DNA from: a virus
Lineage: Duplodnaviria; Caudoviricetes
Reading direction: 5' to 3' (one strand)
Length of the DNA stretch: 64,000 nucleotides
IMG/VR virus record: IMGVR_UViG_3300008110_007313
Translations under genes and position numbers: made by a program
Notes under the pieces: generated by a model
Database searches by the model: none
Seen by the model: the letters and a program-made list of their open reading frames with translations, nothing else
Told to the model about the DNA's origin: nothing
Shown: one piece after another, positions 1-64,000 of the stretch
Layout: each line of letters begins with the position of its first letter
Numbering within the stretch: the stretch's first letter is position 1

Positions 1-342
1 ATGTAAATGAACTACTACCCTAACGTCATTGCTGTGTTGGCCTAGCTTCTTCTGCAAACCAAAGTGCAATGGCAGCTCGCCACTGGGTTTTAGTTTTTCG
101 CTAATATCGGTATAAACCAACTCCGTAGCAGAATGATATATTCGAGGAGGTTGGTCATAATAACCTTCTTCAATACCAATCTTTTTGAATTGATCTGGTT
201 GCATGGTCTGCTTACGAACGCCACTAGGTGTGATATAAAAGTGATCACGATCGTGATGACGAATTGAGACATTGCCATCACGACTGGTAATCCAGTTGCG
301 TCTATATGCTTCAACTAAGGTATCGCAAATGGTTTCTAACAT
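1..342 (-). CDS. Class II aldolase/adducin-family protein (N-terminal part; runs off the left edge)
   Basis: Not in the ORF track. ATG at 342 opens MLETICDTLVEAYRRNWITSRDGNVSIR...FYITPSGVRK...PSGELPLH...VVHLH with no stop to position 1. GNxS, ITPSG, PSxE and HxH are class II aldolase motifs. Confidence 0.8.
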   Translation of the reverse strand, partial: MLETICDTLVEAYRRNWITSRDGNVSIRHHDRDHFYITPSGVRKQTMQPDQFKKIGIEEGYYDQPPRIYHSATELVYTDISEKLKPSGELPLHFGLQKKLGQHSNDVRVVVHLH

Positions 343-357
343 TATGGTTTCCTTATT

Positions 358-513
358 TTAGAAAAACCCAATTAGTACCATTACAGCAATAAAACAAAGT
401 AAGGCAGTACCAAATTTGTCACCTCGGTGTTTTGTTTCTTCTTTAAAAGTAGACCTGGCTTTATATTTGTCTTTGTTGCGTTTGATTAAATTCTGTAACA
501 GTACTGGTAGCAT
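358..513 (-). CDS. Small (51 aa) protein with a C-terminal hydrophobic segment
   Basis: Read by hand: MLPVLLQNLIKRNKDKYKARSTFKEETKHRGDKFGTALLCFIAVMVLIGFF*. It fills the gap between ahpC and the aldolase. Confidence 0.5.
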   Translation of the reverse strand: MLPVLLQNLIKRNKDKYKARSTFKEETKHRGDKFGTALLCFIAVMVLIGFF

Positions 514-521
514 AATTTTAC

Positions 522-1061
522 TTAGAGTGTCTCTCCGCCTACAGTACGGTTACAAGCACACAGCTCGCCAGTTTGTAGCGCATCCAATACACGAAGTGTT
601 TCTTCTGGGCTACGACCAACGTTCAAGTTGTTGACAGTAACGTGCTGGATCTCGTTGTTGGGATCAACAATGAATGTTGCGCGAAGTGCGGCACCTGCTG
701 GAGCATAGAACACACCCAGTTGTTCAATCAAGCTCAACTCACCACGCTGTGTGTCAGCAAACTGGTGGTGGGTGATCTTTTGTAGATCACTGTGTGCTTT
801 TTGCCAAGCTACTTTACAGAACTCGTTGTCTGTTGAACCTGTTAGCAATACTGCATCACGATCGGCAAAGTCGCCTGCTAATTTGTCATAAGCTACAATT
901 TCTGTAGGGCAAACAAATGTAAAGTCTTTTGGATAGTAAACAATTACTTTCCACTTGCCTGAGAAAGATTCCTCATTGATAGTGTAAAAAGCATCATCAG
1001 GTTGACCAGGTTTTACGCCGGTAATGGCAAAGGGTGCCAGTTTGTCGCCAACTGTTTTCAT
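522..1061 (-). CDS. ahpC: Peroxiredoxin (alkyl hydroperoxide reductase C)
   Basis: YPKDFTFVCPTE peroxidatic motif, RATFIVDP, GRSPEETLRVLDALQ, C-terminal GELCACN. Confidence 0.95.
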   Translation of the reverse strand: MKTVGDKLAPFAITGVKPGQPDDAFYTINEESFSGKWKVIVYYPKDFTFVCPTEIVAYDKLAGDFADRDAVLLTGSTDNEFCKVAWQKAHSDLQKITHHQFADTQRGELSLIEQLGVFYAPAGAALRATFIVDPNNEIQHVTVNNLNVGRSPEETLRVLDALQTGELCACNRTVGGETL

Positions 1062-1161
1062 AAAATTTCCTTAGGTTAAAAAAGTGTATCAGTGTAACTA
1101 CTGAGTGTTTATTGTAATAGTATATATCAATGAAATCAATCTGATTTGTTGTTTTTTTCTG

Positions 1162-1194
1162 AAATTATTTTAATGGCTGTCATTAAAATAATTT
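1162..1194. repeat. Perfect 14-bp inverted repeat between tRNA-Arg and ahpC
   Basis: AAATTATTTTAATG-gctgt-CATTAAAATAATTT. Confidence 0.75.
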
Positions 1195-1203
1195 ATGGTA
1201 CAA

Positions 1204-1278
1204 TGGTCCGGCGTAGAGGAATCGAACCTCTATAAAGGGCTTAGAAGACCCGTGTATTATCCATTATACGAACGCCAG
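1204..1278 (-). tRNA. tRNA-Arg(UCU)
   Basis: Reverse complement CTGGCGT...GGGTCTTCTAAGCCC...GGTTCGATTCC...ACGCCGG-A-CCA: cloverleaf, anticodon TCT, encoded CCA. Confidence 0.93.
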
Positions 1279-1295
1279 GAATTTTATTTAACATA

Positions 1296-2372
1296 TCACA
1301 GACTCATCCATCCGTTACCGGTGTAGATTTCCTTGAGATCTGCAAACCAACTCTCAAACTGTGGAGCCACATTATCAAATGTATAGTCAAGCCCACGTGC
1401 TCGACAGTCAGCAGGATTTATAAGATGAGCATTGTGTATGGCCTGTACAAAATCGCGCAGAGTATTACACAAATATCCAGTTCGTCCTGCCAGTTGAATT
1501 TCAGCAAAAGCACCAAAGTGCGGAGTAATTATCGGAGTACCGCTCAGCAGGGCTTCAACTACCACACCGCCAAATGGCTCAAGATAGTTGGTAGCAATGA
1601 TCAAGGCACGAGCGTGGGCCAACAGTTGCCGTCGCATGGCTCTATCTGCGTAGCCTAGTTCTGTCACATGCGGCGGAGTCTGTGTCCATCCTACATCGCT
1701 GATACGACCTTGTCCGGCTATGATCAAGGGCATGCCTGCGGCTGCGGTAGCATGAATACAGGTTGAAATACCTTTGAGCTCGCTCACTCGACCCAGAAAC
1801 AAAACATAGTCTTGTTTTTGTTCAATGTAATCAAAATCACGTTGATCAAAATAGTTAGGAATCACACGGCTGTACCAGTTCTGCGGATTCGCACTTCCTT
1901 CTACTAGGTTTCGAACAGCATGGCTTTCATAGGCACGCCATTGAGCAAAGTGTCCACTGGAATACCCCACACCCGGTTCGCAAACTATAGCATCAGGCAC
2001 CGAGTCACAGATCGCTTGATGTCCGTTGCCCCAGTTGGCTAACACAAAATCGTGTTTTTGCACACGAGCCTGTAGTTCAGGAACACAGCGGCGTATAAAC
2101 TCTTGATTGGCATAGTCAGTGACATTGTGGGTAAATTCGTGACGGCTCCAGTCATGGTCGCCATAGGCTTGGCGTAACACACCATCATCAGTGACCGTGA
2201 CATGCTCGGTGCATTTTACATTACTGCGTTCGTGACCATAGTGTATTACAGTATGGCCTCGCGAGGTCATCATGTCAGCAAATTTCAACACCTTTTGTGT
2301 ATAGGCGCAGGCAACATAGTCATGATCAGTGACTGTGTGCGGAATGGCCAGATGATGAAAACGATAATGCAT
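1296..2372 (-). CDS. GT-B glycosyltransferase (GT4-like)
   Basis: FLGRVSELKG, EPFGGVVVEALLSGTPII and G.TGYL motifs. Confidence 0.85.
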   Translation of the reverse strand: MHYRFHHLAIPHTVTDHDYVACAYTQKVLKFADMMTSRGHTVIHYGHERSNVKCTEHVTVTDDGVLRQAYGDHDWSRHEFTHNVTDYANQEFIRRCVPELQARVQKHDFVLANWGNGHQAICDSVPDAIVCEPGVGYSSGHFAQWRAYESHAVRNLVEGSANPQNWYSRVIPNYFDQRDFDYIEQKQDYVLFLGRVSELKGISTCIHATAAAGMPLIIAGQGRISDVGWTQTPPHVTELGYADRAMRRQLLAHARALIIATNYLEPFGGVVVEALLSGTPIITPHFGAFAEIQLAGRTGYLCNTLRDFVQAIHNAHLINPADCRARGLDYTFDNVAPQFESWFADLKEIYTGNGWMSL

Positions 2373-2387
2373 GCTGATAATGTGTAA

Positions 2388-2464
2388 TGGTGCGCCCGGA
2401 GGGACTTGAACCCGCGACCAATGGATTATGAGTCCACTGCTCTAACCAACTGAGCTACAGGCGC
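2388..2464 (-). tRNA. tRNA with CAU anticodon (Ile2 or elongator Met)
   Basis: GCGCCTGTAGCTCAGTTGGTTAGAGCA-GTGGA-CTCATAA-TCCAT...GGTTCAAGTCC...CGGGCGC-A-CCA. C4-G69 suggests Ile2; identity not resolved. Confidence 0.92.
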
Positions 2465-2472
2465 AATGCTAT

Positions 2473-2502
2473 ATTATAGCAGAAAAACTAGTTAACTGTC
2501 AA
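2473..2502 (-). promoter_or_regulatory. Sigma70-type promoter for the tRNA-CAU / GT4 / tRNA-Arg unit
   Basis: TTGACA-N18-TATAAT with TGn extension, 9 nt upstream of the tRNA 5' end. Confidence 0.8.
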
Positions 2503-2506
2503 CATT

Positions 2507-2707
2507 TTAATCGTATTTCATTGGCAAATTGTATGCCTTTAAAATAGTTTCTCCGTAGGTGCCGCCGCCTTGTTTGGCAACGTGTCTGACCTGGTTTGCA
2601 CAGTCTTTTATCAGCAGTTCTGCAAACTTTTGTAAAAGTTCACCGCCAACTTCAGGGTAGTGCGAGCCACCGGCTTCTAGAGCAAGTTCTTTGATACGTG
2701 GGTGCAT
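2507..2707 (-). CDS. Hypothetical phage protein
   Basis: 66-aa ORF with an SD-like AGGAG; fits the gene packing. Confidence 0.65.
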   Translation of the reverse strand: MHPRIKELALEAGGSHYPEVGGELLQKFAELLIKDCANQVRHVAKQGGGTYGETILKAYNLPMKYD

Positions 2708-2761
2708 ATTGGTCTCCTACCCAATACTTATTCTGTAATTCAGTTGACAATGTTTGAAGGC

Positions 2762-3031
2762 TTATTTTAAGTCGCCTTTGAGAGCATGCCACATCTTGGG
2801 GTCGCACCCTAGATAAATGCGATACTGGGTATAGTTACGCCAACGACTAAGTTGGTTAACTTTGTTTTCTATCCAAGAAAACAGACTATCTCTAAACCAG
2901 AATGGATTGACGACGGCTATCAGCAAACAAAGACACACAGGAACAATCAGCAAGGCAATTATGCCCCAGTGAAAGGTTAGAGCCCGGTAATAGTTGCCTT
3001 CGCCAGGTCGCAGTTGAATTTCTTTTTTCAT
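2762..3031 (-). CDS. Hypothetical membrane protein
   Basis: 89 aa with one hydrophobic segment (WGIIALLIVPVCLCLLIAVV). Confidence 0.6.
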   Translation of the reverse strand: MKKEIQLRPGEGNYYRALTFHWGIIALLIVPVCLCLLIAVVNPFWFRDSLFSWIENKVNQLSRWRNYTQYRIYLGCDPKMWHALKGDLK

Positions 3032-3039
3032 GATTTTTA

Positions 3040-3414
3040 TCAGGCCGCTTTGCGGAAGTATTGATAGGGCAAGCCCAGAGTCCAGGCAAGATAGTCATCG
3101 TCGCCATTGGTTTCTTCGGCTTCGTGGATCCAACGCATGGCCATGGCCTTGTCTTTGGCACCGGTGCGAAGCAGTTCAAAAACTCTGCGTTCAAAAGTCT
3201 CAACGGCTGTGGTCTCGGCTTCTTTGCGGTCCTTATCGGCCGCTTCAATAACTGCACCAAGGTACTCAAACTCATTACGAAAATCTTCTACAGACCAAGT
3301 AGAAGTATCAACACCTCGTGGGCGAACACCGTAGGCGTCCTTGTACATGTCCCAGTAAGTGGCCTGGGCTTGTTCCAATTCTGTCATGTCTTCCCAAGAT
3401 GTAAATGCTGTCAT
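3040..3414 (-). CDS. Hypothetical early protein
   Basis: Start reassigned to ATG 3414 (MTAFTSWE), which follows AAGGAG in the repeated promoter cassette. Confidence 0.7.
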   Translation of the reverse strand: MTAFTSWEDMTELEQAQATYWDMYKDAYGVRPRGVDTSTWSVEDFRNEFEYLGAVIEAADKDRKEAETTAVETFERRVFELLRTGAKDKAMAMRWIHEAEETNGDDDYLAWTLGLPYQYFRKAA

Positions 3415-3420
3415 TTGTGG

Positions 3421-3475
3421 CTCCTTGTTTCTTACTATGTTCATATTATAGCAAATTGGCAATTATTAGTCAACC
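3421..3475 (-). promoter_or_regulatory. Promoter+RBS cassette, copy 1 (TTGACT-N17-TATAAT...AAGGAG)
   Basis: 55 nt, identical to 3705-3759 except at 2 positions. Confidence 0.85.
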
Positions 3476-3699
3476 AAACCTACACTTTTCTTGATCTCAT
3501 AGCGAGCAATCTTCTCGTCAAAGTACATAAGAACGCCTTCATTGTAAGGACTTGCTACAACAATCTCACCTAGCTCTACTGCAAGGGCTTGAGTGAAACG
3601 AGTGAGAATACTTTGAGTATCTTCTGACTGATCCAAAGGATCTCGGTCCAGAATTGCCTGATAATCGTTGATGAGTTTTTGTACGTTTTGATGCATCAT
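3466..3699 (-). CDS. Hypothetical early protein
   Basis: 77-aa ORF directly downstream of cassette copy 2. Confidence 0.65.
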   Translation of the reverse strand: MMHQNVQKLINDYQAILDRDPLDQSEDTQSILTRFTQALAVELGEIVVASPYNEGVLMYFDEKIARYEIKKSVGLVD

Positions 3700-3704
3700 T
3701 TTGA

Positions 3705-3759
3705 CTCCTTGTTTCTTACTATGTTCATATTATAGCAAATTGGTAATTATTGGTCAACC
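3705..3759 (-). promoter_or_regulatory. Promoter+RBS cassette, copy 2 (TTGACC-N17-TATAAT...AAGGAG)
   Basis: Near-identical to 3421-3475. Confidence 0.85.
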
Positions 3760-3777
3760 AAAAACGCAGTGTTGCAT

Positions 3778-4116
3778 TTAAGCAACACCACGCACATCAG
3801 TGTTCAAGTTGGGCTTGAGCTCACGAATCAGTGTACGCTCTGTGCGGTGAGCTTCGCTCTTGCCGCGAATCACAGCAACCACACGCACGGTGAAAGCACC
3901 AACACCACGCTCACGCATGGTTTCGTACAGCATCCAGCTCTTGTCTTCTGAACGCATACGATAGAAGTGCTTACGGCAACGAGTGATCACTGACTTCTTC
4001 ACAGTGCTTTCAGTCTTGGCAGTAACGCCAATGTAGAAGTCCGAACCGCTCTCAATCATGTAAATGATGTGAGTACGATCGCTACGCTTTTTACGGGTTA
4101 CTGTTTTTGTGTTCAT
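3778..4116 (-). CDS. Small GIY-YIG-family nuclease-like protein
   Basis: IIYMI...FYIG, conserved R (TRCRKH), E in AHRTERTLI, terminal PNLN. Confidence 0.7.
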   Translation of the reverse strand: MNTKTVTRKKRSDRTHIIYMIESGSDFYIGVTAKTESTVKKSVITRCRKHFYRMRSEDKSWMLYETMRERGVGAFTVRVVAVIRGKSEAHRTERTLIRELKPNLNTDVRGVA

Positions 4117-4122
4117 GTGTAT

Positions 4123-4151
4123 ATTATAGCAAATCGGCGAATTTTGGTCAA
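4123..4151 (-). promoter_or_regulatory. Sigma70-type promoter; probably gives a leaderless GIY-YIG mRNA
   Basis: TTGACC-N17-TATAAT; the ATG lies 7 nt after the -10 box, leaving no room for an SD. Confidence 0.75.
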
Positions 4152-4163
4152 CCGTTTTGCCAT

Positions 4164-4237
4164 AAAAGTAGTACTACAAAAGTACTACTTTTTGTAAGTA
4201 TTATCGATTATTATCGATAATATTATCGATTATTATC
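4164..4237. repeat. 12-bp perfect hairpin followed by a TATTATCGAT tandem array
   Basis: AAAAGTAGTACT-acaaa-AGTACTACTTTT at 4164-4192. TATTATCGAT at 4199, 4209 and 4221, with a partial copy at 4231. Confidence 0.85.
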
Positions 4238-4424
4238 CAGATATTTTCCGATAATCTGCTCGATAATAACACTCTGAATCACCGCTAAAATACTCTTTAC
4301 AGAATTGTTTTGCTTCTTCCTCATTATCAAAGTACTTCTCGCCCATGGGTCGCTGTCCATAACCCCGCTCATATTCAGTCATTGTGACTTTGAATAAGGG
4401 ACCATTAAGTCTAACTTCGGACAT
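4233..4424 (-). CDS. Hypothetical early protein
   Basis: 63 aa, SD AAAGGA, downstream of the promoter at 4466-4494. Confidence 0.65.
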   Translation of the reverse strand: MSEVRLNGPLFKVTMTEYERGYGQRPMGEKYFDNEEEAKQFCKEYFSGDSECYYRADYRKISG

Positions 4425-4465
4425 GATGCTTTCCTTTCTCGGAGTTATTAGGATGGTGTAGTTAC

Positions 4466-4494
4466 AGTATAAGCGATCGGGATTATTGGGTCAA
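4466..4494 (-). promoter_or_regulatory. Sigma70-type promoter
   Basis: TTGACC-N17-TATACT. Confidence 0.7.
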
Positions 4495-4519
4495 CCGTTT
4501 TTTCACGGTAAGTATTGCT

Positions 4520-5575
4520 ATGAATTTTGACCCTTACACCGGAGAACCCATACATCAAGCCGGAATTTGGCGCAGTGGATGTCTTGGTAAAGAAGCAGAC
4601 GCACAAAACTTTTTCTACAGCGTACTCCAAACACGCGGCTGGCAACAGAGCACGGAGTTCCACAAGATCTGGCACAAAGATGATCGCAAGGTTATTGTAT
4701 GCTTGGTCGACGATCTTCGCAGTTGCAGTGAAGACAAACACACTGACTTGCCTTATTTGTTTGATCGAAAAACCACTGTGATCACTGATGGCTGGATCGG
4801 CTGCCCCACTCAGTATCAAGTGTGGCAGTTGCCTCCTAGTTTTTACGGTATCTATGCCACTGACGATGCACCCGCTGAATGGTTACCTGACTTGCACTAC
4901 ACATTCAGTATCAATCGTATAGACACGCGACGACTCAAACTCATGCTGGAGTTGGCCAAACGAGTGCACCTTCATAAAGGCTACGTCAATTTCAACTGTC
5001 AATACGAATTTCATGGCGATAAGTTTCAAGGACAAGATCAAATTCCTGCTTACTTTGAACAACATTGGAACTATCTCAGTGAAGAAGATCAGAACAACTG
5101 GCGTGCCAGTTATGAACTGATCAAGGGTCAAGTGCCACTGAAAAACTACAGCGTAAGTCACGAAGAAATTTTTTCTCGCAGTTTTCTCAACATAGAGTGC
5201 GAAACCTACAGCAGTGATAATTCTGCTGCCTACAGTGAAAAAATATTTAGATTACTGACCACTCCGGTGCCGTGGACCTGCTATGCTGGTCGTTATGGTA
5301 TTGCTTATTTAGAAAGTCTAGGCTTTGACTGTATGAGTGATCTTATTGATCACAATCACTATGATCGTCTCAAAGAAGTAGAGAACAAAGTAGGCATTTT
5401 TATCTGGAAGAGCCTGCAAGTCAGCAAAGAGCTACGCACAGCAGATTTTGCACAGGTATCTCTGCGTTGCCAACAAGCAGCCGCCTACAACAGATCCTTG
5501 CTGAAACTGTACCAGGCTAATTGGGCACAAGAATTTGATCAGTGGCAACGAACTTTTTTGCCTTATCTTGAATAA
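4520..5575 (+). CDS. GT10/fucosyltransferase-like protein (paralog 1)
   Basis: C-terminal IECET...SEKIFR...PW...G...L..LGFD...D...YD block, shared with 6236 and 18041; resembles the GT10 E-N/T...TEK motif. Confidence 0.5.
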   Translation: MNFDPYTGEPIHQAGIWRSGCLGKEADAQNFFYSVLQTRGWQQSTEFHKIWHKDDRKVIVCLVDDLRSCSEDKHTDLPYLFDRKTTVITDGWIGCPTQYQVWQLPPSFYGIYATDDAPAEWLPDLHYTFSINRIDTRRLKLMLELAKRVHLHKGYVNFNCQYEFHGDKFQGQDQIPAYFEQHWNYLSEEDQNNWRASYELIKGQVPLKNYSVSHEEIFSRSFLNIECETYSSDNSAAYSEKIFRLLTTPVPWTCYAGRYGIAYLESLGFDCMSDLIDHNHYDRLKEVENKVGIFIWKSLQVSKELRTADFAQVSLRCQQAAAYNRSLLKLYQANWAQEFDQWQRTFLPYLE

Positions 5576-6207
5576 ATGTCCCAGTTGATGTAGTTTCTAG
5601 CCCAATCAACAGAGAACTCAAACGTATCTTCCTGTGTGTCAACATAGCGTTGCATCATGGCCACACGTTGACCAATATCATGTAGATGATGCGCAGTGGT
5701 ATGATCGCCTATTTCCAGCCAGTCTATAGCTTGTCCTGTGCCAGGTCTGACCAAGACATGAGCATTGCGACCAAACCCAGCGGCTTGCAACAGTTCTTGG
5801 TTGTTACAAATAGGTGTCCATTCTTCAAATTGCCGGGCATGAGATTTAGGTACAGTACACACCACACCAACCACACCAGGGTCAATCAACAAATTAAGAC
5901 TCATTAGACGAGTATCTCCGCAATCAACTACAAATTGATTCTGTTGCTGATGCACAACAATAGGTTTGCGTATGGGCTCTACACCAAGTCGTTGGTACAT
6001 CCAATTTACCCACAGCAGCCTGGCCGCTTCATCTTGTGCATGTTCAGACCAAGTGCTGAGATTTCTACTGTTGTTTTTGAGATGATAGTTCACAGTTTCT
6101 ACACACTGATCCAACGTGCACCCAGGCCGCAAATCCTCTACAGGCCAGGCAGCATGATAAAACATCAAGTACTGATCCCCCAAGGCTTGTTCAATAGTAT
6201 GAGTCAT
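5563..6207 (-). CDS. Hypothetical protein
   Basis: 214-aa ORF; no family recognised. Confidence 0.65.
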   Translation of the reverse strand: MTHTIEQALGDQYLMFYHAAWPVEDLRPGCTLDQCVETVNYHLKNNSRNLSTWSEHAQDEAARLLWVNWMYQRLGVEPIRKPIVVHQQQNQFVVDCGDTRLMSLNLLIDPGVVGVVCTVPKSHARQFEEWTPICNNQELLQAAGFGRNAHVLVRPGTGQAIDWLEIGDHTTAHHLHDIGQRVAMMQRYVDTQEDTFEFSVDWARNYINWDIYSR

Positions 6208-6211
6208 ACAG

Positions 6212-6228
6212 TATTTACGGATTAAATA
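6212..6228. promoter_or_regulatory. Back-to-back TAAATA boxes (putative divergent phage late-type promoters)
   Basis: TATTTA at 6212-6217 and TAAATA at 6223-6228 in a 28-nt divergent gap. The motif recurs before many genes. Confidence 0.55.
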
Positions 6229-6235
6229 CCAAGCT

Positions 6236-7219
6236 ATGGATTTTGGACACTTCTTTAATCAAACACTAGGTCCCATGGGCTTTGATGTTATTCCCAACAG
6301 GTATCATGCCTATCACGGCGAATTTGATCCTGAGCATGGATGGACGCTGTGGCTTGATCACATAGAGTTTACCCCAAAAACTTTATCAGTGGTTCACTTT
6401 CCAGATTTTGCCACTATCAAAGACAATCAGGTTCTCGAACTGGCCAAGATTGAGCAGTTTTATGGTGCCAACTGCCGCCAAGTTTTGGTCACTTACTGGA
6501 CCAGCGACATGCACAAGTATTACAATGGTCCGTTGAACCTGATCAAGTTTAGTAATCACAACTATGACCTTTGCAAAGAACTGGCTGCAAATTTTGATCA
6601 ATGGAAACACATCTTGAATCAACCGCGCACTCATGCCTGGCAGTGTTTGAATGGACGACTGTGTGTTAATCGAGTAGCAGTTGCTGAACTACTGAAAACC
6701 TTTGATCGAGGTTGGCTAAGTCTGGGCACTGAAATACCTCTACCGCACTTTAACTACAGCAATTATTTTGGCTGTGAAAACTATCCTAACTTTTTAGAAC
6801 TTGGATATGTGTACGGGTCGGCAGCAGTGAACATTGTGACTGAAACACAGTATTTTCAACCCACAGGAATTGTCACAGAAAAAACTCTGCTGGCCATTGC
6901 AGCCGAGCAGATACCCATAGTGATTGGTCATCCAGGCATAGTAGATCAATGTCGTCGCATGGGGTTTGACATGTTTGATGATATTGTGGACAACAGTTAC
7001 GATACCATCAGCAATGATCATGGACTTGTCAGAGCTGAGCAAGCAATCCAACGTAATCTCAGACTGATTCGTGGTCAGGTCGATATTGAATCTTACCAAG
7101 CTCGACTTCGTCGTAACAGAGAATTTCTATTGTGGGAATTTCCACAGCAAATGGAACGTGATTTTCAAACACAGGCTCGCGTTCTAGCAGATCGCTTATT
7201 GCCTAGCTATACCGCGTAA
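6236..7219 (+). CDS. GT10/fucosyltransferase-like protein (paralog 2)
   Basis: VNIVTET...VTEKTLLAI...PIVIGHPG...MGFDMFDDIVDNSYD. Confidence 0.5.
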   Translation: MDFGHFFNQTLGPMGFDVIPNRYHAYHGEFDPEHGWTLWLDHIEFTPKTLSVVHFPDFATIKDNQVLELAKIEQFYGANCRQVLVTYWTSDMHKYYNGPLNLIKFSNHNYDLCKELAANFDQWKHILNQPRTHAWQCLNGRLCVNRVAVAELLKTFDRGWLSLGTEIPLPHFNYSNYFGCENYPNFLELGYVYGSAAVNIVTETQYFQPTGIVTEKTLLAIAAEQIPIVIGHPGIVDQCRRMGFDMFDDIVDNSYDTISNDHGLVRAEQAIQRNLRLIRGQVDIESYQARLRRNREFLLWEFPQQMERDFQTQARVLADRLLPSYTA

Positions 7220-7561
7220 AAACTTTTCCACATCGCCATACAAGGCAAACAAACTGGCTTCTTTGCCACCGTAGATATAAATCTCTGGTGCTTTGCCTTG
7301 CGTTAGGTAGTAGGGACAGGTCATTTTGCGATCCAGTGTCAACAGCGTACTGGCCTTGGCATGTATGCTCGGCGGCAGTTGAAACTTGTGTCCTTCAATC
7401 TCAGCAAGACTAAAAATAAAAAAGCCTTCGTGACTTAGACGAAGGCCTGCATCCTCTCGGGGGTTTTTCCACCACTCTGCTAGTGCTTCTTCTAGACTAG
7501 GCTTGTGTGTGCCTTTGCAAACTTCTAGTACCGCACAAGTGATAGTTTCTTTAATGGACAT
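7196..7561 (-). CDS. Hypothetical protein
   Basis: 121-aa ORF coupled to the upstream gene. Confidence 0.7.
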   Translation of the reverse strand: MSIKETITCAVLEVCKGTHKPSLEEALAEWWKNPREDAGLRLSHEGFFIFSLAEIEGHKFQLPPSIHAKASTLLTLDRKMTCPYYLTQGKAPEIYIYGGKEASLFALYGDVEKFLRGIARQ

Positions 7562-7850
7562 CGGGGTATACCTGCGCCCCTTGTGTTAGCAACACCACTG
7601 TGAATTTTTCCGTCTTAAACTGAATGTTAAGTTTGCGAGCCAGATTGATTGCGTGACCAGGGTTTGAAAAACTAACCTTTTTGTACTTGGGTCCAGGATA
7701 CTGTGTCAGCATGTTGGATGTCTTAAGGTTAATTGGTTTGTTGTCGTAGAACACAGCCCACACCCCCTCCGACGCCAGCACTTGCTCGGTCTTATAAGTT
7801 TGTTTATTGGTATGCTCAACTAGCACACTAGGTTTGGGTCTACTCATCAT
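7551..7850 (-). CDS. Hypothetical protein
   Basis: 99 aa; SD AGGAG and a TAAATA box upstream. Confidence 0.75.
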   Translation of the reverse strand: MMSRPKPSVLVEHTNKQTYKTEQVLASEGVWAVFYDNKPINLKTSNMLTQYPGPKYKKVSFSNPGHAINLARKLNIQFKTEKFTVVLLTQGAQVYPDVH

Positions 7851-7886
7851 TAAACTCCTACATTTATTTATCTAAAAACATAGCAG

Positions 7887-8093
7887 TTAAAATGTTCCGC
7901 CAGTGAGTTCTACTTTGATCACGTCGTCTCTGTCGGCATTTTGTCGTTCACGTAGTGTCTCAACAACCAGCAATAACTTGGTGATATCGCTATGTAAATC
8001 TTTGGCATCTTTGAGGCTCATTGAAACATCGCGACCTCCACGACTTTCCTGCGCTTTGATTAGATCGATAAATCGGTTGATATGTATACTCAT
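7887..8093 (-). CDS. Hypothetical protein
   Basis: Start moved to 8093 (MSIHINRF), giving an ATGA overlap with the upstream stop. Confidence 0.65.
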   Translation of the reverse strand: MSIHINRFIDLIKAQESRGGRDVSMSLKDAKDLHSDITKLLLVVETLRERQNADRDDVIKVELTGGTF

Positions 8094-8437
8094 TGTTTGT
8101 TTCTTTCTGCCACAGCGGCATGATATCTGGACCAAAAACTATGATAACTCTCGTTGTCTTGGGCACTTATAGTGTTCATCCATTGAACATGAATTTCTTG
8201 GCTGCGCCATTTTATAGTGGCATTTTTAGGGTCAGGGGTATGTACTTCAGCATCACCCGCGGCCACTGCCGCATGTACAGCCGCTTCATGAATATCGTGT
8301 TGGCGCCACCATTCTTCCTGCTCAGCATCGCTGAGAGTGGCTACCCATTCTTCCATGGTAAATTCGCCACGACAAACTGTGATTACTTTGTCGTAGTTGG
8401 GATCTTGATCAAATGTGGTTATGACCTGTGTACTCAT
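8090..8437 (-). CDS. Hypothetical protein
   Basis: 115-aa ORF with ATGA coupling. Confidence 0.65.
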   Translation of the reverse strand: MSTQVITTFDQDPNYDKVITVCRGEFTMEEWVATLSDAEQEEWWRQHDIHEAAVHAAVAAGDAEVHTPDPKNATIKWRSQEIHVQWMNTISAQDNESYHSFWSRYHAAVAERNKQ

Positions 8438-8703
8438 TGTTCTATTTCAATCTCATCTTCAGTGGTTTCTATTAGTTCATCAACACCAGTTCCGCTGACC
8501 AAATCGTAAGTGACATCGCCTACTCGCCAAGTTTCTGTCCACAGATGCTGACTGTTGCTGGATTCTGATGGCATGAGCCTCAGCATGGTCAAGGTCTTTT
8601 CGCGCTCCTCGCCTCGAATCACACGCATGTTTTTAAGCAGGCCCGCACGTTTCAAGAACGCACGAGCCTGTTCCTTCGTTCTGAATTCCAAAGGATTGAC
8701 CAT
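8434..8703 (-). CDS. Hypothetical protein
   Basis: 89-aa ORF with TAATG coupling. Confidence 0.65.
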   Translation of the reverse strand: MVNPLEFRTKEQARAFLKRAGLLKNMRVIRGEEREKTLTMLRLMPSESSNSQHLWTETWRVGDVTYDLVSGTGVDELIETTEDEIEIEQ

Positions 8704-9074
8704 TACTTTGTCTTTGTCAAAAATTGTTCAAGATCAGGTGGTGTCCAACCCACTGGCTTGAGAACCTTGCCATCTTCACGCTTGCGAACTTTGCCTGTCT
8801 TTTTGTCAATCTTGGCAAAGTTGGTCTTCATGACTTCTTTCCAGGCACCTTCGCCGTCAAAACCTGCCGAATGAATAGCACCAATAGTAACAACCAGGAT
8901 GTCAATCAGTGCGTCTAATTGTTCTGTTCGGTCACCAGCAGCAACTGCTTCTTGCAGTTCTTTGTATTCTTCAGTGATAAGATTACGATACATTTCGTAC
9001 TGTGCATCGTCACCTGTAACGCATTGGTCACAGGCATTCATAAATTTTTCTTGATCACGAAACGGATTTGTCAT
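8703..9074 (-). CDS. MazG-like/PRA-PH-type all-alpha NTP pyrophosphohydrolase
   Basis: LITEEYKEL...EQLDALIDILVVTIG...VMKTNFAK...GKVLKP; start at 9074 (MTNPFRD). Confidence 0.85.
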   Translation of the reverse strand: MTNPFRDQEKFMNACDQCVTGDDAQYEMYRNLITEEYKELQEAVAAGDRTEQLDALIDILVVTIGAIHSAGFDGEGAWKEVMKTNFAKIDKKTGKVRKREDGKVLKPVGWTPPDLEQFLTKTK

Positions 9075-9507
9075 TGGCTTCTTCTTTGGAGTAAAAAGGT
9101 CCTTGGTACTTGTAACGTTCAAGTACAATGAGCTTTGGATTACGCACTGGTTTCCAGTTGCGATGTTGTTTGATCATGTACCAACCTGCGGCAAACCACG
9201 ATTTGCTTTTTTCTTCTTTGGTAAACAGTGGCAAACGGTGTTTGACATCCCAGATAGGATTAAAAACTTTGCACCCAGTATTGTACCCGTGCACCTGTTG
9301 ATCTTGGGGTTGACTCACATGTTCTGCAGGAACAAACTCAATATTCTCTCTGTTTCTCAACATAGGAATGGTTTTGTAGCTGGCAGTTTTGTTGTTGATG
9401 GTGATTTGATAACCATCATTTACAGCCTGTATGTTACCAACCTTTTGATCATTTTGTTTAATGATCCAATACTGTTCGTCTACTACAGGTTTAGCTATTA
9501 GTGTCAT
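9055..9507 (-). CDS. Hypothetical protein
   Basis: Likely start at 9507 (MTLIAKPVV), overlapping the RNase H stop. Confidence 0.7.
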   Translation of the reverse strand: MTLIAKPVVDEQYWIIKQNDQKVGNIQAVNDGYQITINNKTASYKTIPMLRNRENIEFVPAEHVSQPQDQQVHGYNTGCKVFNPIWDVKHRLPLFTKEEKSKSWFAAGWYMIKQHRNWKPVRNPKLIVLERYKYQGPFYSKEEANDKSVS

Positions 9508-10501
9508 CAAGGACTCCTTTGTAAGTTTCATTAAGCCAACGGCTGATAGGTTCCGCTTGCTCGCTGAGTTTGTTAAGCTCATATTTGCCACAGAACTTCA
9601 TGAAGTAGGCTCCTACCTGGCCTACATCCTTGTGACTAATCTGTTCACGGATGCAAGCGTCTACCGCGGCTTTGATCTCATCAGGCTGTGCTGTGAGATC
9701 AATCAAGGTACGATTGCGCTCGTAGTCGTCCAACACCCGGTGCTCAACTCCATTGTGGTCTGACCAACGTTGCAACATCATGTTGTTCCAGTTGTAGCCT
9801 TTTTGGTGTCGATCGGCAAATGCTTCACGGAGACCAACCTTATTCTTTGTGCCTTTCTCACGAACTCCTGGATATGCACTGAACACGTTGTCTGATGTGT
9901 CTCCACGCATACACTTCTCAAATAGTAACCAGGCCGGATCCGGAGCGGTTTTTGGAGCATTAGTTTTTTTATCAATGATAAGTTTGTCTTTGGCATCAAA
10001 AATACCTTCCAAGGTGAGCAATTCGTCAGTGATGCCATTATACTGGCGCACATTGTTGGCAACGAGTTGCACATAGTCTGTGTCTGAACTGATAATAATA
10101 TGTTCGTCTTGGGGATGTAATGAGATCCAACGTGCAATGATGTCATCTGCTTCGGCTGTTGCGCAACGGATTACACTGCAATTGGTTTTGTCTGACAAGT
10201 ATTTAGTCAGATTATCATAGCTTTCCCAGAACAGTTTGTCCTCTTCAGCTTCAGTTTCGCTCATTGCGGCACGAGCCACAGCCCGCTGTTTTTTGTAGGG
10301 TTCGTAGAAATCCTTGCGCCAGGAGCGTCCTTCCAGTGCGAAAATCACATGGTCTGCACCAAATCGTCGCGCAACCTTGTTTACACTCATCATTGTGACA
10401 TGTAGTGCAAACCCCAGTTTAGTCCAGGTGTCACTGGCTCTGTGAGCACTGTGGCGTGCTCGAAAAAACATGTTGGCAGTGTCAATAAGTAGGTATTTCA
10501 T
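9491..10501 (-). CDS. rnh: 5'-3' exonuclease / T4 RNase H-like (FEN family)
   Basis: LLIDTANMFFR, EG.SWRK..Y..YK..R, EADDIIA, SSDTDYVQL, GDTSDNV. Confidence 0.88.
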   Translation of the reverse strand: MKYLLIDTANMFFRARHSAHRASDTWTKLGFALHVTMMSVNKVARRFGADHVIFALEGRSWRKDFYEPYKKQRAVARAAMSETEAEEDKLFWESYDNLTKYLSDKTNCSVIRCATAEADDIIARWISLHPQDEHIIISSDTDYVQLVANNVRQYNGITDELLTLEGIFDAKDKLIIDKKTNAPKTAPDPAWLLFEKCMRGDTSDNVFSAYPGVREKGTKNKVGLREAFADRHQKGYNWNNMMLQRWSDHNGVEHRVLDDYERNRTLIDLTAQPDEIKAAVDACIREQISHKDVGQVGAYFMKFCGKYELNKLSEQAEPISRWLNETYKGVLDDTNS

Positions 10502-11210
10502 TGGAATTCAATAGTTGGTTGCGTTTAATGTATTGTAACAGATATTCGCCCCAAAAGCAATGGGCGTCTGGCCCAAAATGCCAACTATCTGGGTTAACCG
10601 TTTTGAATCCTTTTTCTCTTAGTACACTATTGTATGTTTGGGCAGGATCATATGGACCAATGTAGCAGTTTTCCCAATCATAACGATGTTGGACATCACC
10701 AAAATGGTTGTTGCCGTTGAACATCACATGCCGAATCCCTTGTGCTTTGAGTTCTTGGTGGAATTGCCAAATCTGTTCGTGCGCTTGCGCAGTACACGTT
10801 TTCCAGTCAATGTTGGTAATGTATTCTTTGTAGCGTTGTTTAAAATGTTCAGGAACTTCATCTACACCGCTGGCATTTACTTGCACCCAACCATCATTGC
10901 CATCGAACCATTCTTCGCGTTCCCAGGTTGACCACTGTATTACCAAAAACAAATCTTTGACGTCTTCTTGATCTAGCAACCACCGACGAGTGGTACGAAT
11001 GATACGACGATTGCTGCCACCGGCTTGTGCATCTAAATATAGAATAGCTCGCAACCAATTGGCAAGTTCGCAACCAAAACTCACACGTTCATTGTCAGGA
11101 TGAGGTTGTTGACCCAGACCATAAAACAATCCATCATCCTGTGCCCAGGCGTGTGGATTTACTGCTTCGGCAGCGGCAGCATGACTGTCGCCATTTACAT
11201 ATAATATCAT
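10482..11210 (-). CDS. SGNH/GDSL-like hydrolase (paralog 1)
   Basis: N-terminal YVNGDSH, A..GGSN, C-terminal DSWHFGPDAH. Confidence 0.6.
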   Translation of the reverse strand: MILYVNGDSHAAAAEAVNPHAWAQDDGLFYGLGQQPHPDNERVSFGCELANWLRAILYLDAQAGGSNRRIIRTTRRWLLDQEDVKDLFLVIQWSTWEREEWFDGNDGWVQVNASGVDEVPEHFKQRYKEYITNIDWKTCTAQAHEQIWQFHQELKAQGIRHVMFNGNNHFGDVQHRYDWENCYIGPYDPAQTYNSVLREKGFKTVNPDSWHFGPDAHCFWGEYLLQYIKRNQLLNSNEIPTY

Positions 11211-11902
11211 TGGTGTTTTCGCAAAGATGGATCACGTTCAAATATAATGGCATGTGCCGGGCTTGTGTTTATTTCGTTGATCAAAATATCAGCCCAGGCC
11301 TTGTGCCCAGCAGGCTCAAAGTGTTGCCAACCTGGCGTGAGTTCTTCATAGTTGTGCTCAATGCAGAATGGCACATAGCACTGACGTTCATTGTAAGGGC
11401 AGAAGAAGCAACAGTGCCAGTCTAGCCATTCCTTTTCGCTTTCTATCTGAAAGTGGTGAAATGCATTAAAGAACAGGTGAGGAATTTTTCGTTCGTACAT
11501 CCACATGTGCAAGTTGTAGATCTTGTTGTGCCAGTAGTAACTCATGACTCTGTGCCAGTTGGGATCTTTCTGAATGTGATTTTTCCAAAATTGGTATCTA
11601 CGTCTAAATTCATTTGGAATCTGTTGGCCTACATCTAACTGATTGATTTCGTGAAACTGATTTTCGAAATACCATTGCTCTCGACCGTGTTCGCTCCATC
11701 CAATTACAACTAAATCTGGTGCTGGATTAGTTTGCAAGTATTCCCAGGTTGACTGATAGATCAAGTCATTGCTGGCTCCGCTCACAGCAAGATTAGAAGA
11801 ACTTGCTCCATAGTAGTCAGCAATAACTCCAGCCATGCCGTGTTTTCGATCATCTAATTCTTCTCCGCTCATGTTGGAGTCACCGTTAAACAGTATGTGC
11901 AT
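11207..11902 (-). CDS. SGNH/GDSL-like hydrolase (paralog 2)
   Basis: LFNGDSN, NLAVSGASN, VVIGWS...R, WQHFEPAGH. Confidence 0.6.
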   Translation of the reverse strand: MHILFNGDSNMSGEELDDRKHGMAGVIADYYGASSSNLAVSGASNDLIYQSTWEYLQTNPAPDLVVIGWSEHGREQWYFENQFHEINQLDVGQQIPNEFRRRYQFWKNHIQKDPNWHRVMSYYWHNKIYNLHMWMYERKIPHLFFNAFHHFQIESEKEWLDWHCCFFCPYNERQCYVPFCIEHNYEELTPGWQHFEPAGHKAWADILINEINTSPAHAIIFERDPSLRKHQ

Positions 11903-12145
11903 TTATTCCTCGTGTGCAGGGTTCGGAACATCAAGCTCGAATACATGATATCGAGGTCTTGGCGTGATAGTAGTGTCTCGAAGCATTTCCACTGTGCGTT
12001 GAAACTCAGCTTCTTGATGGGTGGCAAAAAATCCTGTGCCTAGAGTTGATGCAGTGCTACTGAAGCCGATACCAGTGAATGTCAGTCCAGTCTGACGAAT
12101 CAGTGCATATATTTTGAGTGTGCTAGGTGGTTTTAACGGTTCCAT
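11903..12145 (-). CDS. Hypothetical protein
   Basis: 80-aa ORF in the operon. Confidence 0.55.
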   Translation of the reverse strand: MEPLKPPSTLKIYALIRQTGLTFTGIGFSSTASTLGTGFFATHQEAEFQRTVEMLRDTTITPRPRYHVFELDVPNPAHEE

Positions 12146-12614
12146 CTTTCAACACCTTGAATGTTTCTGCGGCCACTACACGTTTGCGTAGACTACTGGA
12201 ACTGAAGCTGTGATCACGACTATTGAACACATGCTGGATGCCACGATCGTGCCCTTCATACCTACCAGTAAATTCTTTATCCTCGTATTCAACACCAAGA
12301 ATACGAACATCTAATGGTAAGATGAGCAACAGGTCAACTAGGTCTTGTTCGGTCTGGTACACTACAACTTCATCTACATAGCGACAAGCACTTAGTTGTA
12401 TCTGGCGTTCCACAACACTTTGAATGGGATGATTCTTAGTGTCGGGTCGATCAATTGTGGGGTCTGTTTGCAAACCGGCAATCAAATAATCGCAATGATT
12501 CTTGGCTTCACTTAACATAGCAATATGCCCTGCATGTAGCATGTCAAATGTGCTAAAAGTGATACCAATTTTTTTGCCGTCTTGTTTGAGTTGTTTAATG
12601 TGATTGAAAATCAT
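12123..12614 (-). CDS. Cytidylyltransferase, TagD-like (HxGH)
   Basis: TFDMLHAGH, YLIAGLQTD, ER..QL.AC.YVDEV, final SSSSLR. Confidence 0.85.
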   Translation of the reverse strand: MIFNHIKQLKQDGKKIGITFSTFDMLHAGHIAMLSEAKNHCDYLIAGLQTDPTIDRPDTKNHPIQSVVERQIQLSACRYVDEVVVYQTEQDLVDLLLILPLDVRILGVEYEDKEFTGRYEGHDRGIQHVFNSRDHSFSSSSLRKRVVAAETFKVLKDGTVKTT

Positions 12615-13006
12615 GACACTTCACTCCTACCGTTGCCAATGTCTTTGCTTTGTACCCAGACGCCAGAGTTCTTAATTGCTTGCTCTTGCTCCCAAGTTTC
12701 CATCACAACGTGTCTGCACACATTCTGAAACCACTGATCTACAATGTCTGCATCTACCTTGCCCTGATATCCGGCTTTGATCAATCTGGCAACAAATATT
12801 TCGTTCCAATCCAGTTCAAAACTTCCTTGATGCAGATTAGCAGGATCAATATCCATGCCTAACACAGCAACATAAGGTTCACCAGCTTCTGTGGCCAACT
12901 GCTTGGCTGTTTTTTCAGGCGCTTTGACTTTAGGCGCAGGCGGTGCTTTGGCCTCTACAGGCTTCTCTACCTTCTTGGGTTTTAAGAAACGATCAAATAA
13001 TCCCAT
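12611..13006 (-). CDS. Hypothetical protein
   Basis: Start at 13006 (MGLFDRFLK), TAATG-coupled to queE. Confidence 0.7.
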   Translation of the reverse strand: MGLFDRFLKPKKVEKPVEAKAPPAPKVKAPEKTAKQLATEAGEPYVAVLGMDIDPANLHQGSFELDWNEIFVARLIKAGYQGKVDADIVDQWFQNVCRHVVMETWEQEQAIKNSGVWVQSKDIGNGRSEVS

Positions 13007-13851
13007 TATTTGCCCCAACCATTGCCCCAAAGATCCACGTGCAATCTTGGGCTGTACCAGTAACCACGCTTGAGTGCTTCGTCAGCCACGTTGATTCTAT
13101 TGCCGTCGTACACTGACACTACACCTCCCACAGGCATCACAAACACAGGACCAGCAAAGCCTGCTAGTCTATATTCGTCTACAGCTTGATCCAGTTCATC
13201 AAAGTCTGAGACTTTCTCAACCACAAACTTGAGATATGCAATGCCATGTGTTTCATAGTCAAACACAATTTCTGGACGAATAGCTTCTTCACGTTTTTCG
13301 CCGCTGACGCTGAGCTTGGGACTGACACTGAACGTGATTTCTCCATGCCAGTCGCTTAGATACATTCTAAACTCTCTTGACAGTTCTTGAGTACCGTTGG
13401 TCTCGAATGTGATGTGTCGCAGGCCACGAGCATGCAACAGGTCCAACAGTTCAGGATATGCTCGTTGCCAGCCCAGCAAAGGTTCACCACCTGTGATCAC
13501 CAAGTGTACAGGATTGCCATTGGGCTGTTGCCAGTTGCCATGCGGCAATAGTTCAGCCATTTTGTCTACTAGTTGTTCGGCAGTATAAGTTGGACTCAGG
13601 TGCTTGAACGCAGGATGCCAGCTTGCATAGCTATCACAGCCTGTGTTCACTAGTGGCAGCTCTTCAAATGTCTTGTACAGTTCCACCGTCTTGGCGACTT
13701 CATCTGCTTCTGTGCTCTTCTCGCCAGGCTTGCAACCAAATCCCGAACAGGTAAAGTTACATCCAAACATGCGAAGGAACACGCTGGGGACACCAACATA
13801 TCTGCCTTCACCTTGTGCTGAATAGAACAGTTCACTTACTTTAAATTTCAT
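13006..13851 (-). CDS. queE: 7-carboxy-7-deazaguanine synthase (radical SAM)
   Basis: ELFYSAQGEG..VG.PSVFLR..GCNFTC, ITGGEPLL, FETNGT, SVSPKL, RLHV.LWG. Confidence 0.92.
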   Translation of the reverse strand: MKFKVSELFYSAQGEGRYVGVPSVFLRMFGCNFTCSGFGCKPGEKSTEADEVAKTVELYKTFEELPLVNTGCDSYASWHPAFKHLSPTYTAEQLVDKMAELLPHGNWQQPNGNPVHLVITGGEPLLGWQRAYPELLDLLHARGLRHITFETNGTQELSREFRMYLSDWHGEITFSVSPKLSVSGEKREEAIRPEIVFDYETHGIAYLKFVVEKVSDFDELDQAVDEYRLAGFAGPVFVMPVGGVVSVYDGNRINVADEALKRGYWYSPRLHVDLWGNGWGK

Positions 13852-13852
13852 A

Positions 13853-14548
13853 TTATAGCCTTTTTAGTGTACAATCACTGGTTTTTATTTTAACCAGATT
13901 TTCAGATTCTTGTGCAATTTTAACACGAACTTCTTGTTTTGTCACGCTGCCTGGTAAAACTGTATCTAACCAGATTAGGTGTTCTGCTGGAGTAGGATGG
14001 CCGTCTTCACGATCAGCCCATCTATCTGGAAACAACACTTCTCTAAAACTTGGCAACCAGCCTTCAAACACATCTTTATATAGGTCAACCACATCTGGAA
14101 AGAAAGTTTTCTTGTCAGAATCCCATTGATCCATTTGCCAAGTAGTTTGATCCATACTGGTAAAATACCAATTCACGCCCTTGCATTGAAGAAATATTTT
14201 TACTGCTTTGATAAATGCAACATCTCTGATCAAATTTCCTCGCTCCGAAACTTGATGCTTTACAAACTTTGAATTATATAGTTCGGTAGTATACATGTTT
14301 CCGTAAGTTTGCCAGCAATTAGTGTAGCGATCTTCTCGCATGACATTGGTCCAACTTACAATGACAGTATCGCCGGGCACGAATTGATTACGTTGGTCTG
14401 CTTCCATTACACTGTTGAAGATGTAGTGATTACCTGCACCGCCTTGGCCCCAATTTTGGTATTCGTTGTAGTGGGCGCCTAGAATGTCTGCCCAGGTGCT
14501 CCAACGATAGTTTGTAAAACTACAACCAAAAGTAAACAGTCGACTCAT
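13853..14548 (-). CDS. SGNH/GDSL-like hydrolase (paralog 3)
   Basis: FTFGCSFT, NWGQGGAGN, SWT...RED, DGHPTPAEH. Confidence 0.6.
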   Translation of the reverse strand: MSRLFTFGCSFTNYRWSTWADILGAHYNEYQNWGQGGAGNHYIFNSVMEADQRNQFVPGDTVIVSWTNVMREDRYTNCWQTYGNMYTTELYNSKFVKHQVSERGNLIRDVAFIKAVKIFLQCKGVNWYFTSMDQTTWQMDQWDSDKKTFFPDVVDLYKDVFEGWLPSFREVLFPDRWADREDGHPTPAEHLIWLDTVLPGSVTKQEVRVKIAQESENLVKIKTSDCTLKRL

Positions 14549-15330
14549 ACTTTACGTGCTTTGACCAACAAATGCCAGCCCAGATACTCACGCACAGCCT
14601 GACGATGTGAGTCTGTCATGACTTCAAACCAAGGTTCAAGAACATAACGTCCTGCCTTGTACTCTTCTACGTTGTACATGAAACAGTGGTCTTGGCGTAG
14701 ACGTTCAATGTACCAACCGTTGTCGCTGTTCATTAGTTGATGAATTTCATCTTTGCTAAACGCTTGAGCATATGGACAGCCTGCTTGTGCTTCAAATTGA
14801 TCTAGACCCTTTTGGATCATAGCATACTTCCAGGAGTTCTTGGCATATACCATGTAACGGAACTCGCCACCTGGTTTAACCACAGCACGAACGTTGTCTA
14901 TGATCCGGTCAATACCCGGAAAGTGATGAATCACTCCATAGCTGTAAACCAAATCGAACTCGCCTAGCGTGGCCAAAGCAGCACCATCTGTAGCGTCAAT
15001 ATTGTAGAATTCGCCTTCAAGTCCTAGTGTTTCAAATCGTTGCTTGCTGAGTGCAATACTTTGATCGCTCAAGTCAATGCCTACATATTCGGCACCATGC
15101 TTGGCAAATTCTTCAGCGTCTGATCCAATGCCGCAGCCAATTTCCAGCACACGCTTGCCTGCCCACAAGTGGAAACCAGCAAACTCTGCAATGTGCGGTT
15201 CTACACGATATCTGCGTTCTGACACTTCACGAAAGAACTCTGGAGTGCCTATATCACTTTGTCCATGCTTGATGTTGCAAGGCTGTGTGTTCCAATAACG
15301 CTTAATACGTTCTTCAAGACTTTGCGACAT
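14545..15330 (-). CDS. Class I SAM-dependent methyltransferase
   Basis: VLEIGCGIG, GIDLS, FDLVYSYGVIHH, KPGG. Confidence 0.9.
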   Translation of the reverse strand: MSQSLEERIKRYWNTQPCNIKHGQSDIGTPEFFREVSERRYRVEPHIAEFAGFHLWAGKRVLEIGCGIGSDAEEFAKHGAEYVGIDLSDQSIALSKQRFETLGLEGEFYNIDATDGAALATLGEFDLVYSYGVIHHFPGIDRIIDNVRAVVKPGGEFRYMVYAKNSWKYAMIQKGLDQFEAQAGCPYAQAFSKDEIHQLMNSDNGWYIERLRQDHCFMYNVEEYKAGRYVLEPWFEVMTDSHRQAVREYLGWHLLVKARKV

Positions 15331-16177
15331 TAGTAGATCCTTTGAAGTGAGTATGCGGATTTTTAAACTGCACCATCTGTTTGTTTACATCGTTCTTGGC
15401 TAGCTTTTCCCAAGGATCCTGGGTACCAATGAAAACATTTTTTATAAACGAAATGTCTTGGCCAATACCATCTAAGTAGCCTGCAATTTTCAACGCATCT
15501 CTATGGCGTAGGTCCATTTGTTTAACACTGTGAAAATCGTTAGGATCACTAGGATTACCTTCTAGCATGGGACGATTTTGAAATGTAGCATCATTGTTGT
15601 TGCCAGTTAAATCATGTCGATCATGTAACACATCAACATCGATACGTTCCCAAATGTCCAGCATGTAGGCCTGTTGACTCAGCCATGCATCACTGATCTG
15701 GTGCGGACTTAGATAGCCCAGCAGGTCCAACCACTTGCGTGGCACAATAGGGAAGATGCTGTATGGATGATCTTTGTGTGTGTGGAACGCCAATAGTTTA
15801 AACTGTCCTTCCCAATCCATAATTTTGGTATCCCAGCTTTGGGTTTCCATCACTGCATCATCATTCCAAAACACTAACCAACGTGCATCACTTTTACGAG
15901 CCAGTTCGTTTACATACTCATTGAGACGAATGTATCCCATAGGATTGAATGTCATGGCTGTATAGTTGACTTTGTTAGCATCCAACCAGGGCTGTAGTTC
16001 TTCTACAAAATATTTTGTGCCAACTTCGTCGTCCTTGTCAAAGCCAAACATAATCTGAATGCGAATTGGAATGTCTGCCAATTCAATTAAACTTTTGACG
16101 CTGCGCTCTAGCATGCCATCTCTGCCCCTGGTGGGCAGTAGAATAGCAATATCATATTCAGGTGTGTTTTCTGTCAT
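15314..16177 (-). CDS. GT-A (GT2-like) glycosyltransferase
   Basis: ILLPTRGR, N.LA, WNDD DxD-like motif. Confidence 0.75.
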   Translation of the reverse strand: MTENTPEYDIAILLPTRGRDGMLERSVKSLIELADIPIRIQIMFGFDKDDEVGTKYFVEELQPWLDANKVNYTAMTFNPMGYIRLNEYVNELARKSDARWLVFWNDDAVMETQSWDTKIMDWEGQFKLLAFHTHKDHPYSIFPIVPRKWLDLLGYLSPHQISDAWLSQQAYMLDIWERIDVDVLHDRHDLTGNNNDATFQNRPMLEGNPSDPNDFHSVKQMDLRHRDALKIAGYLDGIGQDISFIKNVFIGTQDPWEKLAKNDVNKQMVQFKNPHTHFKGSTNVAKS

Positions 16178-16671
16178 GCAAATAAGTCCTCATTCCATTC
16201 TCTATGACCTTCTCTAAAAGCCATGTTTGCTTGTGTTTCGCGTACCTCCACTCGATAGCACCACAAGCGTTGTGCTTCACCCGGACCCCACATTTCAGGG
16301 ATGTACACGCCGTTGACATACTTGTACAGCATGTCGCTCAGGCCTTCGCAGCCTAGTTTTGGCAACACAACAATCTTGGCCATGTTCCGTTCTTGCAACA
16401 GTTGGAATGTTGCCATTTCTGGATCATCCTGTGCCACAATCAGTGTGTGATCAAATTGATCTTCTAGTGTTTTCTTGAGTTCTTTGAGACCACCATAGTC
16501 CGCGGCCCAGTTGCGCACATCCAGGTCATTGGTGCCAAAGTAAAACTTCATACTAAATGAGTAGCCATGAATTAAGTTACAGTGGCTGTCGGCACGCCAT
16601 TGTCTATACGCACATGGAAATGCGTCATGGTACTCTTTGGTCGAAGTGTATTTGTATATTACGGGTTGCAT
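16174..16671 (-). CDS. queD: 6-carboxy-5,6,7,8-tetrahydropterin synthase
   Basis: SHCNLIHGY, DYGGLKELK..LEDQFDH, EVRETQAN.A. Confidence 0.88.
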   Translation of the reverse strand: MQPVIYKYTSTKEYHDAFPCAYRQWRADSHCNLIHGYSFSMKFYFGTNDLDVRNWAADYGGLKELKKTLEDQFDHTLIVAQDDPEMATFQLLQERNMAKIVVLPKLGCEGLSDMLYKYVNGVYIPEMWGPGEAQRLWCYRVEVRETQANMAFREGHREWNEDLFA

Positions 16672-16746
16672 TGTTTGTCCTCCTATGACATTTTAGCATA
16701 GGCAGCAGAGTTTGTATAGCGGGATGATGCCGGACAGGCCGCTGGG
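16672..16746 (-). promoter_or_regulatory. Candidate structured leader RNA (riboswitch-like) of queD
   Basis: P1 AGCGG/CCGCU with an A-rich tail AUACAAACU; loop GGCAUCA complementary to UGCUGCC; CCUAUG/CAUAGG hairpin covering AGGAGG; TAAGTA box just upstream. Confidence 0.55.
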
Positions 16747-16753
16747 TTAATAC

Positions 16754-17155
16754 TTATACTGGCTTTGTGTAACCAGTAGCTTTATAGTTGGCTTGCCCGT
16801 GAATAACACCACGCACCCCGCCAATAGGATTGGCACAGTCTCCTACTCTACGTGGAATCAAATGCACATGCGGATACATCACTGTTTGTCCTGCAGCCTC
16901 TCCGCAGTTGATTCCTACATTGTAGGCGTCCCATTCACCTGACACAACTTTTTGGTGCCCAAATCGAAACGCATATTTCATTGCTTCTTCAATGATAACA
17001 TTTTTGTTCCAACGTGGCACAAATAACAAGTGCCCTTTGGTTACTGGATAAGCATCACGGAACACTGCCACGTGATAGTCCGAATGCTCTGTGGCCTCAT
17101 CTGACCATGGTGCGGCACCTGCGGCTGCGGCTTCTTCTAGTGTTTCGTATCTCAT
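16754..17155 (-). CDS. HIT-family hydrolase
   Basis: D.YPVT.GH.L.VP, G..AGQTV..PHVHLIPR. Confidence 0.92.
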   Translation of the reverse strand: MRYETLEEAAAAGAAPWSDEATEHSDYHVAVFRDAYPVTKGHLLFVPRWNKNVIIEEAMKYAFRFGHQKVVSGEWDAYNVGINCGEAAGQTVMYPHVHLIPRRVGDCANPIGGVRGVIHGQANYKATGYTKPV

Positions 17156-17976
17156 CTTGGGGCAAACTCCTGTTGTAATTTAATGTTGTCAAAGAACTCT
17201 TTCTTTACAGACGGATCAGTCTTGAATGCACCTTTGAGTACTGTGGTCTGTGTCAAGCTAGAGTGTGCCATGATGCCGCGATTCTCACAGCATCCGTGTG
17301 TGGCCTGAATGTACACTGCTACGTTTTCGGAGTCAGTAGCCTTGCTAATCTCGCGGGCAATGTCGTTACAAAGTTCCTCCTGGAGAGTTCCTCTTCGGGC
17401 GCACCATTGAGCGATTCGGGTATACTTGCTAAGACCGATAAGTTTATTAGCAGCAATAATACCAATATAAGCCACGCCAGCCACAGGTTGGTGATGATGG
17501 CTACACATACTGCGCAACTCACTACGTACAACAAGCATACCCTCATAACGATCCTGCGAATCGTTGGGAAATGCTGTGGCGTCTGGTCCTGGTTCATATC
17601 TACCTTCCATGATTTCGTTAAAGTACATCTTGGCCAGTCTACGTGCTGTGCCATGACTATTAGGATCATTTTCGCGATCAATCAGCAAACGATCGAGCAC
17701 CAGTTCAAATGCTTCTGTAGCTTCGTTTATCAAATGTTCTTTGTCTGTTTCGTGTAAGTAATCTGAGATGTTATCGCCAGCCCAGAATCTTTTACCATCT
17801 CGTTTCATTCTAGCACGGATTACATCTGAAAGATATGCTTCTTCGTAGCCTTTGTCGCTCATATCGTCTCCGGCTTTTACATACACTTCTTTGTTCAACG
17901 GTGTATATTCGTTTTTAACAAACTTCCGATTGTCGGAACCGTTTATTACAGGGTGCGGGATAAAGTCTTTTGTCAA
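17152..17976 (-). CDS. folE: GTP cyclohydrolase I
   Basis: SMCSHHHQP, GLSKY.R, QEEL, HGC...RG. N-terminal start uncertain (TTG at 17976). Confidence 0.95.
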   Translation of the reverse strand: MTKDFIPHPVINGSDNRKFVKNEYTPLNKEVYVKAGDDMSDKGYEEAYLSDVIRARMKRDGKRFWAGDNISDYLHETDKEHLINEATEAFELVLDRLLIDRENDPNSHGTARRLAKMYFNEIMEGRYEPGPDATAFPNDSQDRYEGMLVVRSELRSMCSHHHQPVAGVAYIGIIAANKLIGLSKYTRIAQWCARRGTLQEELCNDIAREISKATDSENVAVYIQATHGCCENRGIMAHSSLTQTTVLKGAFKTDPSVKKEFFDNIKLQQEFAPR

Positions 17977-18040
17977 TTTAGTTCTCCGAGTTAATGACGT
18001 GGATGTCTTTGTGCTATTGTAATGTATTTAGATCGCAGTG

Positions 18041-19126
18041 TCAATATCTACTGAATAACCATTGCTTCAATGGACCTAGGAAATATTGCCGATCTTGTAT
18101 GTGACGTTGATTGTGCTCTAATACGGGTTGTATTTTTTTGTACAGTTGCGGATGATTTTGATCGAACAACCACCTGACCTGTTCAAATGCCAATTCAAAT
18201 CTAAGAGTATTGTCTTCAATGAGATCATAGCTCTCATCAATGATACCGTCAAAGGTTTTGAACCCTAACTGTCTTAGGTCTTGCAGTTGTCCCTGTGCTC
18301 CAAAAAACACAAAAGGCCGACCTGCATAAAGTGGTTTTGCAGTTTTCTCGCTAAAAAAGAAATAATTTTCAAAATTAGTTTCTGTTACTATGCTGTACAG
18401 AGAACGTCGGTAAACCTCCCAAGGTACCAACTGTGCAACTCCCACACCTTGATTGGTTTTTACATAACCGTTGTACCCTTGATTCATTGTGATTGGTGCT
18501 AGGGTAGCTGTTGGCTCAAGATCATCTAGTTCGGGCGTTCGAAATATAGTCTTTACAATATCGGCTGAATATGCCGCAGTTGTTAGATTAACAAAGCATG
18601 CATTCAACAACATTTGGTGTTGCCCAAGTTTTTCAAAAACAAATCTTCTATGCATTTTCAATCCGCCTAGCAGAACATCAAACGTGCGTTGATGATCGCC
18701 GATGCTGTCAATTTGCTGTGTTTGATTATATCTCAGTATGTTTTGTAAAAAATACGGGTAAACATAGATGTTGTCATGACACGGCGGATATTTTTTATGG
18801 TAACCTCCGCACACAATCAAGATATTGCTGTTGTTGAATTTTTGTTGTAGTTTTTGTAGATATGTGTCTGACTCAGCATCTATGGCTTCTTCATCCAGCA
18901 CAATAACACTATTAAACTTAGACAAATCCAGATCTGGATATCGGTTGTCGGTAAATCTAACAGCACAGATTACCTTTGTGTAGTTTCGAACTTCGACTGG
19001 ATTCAGTTGAAAATTACTCAAGGTGGTATCATACACTGCAAACTTGTCAGAATCAAAAACTTCACCAGGATAATGCTCCAGTGATGTCAATGCATTATCA
19101 ATAGAAACAATGATGTTTTCTTTCAT
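18041..19126 (-). CDS. GT10/fucosyltransferase-like protein (paralog 3)
   Basis: YSIVTET...FFSEKTAKP...PF..FG....L..LGFKTF..IIDESYD. Confidence 0.5.
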   Translation of the reverse strand: MKENIIVSIDNALTSLEHYPGEVFDSDKFAVYDTTLSNFQLNPVEVRNYTKVICAVRFTDNRYPDLDLSKFNSVIVLDEEAIDAESDTYLQKLQQKFNNSNILIVCGGYHKKYPPCHDNIYVYPYFLQNILRYNQTQQIDSIGDHQRTFDVLLGGLKMHRRFVFEKLGQHQMLLNACFVNLTTAAYSADIVKTIFRTPELDDLEPTATLAPITMNQGYNGYVKTNQGVGVAQLVPWEVYRRSLYSIVTETNFENYFFFSEKTAKPLYAGRPFVFFGAQGQLQDLRQLGFKTFDGIIDESYDLIEDNTLRFELAFEQVRWLFDQNHPQLYKKIQPVLEHNQRHIQDRQYFLGPLKQWLFSRY

Positions 19127-19713
19127 CGATCTACTATGGTTATTTCACGTAGATCTGGGTAAGTCACTGGCACAGGTTTGGGTTTGGTTTCTTTGATGCC
19201 TTCTAGTAAAGCAAGGCCTTGTATAGCTTCTTCAGGTGTGGGTTTGTAGTGATAGCCCACATGAAATGTTTTTTGAATTTGCCAAGGTGAGACAGCAAGA
19301 TCACGACCGTCATAACGTTGACGGATTATGGCATCATATGCTCGTGCATCATCTAGCAAGATGGCACCACCACGACCTATGTGCAAGGGCTTGGTATGTC
19401 CAAAACTCAAGCACTGCATGGACCCGGCACGATACATGTTGTGTTCCAGTCTGCGAGCACTGTCCCAGATTCTAGTGCCATGAAACCTATACTCTCCGCA
19501 CCATTCTTCTTCCTTGTAGTAGTACTTGATGCCCAGCTTGTGCATGGTCATGGGGATGCTGAGATAGGTATACGGAGTCATTACAACTTCACGCACACGT
19601 TCATGTCGCAGGCACAGCTCAATGGCATGTGTGCAACAGTCAGTCATGATGGCATAAGGTGCGCCAGTGAACTCTGCCAGCTCTTGCTCAAATTTAAGAA
19701 TTTTATCAAACAT
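19123..19713 (-). CDS. Short DegT/DnrJ/EryC1/StrS-like PLP aminotransferase
   Basis: FEQELAEF.G, CT.A.ELCL, WDSA, LSFGHTKPL..GRGGA. Only 196 aa; start at 19713. Confidence 0.75.
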   Translation of the reverse strand: MFDKILKFEQELAEFTGAPYAIMTDCCTHAIELCLRHERVREVVMTPYTYLSIPMTMHKLGIKYYYKEEEWCGEYRFHGTRIWDSARRLEHNMYRAGSMQCLSFGHTKPLHIGRGGAILLDDARAYDAIIRQRYDGRDLAVSPWQIQKTFHVGYHYKPTPEEAIQGLALLEGIKETKPKPVPVTYPDLREITIVDR

Positions 19714-20650
19714 TGTACCAAGCCCATGCATGACGAATCATGTCATCTAGTTCATGATGTTTCCATTTGCCTGCAACCAATTCAAACTTGGCAGCACTGG
19801 CAGTCAGCACGGGCGGATCACCTGCTCGCTTTTCGCCTAATCGAATCATCACAGCATCGCCAGTGACCTGTTGTGCTGCATCAATAATTTCTCTGTTGCT
19901 GGTGCCTGTGTTGGATCCAAGATTGTATACACCAGCAGTAACCGACTGATCCAATGCCATGACATGTGCTCTAGCAATGTCTTCCACATGCACATAGTCA
20001 CGTACACAGGTTCCGTCAGGAGTGGGATAGTCAATACCGTTGAGCACGAAATCTTTGCTGTCACGAATGCTTTCTAACACTCTAGCAATGATGTGTGTGG
20101 CCCCAGGTTCTTGGCCGTGTCGTGCCCGGCTGTCAGCACCGCAGGCATTGAAATACCTAAACGCCACATAGTCCAGACCATATGCACGATGATAGCTTTC
20201 CAAGATCTGCTCTACCATCAGCTTGCTTTCACCGTAGGGACTGATGGGCTCTCGTGGATCAACTTCGTGGCACGGAGTCATGATAGGCTCACCGTAGACC
20301 GCAGCACTTGAACTAAAAATAAACCGCGTCCGGGGCACGGCTGCCATTATGATGTTCAGCAAGTTCAGTGTTTTGACCACATTGTTGTGGTAGTAGTCGC
20401 TGGGGTTTTTGATACTAGGCCCAACCAAGCTGGTACCAGCGCAATGTACAATAGCATCAGGACGAATATCCAGCAGTCTACGATATGACTCGTCGCTGTC
20501 AAAGTCTGCCTGCACAAAACTCATTGTACCCTGCAGGTGCCGGGGTAAAGGTCTGCGATCAATGCCAGTTACTGAGTGGCCAGCATCTTTGAGTTGTAGA
20601 GCAATTTGTCCGCCAATATAGCCAGCAGCGCCTGTTACCACAACGTTCAT
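19706..20650 (-). CDS. galE: UDP-glucose 4-epimerase
   Basis: VTGAAGYIG, FSSSAAVYG, YGESK, FRYFNACGAD, DGTCVRDYVHVED.A.AH. Confidence 0.92.
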   Translation of the reverse strand: MNVVVTGAAGYIGGQIALQLKDAGHSVTGIDRRPLPRHLQGTMSFVQADFDSDESYRRLLDIRPDAIVHCAGTSLVGPSIKNPSDYYHNNVVKTLNLLNIIMAAVPRTRFIFSSSAAVYGEPIMTPCHEVDPREPISPYGESKLMVEQILESYHRAYGLDYVAFRYFNACGADSRARHGQEPGATHIIARVLESIRDSKDFVLNGIDYPTPDGTCVRDYVHVEDIARAHVMALDQSVTAGVYNLGSNTGTSNREIIDAAQQVTGDAVMIRLGEKRAGDPPVLTASAAKFELVAGKWKHHELDDMIRHAWAWYNV

Positions 20651-21861
20651 GATTCAATCTTTACAACTTGATATTTTTCGTGAGCAGCGTGATCACGATA
20701 ACGATTGCCTGCTCGATTCCATTGCTCACCTTGACCAAGAATGATATCAACCACACGATCAACTGTGCCGTTGTTCCAGTCTGAGATCAGACCCATGTTG
20801 TGATGCGGTTCTTGCAAAAGATTTTGCATCTTGTGATAAGCGTCATCTATACTCCAAGGTACATATAATCGATTAGGATCATTTGCAAAAGTTTCAGGAA
20901 AACTACGATATGCAGGATAAAGAACGTTACACCCCAGGGTGTCGGCTTCGGATACAGTGTTAGATACCCAGTCTTGAAGAGCACAATTAAAGAGAACACG
21001 AGTATCATTAAGATGGGCGTAGTAATCATTTTTGCTTATGTTGTCGTAGATTTTGAGCTTGCCTTCTGCCTCCATACGGCGGGCACGTTCAACATACGCT
21101 GGATTGTTGGATCGTAGAGGTCCGCCACTGTAAATTGCAAACTCACACGGTTCGCTGGTGAGCTCACCATACATTTCAATAAGATCCATAAAGAAGCCAG
21201 GTTGCTTTTCTTGGTCGAACCTAGCTGCGAAACCCACCCTCCGCGGACGGCTATCAAACACCTTGATGTTTTCTGCACCGCCAATGCGTTCAAGAACTTC
21301 TGCTTTTCCAAATGCAAGGCCGGAAATGTTGTAGATCGGAGCAGTCCATCCAGCAATACGCATGTGGGCGACCATTTCCTCATTGGTAGCCAGTACTGCA
21401 CCCCCCGAGAAAGCCACCATTTCATTGACCATTTGTTCATATAAATTCATCCAGCGAGCCATGCCCCAAACATGCACAAAGTCATCGGGGTCGATGGCCT
21501 GTGCTAGACAGCGTACAAAGATACGTGGACATTGTTCTCGGGGGATTTGATTCATAATGTAACCGAGACTCTCGATGCCGGGTTGAAACATGTCTTCAAA
21601 GTAGATAACATCCGCACTAGTAACTTCTCCGTTTTTCATCAGTTGAACCAAATTCATCATCTGGCTCATGCTAAAATAACTGCGTCCGTGTGCGTCTAGC
21701 ACTTGGCCTACAGAAATAGCTTGGCTATTATCAATGGTTGTTCCGGGAACATACACAACGTCTAGACCTCGGCGGTCAAACACACGTCGGTTCCACTCTG
21801 TGAGCTGTAGTGTATAGCGGGCTTCGTAGCTCTCTAGGCCCATGTAAAACAGCTTTCTCAT
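20647..21861 (-). CDS. GT-B-fold glycosyltransferase
   Basis: FAARFDQEKQPGFF, QDWVSNTVSEA..LGC..LYP..RSFPE; start at 21861 (MRKLFYMG) with ATGA coupling. Confidence 0.7.
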   Translation of the reverse strand: MRKLFYMGLESYEARYTLQLTEWNRRVFDRRGLDVVYVPGTTIDNSQAISVGQVLDAHGRSYFSMSQMMNLVQLMKNGEVTSADVIYFEDMFQPGIESLGYIMNQIPREQCPRIFVRCLAQAIDPDDFVHVWGMARWMNLYEQMVNEMVAFSGGAVLATNEEMVAHMRIAGWTAPIYNISGLAFGKAEVLERIGGAENIKVFDSRPRRVGFAARFDQEKQPGFFMDLIEMYGELTSEPCEFAIYSGGPLRSNNPAYVERARRMEAEGKLKIYDNISKNDYYAHLNDTRVLFNCALQDWVSNTVSEADTLGCNVLYPAYRSFPETFANDPNRLYVPWSIDDAYHKMQNLLQEPHHNMGLISDWNNGTVDRVVDIILGQGEQWNRAGNRYRDHAAHEKYQVVKIES

Positions 21862-22085
21862 GCTGGACGATATCCTGCAAAGCGTCGAGTGTCCTCGTCC
21901 CACATGTTCTTGGCATTCTTGCCTTGAGCATATTTTGAGTACTGTTGCCAGGCATAACTCTTGAAGTTATACAGGTCCGCTTCGTTGAAACGGTATCCGT
22001 AGTCTACACAAAACTCTTGCAGTTTCTCAAGGTCTTCGAAGATCTCGCGAACACGAGCGTTGGGTTTGATTGTGATTTTTGCCAT
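21858..22085 (-). CDS. Hypothetical protein
   Basis: 75-aa ORF between the T-fold gene and the GT gene. Confidence 0.7.
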   Translation of the reverse strand: MAKITIKPNARVREIFEDLEKLQEFCVDYGYRFNEADLYNFKSYAWQQYSKYAQGKNAKNMWDEDTRRFAGYRPA

Positions 22086-22098
22086 GATAAAATAATCC

Positions 22099-22551
22099 TT
22101 AAATGGCTAGTTGTTGAACAGGTCGGTGAGTATTATATTTAATGAGTGCGCCGTTTTCACCATCTTCGGCAACCTCAATCCAGACCGCACGGCCAGGATA
22201 CTTTGCAGCGATCTGGTCATACAGATCGTCTGACATCATTTCACAGCTTTTGTAATCAAGCTGTAGGATACTGTCTCGGTAGAGATTTTCAAGCCATCGT
22301 TTGAACTGAATGAACTCAATGTCTCGGTCGTTGTGTAAGACATCAATCCATACACGGAAATGAAAAATATGACGATGAGGGACACCAAGGAAACTAACGT
22401 CATATTCATCGCCTGTGGCCAGTGCAGGGTCGGTTGCTGCGGCTGGATAGCGATGAATACCTTCCTTACAAAACGTAACCCAAATTTTACGTTTTGCATG
22501 TTGTTTGATTCTTTCGCGAGATTCGATTTGTGCTTGTTGGTGTTGATTCAT
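22099..22551 (-). CDS. Second QueD-like T-fold protein with an LxxxHRHxF motif (candidate CDG decarboxylase, DpdL-like)
   Basis: EGIHRYP...LGVPHRHIFHFRV...EFIQFKRWL...SCE parallels the PTPS H...HxH...DF..LK layout but lacks the QueD catalytic Cys. Confidence 0.6.
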   Translation of the reverse strand: MNQHQQAQIESRERIKQHAKRKIWVTFCKEGIHRYPAAATDPALATGDEYDVSFLGVPHRHIFHFRVWIDVLHNDRDIEFIQFKRWLENLYRDSILQLDYKSCEMMSDDLYDQIAAKYPGRAVWIEVAEDGENGALIKYNTHRPVQQLAI

Positions 22552-22572
22552 AGTGTTATAATAGCAAGTTAG

Positions 22573-23697
22573 TTAACGATTGTCAATGTAAGAATATACA
22601 TCTGGAAAAATTAGTCGGCTATCTAGTCCCCGACGTTGATCTAATTGTTGAATAAAATCCAAGAACACCTGTGGACCGACTGATTGCTTGGTCTGTTCAA
22701 GATTTCGAACAAGTCCTTGGATACCACTTAGACTCGAGTACTTAGGCTGTTGCGCACAGTCTAGTATTTTTTCTACAAAGTCTTGTCCTATCACTCTAGG
22801 GTCAAGTTCTAGTTGTGGTTTAGTGCCTTGATAGTACAAGTTAACCGAGCACTGTCCTGGCGCATATCCACGTTCCAAGATCCAGTCTACAAAGTTCCAC
22901 ATGCTCAATCCGTTTAATGCACACAACACACAGTTGAATCCAATTTGGTGTCGATCAAAGTCTTGTTCAATCTGTGTAAGATTTTCCACAAATTCAGACC
23001 AGTGGCCTCCATGTCTAATATAGTCAAATCTATTTCCCACGTCCTCGGCGCTGACAATCCAGAAAGTATTGCGAAACTTTTGCAGTTGTTGATACACTGC
23101 ATTAGTTGGCCGAGCATGACTGATATTGCTGTTTACGAAAATTCTTACCGTGGGTTTAACCTTGTAGAGTTCTTCCAGCAGTTCTGCATTTTCTTTCATC
23201 AGCAGAGGTTCGCCGCCAGCAAGATACACATGGTCAACATGATCTAGATTGCTCAAAATGTATTCTTTGAGCTTGGTCACTTGTTCAGAGTCCATGCGCT
23301 GATGAATGCCGAGTTCGGCTGCCCAGCTAGAACTAACAACATGCCCGCAGTATACACAAGCAAAATTGCAGGTGTTATGCCAACGTAGATCAAGATATTG
23401 AATTTGAAATTTGTTTACACTGTCGAATTTATCAGCAGTTTCGGGTCGGTAGTAGTCGTGTAAAAATCCATCTCGCATGGAATGCTGACTATCAGGCCAG
23501 CACTGTCTGCAAGAGTCAACTAGATTGCCTTCCAACATCTGCTGTTTAATCCAGATGTTTTTGTTGCCGTTGAACACATTAGAAATGTCATCGTCAACGG
23601 TGCCGATGTCTTCGCTGGCTACACAACAGTTGCGAATAGATCCAGTGGGATCTACATAGATAGAGTTCCATGCCGCAGGACAAAATGACTGGTTCAT
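22573..23697 (-). CDS. Radical SAM protein with an N-terminal SPASM/Twitch-like Cys cluster (paralog 1)
   Basis: FCPAAW...NCC...CRQC, CNFACVYC, AGGEPLL. Confidence 0.85.
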   Translation of the reverse strand: MNQSFCPAAWNSIYVDPTGSIRNCCVASEDIGTVDDDISNVFNGNKNIWIKQQMLEGNLVDSCRQCWPDSQHSMRDGFLHDYYRPETADKFDSVNKFQIQYLDLRWHNTCNFACVYCGHVVSSSWAAELGIHQRMDSEQVTKLKEYILSNLDHVDHVYLAGGEPLLMKENAELLEELYKVKPTVRIFVNSNISHARPTNAVYQQLQKFRNTFWIVSAEDVGNRFDYIRHGGHWSEFVENLTQIEQDFDRHQIGFNCVLCALNGLSMWNFVDWILERGYAPGQCSVNLYYQGTKPQLELDPRVIGQDFVEKILDCAQQPKYSSLSGIQGLVRNLEQTKQSVGPQVFLDFIQQLDQRRGLDSRLIFPDVYSYIDNR

Positions 23698-24212
23698 GCT
23701 ACGCTATCGTTGGTATACTTAGACCAGTCAGTAAATTTATTACGATTCATTAGCGTATGTAGGCTGTGACACCACACTCCAGGATTGGTAGCATCAAAGT
23801 CCTTGTCATCAATCTTTACTGTGGCATTGTAGTTCAGCAAGCGAACATATGGCATCTTGACCGAAATCATAGGAATGAAGTTGTTGTATTCGCAGAGACT
23901 ACTTTCAGCTAGTCCCTCTACAGATTTTACATCAATGTCTAAAGTGCAAAGATATCCTTTTTCAAGAAAAGGCACAATCATGTCTGTCCATGATTTCCAT
24001 GTAGCAAAGTCGTTGACTTCAGGATTTGGAAAACTCATGTTAGCACCAAAATAGATATGTTCAACTCCGCTGGGATTTCGATCAAAGTGGTGTGCAATCT
24101 CATTCACAGGTTGTATGCCAACTACAAATAGTGTTTGTTTTCCAAACGCTGGAGTATGTTCTACTTCAGTTCCGGTAAAGAACTCAACGTTGTTGTGACC
24201 TTCTCTATTCAT
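23694..24212 (-). CDS. Hypothetical protein coupled to dpdA
   Basis: 172 aa, ATGA overlap with the dpdA stop. Confidence 0.75.
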   Translation of the reverse strand: MNREGHNNVEFFTGTEVEHTPAFGKQTLFVVGIQPVNEIAHHFDRNPSGVEHIYFGANMSFPNPEVNDFATWKSWTDMIVPFLEKGYLCTLDIDVKSVEGLAESSLCEYNNFIPMISVKMPYVRLLNYNATVKIDDKDFDATNPGVWCHSLHTLMNRNKFTDWSKYTNDSVA

Positions 24213-25783
24213 TGCTGTTCCTGTTCAAGTTGATCCAATGCTGCGGTATCTAATTGTACATTATCATCTAAATCACTGTCAACTTCTGGTTCGTCAAAAC
24301 TAAACAGTGCGTTGAATTGTGTACGGGCATTCATAGTTTTCTTGCCTTTGAATCCTCGTGTGCCCACAATCTCCATCCAATAGCTTGAATATGTTTCGAT
24401 AATAGCTTCGGCTGTGGCACGATCTGGTGCCGCAAAGATCGCTTCCACAATGTCTTCAAACTTGGCATAGTCTCCACCCGACCTACGCATCATAGCAGGA
24501 TGTTCGCCAGCATCAAAGCGTCGATTGGCTTCTTGTACCGCAGTCAAGTGCATCCAAACATTGTGTCCCATGAGCAATGCATATGAGAAACTATCCCATG
24601 AAGTCTTGCCTTCCTTGCCAATCTTGTTTAGATCGCCGGGTTTGTAGATGCAGATATCCTTCATCTTAAACAAGTCGCTTAACGGACTGTCTTCCCAGCG
24701 TGGATAGATACCGTCAGCAACTACGCCTGTTGACCACTTTCGTGTGTCTGTGGCGTATTTTTTGTCATCGGCTGAAGGAGCCATGCGATACGACCATTTC
24801 GAGTCGTGCTCGAAGACATTTTCAAAATAGACTTGTCCATTTGCTGTTGCAAGGAACGGGCTGGCGCAGTCAAACGAGATAGTGAACGACGGGTTGACAT
24901 ATTTTCTTACGGCTCTCTGAATTACAGTTAATAAAACGGCCCACTCCAACTTGGAGGTTCCCAAGAAGTGCATCCAATCATGCACACCTTCTTGTAGTAG
25001 ATTATCATAACGCAATGCTACCAGGCGCTTTAGCACCAGGTGTACATCACACATGTTCTGACCACCCATTGACCAGCCATCAAAGTGTGTGTCTGGATAC
25101 TTCACAGGATCGCAGTATTCCTTCATGGTTTCATACCATGTATCGGCACTGGTATGATTGTCGCCTTGTAACACGTTCAAGAAACGAGCACCACCATTCT
25201 TCACACCTCGACGATGACGCATGAAGTATTCGTTATTGAACTTGGTAGCATCCACAGCTTCTTGCAGTGTGGTAATCTGACAGGCTGCACTGGCTTTCTT
25301 GTCATGAATAACCCAGGTAGGAATATCCAAGATCATGCCGTAGTCAGCAACTGTATCTAACCAGTTCAGGATCAGTTCACGCTTCTTTTGTGCCTTAGCA
25401 CAACCTGAGTTGGCTTTCCAGTCGCCTTCCCACAGGCCCTTGGCAATCTGGAATCCACCTGAGTCACCTAGTATAAATGTGCCTGATTCTCGATTGCGAA
25501 CCATGTCCTCTGACCAGTCCTGCTTGTTCAAGTCCAAGTTAGCGTGTCCACCAGAATACAGACTCCAACGATAGGGAAACAAGGCCTTTTGACTGTTGAG
25601 CCAGTTCATTTGTTCCATGTCCTTGAATCCTGTTGGGAATCTAGCAGGATCTACATATGGACCATTCACTGGATCGCGTTGCTTGCCTACGAATGTAGCA
25701 TAGAAGCCAGAGATAGCTGGCAAGAACACAGCATAGTCTGACTGCTTGGCAGTTAAGTTGTCTTGAACTACAGGCTCAGTCAT
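24209..25783 (-). CDS. dpdA: TGT-fold deazaguanine transglycosylase (DpdA-like)
   Basis: ILGDSGGFQ, MILDIP, NVLQG, DGWSMGG, HFLGTS, SFDCASP; sits with folE/queD/queE and the replication genes. Confidence 0.8.
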   Translation of the reverse strand: MTEPVVQDNLTAKQSDYAVFLPAISGFYATFVGKQRDPVNGPYVDPARFPTGFKDMEQMNWLNSQKALFPYRWSLYSGGHANLDLNKQDWSEDMVRNRESGTFILGDSGGFQIAKGLWEGDWKANSGCAKAQKKRELILNWLDTVADYGMILDIPTWVIHDKKASAACQITTLQEAVDATKFNNEYFMRHRRGVKNGGARFLNVLQGDNHTSADTWYETMKEYCDPVKYPDTHFDGWSMGGQNMCDVHLVLKRLVALRYDNLLQEGVHDWMHFLGTSKLEWAVLLTVIQRAVRKYVNPSFTISFDCASPFLATANGQVYFENVFEHDSKWSYRMAPSADDKKYATDTRKWSTGVVADGIYPRWEDSPLSDLFKMKDICIYKPGDLNKIGKEGKTSWDSFSYALLMGHNVWMHLTAVQEANRRFDAGEHPAMMRRSGGDYAKFEDIVEAIFAAPDRATAEAIIETYSSYWMEIVGTRGFKGKKTMNARTQFNALFSFDEPEVDSDLDDNVQLDTAALDQLEQEQQ

Positions 25784-26505
25784 TATTTGCTTTGTGCAGG
25801 AAGAATGTAGTTGTAAACAGCCAATCCACTGTCCACAGTGATCTGTGCAGCACCTGAATCACTGATCTTCATGGTCTTGTTACCGCTGAGACTCAAGATA
25901 TTAGCAATTTGAATAGCAGGATAACTCCAAGCACGTTTGAGTTGTCCGCTAACATCGTGTTGAAATACAAAGTTGCCAGCATGGCTTGAATGATCACCAA
26001 AGTAAAACTTGAGATCGTTGTCTTCGGTCTTGACTTGAAAATTAGGCTCTTCTGCATTGGCGCTCATCTGCATCTTGAGGCGCATGATACTGGCCACTGT
26101 GGGTTCAAATTCAATGTTCCAGGGCACCTGACTCATTTTAGCTGTTTTGAGTTTGTCGCTGACAATCTCTGAAGCCATGAAACGATAGTTGTTTTTAAAG
26201 TCGCCAGTTTTGTTTTCAAAATTGATACCATCGGGCGATCCGTCAGCCTTGCGGGTAATAGCAAGTTTGGCATTTTCTGCGTACTCGGGCAATTTGAGCA
26301 AGGTCTTGAGTTTGTTCAAGTTAGGCATACCAAACGTGCCTACAAAGTCGGGCACAGGATTGGCAAACTGCCCTTTGATTACTACGCTAAGGTCACTGGC
26401 AAGGCCTTCAATCTGTGTAGTGTTTTCGTCGCCCACAATCTTGATCAGGTCAATGCAACCAAGATCAAAAGTGTGTTCTACCAAGTCAAGTAAGTTATCT
26501 CTCAT
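25783..26505 (-). CDS. Probable DNA polymerase sliding clamp (gp45-like)
   Basis: 240-aa beta-rich protein two genes downstream of polB; Y.Y..PA C-terminus. Positional plus weak motif evidence. Confidence 0.5.
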   Translation of the reverse strand: MRDNLLDLVEHTFDLGCIDLIKIVGDENTTQIEGLASDLSVVIKGQFANPVPDFVGTFGMPNLNKLKTLLKLPEYAENAKLAITRKADGSPDGINFENKTGDFKNNYRFMASEIVSDKLKTAKMSQVPWNIEFEPTVASIMRLKMQMSANAEEPNFQVKTEDNDLKFYFGDHSSHAGNFVFQHDVSGQLKRAWSYPAIQIANILSLSGNKTMKISDSGAAQITVDSGLAVYNYILPAQSK

Positions 26506-26555
26506 AATGTTCTCCTAAGTGTTTAAGTTTACAGGGTTTATTTAGAAAATGCAAG

Positions 26556-27491
26556 TCATTTGCGAACAATTTGTGCTAGAGTTTGTCCACCTCGCAAACT
26601 AGTAATTTGTCCAGGTTTGCGAAACTCTAACCAAGCTAGGTCCCCTTTTCCGATATAGTGATAGATCAAATCAAACCCTATGTCTTCGGCGTGGTTCTTG
26701 ATTCTATGGCCCGGGGTGTAGCACATAAAATTTTTTTCAAATAACTCAACTCCATGGGCTTGATCACAGTCGTTGTAGGTAAACAACAAGACTCCGCCAG
26801 GCCTTAGGCACTCATAGAGTTCTTTGAGATAGCGTTCAATCAATTCAATGGGTCGATAGTTGAAAAAATTATATGAAAAAATGCAACCAAACTGTTGTTG
26901 CGGTAGTTCATTGAGCATGGTATAGCGTGACTCGTCAATCTGGTAGCAACGTAATCTCGCACGATACTGCTCGTTGAACTTGTTAACAGCCGGCAACATC
27001 AAGTCTTGATTGACATCCAAAACATACAACGGATCCAAGGGCACCATGTCTTCGATGAAGGATTCGTGTCCGGGATGTATAATCATCCCGGGAGTGCGCC
27101 AGTCAGTGTAGTTTCTCAATCGACTGCGTAGAATCATGTTGCTTTCGTCGTCGATTCCCAGTCTGCGATTTAACACATGTTCGTCGGTGTCATACTGCAT
27201 GGCAGTTTGGTATAATTTGGTGCTGTTTTTGTAATAGTCTTTTTCTTGGTTACGTACGGTTTGTGCCAGCTCATCTTTTAAATTTTTAAACACCTGTTGA
27301 TATTGATGCAAAGCTTCGATCACAGTGTCGTGTCGTTTTTGAATACGTGCTTTGTAAAATCCAATGTTGGTGTCGTGTGCAGAAACTACATAATTTATAG
27401 CCGACAGGTTGTGCTGAGCCTGGCCACTAACTTCTGAAAAGTCAATGGCTTCAAGTTCATTAAGATATCTAACTATGTTGCTCAGGCTCAT
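26556..27491 (-). CDS. Protein with a C-terminal class I methyltransferase-like domain and an N-terminal helical region
   Basis: CIFSYNFFNY...LKELYECLRPGGVLLFTY. Confidence 0.6.
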   Translation of the reverse strand: MSLSNIVRYLNELEAIDFSEVSGQAQHNLSAINYVVSAHDTNIGFYKARIQKRHDTVIEALHQYQQVFKNLKDELAQTVRNQEKDYYKNSTKLYQTAMQYDTDEHVLNRRLGIDDESNMILRSRLRNYTDWRTPGMIIHPGHESFIEDMVPLDPLYVLDVNQDLMLPAVNKFNEQYRARLRCYQIDESRYTMLNELPQQQFGCIFSYNFFNYRPIELIERYLKELYECLRPGGVLLFTYNDCDQAHGVELFEKNFMCYTPGHRIKNHAEDIGFDLIYHYIGKGDLAWLEFRKPGQITSLRGGQTLAQIVRK

Positions 27492-30154
27492 TCAAAACTA
27501 AACAATGAAGTAAATGTATTGTCTGTGTTGGTAGCAGACGCAAGGTCCCAATCCAACACACTCAACAGATTGTCAACTTTGCCGTCGACTACAGTGGCTT
27601 CCATTTCGGCATTGTCAAACGGCAAATCTTTAAACCACTGCGGAAGCCTCTGTTCATCTGTGGGATAACCAATAGACGTCCAGCCCAGTGCATTAGGTCG
27701 CAGTTTGCACACAATAGTTTTCATGCCGTCCACAATCTGCATGGAATAATTGTCTCCGTTCATACGACGAAGATTGTTCCAGTTCAGTGCCGCTCGCACA
27801 TGCCCGGGCATGTTGGCTTTGCCAGTTTTACTGTTGGCTTCATCTGCACCATACTTGGTCAAGTTGTTCACACGCTTGGGCGAACCTTTCTCCCAACCTG
27901 GCCGCTCTTTGAATTCATACTTGAATTCTCTAATGCGTTCTACAATCTCGTCTCGGCCAGCACCAGCCAGCAGTTTATTTAGAATTTCCAACAAGAAATC
28001 TTGAATAACTTTAGGAGTGTCACTACGCTTTAGATCCAATCCTGTGGCCTTGGTCTTACCAATCTTGCCTTTGACGTCAAGGCGGTTGCCTTCGATGTCA
28101 ATGGCGTTGACAGCATAGCGTTTCTTAGTAATAAACAATCCACGGTCCGCAACAGTTTCACGACCAGCTTTAATCAACGATCCCATGTCTCTAGGGCAAT
28201 GAAACGCTTGTTCCATAAATCCAGGAAAGCTAGCATTGACCTGTTCAGCGATACTATCGTAGAGCTGAATACAAATCTCTTTTGACCAAGCCATTTTTCC
28301 TTGTTCTACATCTTCTTTGAGCACTGGCCATGCGCTGAAATAACAAGAGTCTGTGTCACCGTAGATGATGGATTTGCCAACGTGGTCGTATTCGCCAGTG
28401 ATACATTCATTGAGATAAGCATCCATGTGTTTGGCAATACTGCGACCTGTTAAGGTAGTTGACTGTCCAATACGCTTGTCAAAGAACCTACAACCTGGAT
28501 TAAGAATAGCGCCATATAAACTATTTAGGTTAATTTTCTTAACCAACTGACGTTTGTCCCAGAATGCAATTTCTTTGGGGTCAGTGGCTTCTTTTTTCTT
28601 GGCCTGTAGTTCTTTGCGTTCACTGTACCAGCGTTCTAGCAGCCCGGGAATAATGCCTTTCTTCTCATAGGTCATTATAGTGCCATTGGCAGTCAATATC
28701 CAAGGTTGGTTGCTATCAAAAATCATGTACCAGATTTCGGACGCCGAGTGTACAGTCTCCTCACCATTCTCCCAGTCAATGGTGATGCTTGTACCTCGCT
28801 GTTGTTCCATCACTGCGGTGTATTCTACAGTGGCAAACAATCCTTCCCACGCGGCTGCAAAGCTCATACCAGATGCCATGCGTTCTCGAATCAAGCGATC
28901 AGTGGCACTGAGCCTTAGTTGTCCTATAATGGTTTCTGGACCCATGTTCAAGGCTCGAATCGCTGACGGATACAGACTGTTAATGTCCACTGATCCAATC
29001 CACTCATGCACGCCTTTCTTGGGATAAGCAACATAGGCGCCGGCTGCTTGTACATCTTCGTTGTCGTTGCGTTGTTTGCGATTGGGCACTACCATGCCAC
29101 GCTCATGAGCTTCGTTGATAATGGCCTGTTCTGTTACTGCCACAGCACCCATGGTGGTCTGCAACAGCACAGTGTTCGCGTGTGCCAGTTCACTTGCTAG
29201 TGATAAGAACTGTAGTTTACGATCTAGTTTGTGTACCAGCAAAGTATCTTGACGGTTGTATTCAATGAACTTTTTAAAGTGTTGATTGTATAATTGATCC
29301 AAGGTACCTTCGAACTGTGTCTTGCGTTCATTGAGCTCGTACTCGCCAATGGCATCCAGACTGTAGCTGTGACGTTCTTCATAGGTATACTTGCGGTACA
29401 ATTGCATATAATCCATGTGCACCCGACCAATCAAGTCGTAAGTTTCGTTTTCTGCACCAAAACGTTCAAACATACGTTTCTTGGGTAGCTGTCCCCAGAG
29501 ACAGAACTTACGAGTATCGTCTTTGCTGAGCACACGAGTGCAACGGTTTATGGTATAAGGAATGTCATAGCCTTCTGAGTTCCAACCGCTGAGTACATCT
29601 GCATCGTCAATAAGATCAAGAAACATCTTGATCATGTCTTCTTCTCGATCAAACAAGAAAGTGTTGTCAAACTCGCTGACCAGTTCTTGTGCGGTTTCCC
29701 AAGTCAGTCCTTTAGGTGGTACCGCTAGGGTGATCAACTGACCTAACCAGTCTAAGTAAACTGAAATAGCTGTGATAGGATTAAAAGGATCTTCTACAGG
29801 GCTGAAACCCCGTTCCTTGTCAAACGCGACCTCAATGTCAAAAAATGCTGTGTGCAGTTCGGGCGCATTTTGATCTTTGTAGTTGTCTTCTAGGCAACGA
29901 AAGATAGGGTTGATATCACTCTCATACAGTTTCTTGTTAGAGTGCATGCGAACTTCTTTACGAAATTCCTTGTTGTTACGAGTGCTGAATCTCGAAACTG
30001 GGGTACCATAGATACTGCGAAACTTACCTCGGGGGTCGTCGTAGTAGAATGTGTATTGTGCAGGATACTCTTGATACTTGCGAACGCCATCTCGGCGTTC
30101 TACAATGTGGATGCGATCGTGTTCACGATCAAAAAGTGCGTCTATGTAACTCAT
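27488..30154 (-). CDS. Family B DNA polymerase (T4 gp43-like)
   Basis: FFDIEV, WNSEGYDIPY, YNRQD, DINSLYPS, KINLNSLYG, YGDTDS, KKRYA. Confidence 0.97.
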   Translation of the reverse strand: MSYIDALFDREHDRIHIVERRDGVRKYQEYPAQYTFYYDDPRGKFRSIYGTPVSRFSTRNNKEFRKEVRMHSNKKLYESDINPIFRCLEDNYKDQNAPELHTAFFDIEVAFDKERGFSPVEDPFNPITAISVYLDWLGQLITLAVPPKGLTWETAQELVSEFDNTFLFDREEDMIKMFLDLIDDADVLSGWNSEGYDIPYTINRCTRVLSKDDTRKFCLWGQLPKKRMFERFGAENETYDLIGRVHMDYMQLYRKYTYEERHSYSLDAIGEYELNERKTQFEGTLDQLYNQHFKKFIEYNRQDTLLVHKLDRKLQFLSLASELAHANTVLLQTTMGAVAVTEQAIINEAHERGMVVPNRKQRNDNEDVQAAGAYVAYPKKGVHEWIGSVDINSLYPSAIRALNMGPETIIGQLRLSATDRLIRERMASGMSFAAAWEGLFATVEYTAVMEQQRGTSITIDWENGEETVHSASEIWYMIFDSNQPWILTANGTIMTYEKKGIIPGLLERWYSERKELQAKKKEATDPKEIAFWDKRQLVKKINLNSLYGAILNPGCRFFDKRIGQSTTLTGRSIAKHMDAYLNECITGEYDHVGKSIIYGDTDSCYFSAWPVLKEDVEQGKMAWSKEICIQLYDSIAEQVNASFPGFMEQAFHCPRDMGSLIKAGRETVADRGLFITKKRYAVNAIDIEGNRLDVKGKIGKTKATGLDLKRSDTPKVIQDFLLEILNKLLAGAGRDEIVERIREFKYEFKERPGWEKGSPKRVNNLTKYGADEANSKTGKANMPGHVRAALNWNNLRRMNGDNYSMQIVDGMKTIVCKLRPNALGWTSIGYPTDEQRLPQWFKDLPFDNAEMEATVVDGKVDNLLSVLDWDLASATNTDNTFTSLFSFE

Positions 30155-30226
30155 CTAACTCCATTTGTGGCTGGTCGGCCGTGATTCATGCTCGTAACGT
30201 GAGCGACTCGCTGTGTAAAACAGTAC

Positions 30227-30487
30227 TTATAGTGTTTTGCCAACAGTCTCAAGAATAGTTTCCAGCAGCTCGTGATCTTGTTTGGCCTTGCCAAATTCGG
30301 CCTTGTGTGCCAGCTTGATGGCTTTTTTCAGTACTCCAGGTTTGATCTCCAGCTCCTCAGCCACTGCTTTGATGGTGTCATTGAGGCCGCCGGTCAGCGT
30401 TTCGATCTCTTGAGTGACCTGCATACCTTCGTTGATGATTTGAATCAGCTTGATCTTTTGATCACCGTTGAATGTTTTTGCTTCCAT
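30227..30487 (-). CDS. Small DsbA/GapR-like dsDNA-binding protein
   Basis: 86 aa from ATG 30487 after AAGGAG; helical pattern (IK.VAEELEIKP.VLKKAIKLAHK) recalls T4 DsbA. Confidence 0.55.
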   Translation of the reverse strand: MEAKTFNGDQKIKLIQIINEGMQVTQEIETLTGGLNDTIKAVAEELEIKPGVLKKAIKLAHKAEFGKAKQDHELLETILETVGKTL

Positions 30488-30534
30488 AAAATACTCCTTG
30501 TGAGCTGCTATTGTAGCTGATACTGTTTGAAAAA

Positions 30535-31623
30535 TCAACTCATATACTTGCCGATTTGCAGAACTGATCGCCAATTTGTACCACGTCGAGTTTCCATTTC
30601 TGACATTAGTCGATGATATGTTATCATTTCTTTACGATAACGATCATGATCCAACCGAGCCTGTACTGTGGGCAACAAGTTGGTCAAGTCTGAATATGCA
30701 CTCAAACGTGCCAACGCTGGCTCTACCATTTCGGGAGGAATTAGTGCCGGCGCAAAGTATGGTTTGTGGTTTACCTGAAAATGTACCGCGAGATTGGAAT
30801 CATGACTGTGCACAAAGTCTATGACATCTGCCAACTCAAATAGATTGTAGTTGCTGGCGCAACTGATGAATCCAATTTTCAAGTGCGGCATTTGATTTCG
30901 CAACTCAAAAAATCGAGCAATGTTGGCAGCAATTTGTTCCCACTTGGCTGGCCAGCGTATGAGCTCGCATGCGGCACCAGTGGCATCCAGACTGATCACA
31001 AGGTCTATGGCCTTGACCTGACTCCAGGTATCTAGCACACGCTGGTCAGGAAAAAATGTACCATTGGTGTTGTAGCTGATGTGCAGTTGGCTCAGCGGCG
31101 AAGATTCTGCATAGATGCCCAGCATCTTCAAATGCTCAGTGCTCATTAGTGGTTCGCCGCCGGTGAAATGCATTTGATACACATGAGAAAAATCCAGCTT
31201 ACGAAACAGTTGTAGCTTGTCTTCATAACTGTAGTCTTGATCTGTTAGTCCTTCTTCTCGAGCCCATAAACTACTGCTGTAACTGCTGCACATGATACAG
31301 GCTAGATTACATACATTTTGTGTGGTCACATCAATGCGATTGAGTTCAACACGAATGTCTTGATTGTGATTCTGATTGCTAAAAAATCTACGACTAGGAG
31401 GATTTTGTGCTTCTTGCCTCCAGCAATTGCTACAAGCTGCCGTTGGCTTATCTGCCAATGTGTCTTGACGAGTTGATTGTAAAAAATCATTATGTTCAAA
31501 ATTAAAATTTTCAGCAATCACTGGTTGAGTCTGCGCAGCACAGCAAGGGCTGACCAGCACTTGCCCACTGCTGGTTGATCTGATGTGTAAAGTTTTGAAT
31601 TGGTCTCGGCAGTAGTATTTCAT
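30535..31623 (-). CDS. Radical SAM/SPASM-like protein (paralog 2)
   Basis: YYC...PCC...CSNCW, CNLACIMC, TGGEPLM; start at 31623 by ATGA coupling. Confidence 0.85.
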   Translation of the reverse strand: MKYYCRDQFKTLHIRSTSSGQVLVSPCCAAQTQPVIAENFNFEHNDFLQSTRQDTLADKPTAACSNCWRQEAQNPPSRRFFSNQNHNQDIRVELNRIDVTTQNVCNLACIMCSSYSSSLWAREEGLTDQDYSYEDKLQLFRKLDFSHVYQMHFTGGEPLMSTEHLKMLGIYAESSPLSQLHISYNTNGTFFPDQRVLDTWSQVKAIDLVISLDATGAACELIRWPAKWEQIAANIARFFELRNQMPHLKIGFISCASNYNLFELADVIDFVHSHDSNLAVHFQVNHKPYFAPALIPPEMVEPALARLSAYSDLTNLLPTVQARLDHDRYRKEMITYHRLMSEMETRRGTNWRSVLQIGKYMS

Positions 31624-32513
31624 TTTAGATATGTAACGTTGATAGGGCAAGCGGGATGCTCATTGAGATAATCAATCACTGGCTGTATTTGACTCCAGTC
31701 TTTGAGATTTCCAATAGGAAAATCATAATATAGATCTACTGCGTTGTGTTTGGACAACCAGCTTTGAAAATGCTCGCTGTTGTAGATCTGTTGTCTTGTG
31801 TTGTTCAAACAAATCTGTAAACCACCTGCCGAATAATGATGACCCGAAGTGTCCCAGTCTGTGGGATCGTCGCCATCAATGTAACTTTGAAGCAGAGTTT
31901 TTCCCAACACTTCAGGCCCTAGTATAACATCGCAAGATTGATCACTGTGATATTGTCTATACGGAGTCAAATCGACCCATCCTGATGCATTGAATTCAGT
32001 AGCACGATACAATTTAATTTCAACTAAAGAGTCTACTACAATATTGCCATGCGACCTTGTACAGTAATGTTCCATTTGATGTACACAATGATTTAGATCT
32101 TGTAACTGTTGTATTATCTGTTTGATTACAGGCAGTCGCCCGTTTGGATCTTGATATTGTTGACTCAGCTGAGCCTGTAAAACATTATACTCTTGTTGAG
32201 TGTGTGTAAAAAATCGATGCAGTTGATTCAAGCAATTTGCATCTACATGTGCAGGTGTGCAAGGAACAGGTCCAACAAAATCCACGCCCAACTCAGACAA
32301 GCCATTTAGTATTTGTAAGCAATGCTGTCTTGGCAGATCGTAAACGTCTTCGTTGGAAACATTTATTTCTGGCACATACAAATGATCATGAATCATTGCT
32401 TGTGTTTGATACTGATCAAATGCATTGATCCAGGCTTGTGCACCAGGATTGGCAACTACATCAACATCTACCAAAACACAGTGGCCAGGCAATACAAATT
32501 CTAAACGCATCAA
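31620..32513 (-). CDS. Hypothetical protein
   Basis: 297-aa ORF; no family recognised. Confidence 0.65.
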   Translation of the reverse strand: MMRLEFVLPGHCVLVDVDVVANPGAQAWINAFDQYQTQAMIHDHLYVPEINVSNEDVYDLPRQHCLQILNGLSELGVDFVGPVPCTPAHVDANCLNQLHRFFTHTQQEYNVLQAQLSQQYQDPNGRLPVIKQIIQQLQDLNHCVHQMEHYCTRSHGNIVVDSLVEIKLYRATEFNASGWVDLTPYRQYHSDQSCDVILGPEVLGKTLLQSYIDGDDPTDWDTSGHHYSAGGLQICLNNTRQQIYNSEHFQSWLSKHNAVDLYYDFPIGNLKDWSQIQPVIDYLNEHPACPINVTYLK

Positions 32514-32521
32514 GAATTTAT

Positions 32522-32625
32522 CATAAAAGAGAGGAAGTGCTCACTTTTGCTGTTTGGGTAGCGAATCCATTGAGCAGGGCAGCAGCCGCCCACACCACGG
32601 TAACAAGTACCGGTCCTAAGGTGTG
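32522..32625 (-). ncRNA. Candidate structured RNA (multi-stem) after the LysM gene
   Basis: CACACC/GGUGUG enclosing CGGUA/UACCG; GGCG/UGCC hairpin; UGCUCA/UGAGCA; alternative AAAAGUGAG/CUCUCUUUU stem. Confidence 0.5.
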
Positions 32626-35328
32626 TTAGTTGCCGACACTGCTGGCATGCATTCTGCGTCGAATTGACCCTACATGAGTAATATGATCCATTAACTTTTT
32701 GCGATACTGAACAGTGTTTTCTGTCAGTCCAATAGTTGCAAATTGTTGATCAACATATTTTTTGATTCGATCCACATCACTCTTGGTTTGCACAGATTCA
32801 AGCATCTTTGACACTTGTTTTTTGGTAGCTTCCAGTTGTGGTTGTAGTTGTTTTTGTATGTCTGCAGGAAGGTCTTTTAAGGCCACTGCGCTCTTGCCAT
32901 CTATCTTGGCTGCACCAGTTTTGGGATTGTAAGTTCCGCCGGAGCCTGCAGTTACAGTAGGAACTGTTGGTGCAGTTGGCGCATTGGGTGCTGCCGGAGC
33001 TTTGAATGTGGTTGTGGTCTTGCCGTACCCAGTAGGACCAGCACCAAAGTTGGCGGTCTTGGCAGGAGCTGCTGGTGCAGTCTTGGCATATTTTTGCATG
33101 CCAGGCATTTGCATGACATTAGATGCATTGAACGTAGCACCACCAGTTGACGGAGTAGTTGTTGTTGTAGTATTAACTGGAGGAGTTTGTTTTGTAGCGG
33201 CTGCTTTGGCCTGCAATTCATCCACAGTCCAGGGTTTCTTTGTGGCTGGATTTATACCATAGTAAGGCAATTGTGTTTGTGCACCACCTTTGTTTGTTTG
33301 GCCTTGCACTGGCGCAGGAGTAGGTGCAGGAGTAGGCGTAGGTGCAGGGATACCCATGCTGCCATAAACATCACCAATCACATTCTGCGGAACACCTTGT
33401 TTGGCCAAGAACGCAGCAATTGCATCGCTGTCACTGGGCTTGCCGGCCTGATGCCAATCCATCTTGAGTTTTTCTTTGGTAACTTTGGTAGTAAACTGAT
33501 GACCAAATTTGCTCAACGCACCGCCCACTTTGCCAGTGGCACGGTCCAGCCAATCAAGTCCCTTGCCGACAATGCCTTTTTTGCTCTTGTCATAACCTCC
33601 AGCGCCGCCGGGCATGTCAGGACGAAACTCATCAGGCAAGTCAGGACGACCTGGGCCTACCGCTTCTTTGACCACAGCTCGGGCATAACGGTTGACGTTT
33701 TCAAACACTGTGTAAACACCAAGTGTAGTAAGGTGTACACTTTGGCCTTGTGGCTTGCCTACACTTTCATTCAATGCCCAAGACATCACTGTTAGTTTGT
33801 CGTCAAGCAGTTTATCAGCAGGCAGAGTTTTAAAGTTAATGGATTCTCTAAATCCTGTACGCAATGCATTTCTCACAGAGGCCTGGTCCGCTTGCAGCTT
33901 GGCAGGATCTGCAACTTTACCTGTGCTGGCATCGACCCAAGAACCGTCAGGTTGTGGGATATAACGTTGAGTAGTTCCGCCAGTTGCATCTATTGGACTA
34001 GGCGCTTGTTTCATTGTCCAACCTGGGGGAATATTATCTGGATTAAAATTTGGTCCAAGATTTGTTGGGCCTGCGGGACTTGCACTAGAACCTGCAGGAC
34101 TCATACCTGCTGTTTGCCCAGCCGCTTTGTCTCCATACATACCGCCCTTGTAGTCAGACCACACACTGCCTTGGCTGGGAGTGCTAGCAGGTAAATTAAG
34201 TTCTGTGCCAGGCTTTAGTGCTTTGGCAAAATCAATATCTGGATTTGCTGCGCGAATTGCTTCAGGTGTTGTACCTTGCGCTTGGGCAATAAATCCCAGT
34301 TGGTCACCTTTTATCACAGTATAAGTGCCGCCAGGTCCACCAAGCCCAGGATTCAGTTTAACTAGTTCTTCTGGTGGCACACCAATTTGTTGTGCAATAT
34401 CATTGAGCGTCTCGCCTGGCTGTGCCTGCCATACATTGCCATTGCATGATCCCAACGGACATCTTACAGTGGCTCCTTGTGGCAACGGAGTATCTGTATT
34501 CACTATGGATTCCCCTGGGCTCAGACTATCTAATGCGCTAACTGCACCTAGGTTAGTGCCTGAAGAGCCCAGGGTACCTGCGGCTTGCTGAGCAGCAAAT
34601 TCAGCTTGTGTTAACGTTGTGGTAGGATTAGCAGTAACAAAGTTATCATAACTGTAGTCCATAACACCTGGACGAGTACCAGTGGTCGCTGCGGCCGCAG
34701 AATCTCCGCCAGACATCGCTCCAGAAATAGCTTGACCAGCCCAGGTAACAGCACTAGCACCAACACCTTTGCCAAGAACGCTGCTTAGTTTATCTCCACG
34801 GATGGCTGAATCAAGTGCATAGGTCAAGCCTGCAATGGCGGGCAAACCTGCACCGCCTGTGGCTAGACCAGCGATAGCAACCAGGGCTGCCTTGGCAAAA
34901 CCGGCTGCTTTGGGATATTCTTTCACCAGGTTACGATAACCTTTGATGGCCTGCATTACCTTGGTTTGTTGTCCGCCTGTGAGGTTGGCCACAGCATCAG
35001 TGGCCTGATCGTAGGCAACATCAACGGCCTGCACAGGAGCACTGTTCTGAATGCTGCTCATTACACTGTTGAACGCATCTTTGGCATTGGTAAATGCTTT
35101 TGTGGTTACATCTTTGCCTCGGCCCGCCCAGGTACGATTGGCACCTGTGTCTTTGTTGGTCAGACCTGTTTCAATTTTGCCGAACAAATCAAGAATCTCA
35201 GGTTCGGTCATCTTGCGTTCAGCAATGATACGACCTACCTTTTGCCACTGCTCAAACAACGGATCTTTGTAAACGTAAGATTCAACTAATCTTTCGCGTT
35301 CTGTTTTGTATATTTGTTCGAATATCAT
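32626..35328 (-). CDS. 900-aa LysM-domain protein, probably virion-associated
   Basis: Two LysM repeats (WQAQPGETLNDIAQQIG..., YTVIKGDQLGFIAQAQG...), a Gly/Ala hydrophobic hairpin, and Pro/Thr linkers. Confidence 0.75.
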   Translation of the reverse strand: MIFEQIYKTERERLVESYVYKDPLFEQWQKVGRIIAERKMTEPEILDLFGKIETGLTNKDTGANRTWAGRGKDVTTKAFTNAKDAFNSVMSSIQNSAPVQAVDVAYDQATDAVANLTGGQQTKVMQAIKGYRNLVKEYPKAAGFAKAALVAIAGLATGGAGLPAIAGLTYALDSAIRGDKLSSVLGKGVGASAVTWAGQAISGAMSGGDSAAAATTGTRPGVMDYSYDNFVTANPTTTLTQAEFAAQQAAGTLGSSGTNLGAVSALDSLSPGESIVNTDTPLPQGATVRCPLGSCNGNVWQAQPGETLNDIAQQIGVPPEELVKLNPGLGGPGGTYTVIKGDQLGFIAQAQGTTPEAIRAANPDIDFAKALKPGTELNLPASTPSQGSVWSDYKGGMYGDKAAGQTAGMSPAGSSASPAGPTNLGPNFNPDNIPPGWTMKQAPSPIDATGGTTQRYIPQPDGSWVDASTGKVADPAKLQADQASVRNALRTGFRESINFKTLPADKLLDDKLTVMSWALNESVGKPQGQSVHLTTLGVYTVFENVNRYARAVVKEAVGPGRPDLPDEFRPDMPGGAGGYDKSKKGIVGKGLDWLDRATGKVGGALSKFGHQFTTKVTKEKLKMDWHQAGKPSDSDAIAAFLAKQGVPQNVIGDVYGSMGIPAPTPTPAPTPAPVQGQTNKGGAQTQLPYYGINPATKKPWTVDELQAKAAATKQTPPVNTTTTTTPSTGGATFNASNVMQMPGMQKYAKTAPAAPAKTANFGAGPTGYGKTTTTFKAPAAPNAPTAPTVPTVTAGSGGTYNPKTGAAKIDGKSAVALKDLPADIQKQLQPQLEATKKQVSKMLESVQTKSDVDRIKKYVDQQFATIGLTENTVQYRKKLMDHITHVGSIRRRMHASSVGN

Positions 35329-35329
35329 A

Positions 35330-36067
35330 TTATTTCTCTTCTATGTAATCTTGTCCACGATCTCGTTGGGCTCTACGACGCTGAAACAATTTCAATGCTG
35401 TGTTAGCTTGATTGATGTCAGAAAACCTTGTAGGCAGGCTACGTCCACTGTGACGTATTTCAAATCCAGAATTGTCGTCGCCGTGTATTTCAAATACCAC
35501 ACTGTCTTCTATGGCCACTGTTTGCACAGGCATTGACTCTGGCAGTGTGGGGTTTTGTACAGGAGCAGGCGGTGGTTCCACAGACAACTCCTGCTGTGTG
35601 GGATCTTCGTACATGTCCTCTTCAGCTTCGCCACGTTCCACGGCTGATCTTGCTTTGTCTACTAGATCACGATCTACTGACTGTTTCTTTTCCAACTTGT
35701 CAAGATTTGGAGTTTCACGATCTCTAAGATCATCGTCGTGACGAATTTTCTTTTCTAACTTGTCAAGATAGCTGATGAAATCACCTTTGATTTTGCCCAG
35801 CATGTCTTCTTCAACTTCTTGCATGGCTTCTTCCAACGGCGACTTTGTGGGCTCTACTGAGTCGCCTACTAGCTTGCCATCCATGGGGTGTTTTTGATAA
35901 GGCTTTTTGGTTAGTGTTGGACTAATGTTCTTGGGTTTGAACAGCGCAGGCAATTGGTCCACAGACTTTTGCTGTTTGTTCAATCCGTGCTTGACCGTGA
36001 CAGGAGTAAGTTTACTTTCTACTGTGGCCAAACGATCAAGTATTGATCTAATATCTGTGGAACTCAT
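35330..36067 (-). CDS. Acidic hypothetical protein (putative head/core protein)
   Basis: 245 aa, Glu-rich; C-terminal QDYIEEK resembles EDYIDEK in 53929. Confidence 0.65.
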   Translation of the reverse strand: MSSTDIRSILDRLATVESKLTPVTVKHGLNKQQKSVDQLPALFKPKNISPTLTKKPYQKHPMDGKLVGDSVEPTKSPLEEAMQEVEEDMLGKIKGDFISYLDKLEKKIRHDDDLRDRETPNLDKLEKKQSVDRDLVDKARSAVERGEAEEDMYEDPTQQELSVEPPPAPVQNPTLPESMPVQTVAIEDSVVFEIHGDDNSGFEIRHSGRSLPTRFSDINQANTALKLFQRRRAQRDRGQDYIEEK

Positions 36068-36507
36068 GCTCTGGCGTCTTTCAAGAAACTTCTCAACATC
36101 CAGCCATGCTTGCCGTGTGCATCAATGCGCTCAGCAATAAAGTTAGCAATGCCTTCTTGTTTTTCGTTTTGTGCGATTTCAAAGGTCTTGTTGAGTAAGT
36201 CTATCATTTGGCCATTGTTGGCCAGCAATTCTTCAATCATGAGTCGGGCACGTGGAATTTTAGTTTGGCCTGAAATAATTGACAGTTCTTGAAAACGTTC
36301 AAAACTGCCAGGTGTGTAATCTTCTAGTGTGCGTATGTATTCTGCTGTGCGGTCAATTGAGTTATTGTAGACTTCTTCGTAGATGCCCCCAAAAAATTCG
36401 TGCAGTTGAGCAAAGTCAGGACCCTCCACGTTCCAGTGAAATAGCTGGGCTTTGATTACGAATGCGTATTCAGTTGCCAGGAGAGTTTTTAAAGCGTCCG
36501 CTAACAT
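36064..36507 (-). CDS. dps: Dps/ferritin-like protein
   Basis: FHWNVEGPDF.QLHEFF..IYEE..D..AE.IR, H.K..WML.S; start at 36507. Confidence 0.9.
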   Translation of the reverse strand: MLADALKTLLATEYAFVIKAQLFHWNVEGPDFAQLHEFFGGIYEEVYNNSIDRTAEYIRTLEDYTPGSFERFQELSIISGQTKIPRARLMIEELLANNGQMIDLLNKTFEIAQNEKQEGIANFIAERIDAHGKHGWMLRSFLKDARA

Positions 36508-36682
36508 TCTTGTTCCTTTTGTATTCTTTCGGAGTATTGGGAGTAGGATCCGTGCTATATTTACCACTCAACAAGCTGCCGCCATTTCTTGAAACCGTGC
36601 CCATGGGCTGAGTCACAGTGGCCATACTGCCTGCGGCAGTGCTGCCTGCTGACGCTGTTTCCATGATTTCTTTAAATCTCAT
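36470..36682 (-). CDS. Small protein with a CTS-like N-terminus (MRFKEIME)
   Basis: 70 aa; acidic propeptide-like start followed by a basic, Gly/Thr-rich body. Confidence 0.6.
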   Translation of the reverse strand: MRFKEIMETASAGSTAAGSMATVTQPMGTVSRNGGSLLSGKYSTDPTPNTPKEYKRNKNVSGRFKNSPGN

Positions 36683-36962
36683 CGCGAATCCTTACCACGT
36701 TGTGTGCTATAAACTCTGCTGGTCCAGATATTACTCGTGGATTCTGAGCTGTCAAATGTGCATTAGTGTCAATCATTTCGTATTTGATCACATAGTCGCC
36801 AGGTACTGCATTAACGGGAATCACTTCTTCTAGATACGACTGCACAAAATTAAAAGTGCGTTCAGTAAACAGTTCTCCTTGCACATACAATCGATAACGC
36901 GGAGGCGGCCCTGCCCAATCGCAAAACACATCATACTGTACCTGAACACTTTGTGGCTTCAT
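36672..36962 (-). CDS. Hypothetical protein
   Basis: 96 aa, TAAATA upstream. Confidence 0.65.
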   Translation of the reverse strand: MKPQSVQVQYDVFCDWAGPPPRYRLYVQGELFTERTFNFVQSYLEEVIPVNAVPGDYVIKYEMIDTNAHLTAQNPRVISGPAEFIAHNVVRIRDEI

Positions 36963-36969
36963 ATGGTAT

Positions 36970-37620
36970 TTAGCGGGATATTTGCATCAACCGCTGCTGA
37001 TAATACCGAAACTCTGTGCTGTTGAAATAGTCACAAAAATCTTGAGCACTACGTTTTCTGCACTGCGAATATGCCGCATGCGCTTTGGCAGCATAATCAT
37101 ACAAATTACTAAAGCCAAATGTTGCTGTCAGTTGCTGGTAAAAATTGCGGTCCAACACTGAATCAAACACAGTATCGCCATTGACAAAATTAAACAACGG
37201 TGTCTGACGCTGTTTGATATCTTGCATTGCATTATCACGAAGTAAAAATTTTGTTTTGATCTGATCAGGAGTGGTAGAATTCATGCCCAAGTTTATGTGA
37301 AAATAATGTGTAATAGGCAGCTGGTAATCAGCAAAAGTAATAAACAAAGTGGGATGATTTGTTAAGGACTGCCAGTCTTGGTAGTTGTGCGAAAGATTGA
37401 TGCCACCGTCCAGCATGTGACGATGACGCCATTCGTACTGCAACCAAGTGTTCCAGGTACGCTCTTTAGGGTACACTTGTTGTTGAATAAACAGTAGTTT
37501 ATCTTCGGGAGTTAGATAATTGTTAAACGGGTCTGTGTATTTTGGGTCTAAGAACAGTAACCAACGCAGATGATTGCCGCCAGCGCCTTCGGGAAAAATA
37601 ATATTACCGTGAAATGTCAT
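36970..37620 (-). CDS. Hypothetical protein
   Basis: Likely start at 37620 (MTFHGNIIF.EGAGGNHL); the longer track ORF runs antisense into 37706. Confidence 0.6.
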   Translation of the reverse strand: MTFHGNIIFPEGAGGNHLRWLLFLDPKYTDPFNNYLTPEDKLLFIQQQVYPKERTWNTWLQYEWRHRHMLDGGINLSHNYQDWQSLTNHPTLFITFADYQLPITHYFHINLGMNSTTPDQIKTKFLLRDNAMQDIKQRQTPLFNFVNGDTVFDSVLDRNFYQQLTATFGFSNLYDYAAKAHAAYSQCRKRSAQDFCDYFNSTEFRYYQQRLMQISR

Positions 37621-37705
37621 ACGTTTACTTAATCTATAATTACACCCACTATTTCTTTGCTCTAAAGCAATAAATATTAGGATAATAATTATAAGGTGAG
37701 CAAAA

Positions 37706-38833
37706 ATGAAAAGAAAAATAGCCATGGGCCTAGCCAGCCTTGTGGTTGCAGCCGCTGCTACGGCACAGACCACTAATACCAGTACTGCCAGCACCACAGG
37801 CGGTACAACCACCAACAATACTACTTTGATCAATCAAGGTACCTACGACTCAAAAACATTGGTTGACACCAACAGCACGTCAAACAGCACCAGTACTGTG
37901 ACGTCAAACAGCAATACCAACAGCACGTCAACTAGTACCAGTGCTAGCACAGTTAATAGCACCAGTGCTAATACTAATACTAACACCAGTACCAGTGTGA
38001 ATACCAACAACAACGTTCAAAGTGGAACTGTTACTAACAACAATGTCAACACTGGAACAATGACGTATAATAACAACAACGTTAACTCAGGTACAATGAC
38101 CTACAACAACAACAATGTGAATACCAGTACCAGCAACAATACTAATACTAACCACAACATTAACTCAGGTACAATGACCTACAACAACAACAATGTCAGT
38201 ACCAGTACCGCTACAAACAACAACAACAATGTGAGTACCAGCACAGCCACTAACAACAACATCAACACTGGCGACATGACCAACCGTAATATTAACACCA
38301 GTACAAGTACCAGCAATAATGTAAACAACAACGTGAATACCAGTACTGCTGTGAACCAAAATGTGCAGACTGGCGACATGACCAACCGTAATATCAACAC
38401 TACCGAAATCACGCAACGTGTGATTCAGCCACCACCTACTGCTGTGGCACCTGCTATGCTGAGTGGCGGCAATGCTGACTTATGTTCAACTGGTAGCTCG
38501 GGTAGTGTGCAAACTCAAGTATTTGGTGTTAGTGGCGGTGGTACCGTACGTGACCTGAACTGCGAACGCTTGAAGTTATCTAAAACGTTATATGACATGG
38601 GCATGAAGGTAGCCGCTGTGGCAACTATGTGTCAGGATCGCAGAGTGTTTGATGCCATGATGGCTGCTGGCACACCTTGCCCATACGAAGGCAAAATTGG
38701 CGAGCAAGCTCGCGCTGAGTGGACTGCTAACCCAGACAAAATTCCCGCACCAGACAAGGTAAAACTAGATGAGAATTATAAGAAAATTGGCCTTGGCGCT
38801 TTACTTGGCGTTGTTGTCCATAAGTTATTCTAA
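37706..38833 (+). CDS. Exported Asn/Thr-repeat protein with a Cys-containing C-terminal domain and anchor
   Basis: Signal peptide (MKRKIAMGLASLVVAAAATA), N/T/S repeats, four Cys, hydrophobic tail. Confidence 0.8.
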   Translation: MKRKIAMGLASLVVAAAATAQTTNTSTASTTGGTTTNNTTLINQGTYDSKTLVDTNSTSNSTSTVTSNSNTNSTSTSTSASTVNSTSANTNTNTSTSVNTNNNVQSGTVTNNNVNTGTMTYNNNNVNSGTMTYNNNNVNTSTSNNTNTNHNINSGTMTYNNNNVSTSTATNNNNNVSTSTATNNNINTGDMTNRNINTSTSTSNNVNNNVNTSTAVNQNVQTGDMTNRNINTTEITQRVIQPPPTAVAPAMLSGGNADLCSTGSSGSVQTQVFGVSGGGTVRDLNCERLKLSKTLYDMGMKVAAVATMCQDRRVFDAMMAAGTPCPYEGKIGEQARAEWTANPDKIPAPDKVKLDENYKKIGLGALLGVVVHKLF

Positions 38834-40442
38834 TAGTCAACAAATTGACGTTACTGGTAACCTGACTAACTTTACTAATCAGGCCAATGGTACAACCTCA
38901 ACTTGGCAAAACGCAGGTACTATCGGAGATCCACTGACCTGCTGGGCACAGGGTGATCCAGGCTATTGCGGTCCACTGCCTAGAGTCGCTGCCTGGGGCA
39001 CAGGTTCAAACATCATCAACTTCTCCTATGGCTTGACAGATTTGTATCAAGTAGTCAACATCAAAAACGCATTGCCTAATTCAGGTACAGGCTTACAAGT
39101 TAACGGGTTTAACTTTAGCTTTAGTGCCAAGAATGGCAATGGATGGGACAATGGCCAACCAGACCAGTTATCAGCATACGTTAACATCTACGATAACAAA
39201 AACTCAGCAGTGTTAGAATCATACAATTATAATCTAAATGGCAAATACAACTGGACACAATTCTACTATTCCGAAACATTCAAATCACCATATGGTGTTC
39301 CTAGTCTAGGCAATGCTCAGTATGGATTTGTGGGTCAAGATAACAACTACTGGGTTGGCCCATATGGTCCAGAAATAACTGCGGTAAGTTTTAGTTTAAA
39401 ATACAGTGTTGACCCATGTGCAACAAACCCGTTGTATTCACCTACTTGCAAAGGTTACATGGATGCATTGGCAAAATTAAGCCCCACTGCTTCGACCTCT
39501 ACTGATACATTTTCTCCACCACCTCCTCCGGAAGATGGTGTACCTCCACCAGGCAGTCCTCCACCACCTGGTAACTCACAGCAGTCTGGGCCTCCACCAC
39601 CTCCTGGTAGTCCGCCTCCTCCTGTGGGATCTCAACCACGTGCAAATGATACTAAAACCGCCAGTGAAAATCAAACAGGGCCTAGCTTAGGTTCAGTGTT
39701 AAACATGATTGGTGCTAATCAAGCTAGAATTAGCAATGAAGCCAAGTCTGTTGTGCAGTCTGCAGAATCCGCTGCCGCACAGGCAGCAACATCAACTCAG
39801 CAACAAGCAGAATCAGTAGCAGGATCATTAACTGCTCAAAGTATTTCTGACAGCATGACACAGTCTTCCGTAGGTACATCAACCGTGGCTGCATCTAGTG
39901 CTCAATCACAAACAACAGTGGCGAATGTATCTAATATGTCACAGACTAACGCGGTCAACATTGGCGGATTACGAGCTCCTGCTGCCAGTACATTTGCTGA
40001 CACTGTGTCTGCGCTGCCACAAGGTATGACACAAGTACAAATTGATATGTACAGTTTGCAGTCTCCACAAGGACGCAACAACACGCAGTTTGAACCAGAA
40101 GCGCCACAGCTTGAAGGCATCAAAATTGGTGAGCGTTCTGTATTGAATGATGCTATAGAACAACGTCCTGTGTTGCAGAACACTGCACAAGAACAACGCA
40201 CTGAAACAGTAAACCGTAATGTACAAAACAATGAACTTGCAGGCGGCGTTGACATTGCTGCTATAAACCAACAACCAGTGGGATTTCAAAACTACTCGTT
40301 TGTACTGACAGATGCACAATTTTACGCACCGCGTGAGATTTACCGCAATCAACGCACAGTGGACAATGCCAGAGCACTGCGTCAATTAACCAACGACGGT
40401 AGACATCGTGAAATGGTTGAGCAACAATACAAGAGGAATTGA
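38769..40442 (+). CDS. Exported protein with a beta-rich N-domain, Pro-rich linker and Gln/Ser-rich tail
   Basis: Signal peptide, DPC..NPLYSP.C motif, PPPPG repeats. Confidence 0.75.
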   Translation: MRIIRKLALALYLALLSISYSNSQQIDVTGNLTNFTNQANGTTSTWQNAGTIGDPLTCWAQGDPGYCGPLPRVAAWGTGSNIINFSYGLTDLYQVVNIKNALPNSGTGLQVNGFNFSFSAKNGNGWDNGQPDQLSAYVNIYDNKNSAVLESYNYNLNGKYNWTQFYYSETFKSPYGVPSLGNAQYGFVGQDNNYWVGPYGPEITAVSFSLKYSVDPCATNPLYSPTCKGYMDALAKLSPTASTSTDTFSPPPPPEDGVPPPGSPPPPGNSQQSGPPPPPGSPPPPVGSQPRANDTKTASENQTGPSLGSVLNMIGANQARISNEAKSVVQSAESAAAQAATSTQQQAESVAGSLTAQSISDSMTQSSVGTSTVAASSAQSQTTVANVSNMSQTNAVNIGGLRAPAASTFADTVSALPQGMTQVQIDMYSLQSPQGRNNTQFEPEAPQLEGIKIGERSVLNDAIEQRPVLQNTAQEQRTETVNRNVQNNELAGGVDIAAINQQPVGFQNYSFVLTDAQFYAPREIYRNQRTVDNARALRQLTNDGRHREMVEQQYKRN

Positions 40443-40680
40443 GGTGATTGATCCTTTGTACTGCATTAAAATTATTGTTGTATTGACATTACTTTCTTTT
40501 TTTACAGTGAGTGCTGTGCCAAAACAAGACAATACATTGAAAAAAGATGAAGTATGGCAATGTGTTAGATGGGCGTGGACTGATCAAGAATCACGTAGAA
40601 AAGTAATATGTCTGGATTGGCGCAAAGAAGACTGTGCCAACCGATTGCACAAAGAGATATGCAAAGGAAGTAAACAATGA
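40408..40680 (+). CDS. Small exported Cys-containing protein
   Basis: Hydrophobic N-terminal segment; WQCVRWAW...CLDW..EDC...C. Start uncertain. Confidence 0.55.
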   Translation: MKWLSNNTRGIEVIDPLYCIKIIVVLTLLSFFTVSAVPKQDNTLKKDEVWQCVRWAWTDQESRRKVICLDWRKEDCANRLHKEICKGSKQ

Positions 40681-41171
40681 TTGATCCCATAACAGCTCTA
40701 GCAGGAATACAAAGTGCGGTGGCATTGATAAAAAAAGTATCAAAAACAGTAGACGATGTATCATCTCTGGGTCCTGTGCTGGGCAAATATTTTGATGCCA
40801 AAAGTACAGCAAGCAAGGCCATCGTGCAGGCCAAAAACAGTGGCAAAAAATCTGCCATGGCCACTGCAATCGAAATTGAGTTGGCCATACACCAGGCAGA
40901 ACAGTTTGAAAAACAACTACAGTTATTGTTTATGCAAACTGGAAAAATAGATGTGTGGAACAAGATAAAATCCAGAGCAGCAGCCATGGACATCGAGGCT
41001 GCACACGATGCTCGTCGCGAAAAAGAATCCATTGCAAAGCGAAAAAAACAATTTGCTGAAGCAGTAGAATATACGTTGGCTGGTACTTTTTTATTGGTTG
41101 CGTTTATAGGAATGATATGGGTAACAGCCGAATTGATACAGTATTGCAGTCAAGTACAATGCGGAAAATAA
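40677..41171 (+). CDS. Hypothetical membrane protein
   Basis: MIDPITALAG start, coiled coil, C-terminal TM. Confidence 0.7.
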   Translation: MIDPITALAGIQSAVALIKKVSKTVDDVSSLGPVLGKYFDAKSTASKAIVQAKNSGKKSAMATAIEIELAIHQAEQFEKQLQLLFMQTGKIDVWNKIKSRAAAMDIEAAHDARREKESIAKRKKQFAEAVEYTLAGTFLLVAFIGMIWVTAELIQYCSQVQCGK

Positions 41172-41182
41172 AAGGAGAAAAA

Positions 41183-41803
41183 ATGACAGAAGAAATCAAA
41201 AACGTCAACGCCAAGATTGACGAAGCAGAAGCAGCCGTAAAAAAGTATGCCAGCAAAGACACAGTGATCAGTATTGGCGGCTACGAATTCACACCAGCCA
41301 AACTCATGGTAGCTGCTACAATTGTGAGCTCAACCTTAGGTGGTTTATATGGAACCTTTGAAGTGTACAAGGACTATCAAAGCATGAAGAAAAAGATTGC
41401 TTCCTATGAAGCACCTGACCTTTCAGAGTTTGACAAGCGTCTAGCAGTAATTGAAGAAAATTCTAGCAAGACCAGCGACTACACTCGCGACATCAAGACT
41501 GATTTGAAGAATGATATTCGCCGTAATGAAACTGTGACTGAACAAGTAGAACGCAGTGTCAAAACAGCACAACGCGAGACAGAACAAGAAATGCGAGACA
41601 TGCGCAAGGCAGTTCGTGAAGATCTAGAACGTGCCAGAACTGAAGCAGCAGCTATTCGTCGTGACATGGAAACAACTCGTAAAGAAATCAACAGTGAATT
41701 TACATCTGCTCGTAGAGAAATTACCCGCGAAGTTGAAACACTCAAACGCGAAGTTGACAACAAGATTCAGAAGGCCATAGACAATCCGTTAGCCAATAAA
41801 TAA
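41183..41803 (+). CDS. Membrane-anchored coiled-coil protein
   Basis: Start at 41183 after AAGGAG; one TM followed by a long heptad-rich region. Confidence 0.75.
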   Translation: MTEEIKNVNAKIDEAEAAVKKYASKDTVISIGGYEFTPAKLMVAATIVSSTLGGLYGTFEVYKDYQSMKKKIASYEAPDLSEFDKRLAVIEENSSKTSDYTRDIKTDLKNDIRRNETVTEQVERSVKTAQRETEQEMRDMRKAVREDLERARTEAAAIRRDMETTRKEINSEFTSARREITREVETLKREVDNKIQKAIDNPLANK

Positions 41804-41818
41804 TTCAAAGGATTTGAT

Positions 41819-42289
41819 ATGGAACTAACTCTAGACACAATCACCAAAGGTATAGGAGTTATCACAGCTAGTTTAGCACTAGCAGGTGGCGGCTATTCAC
41901 TCTGGGATAAAATGAAAGCCCCAGAGCCTATATTGACTTGGCACGGAGAGTATTTTAAAATTCAGTCAGGCCCAGCAAATGGCGAGTTTGCAGTGGTAGT
42001 TGCTAGAGAAAAACACCGAGATGATTGCGAAGTCAAGGAGTTCAAGCTAGAAGTAAAAGATTCAGAATTTCAAGTACACACTGCCAAGAGCTCTGTTAGT
42101 GTATTTTCGGGTCCTGCTTCAAACAAAGTTGATAAATTTGGGTATCGTATCACACTAGCTGACCCTGCACGAGTTGCACCTGGTACAGCCACGCTGATGG
42201 CCAATATCAAATACAAGTGCCCAGAAGGTGAAGTGATTGTGAATTATCCCGATCATCCCAATTTAACATTCGACATAACAAGGAAATAA
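41819..42289 (+). CDS. N-terminally anchored beta-rich protein
   Basis: TM segment, then an Ig-like region with two Cys. Confidence 0.65.
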   Translation: MELTLDTITKGIGVITASLALAGGGYSLWDKMKAPEPILTWHGEYFKIQSGPANGEFAVVVAREKHRDDCEVKEFKLEVKDSEFQVHTAKSSVSVFSGPASNKVDKFGYRITLADPARVAPGTATLMANIKYKCPEGEVIVNYPDHPNLTFDITRK

Positions 42290-42290
42290 A

Positions 42291-42812
42291 ATGACAGAAG
42301 AAAAGAAACCCCTATCAAGATCAGAGCGTGAAGCTCAAATCAAAGACCGTGCAGGTTTTGTTATTGTGGTGCTGGCAGCACTACTAGCCATCAACACCAT
42401 GATTGGTGGACAAAACTCTAGCAAGACCATGAACAACACCATAGCAGCCAACAATCAGTGGGCATGGTATCAGGCCAAGAACATGCGTCAAGTACTGTAT
42501 GAAACAGCGGCTGTAGAAAGCAAGATTCCAGCAAACAAAGAAAAGTTTGAAGCAGAAGCTGTTAGAATGAAAGCAGACAAAGAAGAAATCATGGCCAAGG
42601 CCAAGGCTCTAGAAGCTGAACGCGATGTTGCTCGTCAGAAGTCGCCTTGGTTTACCTGGGGCGGTAGTGTGCTACAAATTGGTATTGTGTTGTTGACTGC
42701 TAGTATTCTAGCTGTGAGCATGCCCATGTTCTGGGTCAGTATTGTGGTAGGATCTGTAGGAGCAGTTTTAGTTAGTCAAGCCCTATGGATGTGGATGCCA
42801 CTAAGTATGTAA
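42291..42812 (+). CDS. DUF4337-like membrane protein
   Basis: NQWAWYQAK motif, three hydrophobic segments. Confidence 0.65.
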   Translation: MTEEKKPLSRSEREAQIKDRAGFVIVVLAALLAINTMIGGQNSSKTMNNTIAANNQWAWYQAKNMRQVLYETAAVESKIPANKEKFEAEAVRMKADKEEIMAKAKALEAERDVARQKSPWFTWGGSVLQIGIVLLTASILAVSMPMFWVSIVVGSVGAVLVSQALWMWMPLSM

Positions 42813-43525
42813 TGACTTATCTAATATACACCTTGATAGTCACGCACATTACAATAGTGTGCGTGACTTTGTTTTTGCATCGTAGCCAAGCACACAGAAG
42901 CATAGAATTTCATCCTGCTGTGAGTCACTTCATGCGTTGTTGGCTGTGGCTCACAACCGGCATGGTTACCAAACAGTGGGTAGCCATACACCGCAAACAC
43001 CATCGCAGCACTGATGTTGCAGGCGATCCACATAGTCCACATGTGGAAGGTATTTGGAAAGTATTGTTCAAAGGAGCAGGGTTGTATCATGCAGCATCAA
43101 AAGATACGGTCATGGTTGATTCATACGGTCGTGGTACTCCTGCTGATTGGATGGAGCTTCACGTATACAGTGCTCATAGTAGACTTGGCATTGGCCTTCT
43201 CTTTTTGTTCAACACCCTAGTGTTTGGTTGGATCGGTGCTGCAATCTGGTTGATTCAAATGGCCTGGATACCGTTCTGGGCAGCAGGTGTTGTAAATGGT
43301 GTGGGACACTGGTGGGGTTATCGCAATTTCGATACCAAGGATCGCAGTACCAACATTGTGCCGTGGGGTATTGTAATAGGCGGCGAAGAACTGCACAACA
43401 ATCATCACAATGATCCTGCTAGCCCAAAACTCAGTAGAACTGCAGGAGAATTTGACGTTGGCTGGATGTATGTTCAGTTGTTGTCCGCGGCAAAACTAGC
43501 ACAGGCCAAACCTGCAAATCACTAA
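42812..43525 (+). CDS. Membrane fatty-acid (acyl-CoA, delta-9-type) desaturase
   Basis: Three His boxes, HRSQAH, HRKHH and HNNHH; DPHSP; NG.GH.WGYRN. ATG at 42812. Confidence 0.92.
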   Translation: MTYLIYTLIVTHITIVCVTLFLHRSQAHRSIEFHPAVSHFMRCWLWLTTGMVTKQWVAIHRKHHRSTDVAGDPHSPHVEGIWKVLFKGAGLYHAASKDTVMVDSYGRGTPADWMELHVYSAHSRLGIGLLFLFNTLVFGWIGAAIWLIQMAWIPFWAAGVVNGVGHWWGYRNFDTKDRSTNIVPWGIVIGGEELHNNHHNDPASPKLSRTAGEFDVGWMYVQLLSAAKLAQAKPANH

Positions 43526-43568
43526 ATAAACACGAACATCAGTGTTCACAACTCACGGAGAATTCCCT

Positions 43569-44294
43569 ATGAAATTACGCATTACTATGATTGCCGCAAC
43601 TGTGATGTTGCTGGCAGGTTGTGCAACCAACAAAGACTATCAATTGTATGCTGAAACTCAGCAAAAAATTGCTCATGCTAACGCCATGGCAGAAACTGCA
43701 AGATATGCAGCACTAGCAGAAATTGCTAAGTCTGCAGATCCGGGTGCTAGAGTTGCAGCCGTTATGAGCATTAACTTTGGAGCGCAGGGCTCAAACGGTC
43801 TACGACCCAATCAGATTGCTGCCCCAAAAACGTTCGGAGACACTGCCCTACAATGGGCCAGCGTATTGCTACCTAGCGTAACCAGTTTGTATGGTATCAA
43901 CGCTAATCGTCAAGTCTCTATTACACAGAGCAATAATGCAACCGAAGTAGCTAAAAGCACAAATGCAACAATTGCCGCAATGAACAACAACATGGCCACA
44001 TCCAACACCGCCATAGCCAATTCAGGATTTACAGCCGTAACCGATGTAGCTAAGACTGGTATTACACAAGTAGGCACAACCGCGGCCGCTGGATTAACAC
44101 AAGTAGGCACAACCGCGGCCGCTGGATTAACAGCAGTTACCAATGTCAGCAATGCAGCTAACACCAGCATTCAAACGCTGGCCAATGCTTTAAAAGACAT
44201 TCAACCTAACATTACCACAACTACTACCACAACTACTACCACTAATAATCAATGCGGTAGTAACACAGCAGGTGGATCTGTTAACTGTCCATAA
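43569..44294 (+). CDS. Lipoprotein with an Ala/Thr-rich repeat region
   Basis: Lipobox LLAGC; exact 33-bp tandem duplication at 44064-44129 (TQVGTTAAAGL x2). Confidence 0.8.
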   Translation: MKLRITMIAATVMLLAGCATNKDYQLYAETQQKIAHANAMAETARYAALAEIAKSADPGARVAAVMSINFGAQGSNGLRPNQIAAPKTFGDTALQWASVLLPSVTSLYGINANRQVSITQSNNATEVAKSTNATIAAMNNNMATSNTAIANSGFTAVTDVAKTGITQVGTTAAAGLTQVGTTAAAGLTAVTNVSNAANTSIQTLANALKDIQPNITTTTTTTTTTNNQCGSNTAGGSVNCP

Positions 44295-44295
44295 G

Positions 44296-44318
44296 AAAGC
44301 CCCGAAAGGGGCTTTTTT
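44296..44318 (+). terminator. Rho-independent terminator
   Basis: AAAGCCCC-GAAA-GGGGCTTTTTT right after the stop. Confidence 0.9.
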
Positions 44319-44319
44319 G

Positions 44320-44820
44320 TATCAAGTCACTCTAACCCATAATATCCAATATAAACGGATTGCGATGCAATCCAAGCTTCGCCTTTGGCTCGCTTATTTT
44401 TAAACAAACTCAGTGAGATATTTCGCTAGATTGTGACGCCATACGACACCCAGATTCTGGGCGTCAAGACATTCGCTGAGTTGCTCAGCCACACTTGTGA
44501 CAATAGGTATTTGGATTGCATGTCTCTGGGCTCTGTACCTTACCCCACCTACTACGATTTTTAAGAGAACTTCGGTGTCATCTGTTCTCATGGACATATT
44601 GCATCTAAGTCAGCTCTCGCTGCACTCAACCTGTACGACTATGCAAACGTAAAACCCACAGGGGCAACATTTCAAGGCATCTCAAGTCGTGGCTTGAGGT
44701 AGTGCATAGAAGTCTTTTGCGGAGGAAAAGAAATGGTTGCCGTCACACATCAGAACGGATTCACCAGCAGTATTTTAGCCCGGCCTGCCAACCTTGAGTC
44801 ACGCTTTTTACTACAATGTC
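44320..44820. ncRNA. ~500-nt non-coding, hairpin-rich island (large ncRNA or origin candidate)
   Basis: No credible ORF; at least 7 stems (see findings). Confidence 0.4.
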
Positions 44821-44876
44821 TAAGTATACAGGCGAACCAAAATGATCACAAATGATCTTTTGGTCAACTTTGCCTT

Positions 44877-45101
44877 TCAAGAAATCCTGGTGATTCCACT
44901 GACCACTGAGTCTTTGCCGTATTGTCCTTGCAACAACAGCTTGGCCATGGCAGGACTTTTTGCAAAAACTGCCACGTCGATGCTGGTATTATAGTCGGGA
45001 TTCTTTACTCGCACTCGAGCTTGATAGACTTGAAATCCTGGAGCCACAGATTCATTGAGATTGTACTGTGAACCGGTTGCTTTGGTTGCATACTGTTTCA
45101 T
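44877..45101 (-). CDS. Hypothetical small protein
   Basis: 74 aa, ATGA-coupled; contains LNE. Confidence 0.6.
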   Translation of the reverse strand: MKQYATKATGSQYNLNESVAPGFQVYQARVRVKNPDYNTSIDVAVFAKSPAMAKLLLQGQYGKDSVVSGITRIS

Positions 45102-46024
45102 TTTTTACGTCCTGATTTCATGTTGGCACACCAGTGATACATCTTGGCTCGTTCACCTGATGCGTTCTTGGCACGACGACGCAGATCAGTTACTGATCCG
45201 TTGCAACTAGCGCCTGCACGTTTCACACGTCCTGGACGGCTCTTGCCTCGGACTTTGCCATCAGCAAAGTTTTCAGTTAGCGTTTGTGCAAATTTTAAAG
45301 CTGCTTCCAGGTCTGCACGGCTAAATGGTCGAAGTTCTCCTCGAGCAACATCTGCTCTTATGTCATCAATTGTATAATCAACAAATTGTGTTTCTACCCC
45401 GCCAGTTTCATCTGGTCCTACAAGTTCTTGTTCGCTGTCAAAACGTCCGCGACAATCATAAGCTGAACCGTCAGGTGCCACAATATACACATGATCAATG
45501 CGATAGTCTTCGTCATCCTTGGCTTCTTCTTCCCAGCCAACATGTGCTTTTAATTTCCAATCTGGGTGTAATTTTTTCAATGCCAAAGCCATGACATGGC
45601 AGTGACCTGTCATGTAATCTGGAGAAGCAGTATCTTCTTTGATGTAGACATTTTGCAAGGCAGCAGCCACACCAGGATGCAAGGGTTGTGGCCAATGGCC
45701 CAGTTCTACCCAACAGTAGTCTTGCCATTCATTGTCAGGCCGCGGTTCAAATTCTTTTGGCACTGTGCCAATAAATGTGACATATTTGGCATTTTCGCCA
45801 ATACGCTTTAGTTCAATGGGACCAGTGTAACCGCCTTCTTCTGCAAGTTCACGTTTGGCACATTGTTCCAGCGACTCGCCGGGTTTTCTGCCACCACCCC
45901 AGGCTGCCCATAACCCACCGTCATTGATTGAGTCGCTGCGTTGTTGTAGGCCGTAACGCCCTGTGTCCTCTGCGTAGAGCACAATGCCAGCGGCTTGTTG
46001 TTCTGCAAATTCTTTTGCTCTCAT
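45098..46024 (-). CDS. Nudix hydrolase fused to a Cys-His-Asp domain and a basic C-terminal tail
   Basis: Nudix box GGRKPGESLEQCAKRELAEEGG; GHC...DHVY...YDCRG; N-terminus MRAKEFAE. Confidence 0.85.
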   Translation of the reverse strand: MRAKEFAEQQAAGIVLYAEDTGRYGLQQRSDSINDGGLWAAWGGGRKPGESLEQCAKRELAEEGGYTGPIELKRIGENAKYVTFIGTVPKEFEPRPDNEWQDYCWVELGHWPQPLHPGVAAALQNVYIKEDTASPDYMTGHCHVMALALKKLHPDWKLKAHVGWEEEAKDDEDYRIDHVYIVAPDGSAYDCRGRFDSEQELVGPDETGGVETQFVDYTIDDIRADVARGELRPFSRADLEAALKFAQTLTENFADGKVRGKSRPGRVKRAGASCNGSVTDLRRRAKNASGERAKMYHWCANMKSGRKK

Positions 46025-46563
46025 TGCTGACCTCTAACTCGATCAAAAAAGGTAGGTGCTGGACGACCTTTGACTAGACCGTGACGTTGATGTTGACTTG
46101 CATAGTCATAGTAACGACCAATAACATCAAATCCTGGCTCAAAAAATATAGCAGCTGGTGGGTTACTGTAACGCATAATTCCCACACGTTGTTTGCCTTG
46201 CGGAGGATTGACCACACCTGCGGCACCACGACGAGCGGGTTGTAACCAAGCTGTATCTTTGAGTTTAACTAACCAAACATAAGGACTTTCTGTTGCGTAT
46301 AAGTTTTTGGCGTTGAGATACTCGTTGACTGGATAAAACCAAAGTGCTGGACGACCTTTGCCTGCACCAATGTAGTCTACGTCAAATGCAGGATCATCCA
46401 TGTCGGGTGATCGACCAAATTTTTGTCTGGCGCTGAATCCCAGTTTGTCTACAGCAGTTACACGCACAAAATACTCACCAGGGCCATTCTTTTTTACGTC
46501 AGCACGAATCTGATCACTCACTGACGGAACACGGGCTTCAATGACAAACTCTTGTGCTCTCAT
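46021..46563 (-). CDS. Hypothetical protein with a CTS-like N-terminus (MRAQEFVIEARV)
   Basis: 180 aa, coupled to its neighbours. Confidence 0.7.
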   Translation of the reverse strand: MRAQEFVIEARVPSVSDQIRADVKKNGPGEYFVRVTAVDKLGFSARQKFGRSPDMDDPAFDVDYIGAGKGRPALWFYPVNEYLNAKNLYATESPYVWLVKLKDTAWLQPARRGAAGVVNPPQGKQRVGIMRYSNPPAAIFFEPGFDVIGRYYDYASQHQRHGLVKGRPAPTFFDRVRGQQ

Positions 46564-46567
46564 TGCA

Positions 46568-49500
46568 TTATCCCATTACTGGAACTACTTCAACACCAGC
46601 TTGCATATTTTGCGGATTTCTACGTAACCAATCCATGGCCACACGGTTAGCGTCACCTTGGTTGTTGCCCACACCTGAGAATCGATAGATCACACGACCT
46701 TCAGGGCCAACTATTTGCCACTCGCCTGTGAATGTTTGTTGACCTTGTCCAGGACGAGTCAGTGTCTGTGGTACATTGTATGGTGATATGTCTGGTCCAA
46801 TGTCAATGATGCCACCTTGTGCTGCGTCTGTACCACCAACACCTTCGCGAGTTCTTACTTCAAAGTCAGCTTCGTTGTGACCGTTTTGTCTCAACCAAGT
46901 TCTTGATTGTGACTCTGCTTCAATAGGATTACTGCTTGGTGGGTTGTAATAAACTTGGTTGTTGTCTCGGTTAGCAACTTCCCAAGGTCCAGGACCACTT
47001 GGTGTTAGTGTGTCTATGTCTGGCGAAGTGTTAGCTGTAGCACGTTGACGTTGCAAGTCTAGTGTACTTCCTGGAATAGGTTCAGCTGGCTCAATCTCAC
47101 GCACTTCAATATCACTTCGCATGTTGGGACGTTCAGCACGTTGTTGTTCTATCCATTGTTCTGCGGCAGCACGAGTTGGGAATCTATAGAATGGTGGTGT
47201 TTCACTTCTCGAATATGACCCAGGTTGATTAGCAAAGCGATTAGAATTGATTATCCAGATACCCCAGTTGCCTTGATCTGTTGATGCAGCAGGCTGTTGT
47301 GCTTGGGGTTGACCAAGGCGTTGGGTAGGATCTTGTGCATACATCCACTCACCGCCGGGGTTGGCCGCGATCCATTGGCGTAATACACTAAATGCATCAT
47401 TGCTGTCTGCGGCTGCATAGCGATATACCGGTGTCTCTCGGTCTTGTCGATCAATAATAATCCACCTGCCGTTGGGATTGCTGGGACGACCGTTTAGTGT
47501 TGGACCTGCTGCCTCAGGTGTTTGTGGTTCCTGATATGGACGTAGGGGAGTAGCAGTCATGTCTCGGGCATTGCGCCAGTCTGGATATTCTTGTTTGCCT
47601 TTTTCAATGGCTTCTTCTTTGCTGCTAGCAACAACTTCAACGCTGGCAAAATATCCAGGTCGTGCCACGTTCCACCACATCTTGCCTGTGACTTTGCCCT
47701 TTTCAACATTGCGAGCCAACTGCTTTTCACGCACTTGTCGAATTAGTGCTGCTTTGTCCAGCTCACCTGCCGAGTAGTTGGCAAACAGTTGCAGCACATC
47801 TGGCCCGCCTTTTGTTTGACTGCCTTCTAGTAGCTTGTATAGCTTTTTCAAATATTCTTGACGATAGGCTTTGGGATCAATAGCAGCTGACAACGCCACA
47901 GTGAATCGCAACAAGGTGTTTTCAATCTTGTCAAAGTTAGCATCCAACCAGTCGCCACCTGGACTACGGAATTCAATGTAGCCAGTCTTGGTGTTAATAC
48001 TAGTGTATTTGTCTGTAGTACCTGAGTGGATGGCCTTGGTAGCAATATCTTCCATGTGCTCACGCATTTTGTCCATGACCTGCGGAGCAATATCAGGATT
48101 TCTTTGCAACATGGTTTTGATCTTGCCAATAGCTGATTTAGCATAGGTGTTGCCTGAACGCCCAAACAATTCCAGCACATATTCGTCGCCCATGAGCAAG
48201 GCCAGTTTGACATAGTCCAGCTTGGCAAGAGTGTAGTTGGGCACACTGATGTTGATGTGCAGGCCAGTTGAATCGTTGGTGTAGCAACCTTCTCGCTTGG
48301 CCCAGGCTTTGACCTTGTTTAGGTCAGAGATCATTTCATCTATGGGCATGGGTGGGCTTACAAATTCCAGACCGCCATCACCAGGATTGTCGCCTTCTAG
48401 GCTACCATCAGGCTCTACCACATAGTGTCCGGCTTCACGTCGGCCACCATGATACTGTCTGCTGGCATTTACAGGCTTACCAATAGAGTTACTAAAATCA
48501 TCAGCCACTTGATCTATATCCATTTCACCATCTTGGCCATCATTGATGTCGTAGTAGTGAGGCCAACTAATATCAAAGTTGCTTTGAATGTCACTCATAG
48601 TTTGATACTTGTCATCCAAGAAACTGCGCTCGTCGTATTCTTCGTCTTGTTCGTCTGAAAACTCTTCAAATGCTTGATCGTGTATGCGGCCACGATCTTC
48701 AAATGCAGTATCGGCGAATTCAGTCTCCATTTCGTTCAGTCTAGCACTCAGCAATTCTGTGAATTCTTCCGACTCCGGTGGCAGATCTGGGTTGGCATCC
48801 ATAATTTCATCACGAGCCTGTGCCATGGCTTCGTCGCGATCAAACAGGTCGTTGTTAGCAACATAGTCCCGCACATAGTCTGCACCATCGCGTTCCCAAG
48901 CTTCAGCTATTTGTTCTTGTTTCCATTCCTGATATTCCCCGTCAAGTTCTTCAATCAGTCGGTCAGCGTCCCGACGGCTGTTATAGTCCCCGTCATAGAA
49001 AAAGTCTCGCACATCACCAAAACTACGACTGCGTTGATCCTGATCCCAGTCTGGTTCGTATTCGGGTTCTAGATCTTGTTCGATGTTGGGCACAATCATT
49101 TCAAATTCCATACCAGCTATGGCACCAGTCTTGGCAGCTTCAGCTCGCAGGTTCTTGCCAGTCATTTTGATTTCGCCTAGGAACTCATCTTCCAGCAAGG
49201 CAAATTCTTGACGCAAGCTTTCTACTAGTTCATCTTCGTCTGTATTTTGGCGAATTTTTGTCAGCTCAAATTCTACTTTGTCATCATGGTCAAAACTTCT
49301 AGCTTGATATCCCCAAGTTCCGGCATAACGCTGAACCAGTTTGTTGTATAACTTGGATCTGCTGCCTGTAGGATCGTCTTCCTTTACCGCAGAGAAACTT
49401 ATGTTTGCTGGCTGTTCCTGTTTTAAAAACTGTTGAATAGCGGCCAACACTGTGGCAAATATGCGTTGTGCATCACCTTCGCCTGTGACTTCTTGGCTGT

Positions 49501-51850
49501 TGTTTCTCCAAAAAGAAACAGCAACTTCATAGGGAGTAGTGTGCTCAAACATTATGCTCAAGTGCGTACCATCGTCCAGTGTAGCCAGTGCATCATAATC
49601 TCCGTACTCGCTTTTTTCCCATTTGATAGGATAAGGTTGATCAAATGTTTCGGACACATTGTAAGTAGGATCTGTCTTGATCTTGCGCATGCCTGGGGGT
49701 TGCGTAGGATCAGCAGGATCGATATCAGTAACATCCAGCCCTGTGGCTTTGAGATCCTTGATAAACTTGTGTTCAGTTTCTTCATCGCCAAACGAAATAA
49801 CTGAACTTGGTGGTCCTGCGCCAAAGTCGTGCTTGCCCAGACCCTTCATGTTTGAAATATGCTGACCCAGTTTGTACCAGTCATACATGTCGCTGACATC
49901 AATTCGCACTGTGCCAGCAGGCATAGTAGGCGGCGTTTCAGGTCCCAGGGGTTGATTCAAATCTCTATACTTTCCCTGTCCTTGACTGGGCTGTGGCATG
50001 CGACCTTCGCGCAAGTTGGCAGTCTTCATCAGCAGTGCTGGACGACCTTGAGCATCAGTTTTCAACGACATTTTGTTGGCATTCTTGCCTGTAGCACCTG
50101 GACGAACATCGGGGCTAAGAGCCATCACAAAGCGTGGATCATTCTTTTCGGCATCAGTGGGAATGTAACCAGATGCTTCCGCAATGTCTTCGCGTTGATA
50201 CTGATTGCCCGTCCAAGGTTGTTGCTGTGGTTGTTGACGTTGTTGTTGACGTTGTTGTAGTTGCCAAACACGGCTTTGATTCTGTGCTCCGGGATCTCCT
50301 TGTTGAGCCCGTATGTAATTTTTAAATTCTTGATTGAGTTCTTCTTCAGCACCAGCACGAGTCACATTGTGTTTGAGTCTGTATAAGGTACGAGCAACGT
50401 TGAGTATCTGTATTGGATTTAGTTGCCCTTGTTGTTGAACCTGTGGCTGTTGATCTTGTGGCAAGTAGTCTTGTGCCTGTGCGGGGGACATAGCCACCGC
50501 CGCAGCCAAGGCAGCAGCAGCGCCGGCTCGACTCATAACGCCTTCGTCAATTTCTTGACGCATGAACAATTCTGGATGAGCATCAGCATAGTCACGCATG
50601 ACAATGCCGGCTATGGCATGCGCTTCGTTTTCATAATCGCTGCCGGTATCTCCGGCATCATCGGGTAGAGATTCACGTTGATTTTGAGCACAATGAGCTA
50701 ATTCGTGTGCAGTGGTCCGCAGGATGTCCAAGAGATGACGATTGCCCAGACTCACATGTAGCTCATGTGATTCGGGTTTGTACATTCCAAAACTCTTGTT
50801 TTGTTGACTCCATTCAGGATCACGATGCAGTTCTACTCGTGGCAGGCGTTGTATGCCTAATTTTTCAGCGGTGTCTTTGATAAAGTTTTGTACAATATCT
50901 TCATGGTCTTGGTCAGTTTCACTGAGGAATTCTTGAGTGTCTGGGCTCACGCCGTCCCAGGTACTTTGAGCTCCTGCATCACCAATGGCGCTGCCTTGAG
51001 CCATGCCGGTGTTATCTTCGTACATGCTTTCGCCGCCGCCATCGCCACCTCCGGCGTCCCCTTCGCTGCCAAATCCAAACCCAGGATACCAGTAACCGCC
51101 AAGTCCATAGCGCACTTTTTTCTTCTTTTTCTTGCGCTCTTGTAAACTGAGTTCAGCATCTCTAGCAGCGTTACGAGCGTCGATCAGTTTCTTGATATAG
51201 CCTTGATTGCGCAGAACTTTGAAAGCCAAGTTGTCAGACCCGTACTCGCCTTGTTGTTCGAGACCCGACTGTCTCATTGTTTTGATCTTTTTGTGCAGAT
51301 CTGTGATGCGTTGATAATCGTTGGATTTTACAGCATCATCTATCCTTGCTGCAAGATCTTCAACTTTACTGTGAACGCTGACATCATCTATTTCAGGTTT
51401 TCTGCGCTTGGGCACAGATACCCAGTTATTTTTTGACAAGCTGTAGATGCCCTGACTGTGATGTTCTTGATTGGGATCTTGTACATAGAGTTCAACATCG
51501 TACCCGCCTATTTTGATATTGTGCATGTCGTTGTACTGATACTTTTTAGCATCAAACAACTCGCGAAATACTTCACTACTGTCGGCTTCGGGTAAGTCTA
51601 CTACAAGATGTAGATCAATATCGCTGTTGGGGGTGTAGTTGTAGGCAGCATTGGATCCTGACACAGTGATGTCTTTGACATCAAGATCAGGTACGCCTAA
51701 AAATTCTTGGAAATCTGCTGCTATTTCCAGCAGTTTGCTTTTTACTTCAGAACGCAGGTGTTCGTTTTCGTCCCACAACCGGGGATTTAACCGGTTATGG
51801 AACTTTACTGAATCGCTGAGGCGGTAATTGTCTAACTCTGTGATATTCAT
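46568..51850 (-). CDS. 1760-aa multidomain protein: Pol-beta-type NTase, zincin, putative amidoligase and C-terminal repeats
   Basis: GSNAAYNY...SDIDLH; TAHELAH; GMEFEM...EPDGSL...LEFVSPP...TGLHIN...IEFRSPGG; five W-containing repeats. Confidence 0.85.
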   Translation of the reverse strand: MNITELDNYRLSDSVKFHNRLNPRLWDENEHLRSEVKSKLLEIAADFQEFLGVPDLDVKDITVSGSNAAYNYTPNSDIDLHLVVDLPEADSSEVFRELFDAKKYQYNDMHNIKIGGYDVELYVQDPNQEHHSQGIYSLSKNNWVSVPKRRKPEIDDVSVHSKVEDLAARIDDAVKSNDYQRITDLHKKIKTMRQSGLEQQGEYGSDNLAFKVLRNQGYIKKLIDARNAARDAELSLQERKKKKKKVRYGLGGYWYPGFGFGSEGDAGGGDGGGESMYEDNTGMAQGSAIGDAGAQSTWDGVSPDTQEFLSETDQDHEDIVQNFIKDTAEKLGIQRLPRVELHRDPEWSQQNKSFGMYKPESHELHVSLGNRHLLDILRTTAHELAHCAQNQRESLPDDAGDTGSDYENEAHAIAGIVMRDYADAHPELFMRQEIDEGVMSRAGAAAALAAAVAMSPAQAQDYLPQDQQPQVQQQGQLNPIQILNVARTLYRLKHNVTRAGAEEELNQEFKNYIRAQQGDPGAQNQSRVWQLQQRQQQRQQPQQQPWTGNQYQREDIAEASGYIPTDAEKNDPRFVMALSPDVRPGATGKNANKMSLKTDAQGRPALLMKTANLREGRMPQPSQGQGKYRDLNQPLGPETPPTMPAGTVRIDVSDMYDWYKLGQHISNMKGLGKHDFGAGPPSSVISFGDEETEHKFIKDLKATGLDVTDIDPADPTQPPGMRKIKTDPTYNVSETFDQPYPIKWEKSEYGDYDALATLDDGTHLSIMFEHTTPYEVAVSFWRNNSQEVTGEGDAQRIFATVLAAIQQFLKQEQPANISFSAVKEDDPTGSRSKLYNKLVQRYAGTWGYQARSFDHDDKVEFELTKIRQNTDEDELVESLRQEFALLEDEFLGEIKMTGKNLRAEAAKTGAIAGMEFEMIVPNIEQDLEPEYEPDWDQDQRSRSFGDVRDFFYDGDYNSRRDADRLIEELDGEYQEWKQEQIAEAWERDGADYVRDYVANNDLFDRDEAMAQARDEIMDANPDLPPESEEFTELLSARLNEMETEFADTAFEDRGRIHDQAFEEFSDEQDEEYDERSFLDDKYQTMSDIQSNFDISWPHYYDINDGQDGEMDIDQVADDFSNSIGKPVNASRQYHGGRREAGHYVVEPDGSLEGDNPGDGGLEFVSPPMPIDEMISDLNKVKAWAKREGCYTNDSTGLHINISVPNYTLAKLDYVKLALLMGDEYVLELFGRSGNTYAKSAIGKIKTMLQRNPDIAPQVMDKMREHMEDIATKAIHSGTTDKYTSINTKTGYIEFRSPGGDWLDANFDKIENTLLRFTVALSAAIDPKAYRQEYLKKLYKLLEGSQTKGGPDVLQLFANYSAGELDKAALIRQVREKQLARNVEKGKVTGKMWWNVARPGYFASVEVVASSKEEAIEKGKQEYPDWRNARDMTATPLRPYQEPQTPEAAGPTLNGRPSNPNGRWIIIDRQDRETPVYRYAAADSNDAFSVLRQWIAANPGGEWMYAQDPTQRLGQPQAQQPAASTDQGNWGIWIINSNRFANQPGSYSRSETPPFYRFPTRAAAEQWIEQQRAERPNMRSDIEVREIEPAEPIPGSTLDLQRQRATANTSPDIDTLTPSGPGPWEVANRDNNQVYYNPPSSNPIEAESQSRTWLRQNGHNEADFEVRTREGVGGTDAAQGGIIDIGPDISPYNVPQTLTRPGQGQQTFTGEWQIVGPEGRVIYRFSGVGNNQGDANRVAMDWLRRNPQNMQAGVEVVPVMG

Positions 51851-51875
51851 AACAGAGTATTTACCGCAGTTTGTG

Positions 51876-52757
51876 TTAGGCTGCTTTCTTGCTAGAAGCC
51901 AGAACTTCTGTTTCTACAGCAGGTGTAGGCTCTGCAGCCAAGGCATGTGGGGTACCAGCGGCTGGTGCAACAGTGGGGTCTACAGCCTGTGGCATACTTT
52001 TTGGCAGTTGCCCGGCCTGTGCCATAGCGTGCAGATCTTGATAGAGCTTTTCGTGTGTGCCAAAATCAAAGGTGTATGTGCCCACGTGGCGCAACAGCAC
52101 ACGCTTGTCCACAAATACTTGGCCACCAATGTCGCGCCAGTTTTCACAGAATGTCCAGTCTTCTGAGTAGTAACGTCCTTCGCGAACTGCGGTGTCAAAG
52201 TAGGTTTTCATGTGTACGTTGAGTGCAGGGTCAAGACCAATGTCGTTGGTAAATGGCTTCACAGCAGGGTGAGCATTGAGTTTTTCAAAAACTTCGCGTT
52301 TCATCAACAAGAAGCCTGTGCCTGTTTTTGTAACTTCAATCAAGCCCGATGGATCATCTTCAGGAGCACCTGGGATGCCATTTACGCACCATTTAACAGG
52401 CAAGCTCTTCATTGGGTACAAGCCGCCCACAACATCTTTGTCATGATTCAGCAAGGCCAGTAAGTGCCAGGGCTCCCAGCCAATATCAGCATCAATGAAC
52501 ATCAGGTGTGTTGAGCCTTCGGTGTTCAAAAACTTGGCGGTGAGTGTGTTTCGAGCACGACTAATTAGACTTTCATTGGTCATTGTTTCCACAGTCCAAT
52601 CAATGCCCAGTTGTCGGCAAGTATTACCCCATTTGATAAAACTCATAAAGGTCTGCTCAGTGAGCTGGCCTCCATAACAAGGCATACAGATATGTACTCG
52701 AGTGGTACGCAGATAATCGAGGTTAACTTGAATTTGTTGTTGCTGTGATTCAGCCAT
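51876..52757 (-). CDS. GT-A-fold glycosyltransferase-like protein
   Basis: SLISRARN, FIDADIGW, GTGFLLMKREVF, SEDWTFC. Confidence 0.8.
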   Translation of the reverse strand: MAESQQQQIQVNLDYLRTTRVHICMPCYGGQLTEQTFMSFIKWGNTCRQLGIDWTVETMTNESLISRARNTLTAKFLNTEGSTHLMFIDADIGWEPWHLLALLNHDKDVVGGLYPMKSLPVKWCVNGIPGAPEDDPSGLIEVTKTGTGFLLMKREVFEKLNAHPAVKPFTNDIGLDPALNVHMKTYFDTAVREGRYYSEDWTFCENWRDIGGQVFVDKRVLLRHVGTYTFDFGTHEKLYQDLHAMAQAGQLPKSMPQAVDPTVAPAAGTPHALAAEPTPAVETEVLASSKKAA

Positions 52758-52811
52758 TGGGATCTCCAGTAAAATTGTAGCAATATTTAATGCTAGCGGC
52801 CAGCAGCGGCA

Positions 52812-54026
52812 TTATTTTAACACACCGGCCTGTTGTACAGATTGATATAAATTGGGTAAAGTAGTGCGCCAATCAAGAGATCTGCGTTGGTCCAATTGAT
52901 GCAACCGATCAATCCATTGATTGTTACCGTTGGCAGATTGCAAACTGCTCGATATTAACTGTGCTACAGCATCTGATTGAGAAGAAAATTCCCGCAGTAA
53001 TTGTTCTTTGAGTGCAAGACTGGCAGTGTCAATACCCAGTAGTCCTACTACCAATTGATAGGTATTGTGTATCTTGATTCTTTCTTGATAAGGTTGAGTA
53101 AACTTCACCCACCAATCTTGTGTTTGTTGAGCAAGATGTACATTGTGTATTCCCAGTGCAGTGGACATGACCACATGGTCAAATCCAAGTTCAATGACTT
53201 TTTGAATGTTTTCAGTTACAGTGTTCCATTTCAGTGGATACCGTATGTATTCAAACTGCGGTCCTGTGCCGTCTATACTAAAATACACAGTGACATGAGC
53301 AGCTTGTTTGAGCAATGCAATCATCTCATCTGACGGCATGCAACTGCCATTCATGTTGAAGCCCACATCAATTTGATTTAGTTTACCCAAATCAGACAGT
53401 TTTTGTAAAATTTTTACAGGGTCTTGACTCAGCACCGGCTCACCGCCGTTGAAATACACACGAACAATGTTTTCAAAGTTTATATGATCAATTATGTTGT
53501 TGTCGCGAGCAGTGGCAGCACTGCGACTGATAGGAAATGCAGTATCTGAAAATTTTTGATCTTCTGCTAACCAGGAACTACTGTGATAGTTGCTGCAAAT
53601 AATACATTTGGCATTGCAAATGGGCTCAACATTCCAGTCGAGATTTTGCAAACCTGGTTGTTGATATTGAGAATAAAATTCAATACTACTGATCCTTAAA
53701 CTGCGTCCAGTGTACTTTTCTTGATTCCAACATACTGAGCATTCTTTGCTGGCAATGCCGGCTTGATTTTCTTGTCTGAGTCGCAGCAAAAATGGATTAG
53801 TATCAAAGTTCACCTGATCATTAGAACAAGATTGGCCTTGAGCTGCACAACAGGGTGCAACCACGCTGGTGTCAGCATCACGCCGCTCCACGTACATGCT
53901 TTTGAATATTGCAGGACAGTAATAAGGATTATTTTTTTCTTCCAGCACAGTGAGCTCTTTGACTGAATCCTTGTGGGCGATCGCAATTGATTGATTGTTT
54001 GTACTTGTCACTCCATTTTTCATCAA
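52812..54026 (-). CDS. Radical SAM/SPASM-like protein (paralog 3); true start probably nearer 53950
   Basis: YYCP...PCC...CSVCW, CNAKCIIC, NGGEP. Confidence 0.85.
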   Translation of the reverse strand: MMKNGVTSTNNQSIAIAHKDSVKELTVLEEKNNPYYCPAIFKSMYVERRDADTSVVAPCCAAQGQSCSNDQVNFDTNPFLLRLRQENQAGIASKECSVCWNQEKYTGRSLRISSIEFYSQYQQPGLQNLDWNVEPICNAKCIICSNYHSSSWLAEDQKFSDTAFPISRSAATARDNNIIDHINFENIVRVYFNGGEPVLSQDPVKILQKLSDLGKLNQIDVGFNMNGSCMPSDEMIALLKQAAHVTVYFSIDGTGPQFEYIRYPLKWNTVTENIQKVIELGFDHVVMSTALGIHNVHLAQQTQDWWVKFTQPYQERIKIHNTYQLVVGLLGIDTASLALKEQLLREFSSQSDAVAQLISSSLQSANGNNQWIDRLHQLDQRRSLDWRTTLPNLYQSVQQAGVLK

Positions 54027-56598
54027 TGTAATCTTCGTTTGTGGGTTGATCTTTTGTCTTAATATGATTTACAACTGCAGGAGTTTTTTTCTTGTCGGGA
54101 GCAACATACACATTCTGTTTAGTCTGTGTCTGTGTGTTTTGTATTCTCAATGACTTTGCTACTGGTTCTACTTTGATGTTTTCTGCTTCAGTTACACGTG
54201 GTGCTCGACGGAGATAATTTACAGCCATGCTCAACGCCTGGCCCACTGCAACAGTGGGCTTTTTACCAGGTACAGCATCGGCCACTACCACTCGCAGTTT
54301 GACCTTGCCGCTGGGCAACACATCGACCACTTTGGCATGTACCCGTTGATGATTAGAAAAGTTCTTGGTCAGGTCTAACACTTGTCCTGTGGACTCTTCC
54401 AAGGTAGCAGCCCAGCCTTGGTTTTCCCCTACAGCAGACTCTGCAGCAGTACCAATCAGATGCTTTGCATCGCCTGCCTTTTCCCAAGCGGCCCACATTG
54501 CTTTGCCTTGACTTGTTTGATTATAACTGGCTCGAATATCATTGCCTAACATTTTAGCATACGCATACATTGTGGATGCAATGCCTTTGTTTCTATATGC
54601 TGGATCAACCTCAGTGCCGCCACTTTCTAAGTAATCTGCGGATGGCATTCTTCTTCCGCCCGGAGATCTTACAATTATTTCAAATAGGATATGACCTATT
54701 TCCTTATTGCCGTCATAGGCTTTGATCCACAACAATGGAGCACCTTCAAAGTCCTCAGCGGTTGCTGTGTAAGTGTAATCACCAATTTTTTGTTTGTGTT
54801 TGAATCTTGGATTGAGTATGGCCGAGTTTATTGTTTCCGCCACACCTTGCGGTTGTGTTGCATTTACTTTATAGAACGGCTCAGAACCAAGTTTAGCAAG
54901 AAATGCATTAACACGTTTTTTAAATTCATCTGGGTTTGCACTAACCTCAGAATGTCCCATTGGCTGTAAATCTTTGTTGATGATTGCATCACCGGTCTTT
55001 TTCATAAAAGGTATTTGCGCTTCTACACTAGATAAATCGCCTAAAGCATTGTTTAGTCTAGCTGCACCGAGTGCTAACATTTTGCTGCCGTAAAATTTGT
55101 TAATTGAGTCTTCGCCGCCCTTGTTCAACCAGCCCGAAGAGTGCCGGCCAAACACAGGATACCACTTACCTGTTGGAACCGAAGCCTTGCCGCCGCCACC
55201 AGTACTAATATAATAAGGAACGTTAACACCGAGAACATTCATAACTACCATGATTCTGTCACCGGTGTTAACTACTTTGGCAGTACCTTTAGGATTAGTG
55301 GAAGAAGTAAATACAGGCAAGTCCACCAGACCTGATAGTTTATCTGCGTATTCAAGGCCTTCTGTCACACCTTCGTCATACTCATCACGACCCCAGGGTT
55401 CGCCGTATATCTTTTCCCAGTCTTGGTTGAGCGGTAGATCATTTTCCTGCCAGTATGAACCCAGTTGATCCTTTAACTGTGTGTCGCCTTGCAGGTATGC
55501 ATCAAACCCTGTCTTTAGTCCTTTTAAGAAACCATCACGAACTTGCTCAAAATGTGCTATGTCAGCTGCCTGACTTTGCAGTGTGCCAGCTTGTGCTAAG
55601 TCTTGTTTGGTCCATCCAGCATCTATTAGGTCCTGTAGTTCTTCTTGTTTTTGCTGGGAGAAATCATTGACAAAGTTTGCAGTAACAGCGTAATAACTTG
55701 AAGCAGAATCGCCGCCGGGTGCAAATTCATTTAGAGAGCCTTCCGCTACACCTTGGTCACCTCGACCAACCAATCTAATTAGATAACCTTGTTTGAAATG
55801 CACTGGATGATACATGACCACATTCATAGTACTGTCGTTATTCCAGGATATTTTTACATCGCCGCCAGCTGCGCGAATTTTGCCCATTATGTTTTCTATC
55901 TCTTGCTTGTTCTTATTAGGACCATACAAGGCATTGCCAAGATCATCTGCTAGTTGTAACAAATATGACTTTTCGTCTCCGCCATCGCCACTGGACGGAG
56001 CAAACTCGTTTAGTTCTGTGCCCATAGCTGTGTCTAATAGTTTGACCACTGTGGCAGCTAGTTTGGGATTGGCTTGTGTTCGGGGATACAGACTCATCAC
56101 AAGAGCCTGTTTTCGTTTGTCATTTAGCCGGGGCCATGCACCACGAATCTCTGTGGCCGATGTCATACCAGGACCAAACTCCACTGTGGGCAGGTAGGCC
56201 ATATAGGCATGTTGAGCAAACGGCTCAACATTTTTGCCTGTCCAGGGCTGTAGGTAACTGGGACTGCCATCTTTCTTTACCCCGCCTGGTCGTGGAGGCG
56301 ACCCACGATCTTTGTCACTGCGCACAAAGATCAGGGTATCTTGCTCAGGATTGTATCGGGCTGTTACTTCTTCGGCCTTGAACGGGCTTTTGACCTGGAC
56401 AAATCTGTTGGGTGCAACACCAGCTAGCTTGGCTAATTTTTCTTTGATTGCAAACGGAAATGGTCTAGCACTGGTGTCGTTGGTGGCCGCAACATAAACG
56501 TCAGCGTCGGGAAACGCATCTACTGCACTTTTGTACAGTGCATAGTGTCCTGCGTGAAACGGATGAAACCCACCGGGCATGATTACAATTGTGGTCAT
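53929..56598 (-). CDS. 889-aa modular protein: HxGH nucleotidyltransferase, unknown modules, GNAT and a basic Cys tail
   Basis: PGGFHPFHAGH; EVDPAYRNKGIAS (GNAT motif A); repeated GV(A/T)E and LNEFAP linkers; KWSDKYKQSINC...HCAGRKK. Confidence 0.85.
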   Translation of the reverse strand: MTTIVIMPGGFHPFHAGHYALYKSAVDAFPDADVYVAATNDTSARPFPFAIKEKLAKLAGVAPNRFVQVKSPFKAEEVTARYNPEQDTLIFVRSDKDRGSPPRPGGVKKDGSPSYLQPWTGKNVEPFAQHAYMAYLPTVEFGPGMTSATEIRGAWPRLNDKRKQALVMSLYPRTQANPKLAATVVKLLDTAMGTELNEFAPSSGDGGDEKSYLLQLADDLGNALYGPNKNKQEIENIMGKIRAAGGDVKISWNNDSTMNVVMYHPVHFKQGYLIRLVGRGDQGVAEGSLNEFAPGGDSASSYYAVTANFVNDFSQQKQEELQDLIDAGWTKQDLAQAGTLQSQAADIAHFEQVRDGFLKGLKTGFDAYLQGDTQLKDQLGSYWQENDLPLNQDWEKIYGEPWGRDEYDEGVTEGLEYADKLSGLVDLPVFTSSTNPKGTAKVVNTGDRIMVVMNVLGVNVPYYISTGGGGKASVPTGKWYPVFGRHSSGWLNKGGEDSINKFYGSKMLALGAARLNNALGDLSSVEAQIPFMKKTGDAIINKDLQPMGHSEVSANPDEFKKRVNAFLAKLGSEPFYKVNATQPQGVAETINSAILNPRFKHKQKIGDYTYTATAEDFEGAPLLWIKAYDGNKEIGHILFEIIVRSPGGRRMPSADYLESGGTEVDPAYRNKGIASTMYAYAKMLGNDIRASYNQTSQGKAMWAAWEKAGDAKHLIGTAAESAVGENQGWAATLEESTGQVLDLTKNFSNHQRVHAKVVDVLPSGKVKLRVVVADAVPGKKPTVAVGQALSMAVNYLRRAPRVTEAENIKVEPVAKSLRIQNTQTQTKQNVYVAPDKKKTPAVVNHIKTKDQPTNEDYIDEKWSDKYKQSINCDRPQGFSQRAHCAGRKK

Positions 56599-56611
56599 GC
56601 CTGTATTTAGT

Positions 56612-57049
56612 TTACATATTTTCCAACAGCCAAAGGTAAGCAGGGGTAGTAAACTTCAAACTTACTGTGCCGTTGCAGCCTAATGTATTGTAAAATTTAT
56701 GATCTGAGTGTTCACTAGCACTGTTGAAACTGTGGCTGTATACCGCTTGTTCTCGAACAACTTGATCAATGTCGATGTCATCTATCTTGAAGTTGTTGAC
56801 TTCAATTAGGCTGTCGCTGATGATTTCTAATTTTTCATTGACCTGCGTGTGTTGCGTAGTTTTGTTTTTCAACACAATTTTTATTGTGTGCGGTTGCTCA
56901 ATCTCATCGTCAAATTCGTGGGTGACATGCAGGGTGTTGGTCACTTGATTGTGATCAAGCAAACATTGGGCATTAACCCAAACTTCCATGCCCAGTGGTT
57001 GTTGTACATTGCTGGGCACAATGTCAAACTCTAAGAGTGAAATGGTCAT
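56612..57049 (-). CDS. Hypothetical protein
   Basis: 145-aa beta-rich ORF. Confidence 0.65.
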   Translation of the reverse strand: MTISLLEFDIVPSNVQQPLGMEVWVNAQCLLDHNQVTNTLHVTHEFDDEIEQPHTIKIVLKNKTTQHTQVNEKLEIISDSLIEVNNFKIDDIDIDQVVREQAVYSHSFNSASEHSDHKFYNTLGCNGTVSLKFTTPAYLWLLENM

Positions 57050-57411
57050 TAGTAATTGATTGTTACAGAATTGATAGTGCCGCCTGAGAATCCTTCTACG
57101 CGGATTCTCATCCAGGTAAAATTACCAGTGATTGTGGTGGGATGATAATCAGTTAATGGGATAGTGGACCCATCGCCGTACACGTAGGTTTCAAACCACA
57201 CAGCATTGTCGGCGTTGCTGTCTAACGTGGCTTCTAGTCTCATGATGCCTTCAAAACCAGACACGCTGAACGTGATGGTCTGTAATCCGCCTCGACCGCG
57301 ATAGTAGTTGGCAGCTTTGACAGCATCTGACGGCCAATCTTGGCTGCTTCCGTCATAGTTGCCGGAAGGCACACCGTAGTCAGTGCTGCCAAGAATGATT
57401 TCAGTGGTCAT
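57049..57411 (-). CDS. Hypothetical, probably structural beta-sandwich protein
   Basis: 120 aa, Gly/Thr/aromatic-rich (GNFTWMR). Confidence 0.65.
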   Translation of the reverse strand: MTTEIILGSTDYGVPSGNYDGSSQDWPSDAVKAANYYRGRGGLQTITFSVSGFEGIMRLEATLDSNADNAVWFETYVYGDGSTIPLTDYHPTTITGNFTWMRIRVEGFSGGTINSVTINY

Positions 57412-57581
57412 TGTTTGAGTTCAACTTCTACAACAACACCAGCACCCACAAGCTCTTCGCTCACAGCAGTGATAGCCTGCACAACATCAGCACTGGCAAT
57501 GGTGCCAGGACCTGTGGGTTCGTCGTCTTTCATCAGCTTGGAAAGTTTGATGGTAATGATTTCTTCGTGTATTTTAGCCAT
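57408..57581 (-). CDS. Small 57-aa protein missing from the ORF track
   Basis: MAKIHEEIITIKLSKLMKDD...VVVEVELKQ*, ATGA-coupled, TAAATA upstream. Confidence 0.65.
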   Translation of the reverse strand: MAKIHEEIITIKLSKLMKDDEPTGPGTIASADVVQAITAVSEELVGAGVVVEVELKQ

Positions 57582-57587
57582 AGTGTA

Positions 57588-58235
57588 TTATTTAGCCTTG
57601 ATGGTTAGAGTTTTGCGTACAATGCCTGGACAAACCAGTTGTAACATCACAAGATCTTGCATGTTGTTGTGATCCACAAAATAGTGACTCAAAGTATAAA
57701 AGTTGTTGCCTTTGCTGAGTTTGCGATGTAGTTCTTCAGTTATTCTAAAACAGTCACCGCGACTCAGTAAAAACTTAGACAAAATGTTCATGTTTTCTTT
57801 GGTCATGAAGCGTTCTCTAAGAAAAGTGCGATATTGATATTTGGGATTTTTCAACAGCAAGGTATCACGAGCACGATTTATAACAGCTTGCGTGGCCCAA
57901 CAATCTTGAGCATAGGGCAATGCACTCAAGCTTTGTAGGTCAGCCACAGAGTTGCTGTAAATGTAAACATGGTCATAGGTGAACACCACTTTGTGCTCGC
58001 CAAGGCTGACTAGACGATCTATTAGATCATGCAGATTTTTTTTAGCATCATCGTCTACCGTAGATGTATAGCGTCTAGGAGAATGCGTATTGTGCCAATG
58101 AACTCTGTGATCAATAAATTCATGGCTGAGTCCTCGCACGAAACTAACATGTTTGAGTTTAAAAGTCAGTCCGTATTCGTACTTGTCGTAGAATAGCCGG
58201 TCTTTAAAAGTTGGGTTAAAGATTAACGTTTCCAT
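57588..58235 (-). CDS. Hypothetical protein
   Basis: Likely start at 58235 (METLIFNPT), overlapping the clpA stop. Confidence 0.65.
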   Translation of the reverse strand: METLIFNPTFKDRLFYDKYEYGLTFKLKHVSFVRGLSHEFIDHRVHWHNTHSPRRYTSTVDDDAKKNLHDLIDRLVSLGEHKVVFTYDHVYIYSNSVADLQSLSALPYAQDCWATQAVINRARDTLLLKNPKYQYRTFLRERFMTKENMNILSKFLLSRGDCFRITEELHRKLSKGNNFYTLSHYFVDHNNMQDLVMLQLVCPGIVRKTLTIKAK

Positions 58236-60489
58236 TTTCGACTCGGATAAAACCATCAGCGTCCACAGTAGGCACAATGTTGGCAGTTACAACAAATTCA
58301 ATACTGTTGTTAACCCAGTCAGCTCGAACTGAACAATCACTCAGTCGATCAAACAAGATTTTCTTTGATAACGGAACTTTGATTAGTTCGTCAATCTTAC
58401 GTGCCAGGGGTCTTGCTCCCATTTTAGGATCGTAGCCTTTTTCGGCTAGAACGTCTATTACTGCTTCAGTGAGATCCAGTCGAATGTTCTTGGCATTCAA
58501 ACTTGTTTTGAGCTGGTCTACAAATTTTAACACAACTTTCTTGATACTGAGCTTGTCTAACTTGTTGAATCGGCAAATTTGATCAATACGATTGCGTAGT
58601 TCTGGCTTGAAGAACTCTTTCATTGCTCGGTCTTCGTTGCCTGTTTTTTCAAAACTACCAAAGCCAATGTTGTTGTTTTCATTGTCTCTAGCACCCAGGT
58701 TGGATGTCATGATGATCAAGGTATTCTTGCAGTCCACTCGCTTGCCATTGGCACCTGTGACGTGTCCTTCGTCCAGCATCTGCAACAGAATGTTGGTAAC
58801 ATCAGGGTGTGCTTTTTCAATCTCGTCAAACAAGATGATGGCATACGGGTTCTTGCTGAGATCTGAGATCAGCTTGCCGCCGCCCACGTTGCCATCTTCA
58901 AAGCCCACATAGCCTGGAGGAGCACCAATCAGCGAACTCACAGTGTGCTTCTCTTGAAACTCACTCATGTCATAGCGCAACAACGGCATGTCCAAGTTGT
59001 CACTCAACAGACGAGCTAGTTCTGTTTTACCTGTGCCAGTTGGTCCCAGGAACAAGAAGCTGGCCATGGGTTTTTTCTCATTGGCGATACCAGCAAAGCT
59101 GATGTACACACGCTCTAGCACAGCATCCACGGCTTGATCCTGTCCGTAGAGCTTTTGTTTGATATTGCTTTCAAGTTCAACAATTTTAGCACTGCGTTCA
59201 TTCTGCAAACGATCTGCAGGCACGCCTGTTGCACGGCTCAACTGTTGCTCGATCATGTCTTTGGTGATGGTGACCAAGCCTGCATCTTTTACACGCTCTC
59301 GAGCACAGGCAGCATCAATCAAGTCAATGCTTTTGTCGGGATTCTTTTTGTCATGAATATAACGATTAGCCAAATCTACCGCAGCGGTCATGGCCTCAGT
59401 TTCGATGAGAACATTATGGAACTGTTCAAGTCTGGGGCTGAGACCAATCAGGATCTGCTCAGTGGTTGCAGCATCAGGTTCATCAATGGCCAAGCGATAG
59501 AATCTGCGCATAAGAGCACGATCTTTCTCAAAGCTTTCATAGAACTCTTCCCAGGTAGTCGATGCAATGACTTTGAGATTGCCCTTGGTAATGGCTGGTT
59601 TCAGCATGTTGGCAAAGTCTAGACTGCTGTTAGAGCTAGCACCTGCGCCCTTCATGGTATGTGCTTCGTCCACAAACAAAATGCAATTCTTCTTAGACTC
59701 TAGTGCAGAAATTACAGCCTTGAACTTTTCTTCAAATTCGCCACGATACTTAGAACCTGCCAACAACGAGCCAATTTCTAAACTCCATACTTCGTGTCCT
59801 TTGAGAAACTCAGGTACACGACCTGCGTGAATTTCCTGGGCAAGGCCATCAATGATGGCAGTTTTACCCACGCCCGGGTCACCAACCATGAGCACGTTGG
59901 CCTTGAAACGTCGGGCCAGCACAGCAATCATATCTTCCAATTCTTGGCTACGGCCAATCAGCGGCTCCAGTTTATTGCCAGCGGCCTGTACAGAAATGTT
60001 TGTACAGTATTCGTTGAGAATGTCATTGGCTTGATCAGTGCTGAGTTTGGCCTCACTCTGTTGATAGTGTTTGTGCCAGAACTCTACAAACTCGGATTTT
60101 TTGACACCGTATTTGAGCAAGAAATAGTGTGCATGACTATTGGTTTCGGCCATGATACTAAGATACAGATCAACTGTTGTGAGCTGTCGCCGGCCAGTGA
60201 ACATGACCTGTACATTAGCACGATTAAAAATACGCTCCAGGGTTTGTGTTTTGCGAGGTTGATAATCAGTCTTGTCACTGACTAGATTGGATTGACTCAG
60301 TAGATAAGCCAACAATTCGTGGTCCAAGGTTTCAACATCGGTGCCGAATTTGTCAAGTACTCGACGAAACGGTTGGTGCCTGATTAGACTCAACAGCAGA
60401 TGTTCAGTTAACACATATTCATGTGAGTGATCCTTGGCCAGCTTTATAGCTGCATCTACCAACTGTTCAATTTCGGGATTGTTTTGCAT
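58216..60489 (-). CDS. clpA: ClpA-type Hsp100 AAA+ ATPase
   Basis: N-domain, GDPGVGKT, GPTGTGKT, DEIEKAHP, IGF loop (NIGFG), GARPL. Confidence 0.93.
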   Translation of the reverse strand: MQNNPEIEQLVDAAIKLAKDHSHEYVLTEHLLLSLIRHQPFRRVLDKFGTDVETLDHELLAYLLSQSNLVSDKTDYQPRKTQTLERIFNRANVQVMFTGRRQLTTVDLYLSIMAETNSHAHYFLLKYGVKKSEFVEFWHKHYQQSEAKLSTDQANDILNEYCTNISVQAAGNKLEPLIGRSQELEDMIAVLARRFKANVLMVGDPGVGKTAIIDGLAQEIHAGRVPEFLKGHEVWSLEIGSLLAGSKYRGEFEEKFKAVISALESKKNCILFVDEAHTMKGAGASSNSSLDFANMLKPAITKGNLKVIASTTWEEFYESFEKDRALMRRFYRLAIDEPDAATTEQILIGLSPRLEQFHNVLIETEAMTAAVDLANRYIHDKKNPDKSIDLIDAACARERVKDAGLVTITKDMIEQQLSRATGVPADRLQNERSAKIVELESNIKQKLYGQDQAVDAVLERVYISFAGIANEKKPMASFLFLGPTGTGKTELARLLSDNLDMPLLRYDMSEFQEKHTVSSLIGAPPGYVGFEDGNVGGGKLISDLSKNPYAIILFDEIEKAHPDVTNILLQMLDEGHVTGANGKRVDCKNTLIIMTSNLGARDNENNNIGFGSFEKTGNEDRAMKEFFKPELRNRIDQICRFNKLDKLSIKKVVLKFVDQLKTSLNAKNIRLDLTEAVIDVLAEKGYDPKMGARPLARKIDELIKVPLSKKILFDRLSDCSVRADWVNNSIEFVVTANIVPTVDADGFIRVENGNVNL

Positions 60490-60546
60490 GAACTTCCTTT
60501 TTTTAACAACACAAAGTTTTTTTATTATAACGCAATTTCACATGAA

Positions 60547-61329
60547 CTAGCGATGTTTTTGGATGGCTTCGGCTAAATCACTGCTAATTTTATCCGGAAT
60601 CTGGGCCAGTAGTCGTACCATCATATCACCTTTTCTGCCCTGTTGATCTCGTAGTCCTTGCTCTCGTAGTCGCAACTGTGTGCCCGGCTGACAACGTGCC
60701 GGCACACGAATGGTTAATTTTTCACCGTAGATATTTTCTACCACAATGTCACCGCCCAGTATCAAATCCCAAACCACCACACGATGATCTCTAGTGAGAT
60801 TCAGGGCCTGTCTGTGCCACACAGAATCTGGATGTATTCTAAAACTAATTACCAAATCTTGGCCACCAGGTCCCACACCCGGATATTGAACATTGTCACC
60901 ATCATTGAGTCCCAAGGGAATGTCAATTTCCAAAGTTTGATTGCCTTGAGCACTGTTTACTGCAATGGTTTTGCGTCCGCCTTGGGCAACATCTTGTAGA
61001 CGCACCCACAGACTCATACGAAGATGATTGCGTCTGGGATGTTGTCCAAATCCTGCGCCGCCGAACATCTGACTAAAAATGTCATTGATGTTAACATGTC
61101 CGCTGTCGCTGAATCCACTGAAGCCGTTGAACTGTGGTCTGGGATTGTCGTATTCACTTCGTTTCTGGTCATCGCTGAGTACAGCATAGGCAGCTTGTAC
61201 TTCTTGGAATCGAGCCTTGTCTCCTCCTTTGTCAGGATGGTGCTGGCTGGCTAACCGACGATAGGCCTTCTTGATTTCATCTTGACTGGCACCGCGAGAT
61301 ACTCCCAATGTTGCATAGTGGTCTGTCAT
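60547..61329 (-). CDS. Class II J-domain protein (DnaJ/CbpA-like, no Zn finger)
   Basis: DHYATLGV...HHPDKGG; G/F region; C-terminal peptide-binding domain; start at 61329. Confidence 0.9.
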
Positions 61330-61856
61330 TGTTCTTCTAACATTTTTTTGACTTCTAAACACTTGTCACATTTGCCGCAGTTCTTATAAAAAAAGCAACT
61401 GCTGACCAAGGGTTTGACATCATCGGGAATCTGATTCCATTGTTCCCGTTTGCTCATGTGTTCAAAAGGACGATAAAATTTTACATTAGGATGCAACAGC
61501 GTCCAGGCCTCAAACACGTTGGCTGGTCTTGCAGGTCCGTCTATATCGCCGCTGTGTCGACCTGCCCAGACTTCAGTGATTTTTGGATCCTTGGCACACC
61601 ATAGATTGGCCACGCTAATAAAGGTTCTAATTTGATGCACAAAGTGATAGGGTTCAGGTTCAATGGGAATGTGTATGCGTGCATAATTTATTTTGAACCC
61701 AAGTTTCTCTGCAATTTTTTCAGCAGATTCTTTCCTAAATGTAGGTATGCCGTAGGGATAGGTAGGTTCGATTGTGACCACAGTATCCATGGGATCTGCT
61801 TCACACAGTAGCAAGGTGCTTTCTACACCGCCGCTGAAAAGAATAAGTCTGCTCAT
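61326..61856 (-). CDS. Divergent QueC-like PP-loop ATPase
   Basis: [18 protein letters not shown]...CGKCDKC; lacks YGQRH, PARN and YPDC. Confidence 0.6.
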
Positions 61857-61885
61857 AATATTATTTACAAGCAGACTGTGATGTC

Positions 61886-62101
61886 TTATTTCTTTTCAGG
61901 TACTTTAGTGCCTTCTAACTTTTTGTGTTGTTTGACTTCTTTGCAGTTCTGTTTGACTTTTTTAGTCTTTGGATCTATTACATCTTTGCCGTCTTTGTCT
62001 TTGACATCGACGCAGATTCTTTTGGTTTCTTTGGCAGGCTCTTCAGCAATGACAAATTGACTACCTAGAGCTAGTGCTAATGCAAGTATGATTTTTTTCA
62101 T
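61886..62101 (-). CDS. Small exported Lys-rich protein
   Basis: Signal peptide MKKIILALALALGSQFVIA; two Cys. Confidence 0.7.
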   Translation of the reverse strand: MKKIILALALALGSQFVIAEEPAKETKRICVDVKDKDGKDVIDPKTKKVKQNCKEVKQHKKLEGTKVPEKK

Positions 62102-62103
62102 GA

Positions 62104-62676
62104 TTATCTTTCTGGATAAAAGTCAGGCTGTGGTGGAGCAAGTTTGCCCCCAAAGCCTGCGGTTACTTGGCCGGATGCGCCAAAACTGTTGCCCATAGGT
62201 GGTGTTGCACCATATCCGGGTTGATATCCACCGGTGCTGCCGCCCATGACGGGGGTTGTGCCCCAGGAGTTTGTGCCTGGTGAATTATACGAGCCGCCGG
62301 GTTGGCTGAGACCTGGCGCAGGTTGGCCAAATGTTGTTGTGACGCTTTGTGATACGGGTTGTAGTGCATTTGATCCTCCTGATACGCCAGCCATTTTTTC
62401 TTGTCCGCGACTCCATGCACTGACACCCAGTACTGCACCCATGGCCACGTGGAACAGACCACCGCCTTGCAGTGTTATAGGTGCCCATTGACGGAACGCA
62501 TCGTTTTGTACAGCAGTTTCCCAGAATTGAACAACTGTGAACATTATTGGGAAAAACACAAAGTCAAACAAGCAGGCAGTCATGTACATGATGGCCATCA
62601 TGGGACGCCACTTCTTGGTCATCCAGTCTTCTTCGCTCTTGGTTATCTTGCTTGGGGGTAATTCTTTTTTGCTCAC
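62104..62676 (-). CDS. Putative holin (GTA 3TM-like) with a low-complexity tail
   Basis: WMTKKWRPMMAIMYM..C.FDF..FP...L.GGGLFH.AMGAVLGVSAW; near the endolysin. Confidence 0.65.
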   Translation of the reverse strand: MSKKELPPSKITKSEEDWMTKKWRPMMAIMYMTACLFDFVFFPIMFTVVQFWETAVQNDAFRQWAPITLQGGGLFHVAMGAVLGVSAWSRGQEKMAGVSGGSNALQPVSQSVTTTFGQPAPGLSQPGGSYNSPGTNSWGTTPVMGGSTGGYQPGYGATPPMGNSFGASGQVTAGFGGKLAPPQPDFYPER

Positions 62677-62710
62677 TGTTGGCTCCTTGTTGTAGTTGTT
62701 TTATTATTGT

Positions 62711-63442
62711 TCAATATCCAAATCTAGCTTTGTATTGATTGTACAGTCCTTGCACATCTGCTAGTGTGAGTATACCGTTGTAGGCCTTGACAAAACCTAT
62801 GTCGCCAGTTTGTACTTCTGTGCCTGCTGCTCTACTAAACAGTCGTATCTGATTAGGGCCACCGCCGCTGCCTAGATTAGTGACTGCAAACGCAGTGCCA
62901 ACGGGCTGAGTGCTTGTTGCTGTGTACAGTTGGCCCAGGCCTGTGCTAGCGTTCCAGGTACCCCAGGCAAAGTTCCATACAGTGTTTGCGCCTGAGCTAG
63001 GCAAGTTAACTGCATAGTTGGGGTAGAATGTATTTACAAAACCGTTGTAGGCCCCCAACAACCAGTCTCTAGTAGCTTCACTTTGTGTGTTCAACAATCT
63101 ACCTGCTGACGTGGCTGACAGTTTGTAGGCTGTGAATACACTGTAACTCTGCCCGGTGCTCCAGTTGGGACCACCGTAGATAACATCTGTCCCGGTGGCA
63201 TTGCTTTTTCTAAACAGTCCACCATTGGCTGAGTTCCAGCTAATACTGCCACCAGCATTGGCCACAGTGAGTGTGCGTTGACCCGTGGTCCCTGTTCCGT
63301 CGGCAACAGATCCATTCACAGGCACAGCAGAATAGTTGGCAGCGTCTAGATCATATACCAGGTCCACTGATGTAGAAAATCCTCGTTCAACGGTTATACC
63401 ATTGCCTATTTCAATGCCGGGTCCTATTACTATTGGCATCAA
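62711..63442 (-). CDS. ConA/LamG-like lectin-domain protein
   Basis: YDLDAANY, beta-rich, GDIG.VK.YN..LT..DV..LYN..K.RFG. Confidence 0.65.
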   Translation of the reverse strand: MMPIVIGPGIEIGNGITVERGFSTSVDLVYDLDAANYSAVPVNGSVADGTGTTGQRTLTVANAGGSISWNSANGGLFRKSNATGTDVIYGGPNWSTGQSYSVFTAYKLSATSAGRLLNTQSEATRDWLLGAYNGFVNTFYPNYAVNLPSSGANTVWNFAWGTWNASTGLGQLYTATSTQPVGTAFAVTNLGSGGGPNQIRLFSRAAGTEVQTGDIGFVKAYNGILTLADVQGLYNQYKARFGY

Positions 63443-64000
63443 TGATCTCCTAGTACATGCAGTGCATGATTGGTGTGTTTGATACGATCCTCTAGGCCAA
63501 TAAATCCACCGTTGATGGCACGAGTTAACCCTTTGACATCATTGGCGTCAGCAAAGCGATTGAGATTGTTTTGTTCCCAGAAGAAACAGGCACTTTGTGC
63601 CGCGCCTTCAAATGTGGCCAGATATTCGGCAGCCTCTTCTACTGATATACCCAGGCTGCCAGCAAAAAATGTGTAGTTGTCTTTGCCTGTGAGTTGGATC
63701 AAGCCGCGACCACAATAGCGCCAACCATCACCTGATGCTTCGTCGCCGTTGCCCATTCTGCTGGCATACACTCGGTTGGCAATCCTCTCAGGCTTGTTGG
63801 CATACTCGGCTGCCAAGGCGTCTGTGGGGAAATACTTGGGGAATACCTTGCGCAGGCTCACTGCTTTGTAGTTGAGATTCTCTTTGATGAACACAAAGTT
63901 TCCTGACTCATGTGCGCATTGTGCTATAAAGTGTGCAACTCGCAATGGAGTATCAATGCCATAGTCTGGCAGCAGTTGATCCAGTGCTTCATGCCAGTGG
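63439..64000 (-). CDS. Glycoside hydrolase family 19 endolysin (5' end outside the window)
   Basis: VAHFIAQCAHES, ENLNY, GRGLIQLTGKDNY, INGG..GL.DR. Confidence 0.92.
   Translation of the reverse strand, partial: HWHEALDQLLPDYGIDTPLRVAHFIAQCAHESGNFVFIKENLNYKAVSLRKVFPKYFPTDALAAEYANKPERIANRVYASRMGNGDEASGDGWRYCGRGLIQLTGKDNYTFFAGSLGISVEEAAEYLATFEGAAQSACFFWEQNNLNRFADANDVKGLTRAINGGFIGLEDRIKHTNHALHVLGDH

What the first reader, a model, noticed from the sequence alone, without database searches (positions are those of the whole stretch)
44320..44851. ~500-nt non-coding island dense in stems: candidate large ncRNA or replication origin
This is the longest gene-free stretch in the window. Stems: GGATTGC/GCAATCC (44357-44373); GACGCCCAG/CTGGGTGTC with a G-U pair on the minus strand (44445-44465); GCTGAG/CTCAGC (44475-44489); GAGAAC/GTTCTC (44565-44589); CTATGCA/TGCATAG (44639-44709) enclosing CTCAAG/CTTGAG (44681-44698); CTTTT/AAAAG (44714-44730). 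A TTGTGA-N17-TATACT promoter (44851-44823) points into it on the minus strand, and the 44296 hairpin could terminate it. It also holds GCGAAGC (minus strand, 44376-44382), a known stable ssDNA mini-hairpin of some phage origins and promoters.
Basis: partly seen in the sequence, partly recalled or inferred. Interest (0 to 1): 0.65.

Follow-up and report, generated by a model that had tools for sequence, protein, structure and literature searches.

The report
Stand-alone twin-box phage RNA gene
The gene-free gap is a real gene for a folded, knotted non-coding RNA of about 465 bases in an uncultured giant freshwater phage. It is a divergent second copy of a largely uncatalogued phage RNA family, and its job is still unknown.

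Summary

**What it is.** It is an RNA gene on the minus strand, about 44816 to 44350. Its promoter motif is conserved in roughly half of the relatives.
- I found relatives in 47 IMG/VR stretches (42 distinct), many from 140-354 kb phage contigs.
- Across 32 aligned relatives, 79 proposed base pairs are about 94% paired, and 46 show compensating double changes.
- Both arms of a core pseudoknot are supported.
- G-U pairs and the promoter direction fix the strand as minus.

**Family.** No Rfam family matches. However, covariance models built from this RNA hit the RNAs that carry Rfam Polynucleobacter-1 (RF01718), at the matching places (best E 3e-9 for the 5' domain, 1.5e-5 for the twin-box module). 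Three large phage records carry both types at distant sites. I therefore read this RNA as a divergent paralog without the neighbouring nuclease gene. The scan had already noted this family on other DNA.

**Twin boxes.** Two 6-7-letter boxes flank a hairpin. They carry the same word in 34 of 34 relatives, across 6 words and about 10 switches on the tree. The window RNA is also a recombinant, with its crossover at the invariant core.

**Rejected readings.** The replication-origin and small-protein readings are not supported.

**Open.** The function is unknown.

The parts
44835..44846 (-). Upstream promoter element ATCATTTTGGTT. In the window it overlaps the 3' arm of a hairpin (about 44838-44866) that probably ends the upstream 74-aa operon.
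   Evidence: The motif ATCATTTTGG(A/C/T)T recurs just upstream of the -10-like box in about 16 of 39 homologs. The hairpin appears in the fold.
44823..44830 (-). -10-like box TGTATACT. The inferred transcription start is near 44816.
   Evidence: Consensus scan. TGTATAAT or TGTATACT is conserved 17-50 nt upstream of the conserved RNA 5' end in about half of the homologs. The start site is inferred, not measured.
44639..44805 (-). 5' domain with the layout of Polynucleobacter-1. It holds leader AAGG, hairpin H1 (44764-44789), hairpin H2 with a k-turn-like loop UUCUGAUGUGUGA (44735-44765), hairpin H3 (44714-44730), and helix H4 (44703-44709 with 44639-44645). H4 closes a three-way junction with CACUACC, hairpin P5 (44681-44698), GAUGCC and hairpin P6 (44645-44672).
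   Evidence: 34 pairs, 94.1% paired, 25 with changes on both sides, 0 of 500 shuffles as high. Model R3, built from this domain, hits sister RNAs at the RF01718 position with best E 3.3e-9.
44609..44638 (-). Hinge with invariant GGUUG, plus a variable hairpin that is absent in part of the family.
   Evidence: Alignments A2 and A5.
44500..44602 (-). Pseudoknotted core. Helix Ha is 44593-44602 with 44518-44524. Hairpin P-h is 44565-44589. Junction UUAAAAAUC is 44556-44564. Helix Hb is 44547-44555 with 44500-44508 and crosses Ha. Hairpin P-i is 44528-44545, with the invariant loop AAGGUACAGA.
   Evidence: Ha: 7 of 7 pairs have double changes. Hb: 9 pairs, 97% paired, 4 with double changes. A block of about 40 nt is invariant in 32 sequences.
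44421..44493 (-). Twin-box module. It holds a weakly supported closing helix (44488-44493 with 44432-44437), mini-hairpin GAGCAACUC (44478-44486), box 1 AGCGAAU (44471-44477), the inter-box hairpin (44444-44466) and box 2 AGCGAAA (44421-44427).
   Evidence: The box words are identical in 34 of 34 relatives, with 6 words. About 10 word changes are needed on a tree built without the box columns. Model R2 hits sister RNAs just downstream of their core, best E 1.5e-5.
44357..44395 (-). 3' hairpin pair. HpB is a perfect 7-bp hairpin (44357-44373) followed by GUUUAUAUU, and is the likely 3' end.
   Evidence: The same two-hairpin module is present in most, but not all, homologs and in sister RNAs. 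It was flagged as terminator-like on the minus strand. The U tract is weak, so its role as a terminator is inferred.
44295..44318 (.). GC-rich hairpin with T and A runs on either side. It is the terminator of the + strand 250-aa gene and a possible backstop for the RNA.
   Evidence: Sequence and folds.
44400..44597 (-). 65-aa ORF. It is not a gene.
   Evidence: Not conserved, frameshifted or stopped in relatives, and shows no codon-position bias. No Pfam or PHROG hit.

Best explanation
**What is shown.**
- Window 44350-44816, minus strand, is a stand-alone gene for a structured non-coding RNA of about 465 nt, in an uncultured giant (jumbo) freshwater phage.
- The RNA has four parts: a 5' domain with the layout of the Rfam Polynucleobacter-1 motif, a nearly invariant pseudoknotted core, a twin-box module in which the same 6-7-nt word sits on each side of a hairpin, and a 3' hairpin pair.
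- It is a divergent paralog of the long RNAs whose 5' third is Polynucleobacter-1. It lacks the neighbouring GIY-YIG nuclease gene that earlier scan notes report beside those RNAs.

**What is inferred.**
- It is transcribed from its own promoter and acts in trans as a stable RNA.
- The invariant core is the working centre, either a binding site or a catalytic site.
- The two identical boxes are two equivalent docking sites, read by one symmetric or twice-used partner. My preferred guess is a dimeric protein specific to each paralog. I put that particular mechanism at only about 0.3.

The confidence of 0.8 applies to the identity as an RNA gene of this family, not to the mechanism.
For: **Conservation.**
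- The gap is more conserved than the flanking genes: 93% against 74-87% in L003.
- A 19-mer from the core is found in 47 IMG/VR stretches.

**Structure.**
- 79 pairs are about 94% paired and 46 have compensating double changes. Sliding the partners by 1-3 columns drops pairing to 32-51%.
- Both arms of the pseudoknot covary.

**Strand.** 93.8% of cells are canonical on the minus strand against 83.1% on the plus strand, with 291 G-U cells.

**Independent gene.**
- The promoter motif is conserved.
- Neighbouring genes differ in identity and in strand. No gene family is adjacent in more than 11 of 42 loci.

**Family link.**
- R3 and R2 hit sister RNAs at matching places.
- L184 is an intermediate form.
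- Both types occur in G001, G006 and G008 at distant sites.

**Boxes.** They are identical in 34 of 34 relatives over about 10 word switches. These include G-to-A changes in both boxes inside otherwise similar modules.

**Module independence.** The window's 5' domain and core are 95-99% identical to L003. Its twin-box module is 60% identical to L003's but 93-100% identical to those of L004 and L096.
Against:
- No Rfam family matches.
- Sequence-only nhmmer finds no link to the sister RNAs, and most cross-family model hits are weak (E 0.01-1).
- The 3' hairpin lacks a good U tract, so the 3' end is uncertain.
- Nothing identifies a partner. The RNA holds no complement to the boxes, no third column covaries with them, and neither the boxes nor their complement recur in the 64-kb window.
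- Paralogs in one genome carry different words. This argues against a single shared reader.
- Part of the box co-inheritance comes from recombination of the whole 3' part, not from point changes.
Confidence: 0.8

Rival explanations
1. The RNA processes itself or is processed. The two identical boxes are two equivalent cleavage or joining sites. They release or circularise the 50-55-nt inter-box unit, in the way that type III antitoxin repeats or CRISPR repeats bound a unit. The invariant core would be the catalytic or recruiting part.
For: - Identical words at both ends of a structured unit are what site-specific processing at both ends would need.
- The pseudoknotted core is invariant.
- From my own knowledge: phage mimics of type III antitoxin RNA are known, and T4-like phages carry RNA ligase and kinase.
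Against: - There is no internal guide complementary to the boxes.
- No known ribozyme family matches.
- No nuclease is consistently nearby.
- There are no read data to show ends.
Confidence: 0.15
2. The RNA is guide-like. Each box pairs with the same short sequence in an outside nucleic acid that is present twice or visited twice. Phages with different words would then address different targets.
For: - The words change together between close relatives.
- The 3' part carrying the twin-box module recombines independently of the 5' domain and core.
- Paralogs in one genome have different words.
Against: - Only 6 words were seen here and about 8 in the sister family. All are purine-rich and differ mostly by transitions. 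That looks more like a structural or protein-read motif than a free guide.
- Neither the box complement nor the boxes themselves are enriched in the window.
- A 6-7-nt pairing is weak.
Confidence: 0.12
3. The RNA forms an RNA-only homo-oligomer, as ROOL, GOLLD and OLE do. Invariant loops such as AAGGUACAGA (palindromic GUAC) would be the contacts between copies.
For: - It is a large, ornate, phage-borne RNA with invariant loop sequences.
- There is precedent in PMC12286853.
- The sister core has the palindromes GGUACC and CUCGAG.
Against: - The loops are invariant, so covariation cannot test this.
- Oligomerisation does not explain identical direct repeats.
- ROOL and GOLLD models do not match.
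Confidence: 0.12
4. The boxes are realignment sites for a polymerase that copies the inter-box segment repeatedly. Precedents are the telomerase RNA template ends and the repeated ends of the DRT2 template.
For: Of the precedents I know, this mechanism is the one that strictly requires two identical words that change together (my own knowledge of telomerase and DRT2).
Against: - No reverse transcriptase (PF00078) is found in 5 records that carry one or both RNA types, 4 of them at least 92% complete.
- The inter-box segment is a conserved hairpin and not coding-like. An in-frame reading from box 1 to box 2 exists in the window, but the 55-nt inter-box spacing I counted by eye in L003 (alignment) would break that frame.
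Confidence: 0.04
5. The stretch is a replication origin, or a promoter whose transcript primes replication, like T4 oriF and oriG. The boxes would then be DNA-level direct repeats for an initiator.
For: - A promoter points into a gene-free stretch.
- Direct repeats that co-evolve resemble iterons.
Against: - Only two short repeats are present.
- There is no AT-rich tract and no skew change.
- Selection acts on RNA base pairs, including G-U pairs.
- The same phage genomes carry two such loci.
Confidence: 0.03
6. The stretch encodes a small protein (the 65-aa ORF), or it is a cis-acting untranslated region of a neighbouring gene.
For: An ATG-started 65-aa ORF exists, and the RNA follows a minus-strand operon.
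Against: - The ORF is not conserved.
- Neighbouring genes differ in identity and orientation among homologs.
- The RNA has its own conserved promoter motif.
Confidence: 0.02

Closest known systems
Polynucleobacter-1 RNA motif (Rfam RF01718; Weinberg et al. 2010, PMC2864571), together with the uncatalogued long RNAs whose 5' third it forms
   Same: - The 5' elements come in the same order: a 5-bp hairpin whose loop starts with GCC, a second hairpin, a third hairpin, then ACU, then a closing helix around CACUAYC, a hairpin, GAYG and another hairpin.
- Downstream, both have a twin-box module of the form ACUC-box ... hairpin ... AAUCU-box, and a 3' hairpin with a GAG...CGAA loop.
- Cross-family model hits fall at matching places.
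- Both types occur in the same phage genomes.
   Different: - The RF01718 model gives no match at E up to 10.
- The invariant core differs: GGUAAGGUACAGAGCCCAGA here, against CUCGAGGUACCGGACAACCGCC in the sister RNAs.
- The box words differ.
- There is no adjacent GIY-YIG nuclease gene.
- It is rarer: 47 contigs against at least 120.
GOLLD (RF01998) and ROOL (RF03087), large ornate phage-associated RNAs
   Same: They are also large (over 400 nt), multi-domain, pseudoknotted RNAs carried by phages, with their own transcription and no known function. They are known to form RNA-only oligomers (PMC12286853).
   Different: No model match. The architecture is different. They have no twin boxes. This RNA is not next to tRNA genes in the window; the tRNAs are 42 kb away.
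T4 oriF/oriG-type origins primed by a promoter transcript
   Same: A promoter directs transcription into a non-coding stretch of a T4-like phage.
   Different: Here the RNA structure itself is under selection. No unwinding element or iteron array is present.
Telomerase RNA and DRT2 ncRNA template ends
   Same: They have two identical short words in one RNA that must change together.
   Different: No reverse transcriptase is found in the phage genomes. The segment between the boxes is a conserved hairpin.

Membership tests
Rfam RF01718 Polynucleobacter-1 | Covariance-model score at or above the gathering cut-off of 37 bits | tested here: not met
   There is no RF01718 match at E up to 10 in window 44200-45000 or in 15 homolog loci. 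The model scores 79-119 bits on sister RNAs.
Rfam RF01718 Polynucleobacter-1 | Secondary-structure layout: three hairpins followed by a closing helix around two hairpins, with CACUAYC and GAYG in the junction | tested here: met
   The same layout is supported by covariation in this family (compare the consensus). Model R3 hits L184 (E 3.3e-9), L180 (1.7e-4), L133 (0.14) and L256 (0.52). The L133 and L256 hits overlap their RF01718 matches. The L184 and L180 hits lie upstream of the sister-type core, where the RF01718 domain sits.
Extended twin-box phage RNA (uncatalogued; named in earlier notes of this scan) | Two identical short boxes flanking a hairpin, each preceded by CUC or UCU | tested here: met
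   Identical in 34 of 34 relatives. Model R2 hits 12 of 20 sister loci at E up to 1, best 1.5e-5, just downstream of their core.
Extended twin-box phage RNA (uncatalogued) | Pseudoknotted conserved core between the 5' domain and the twin-box module | tested here: inconclusive
   The pseudoknot is well supported in this family. I did not establish its equivalent in sister RNAs. Only AGGUAC is shared between the two cores.
Extended twin-box phage RNA (uncatalogued) | Position directly downstream of a small GIY-YIG nuclease gene | tested here: not met
   In the window the upstream genes are a 74-aa ORF with no Pfam or PHROG family and a 308-aa NUDIX protein. I did not scan the neighbours in the other 41 loci for nuclease families, but no gene cluster is adjacent in more than 11 of 42 loci.
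GOLLD, ROOL, HEARO, OLE, tmRNA, RNase P, group I and II introns (Rfam) | A covariance-model match | tested here: not met
   Gathering-threshold scan of the whole window, and a scan of the region at E up to 10. ARAGORN finds no tmRNA.
Phage or plasmid replication origin | Iteron array, AT-rich unwinding element, skew change | tested here: not met
   Origin activity itself cannot be tested with these tools.
Protein-coding gene (65-aa ORF) | The frame is conserved and substitutions are biased to third codon positions | tested here: not met

The most novel reading that the evidence does not exclude
The twin-box module is a portable specificity cassette on an invariant RNA engine. The phage would then make a programmable RNA, or an RNA-protein machine, that reads one 6-7-letter code twice. 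For example, it might act on a target with a direct repeat, or be cut and rejoined at both boxes. Phages would carry two mutually orthogonal versions, one per paralog. That would be a new functional class of phage RNA.
Probability: 0.2. Interest if true: 0.9.

Novelty: new variant of a known kind. Interest (0 to 1): 0.7.

Why it matters
- Large, complex non-coding RNAs with strong covariation are rare, and each one solved so far has revealed new biology.
- This RNA family is widespread in uncultured giant freshwater phages. Only a third of the sister form is catalogued, and the form found here is invisible to Rfam.
- This report shows three things:
  - Phages keep two diverged paralogs.
  - Each paralog has its own invariant core and its own box word.
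  - The 3' part carrying the twin-box module recombines independently of the rest of the RNA.
- Together these give concrete handles for finding the partner and the function: box swaps, pull-downs and oligomer tests.

Tried and rejected
- **Rfam:** the whole window at gathering cut-offs, and the region at E up to 10, gave only two tRNAs and chance hits. A Thr_leader hit at 44209-44321 is a Thr-codon run plus a terminator.
- **ARAGORN:** no tmRNA.
- **Cultured phages (INPHARED, blastn):** no match for the region, for the RNA, or for a sister RNA.
- **Genome searches:** no genome is held for this window.
- **nhmmer:** a profile of this family against sister loci gave no hit.
- **Model R1 (core plus twin-box) with default filters:** one weak sister hit, E 0.11.
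- **Partner for the boxes:**
  - No third column covaries with them.
  - No 7-nt complement exists inside the RNA; it was found in 1 of 32 sequences.
  - Neither the boxes nor their complement recur in the window.
- **Reverse transcriptase:** none in 5 phage records.
- **Tertiary pair GGUA with UACC:** not supported, because sister RNAs with CACUAUCC keep the same core.
- **Window-only complementarities:** an 11-nt match (44365-44375 with 44511-44521) and a CUGAG/CUCAG match are not conserved in relatives.
- **Tag-like frame:** a 16-codon frame runs from box 1 to the UAG of box 2 in the window. The 55-nt inter-box spacing I counted by eye in L003 (alignment) would break it.
- **Gene context:** no protein family is consistently adjacent.

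Full report
**Observation**

The stretch 44295-44876 lies between two converging gene ends. On the + strand a 250-aa gene stops at 44294 and is followed by a GC-rich hairpin at 44296-44318. On the - strand a 74-aa ORF (44877-45101) stops at 44877, behind a 308-aa NUDIX protein. It is the longest stretch of the window without an ORF of at least 90 aa. Both strands fold better than shuffled sequence, with z = -3.3 and -3.6. Rfam finds nothing there, either at its gathering cut-offs or at E up to 10. The window is phage-like: it encodes a family B DNA polymerase, a ClpB-like ATPase, radical SAM enzymes, a 1760-aa polyvalent protein and two tRNAs. No genome is held for it, and no cultured phage matches.

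**Conservation**

Protein-anchored loci from IMG/VR showed that the gap itself is conserved. It is 93% identical over 380 nt in L003, where the flanking genes are 74-87% identical. It is 76.5% identical over 456 nt in L004. A 19-mer from the best-conserved block (GGTAAGGTACAGAGCCCAG) occurs in 47 IMG/VR stretches, 42 of them distinct. Many come from contigs of 140-354 kb.

**It is an RNA, on the minus strand**

- In a 34-sequence alignment, RNAalifold found 50 pairs, 28 with compensatory changes.
- I then curated the structure on two cleaner sub-alignments of 32 sequences.
  - The 5' domain has 34 pairs. They are 94.1% paired, 25 have changes on both sides, and 0 of 500 shuffles reach this.
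  - The 3' half has 45 pairs. They are 93.6% paired and 21 have double changes.
- Sliding the partners by 1-3 columns drops pairing to 32-51%.
- Two helices cross. Ha (44593-44602 with 44518-44524) has 7 of 7 pairs with double changes. Hb (44547-44555 with 44500-44508) is 97% paired and 4 of its 9 pairs have double changes. The core is therefore a pseudoknot.
- Read on the minus strand, 93.8% of cells are standard pairs. On the plus strand the figure is 83.1%. The difference comes from 291 G-U cells.
- The 65-aa ORF (44400-44597, minus strand) is not conserved. A start codon is present in 4 of 34 relatives, most have frameshifts or stops, and variable columns fall 47/46/43 across the three codon positions.

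**Gene boundaries**

- A TGTATAAT or TGTATACT box, often preceded by ATCATTTTGG(A/C/T)T, lies 17-50 nt upstream of the conserved RNA 5' end in about half of the homologs.
- In the window these elements are at 44823-44830 and 44835-44846. The start near 44816 is inferred.
- Most relatives end with two hairpins. The other is a perfect 7-8-bp hairpin (44357-44373). Its U tract is weak, so termination there is inferred.
- Neighbouring genes differ in identity and in strand between loci. No gene family is adjacent in more than 11 of 42 loci. This fits a stand-alone, trans-acting RNA gene.

**Relationship to known RNAs**

Earlier notes of this scan described long "twin-box" RNAs in other giant freshwater phages. 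According to those notes, the first third of these RNAs is Rfam Polynucleobacter-1 (RF01718), and they usually sit behind a GIY-YIG nuclease gene. I used this as a lead and tested it.

- RF01718 does not match the window or 15 homolog loci.
- Whole IMG/VR records that hold this RNA also hold an RF01718 RNA far away:

| Record | This RNA | RF01718 RNA |
|---|---|---|
| G001 | about 293 kb | 74.4 kb |
| G006 | 136.6 kb | 6.6 kb |
| G008 | 238 kb | 25.6 kb |

- The sister RNAs share the following, in the same order: CACUAYC, a hairpin, GAYG; an AGGUAC-containing core; a module of the form ACUC-box ... hairpin ... AAUCU-box; and a 3' hairpin with a GAG...CGAA loop.
- Sequence-only nhmmer sees no link. 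Covariance models built from this family do:
  - The 5'-domain model R3 hits sister loci at the RF01718 position: L184 at E 3.3e-9, L180 at 1.7e-4, and L133 at 0.14 overlapping its RF01718 match.
  - The twin-box model R2 hits 12 of 20 sister loci just downstream of their core, best E 1.5e-5. These E-values are rough.
- L184 combines this family's k-turn-like hairpin with the sister-type core, so it is an intermediate.
- I conclude that the window RNA is a divergent paralog of that family, without the nuclease. It is not a member of RF01718 as Rfam defines it.
- The sister core 22-mer occurs in at least 120 contigs. This type occurs in 47.
- Only one paper in the library mentions Polynucleobacter-1, and it lists the motif without a function.

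**Twin boxes**

- Box 1 (44471-44477) and box 2 (44421-44427) flank a hairpin (44444-44466).
- In all 34 relatives the variable word is the same in both boxes. There are six words: AGCGAA, AGCAAA, AACAAA, AGAUGAA, GGAUGAA and AGCGAG.
- A tree built without the box columns needs about 10 word changes, where 5 is the minimum possible.
- Some of these are single G-to-A changes in both boxes inside otherwise similar modules, for example L121 against L127 and L093 against L110.
- The sister family shows the same behaviour with RGAURAN words.
- I found no partner for the boxes:
  - No third column covaries with them.
  - There is no complement inside the RNA.
  - Neither the boxes nor their complement recur in the window.
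- Paralogs in one genome carry different words: AGCGAA against GGAUGAA in G001, GGAUGAA against AGAUGAA in G006, and AGAUGAA against GGAUGAA in G008.
- No reverse transcriptase is present in five records that carry one or both RNA types, four of them at least 92% complete. This argues against a phage-encoded template-jumping mechanism.

**Mosaic structure**

| Compared with | 5' domain and core | Twin-box module |
|---|---|---|
| L003, L131 | 95-99% identical | 53-60% identical |
| L004, L096, L117, L119, L120 | 62-73% identical | 93-100% identical |

The RNA gene is therefore recombinant, with the crossover at the invariant core. The conservative reading is that the 40-nt invariant block serves as a crossover point in mosaic phage genomes. 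It also means that the twin-box module works with a foreign 5' domain and core, so the two parts are functionally separable.

**Mechanism**

What is shown is a stand-alone, structured, pseudoknotted RNA gene on the minus strand. It has paralogs, twin boxes under selection to be identical, and modular recombination.

What is inferred is that it is a stable trans-acting RNA. Its invariant core would be the working centre, and its two boxes would be equivalent docking sites for a symmetric or twice-used partner. My preferred partner is a dimeric protein specific to each paralog, at about 0.3.

The rivals are listed below. No tool here could separate the first four.

| Rival | Confidence |
|---|---|
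| Processing at both boxes | 0.15 |
| Guide-like pairing to an outside nucleic acid | 0.12 |
| RNA-only oligomer, like ROOL and GOLLD (PMC12286853) | 0.12 |
| Polymerase realignment sites | 0.04 |
| Replication origin | 0.03 |
| Small protein or untranslated region of a neighbour | 0.02 |

The origin reading fails on sequence grounds. There are no iterons, no AT-rich tract and no skew change.

**Host**

The only hints are weak. One short contig holding the RNA is binned in a Polynucleobacter MAG. A betaproteobacterial-type permuted tmRNA lies about 1 kb from the RNA in L111.

**Verdict**

The ncRNA reading is supported and the origin reading is not. This is a new, Rfam-invisible variant of a partly catalogued phage RNA family whose function is unknown.

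Noticed in passing
window 45098-45280 (- strand), C-terminus of the 308-aa NUDIX protein: The last ~60 residues (ending MYHWCANM...) match at 70-90% nucleotide identity in hundreds of IMG/VR contigs. The domain is attached to different N-terminal parts and has no Pfam family.
   Followed up: partly
window 45098-46024 and 44877-45101 (- strand); L003 and L004 ORFs: Several neighbouring ORFs begin with MRA(K/Q/S/N)EF. Earlier scan notes read this as a T4-like capsid-targeting tag. I did not test it.
   Followed up: no
L111:1154-1483 (+): A permuted (two-piece) tmRNA of betaproteobacterial type (RF04321, 61.5 bits) lies about 1 kb downstream of a copy of this RNA. It hints at the host group and at clustering of stable-RNA genes.
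   Followed up: no
L184:2659-3021: A sister RNA combines this family's k-turn-like hairpin (CCGUUCUGAUGUGUGACGG) with the sister-type core, so it is an intermediate between the two paralog families.
   Followed up: partly
window 44365-44375 and 44511-44521: There is a perfect 11-nt complementarity between the 5' arm of the terminal hairpin and the 3' strand of core helix Ha plus its linker. It is not present in relatives, so it is probably chance or a window-specific alternative fold.
   Followed up: partly
window 44838-44866 (- strand): An 11-bp hairpin sits directly after the 74-aa ORF. It is probably that operon's terminator. Its 3' arm doubles as the conserved upstream promoter element of the RNA gene.
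   Followed up: no
window 44209-44321 (+): A weak Thr_leader hit (28 bits against a cut-off of 55) is caused by a run of Thr codons (ACC ACA ACT) at the end of the 250-aa gene plus its terminator. It is not a leader.
   Followed up: yes
window 44735-44765 (- strand): The loop UUCUGAUGUGUGA of hairpin H2 could form a k-loop, with tandem G-A pairs and box C/D-like UGAUG...UGA. It is conserved in most but not all subtypes.
   Followed up: no
L257, L258 (genome contigs): The core 19-mer occurs in two short MAG contigs. One is binned as Bacteroidetes (Lake Erken) and one as Polynucleobacter sp. Both are probably mis-binned phage fragments.
   Followed up: no
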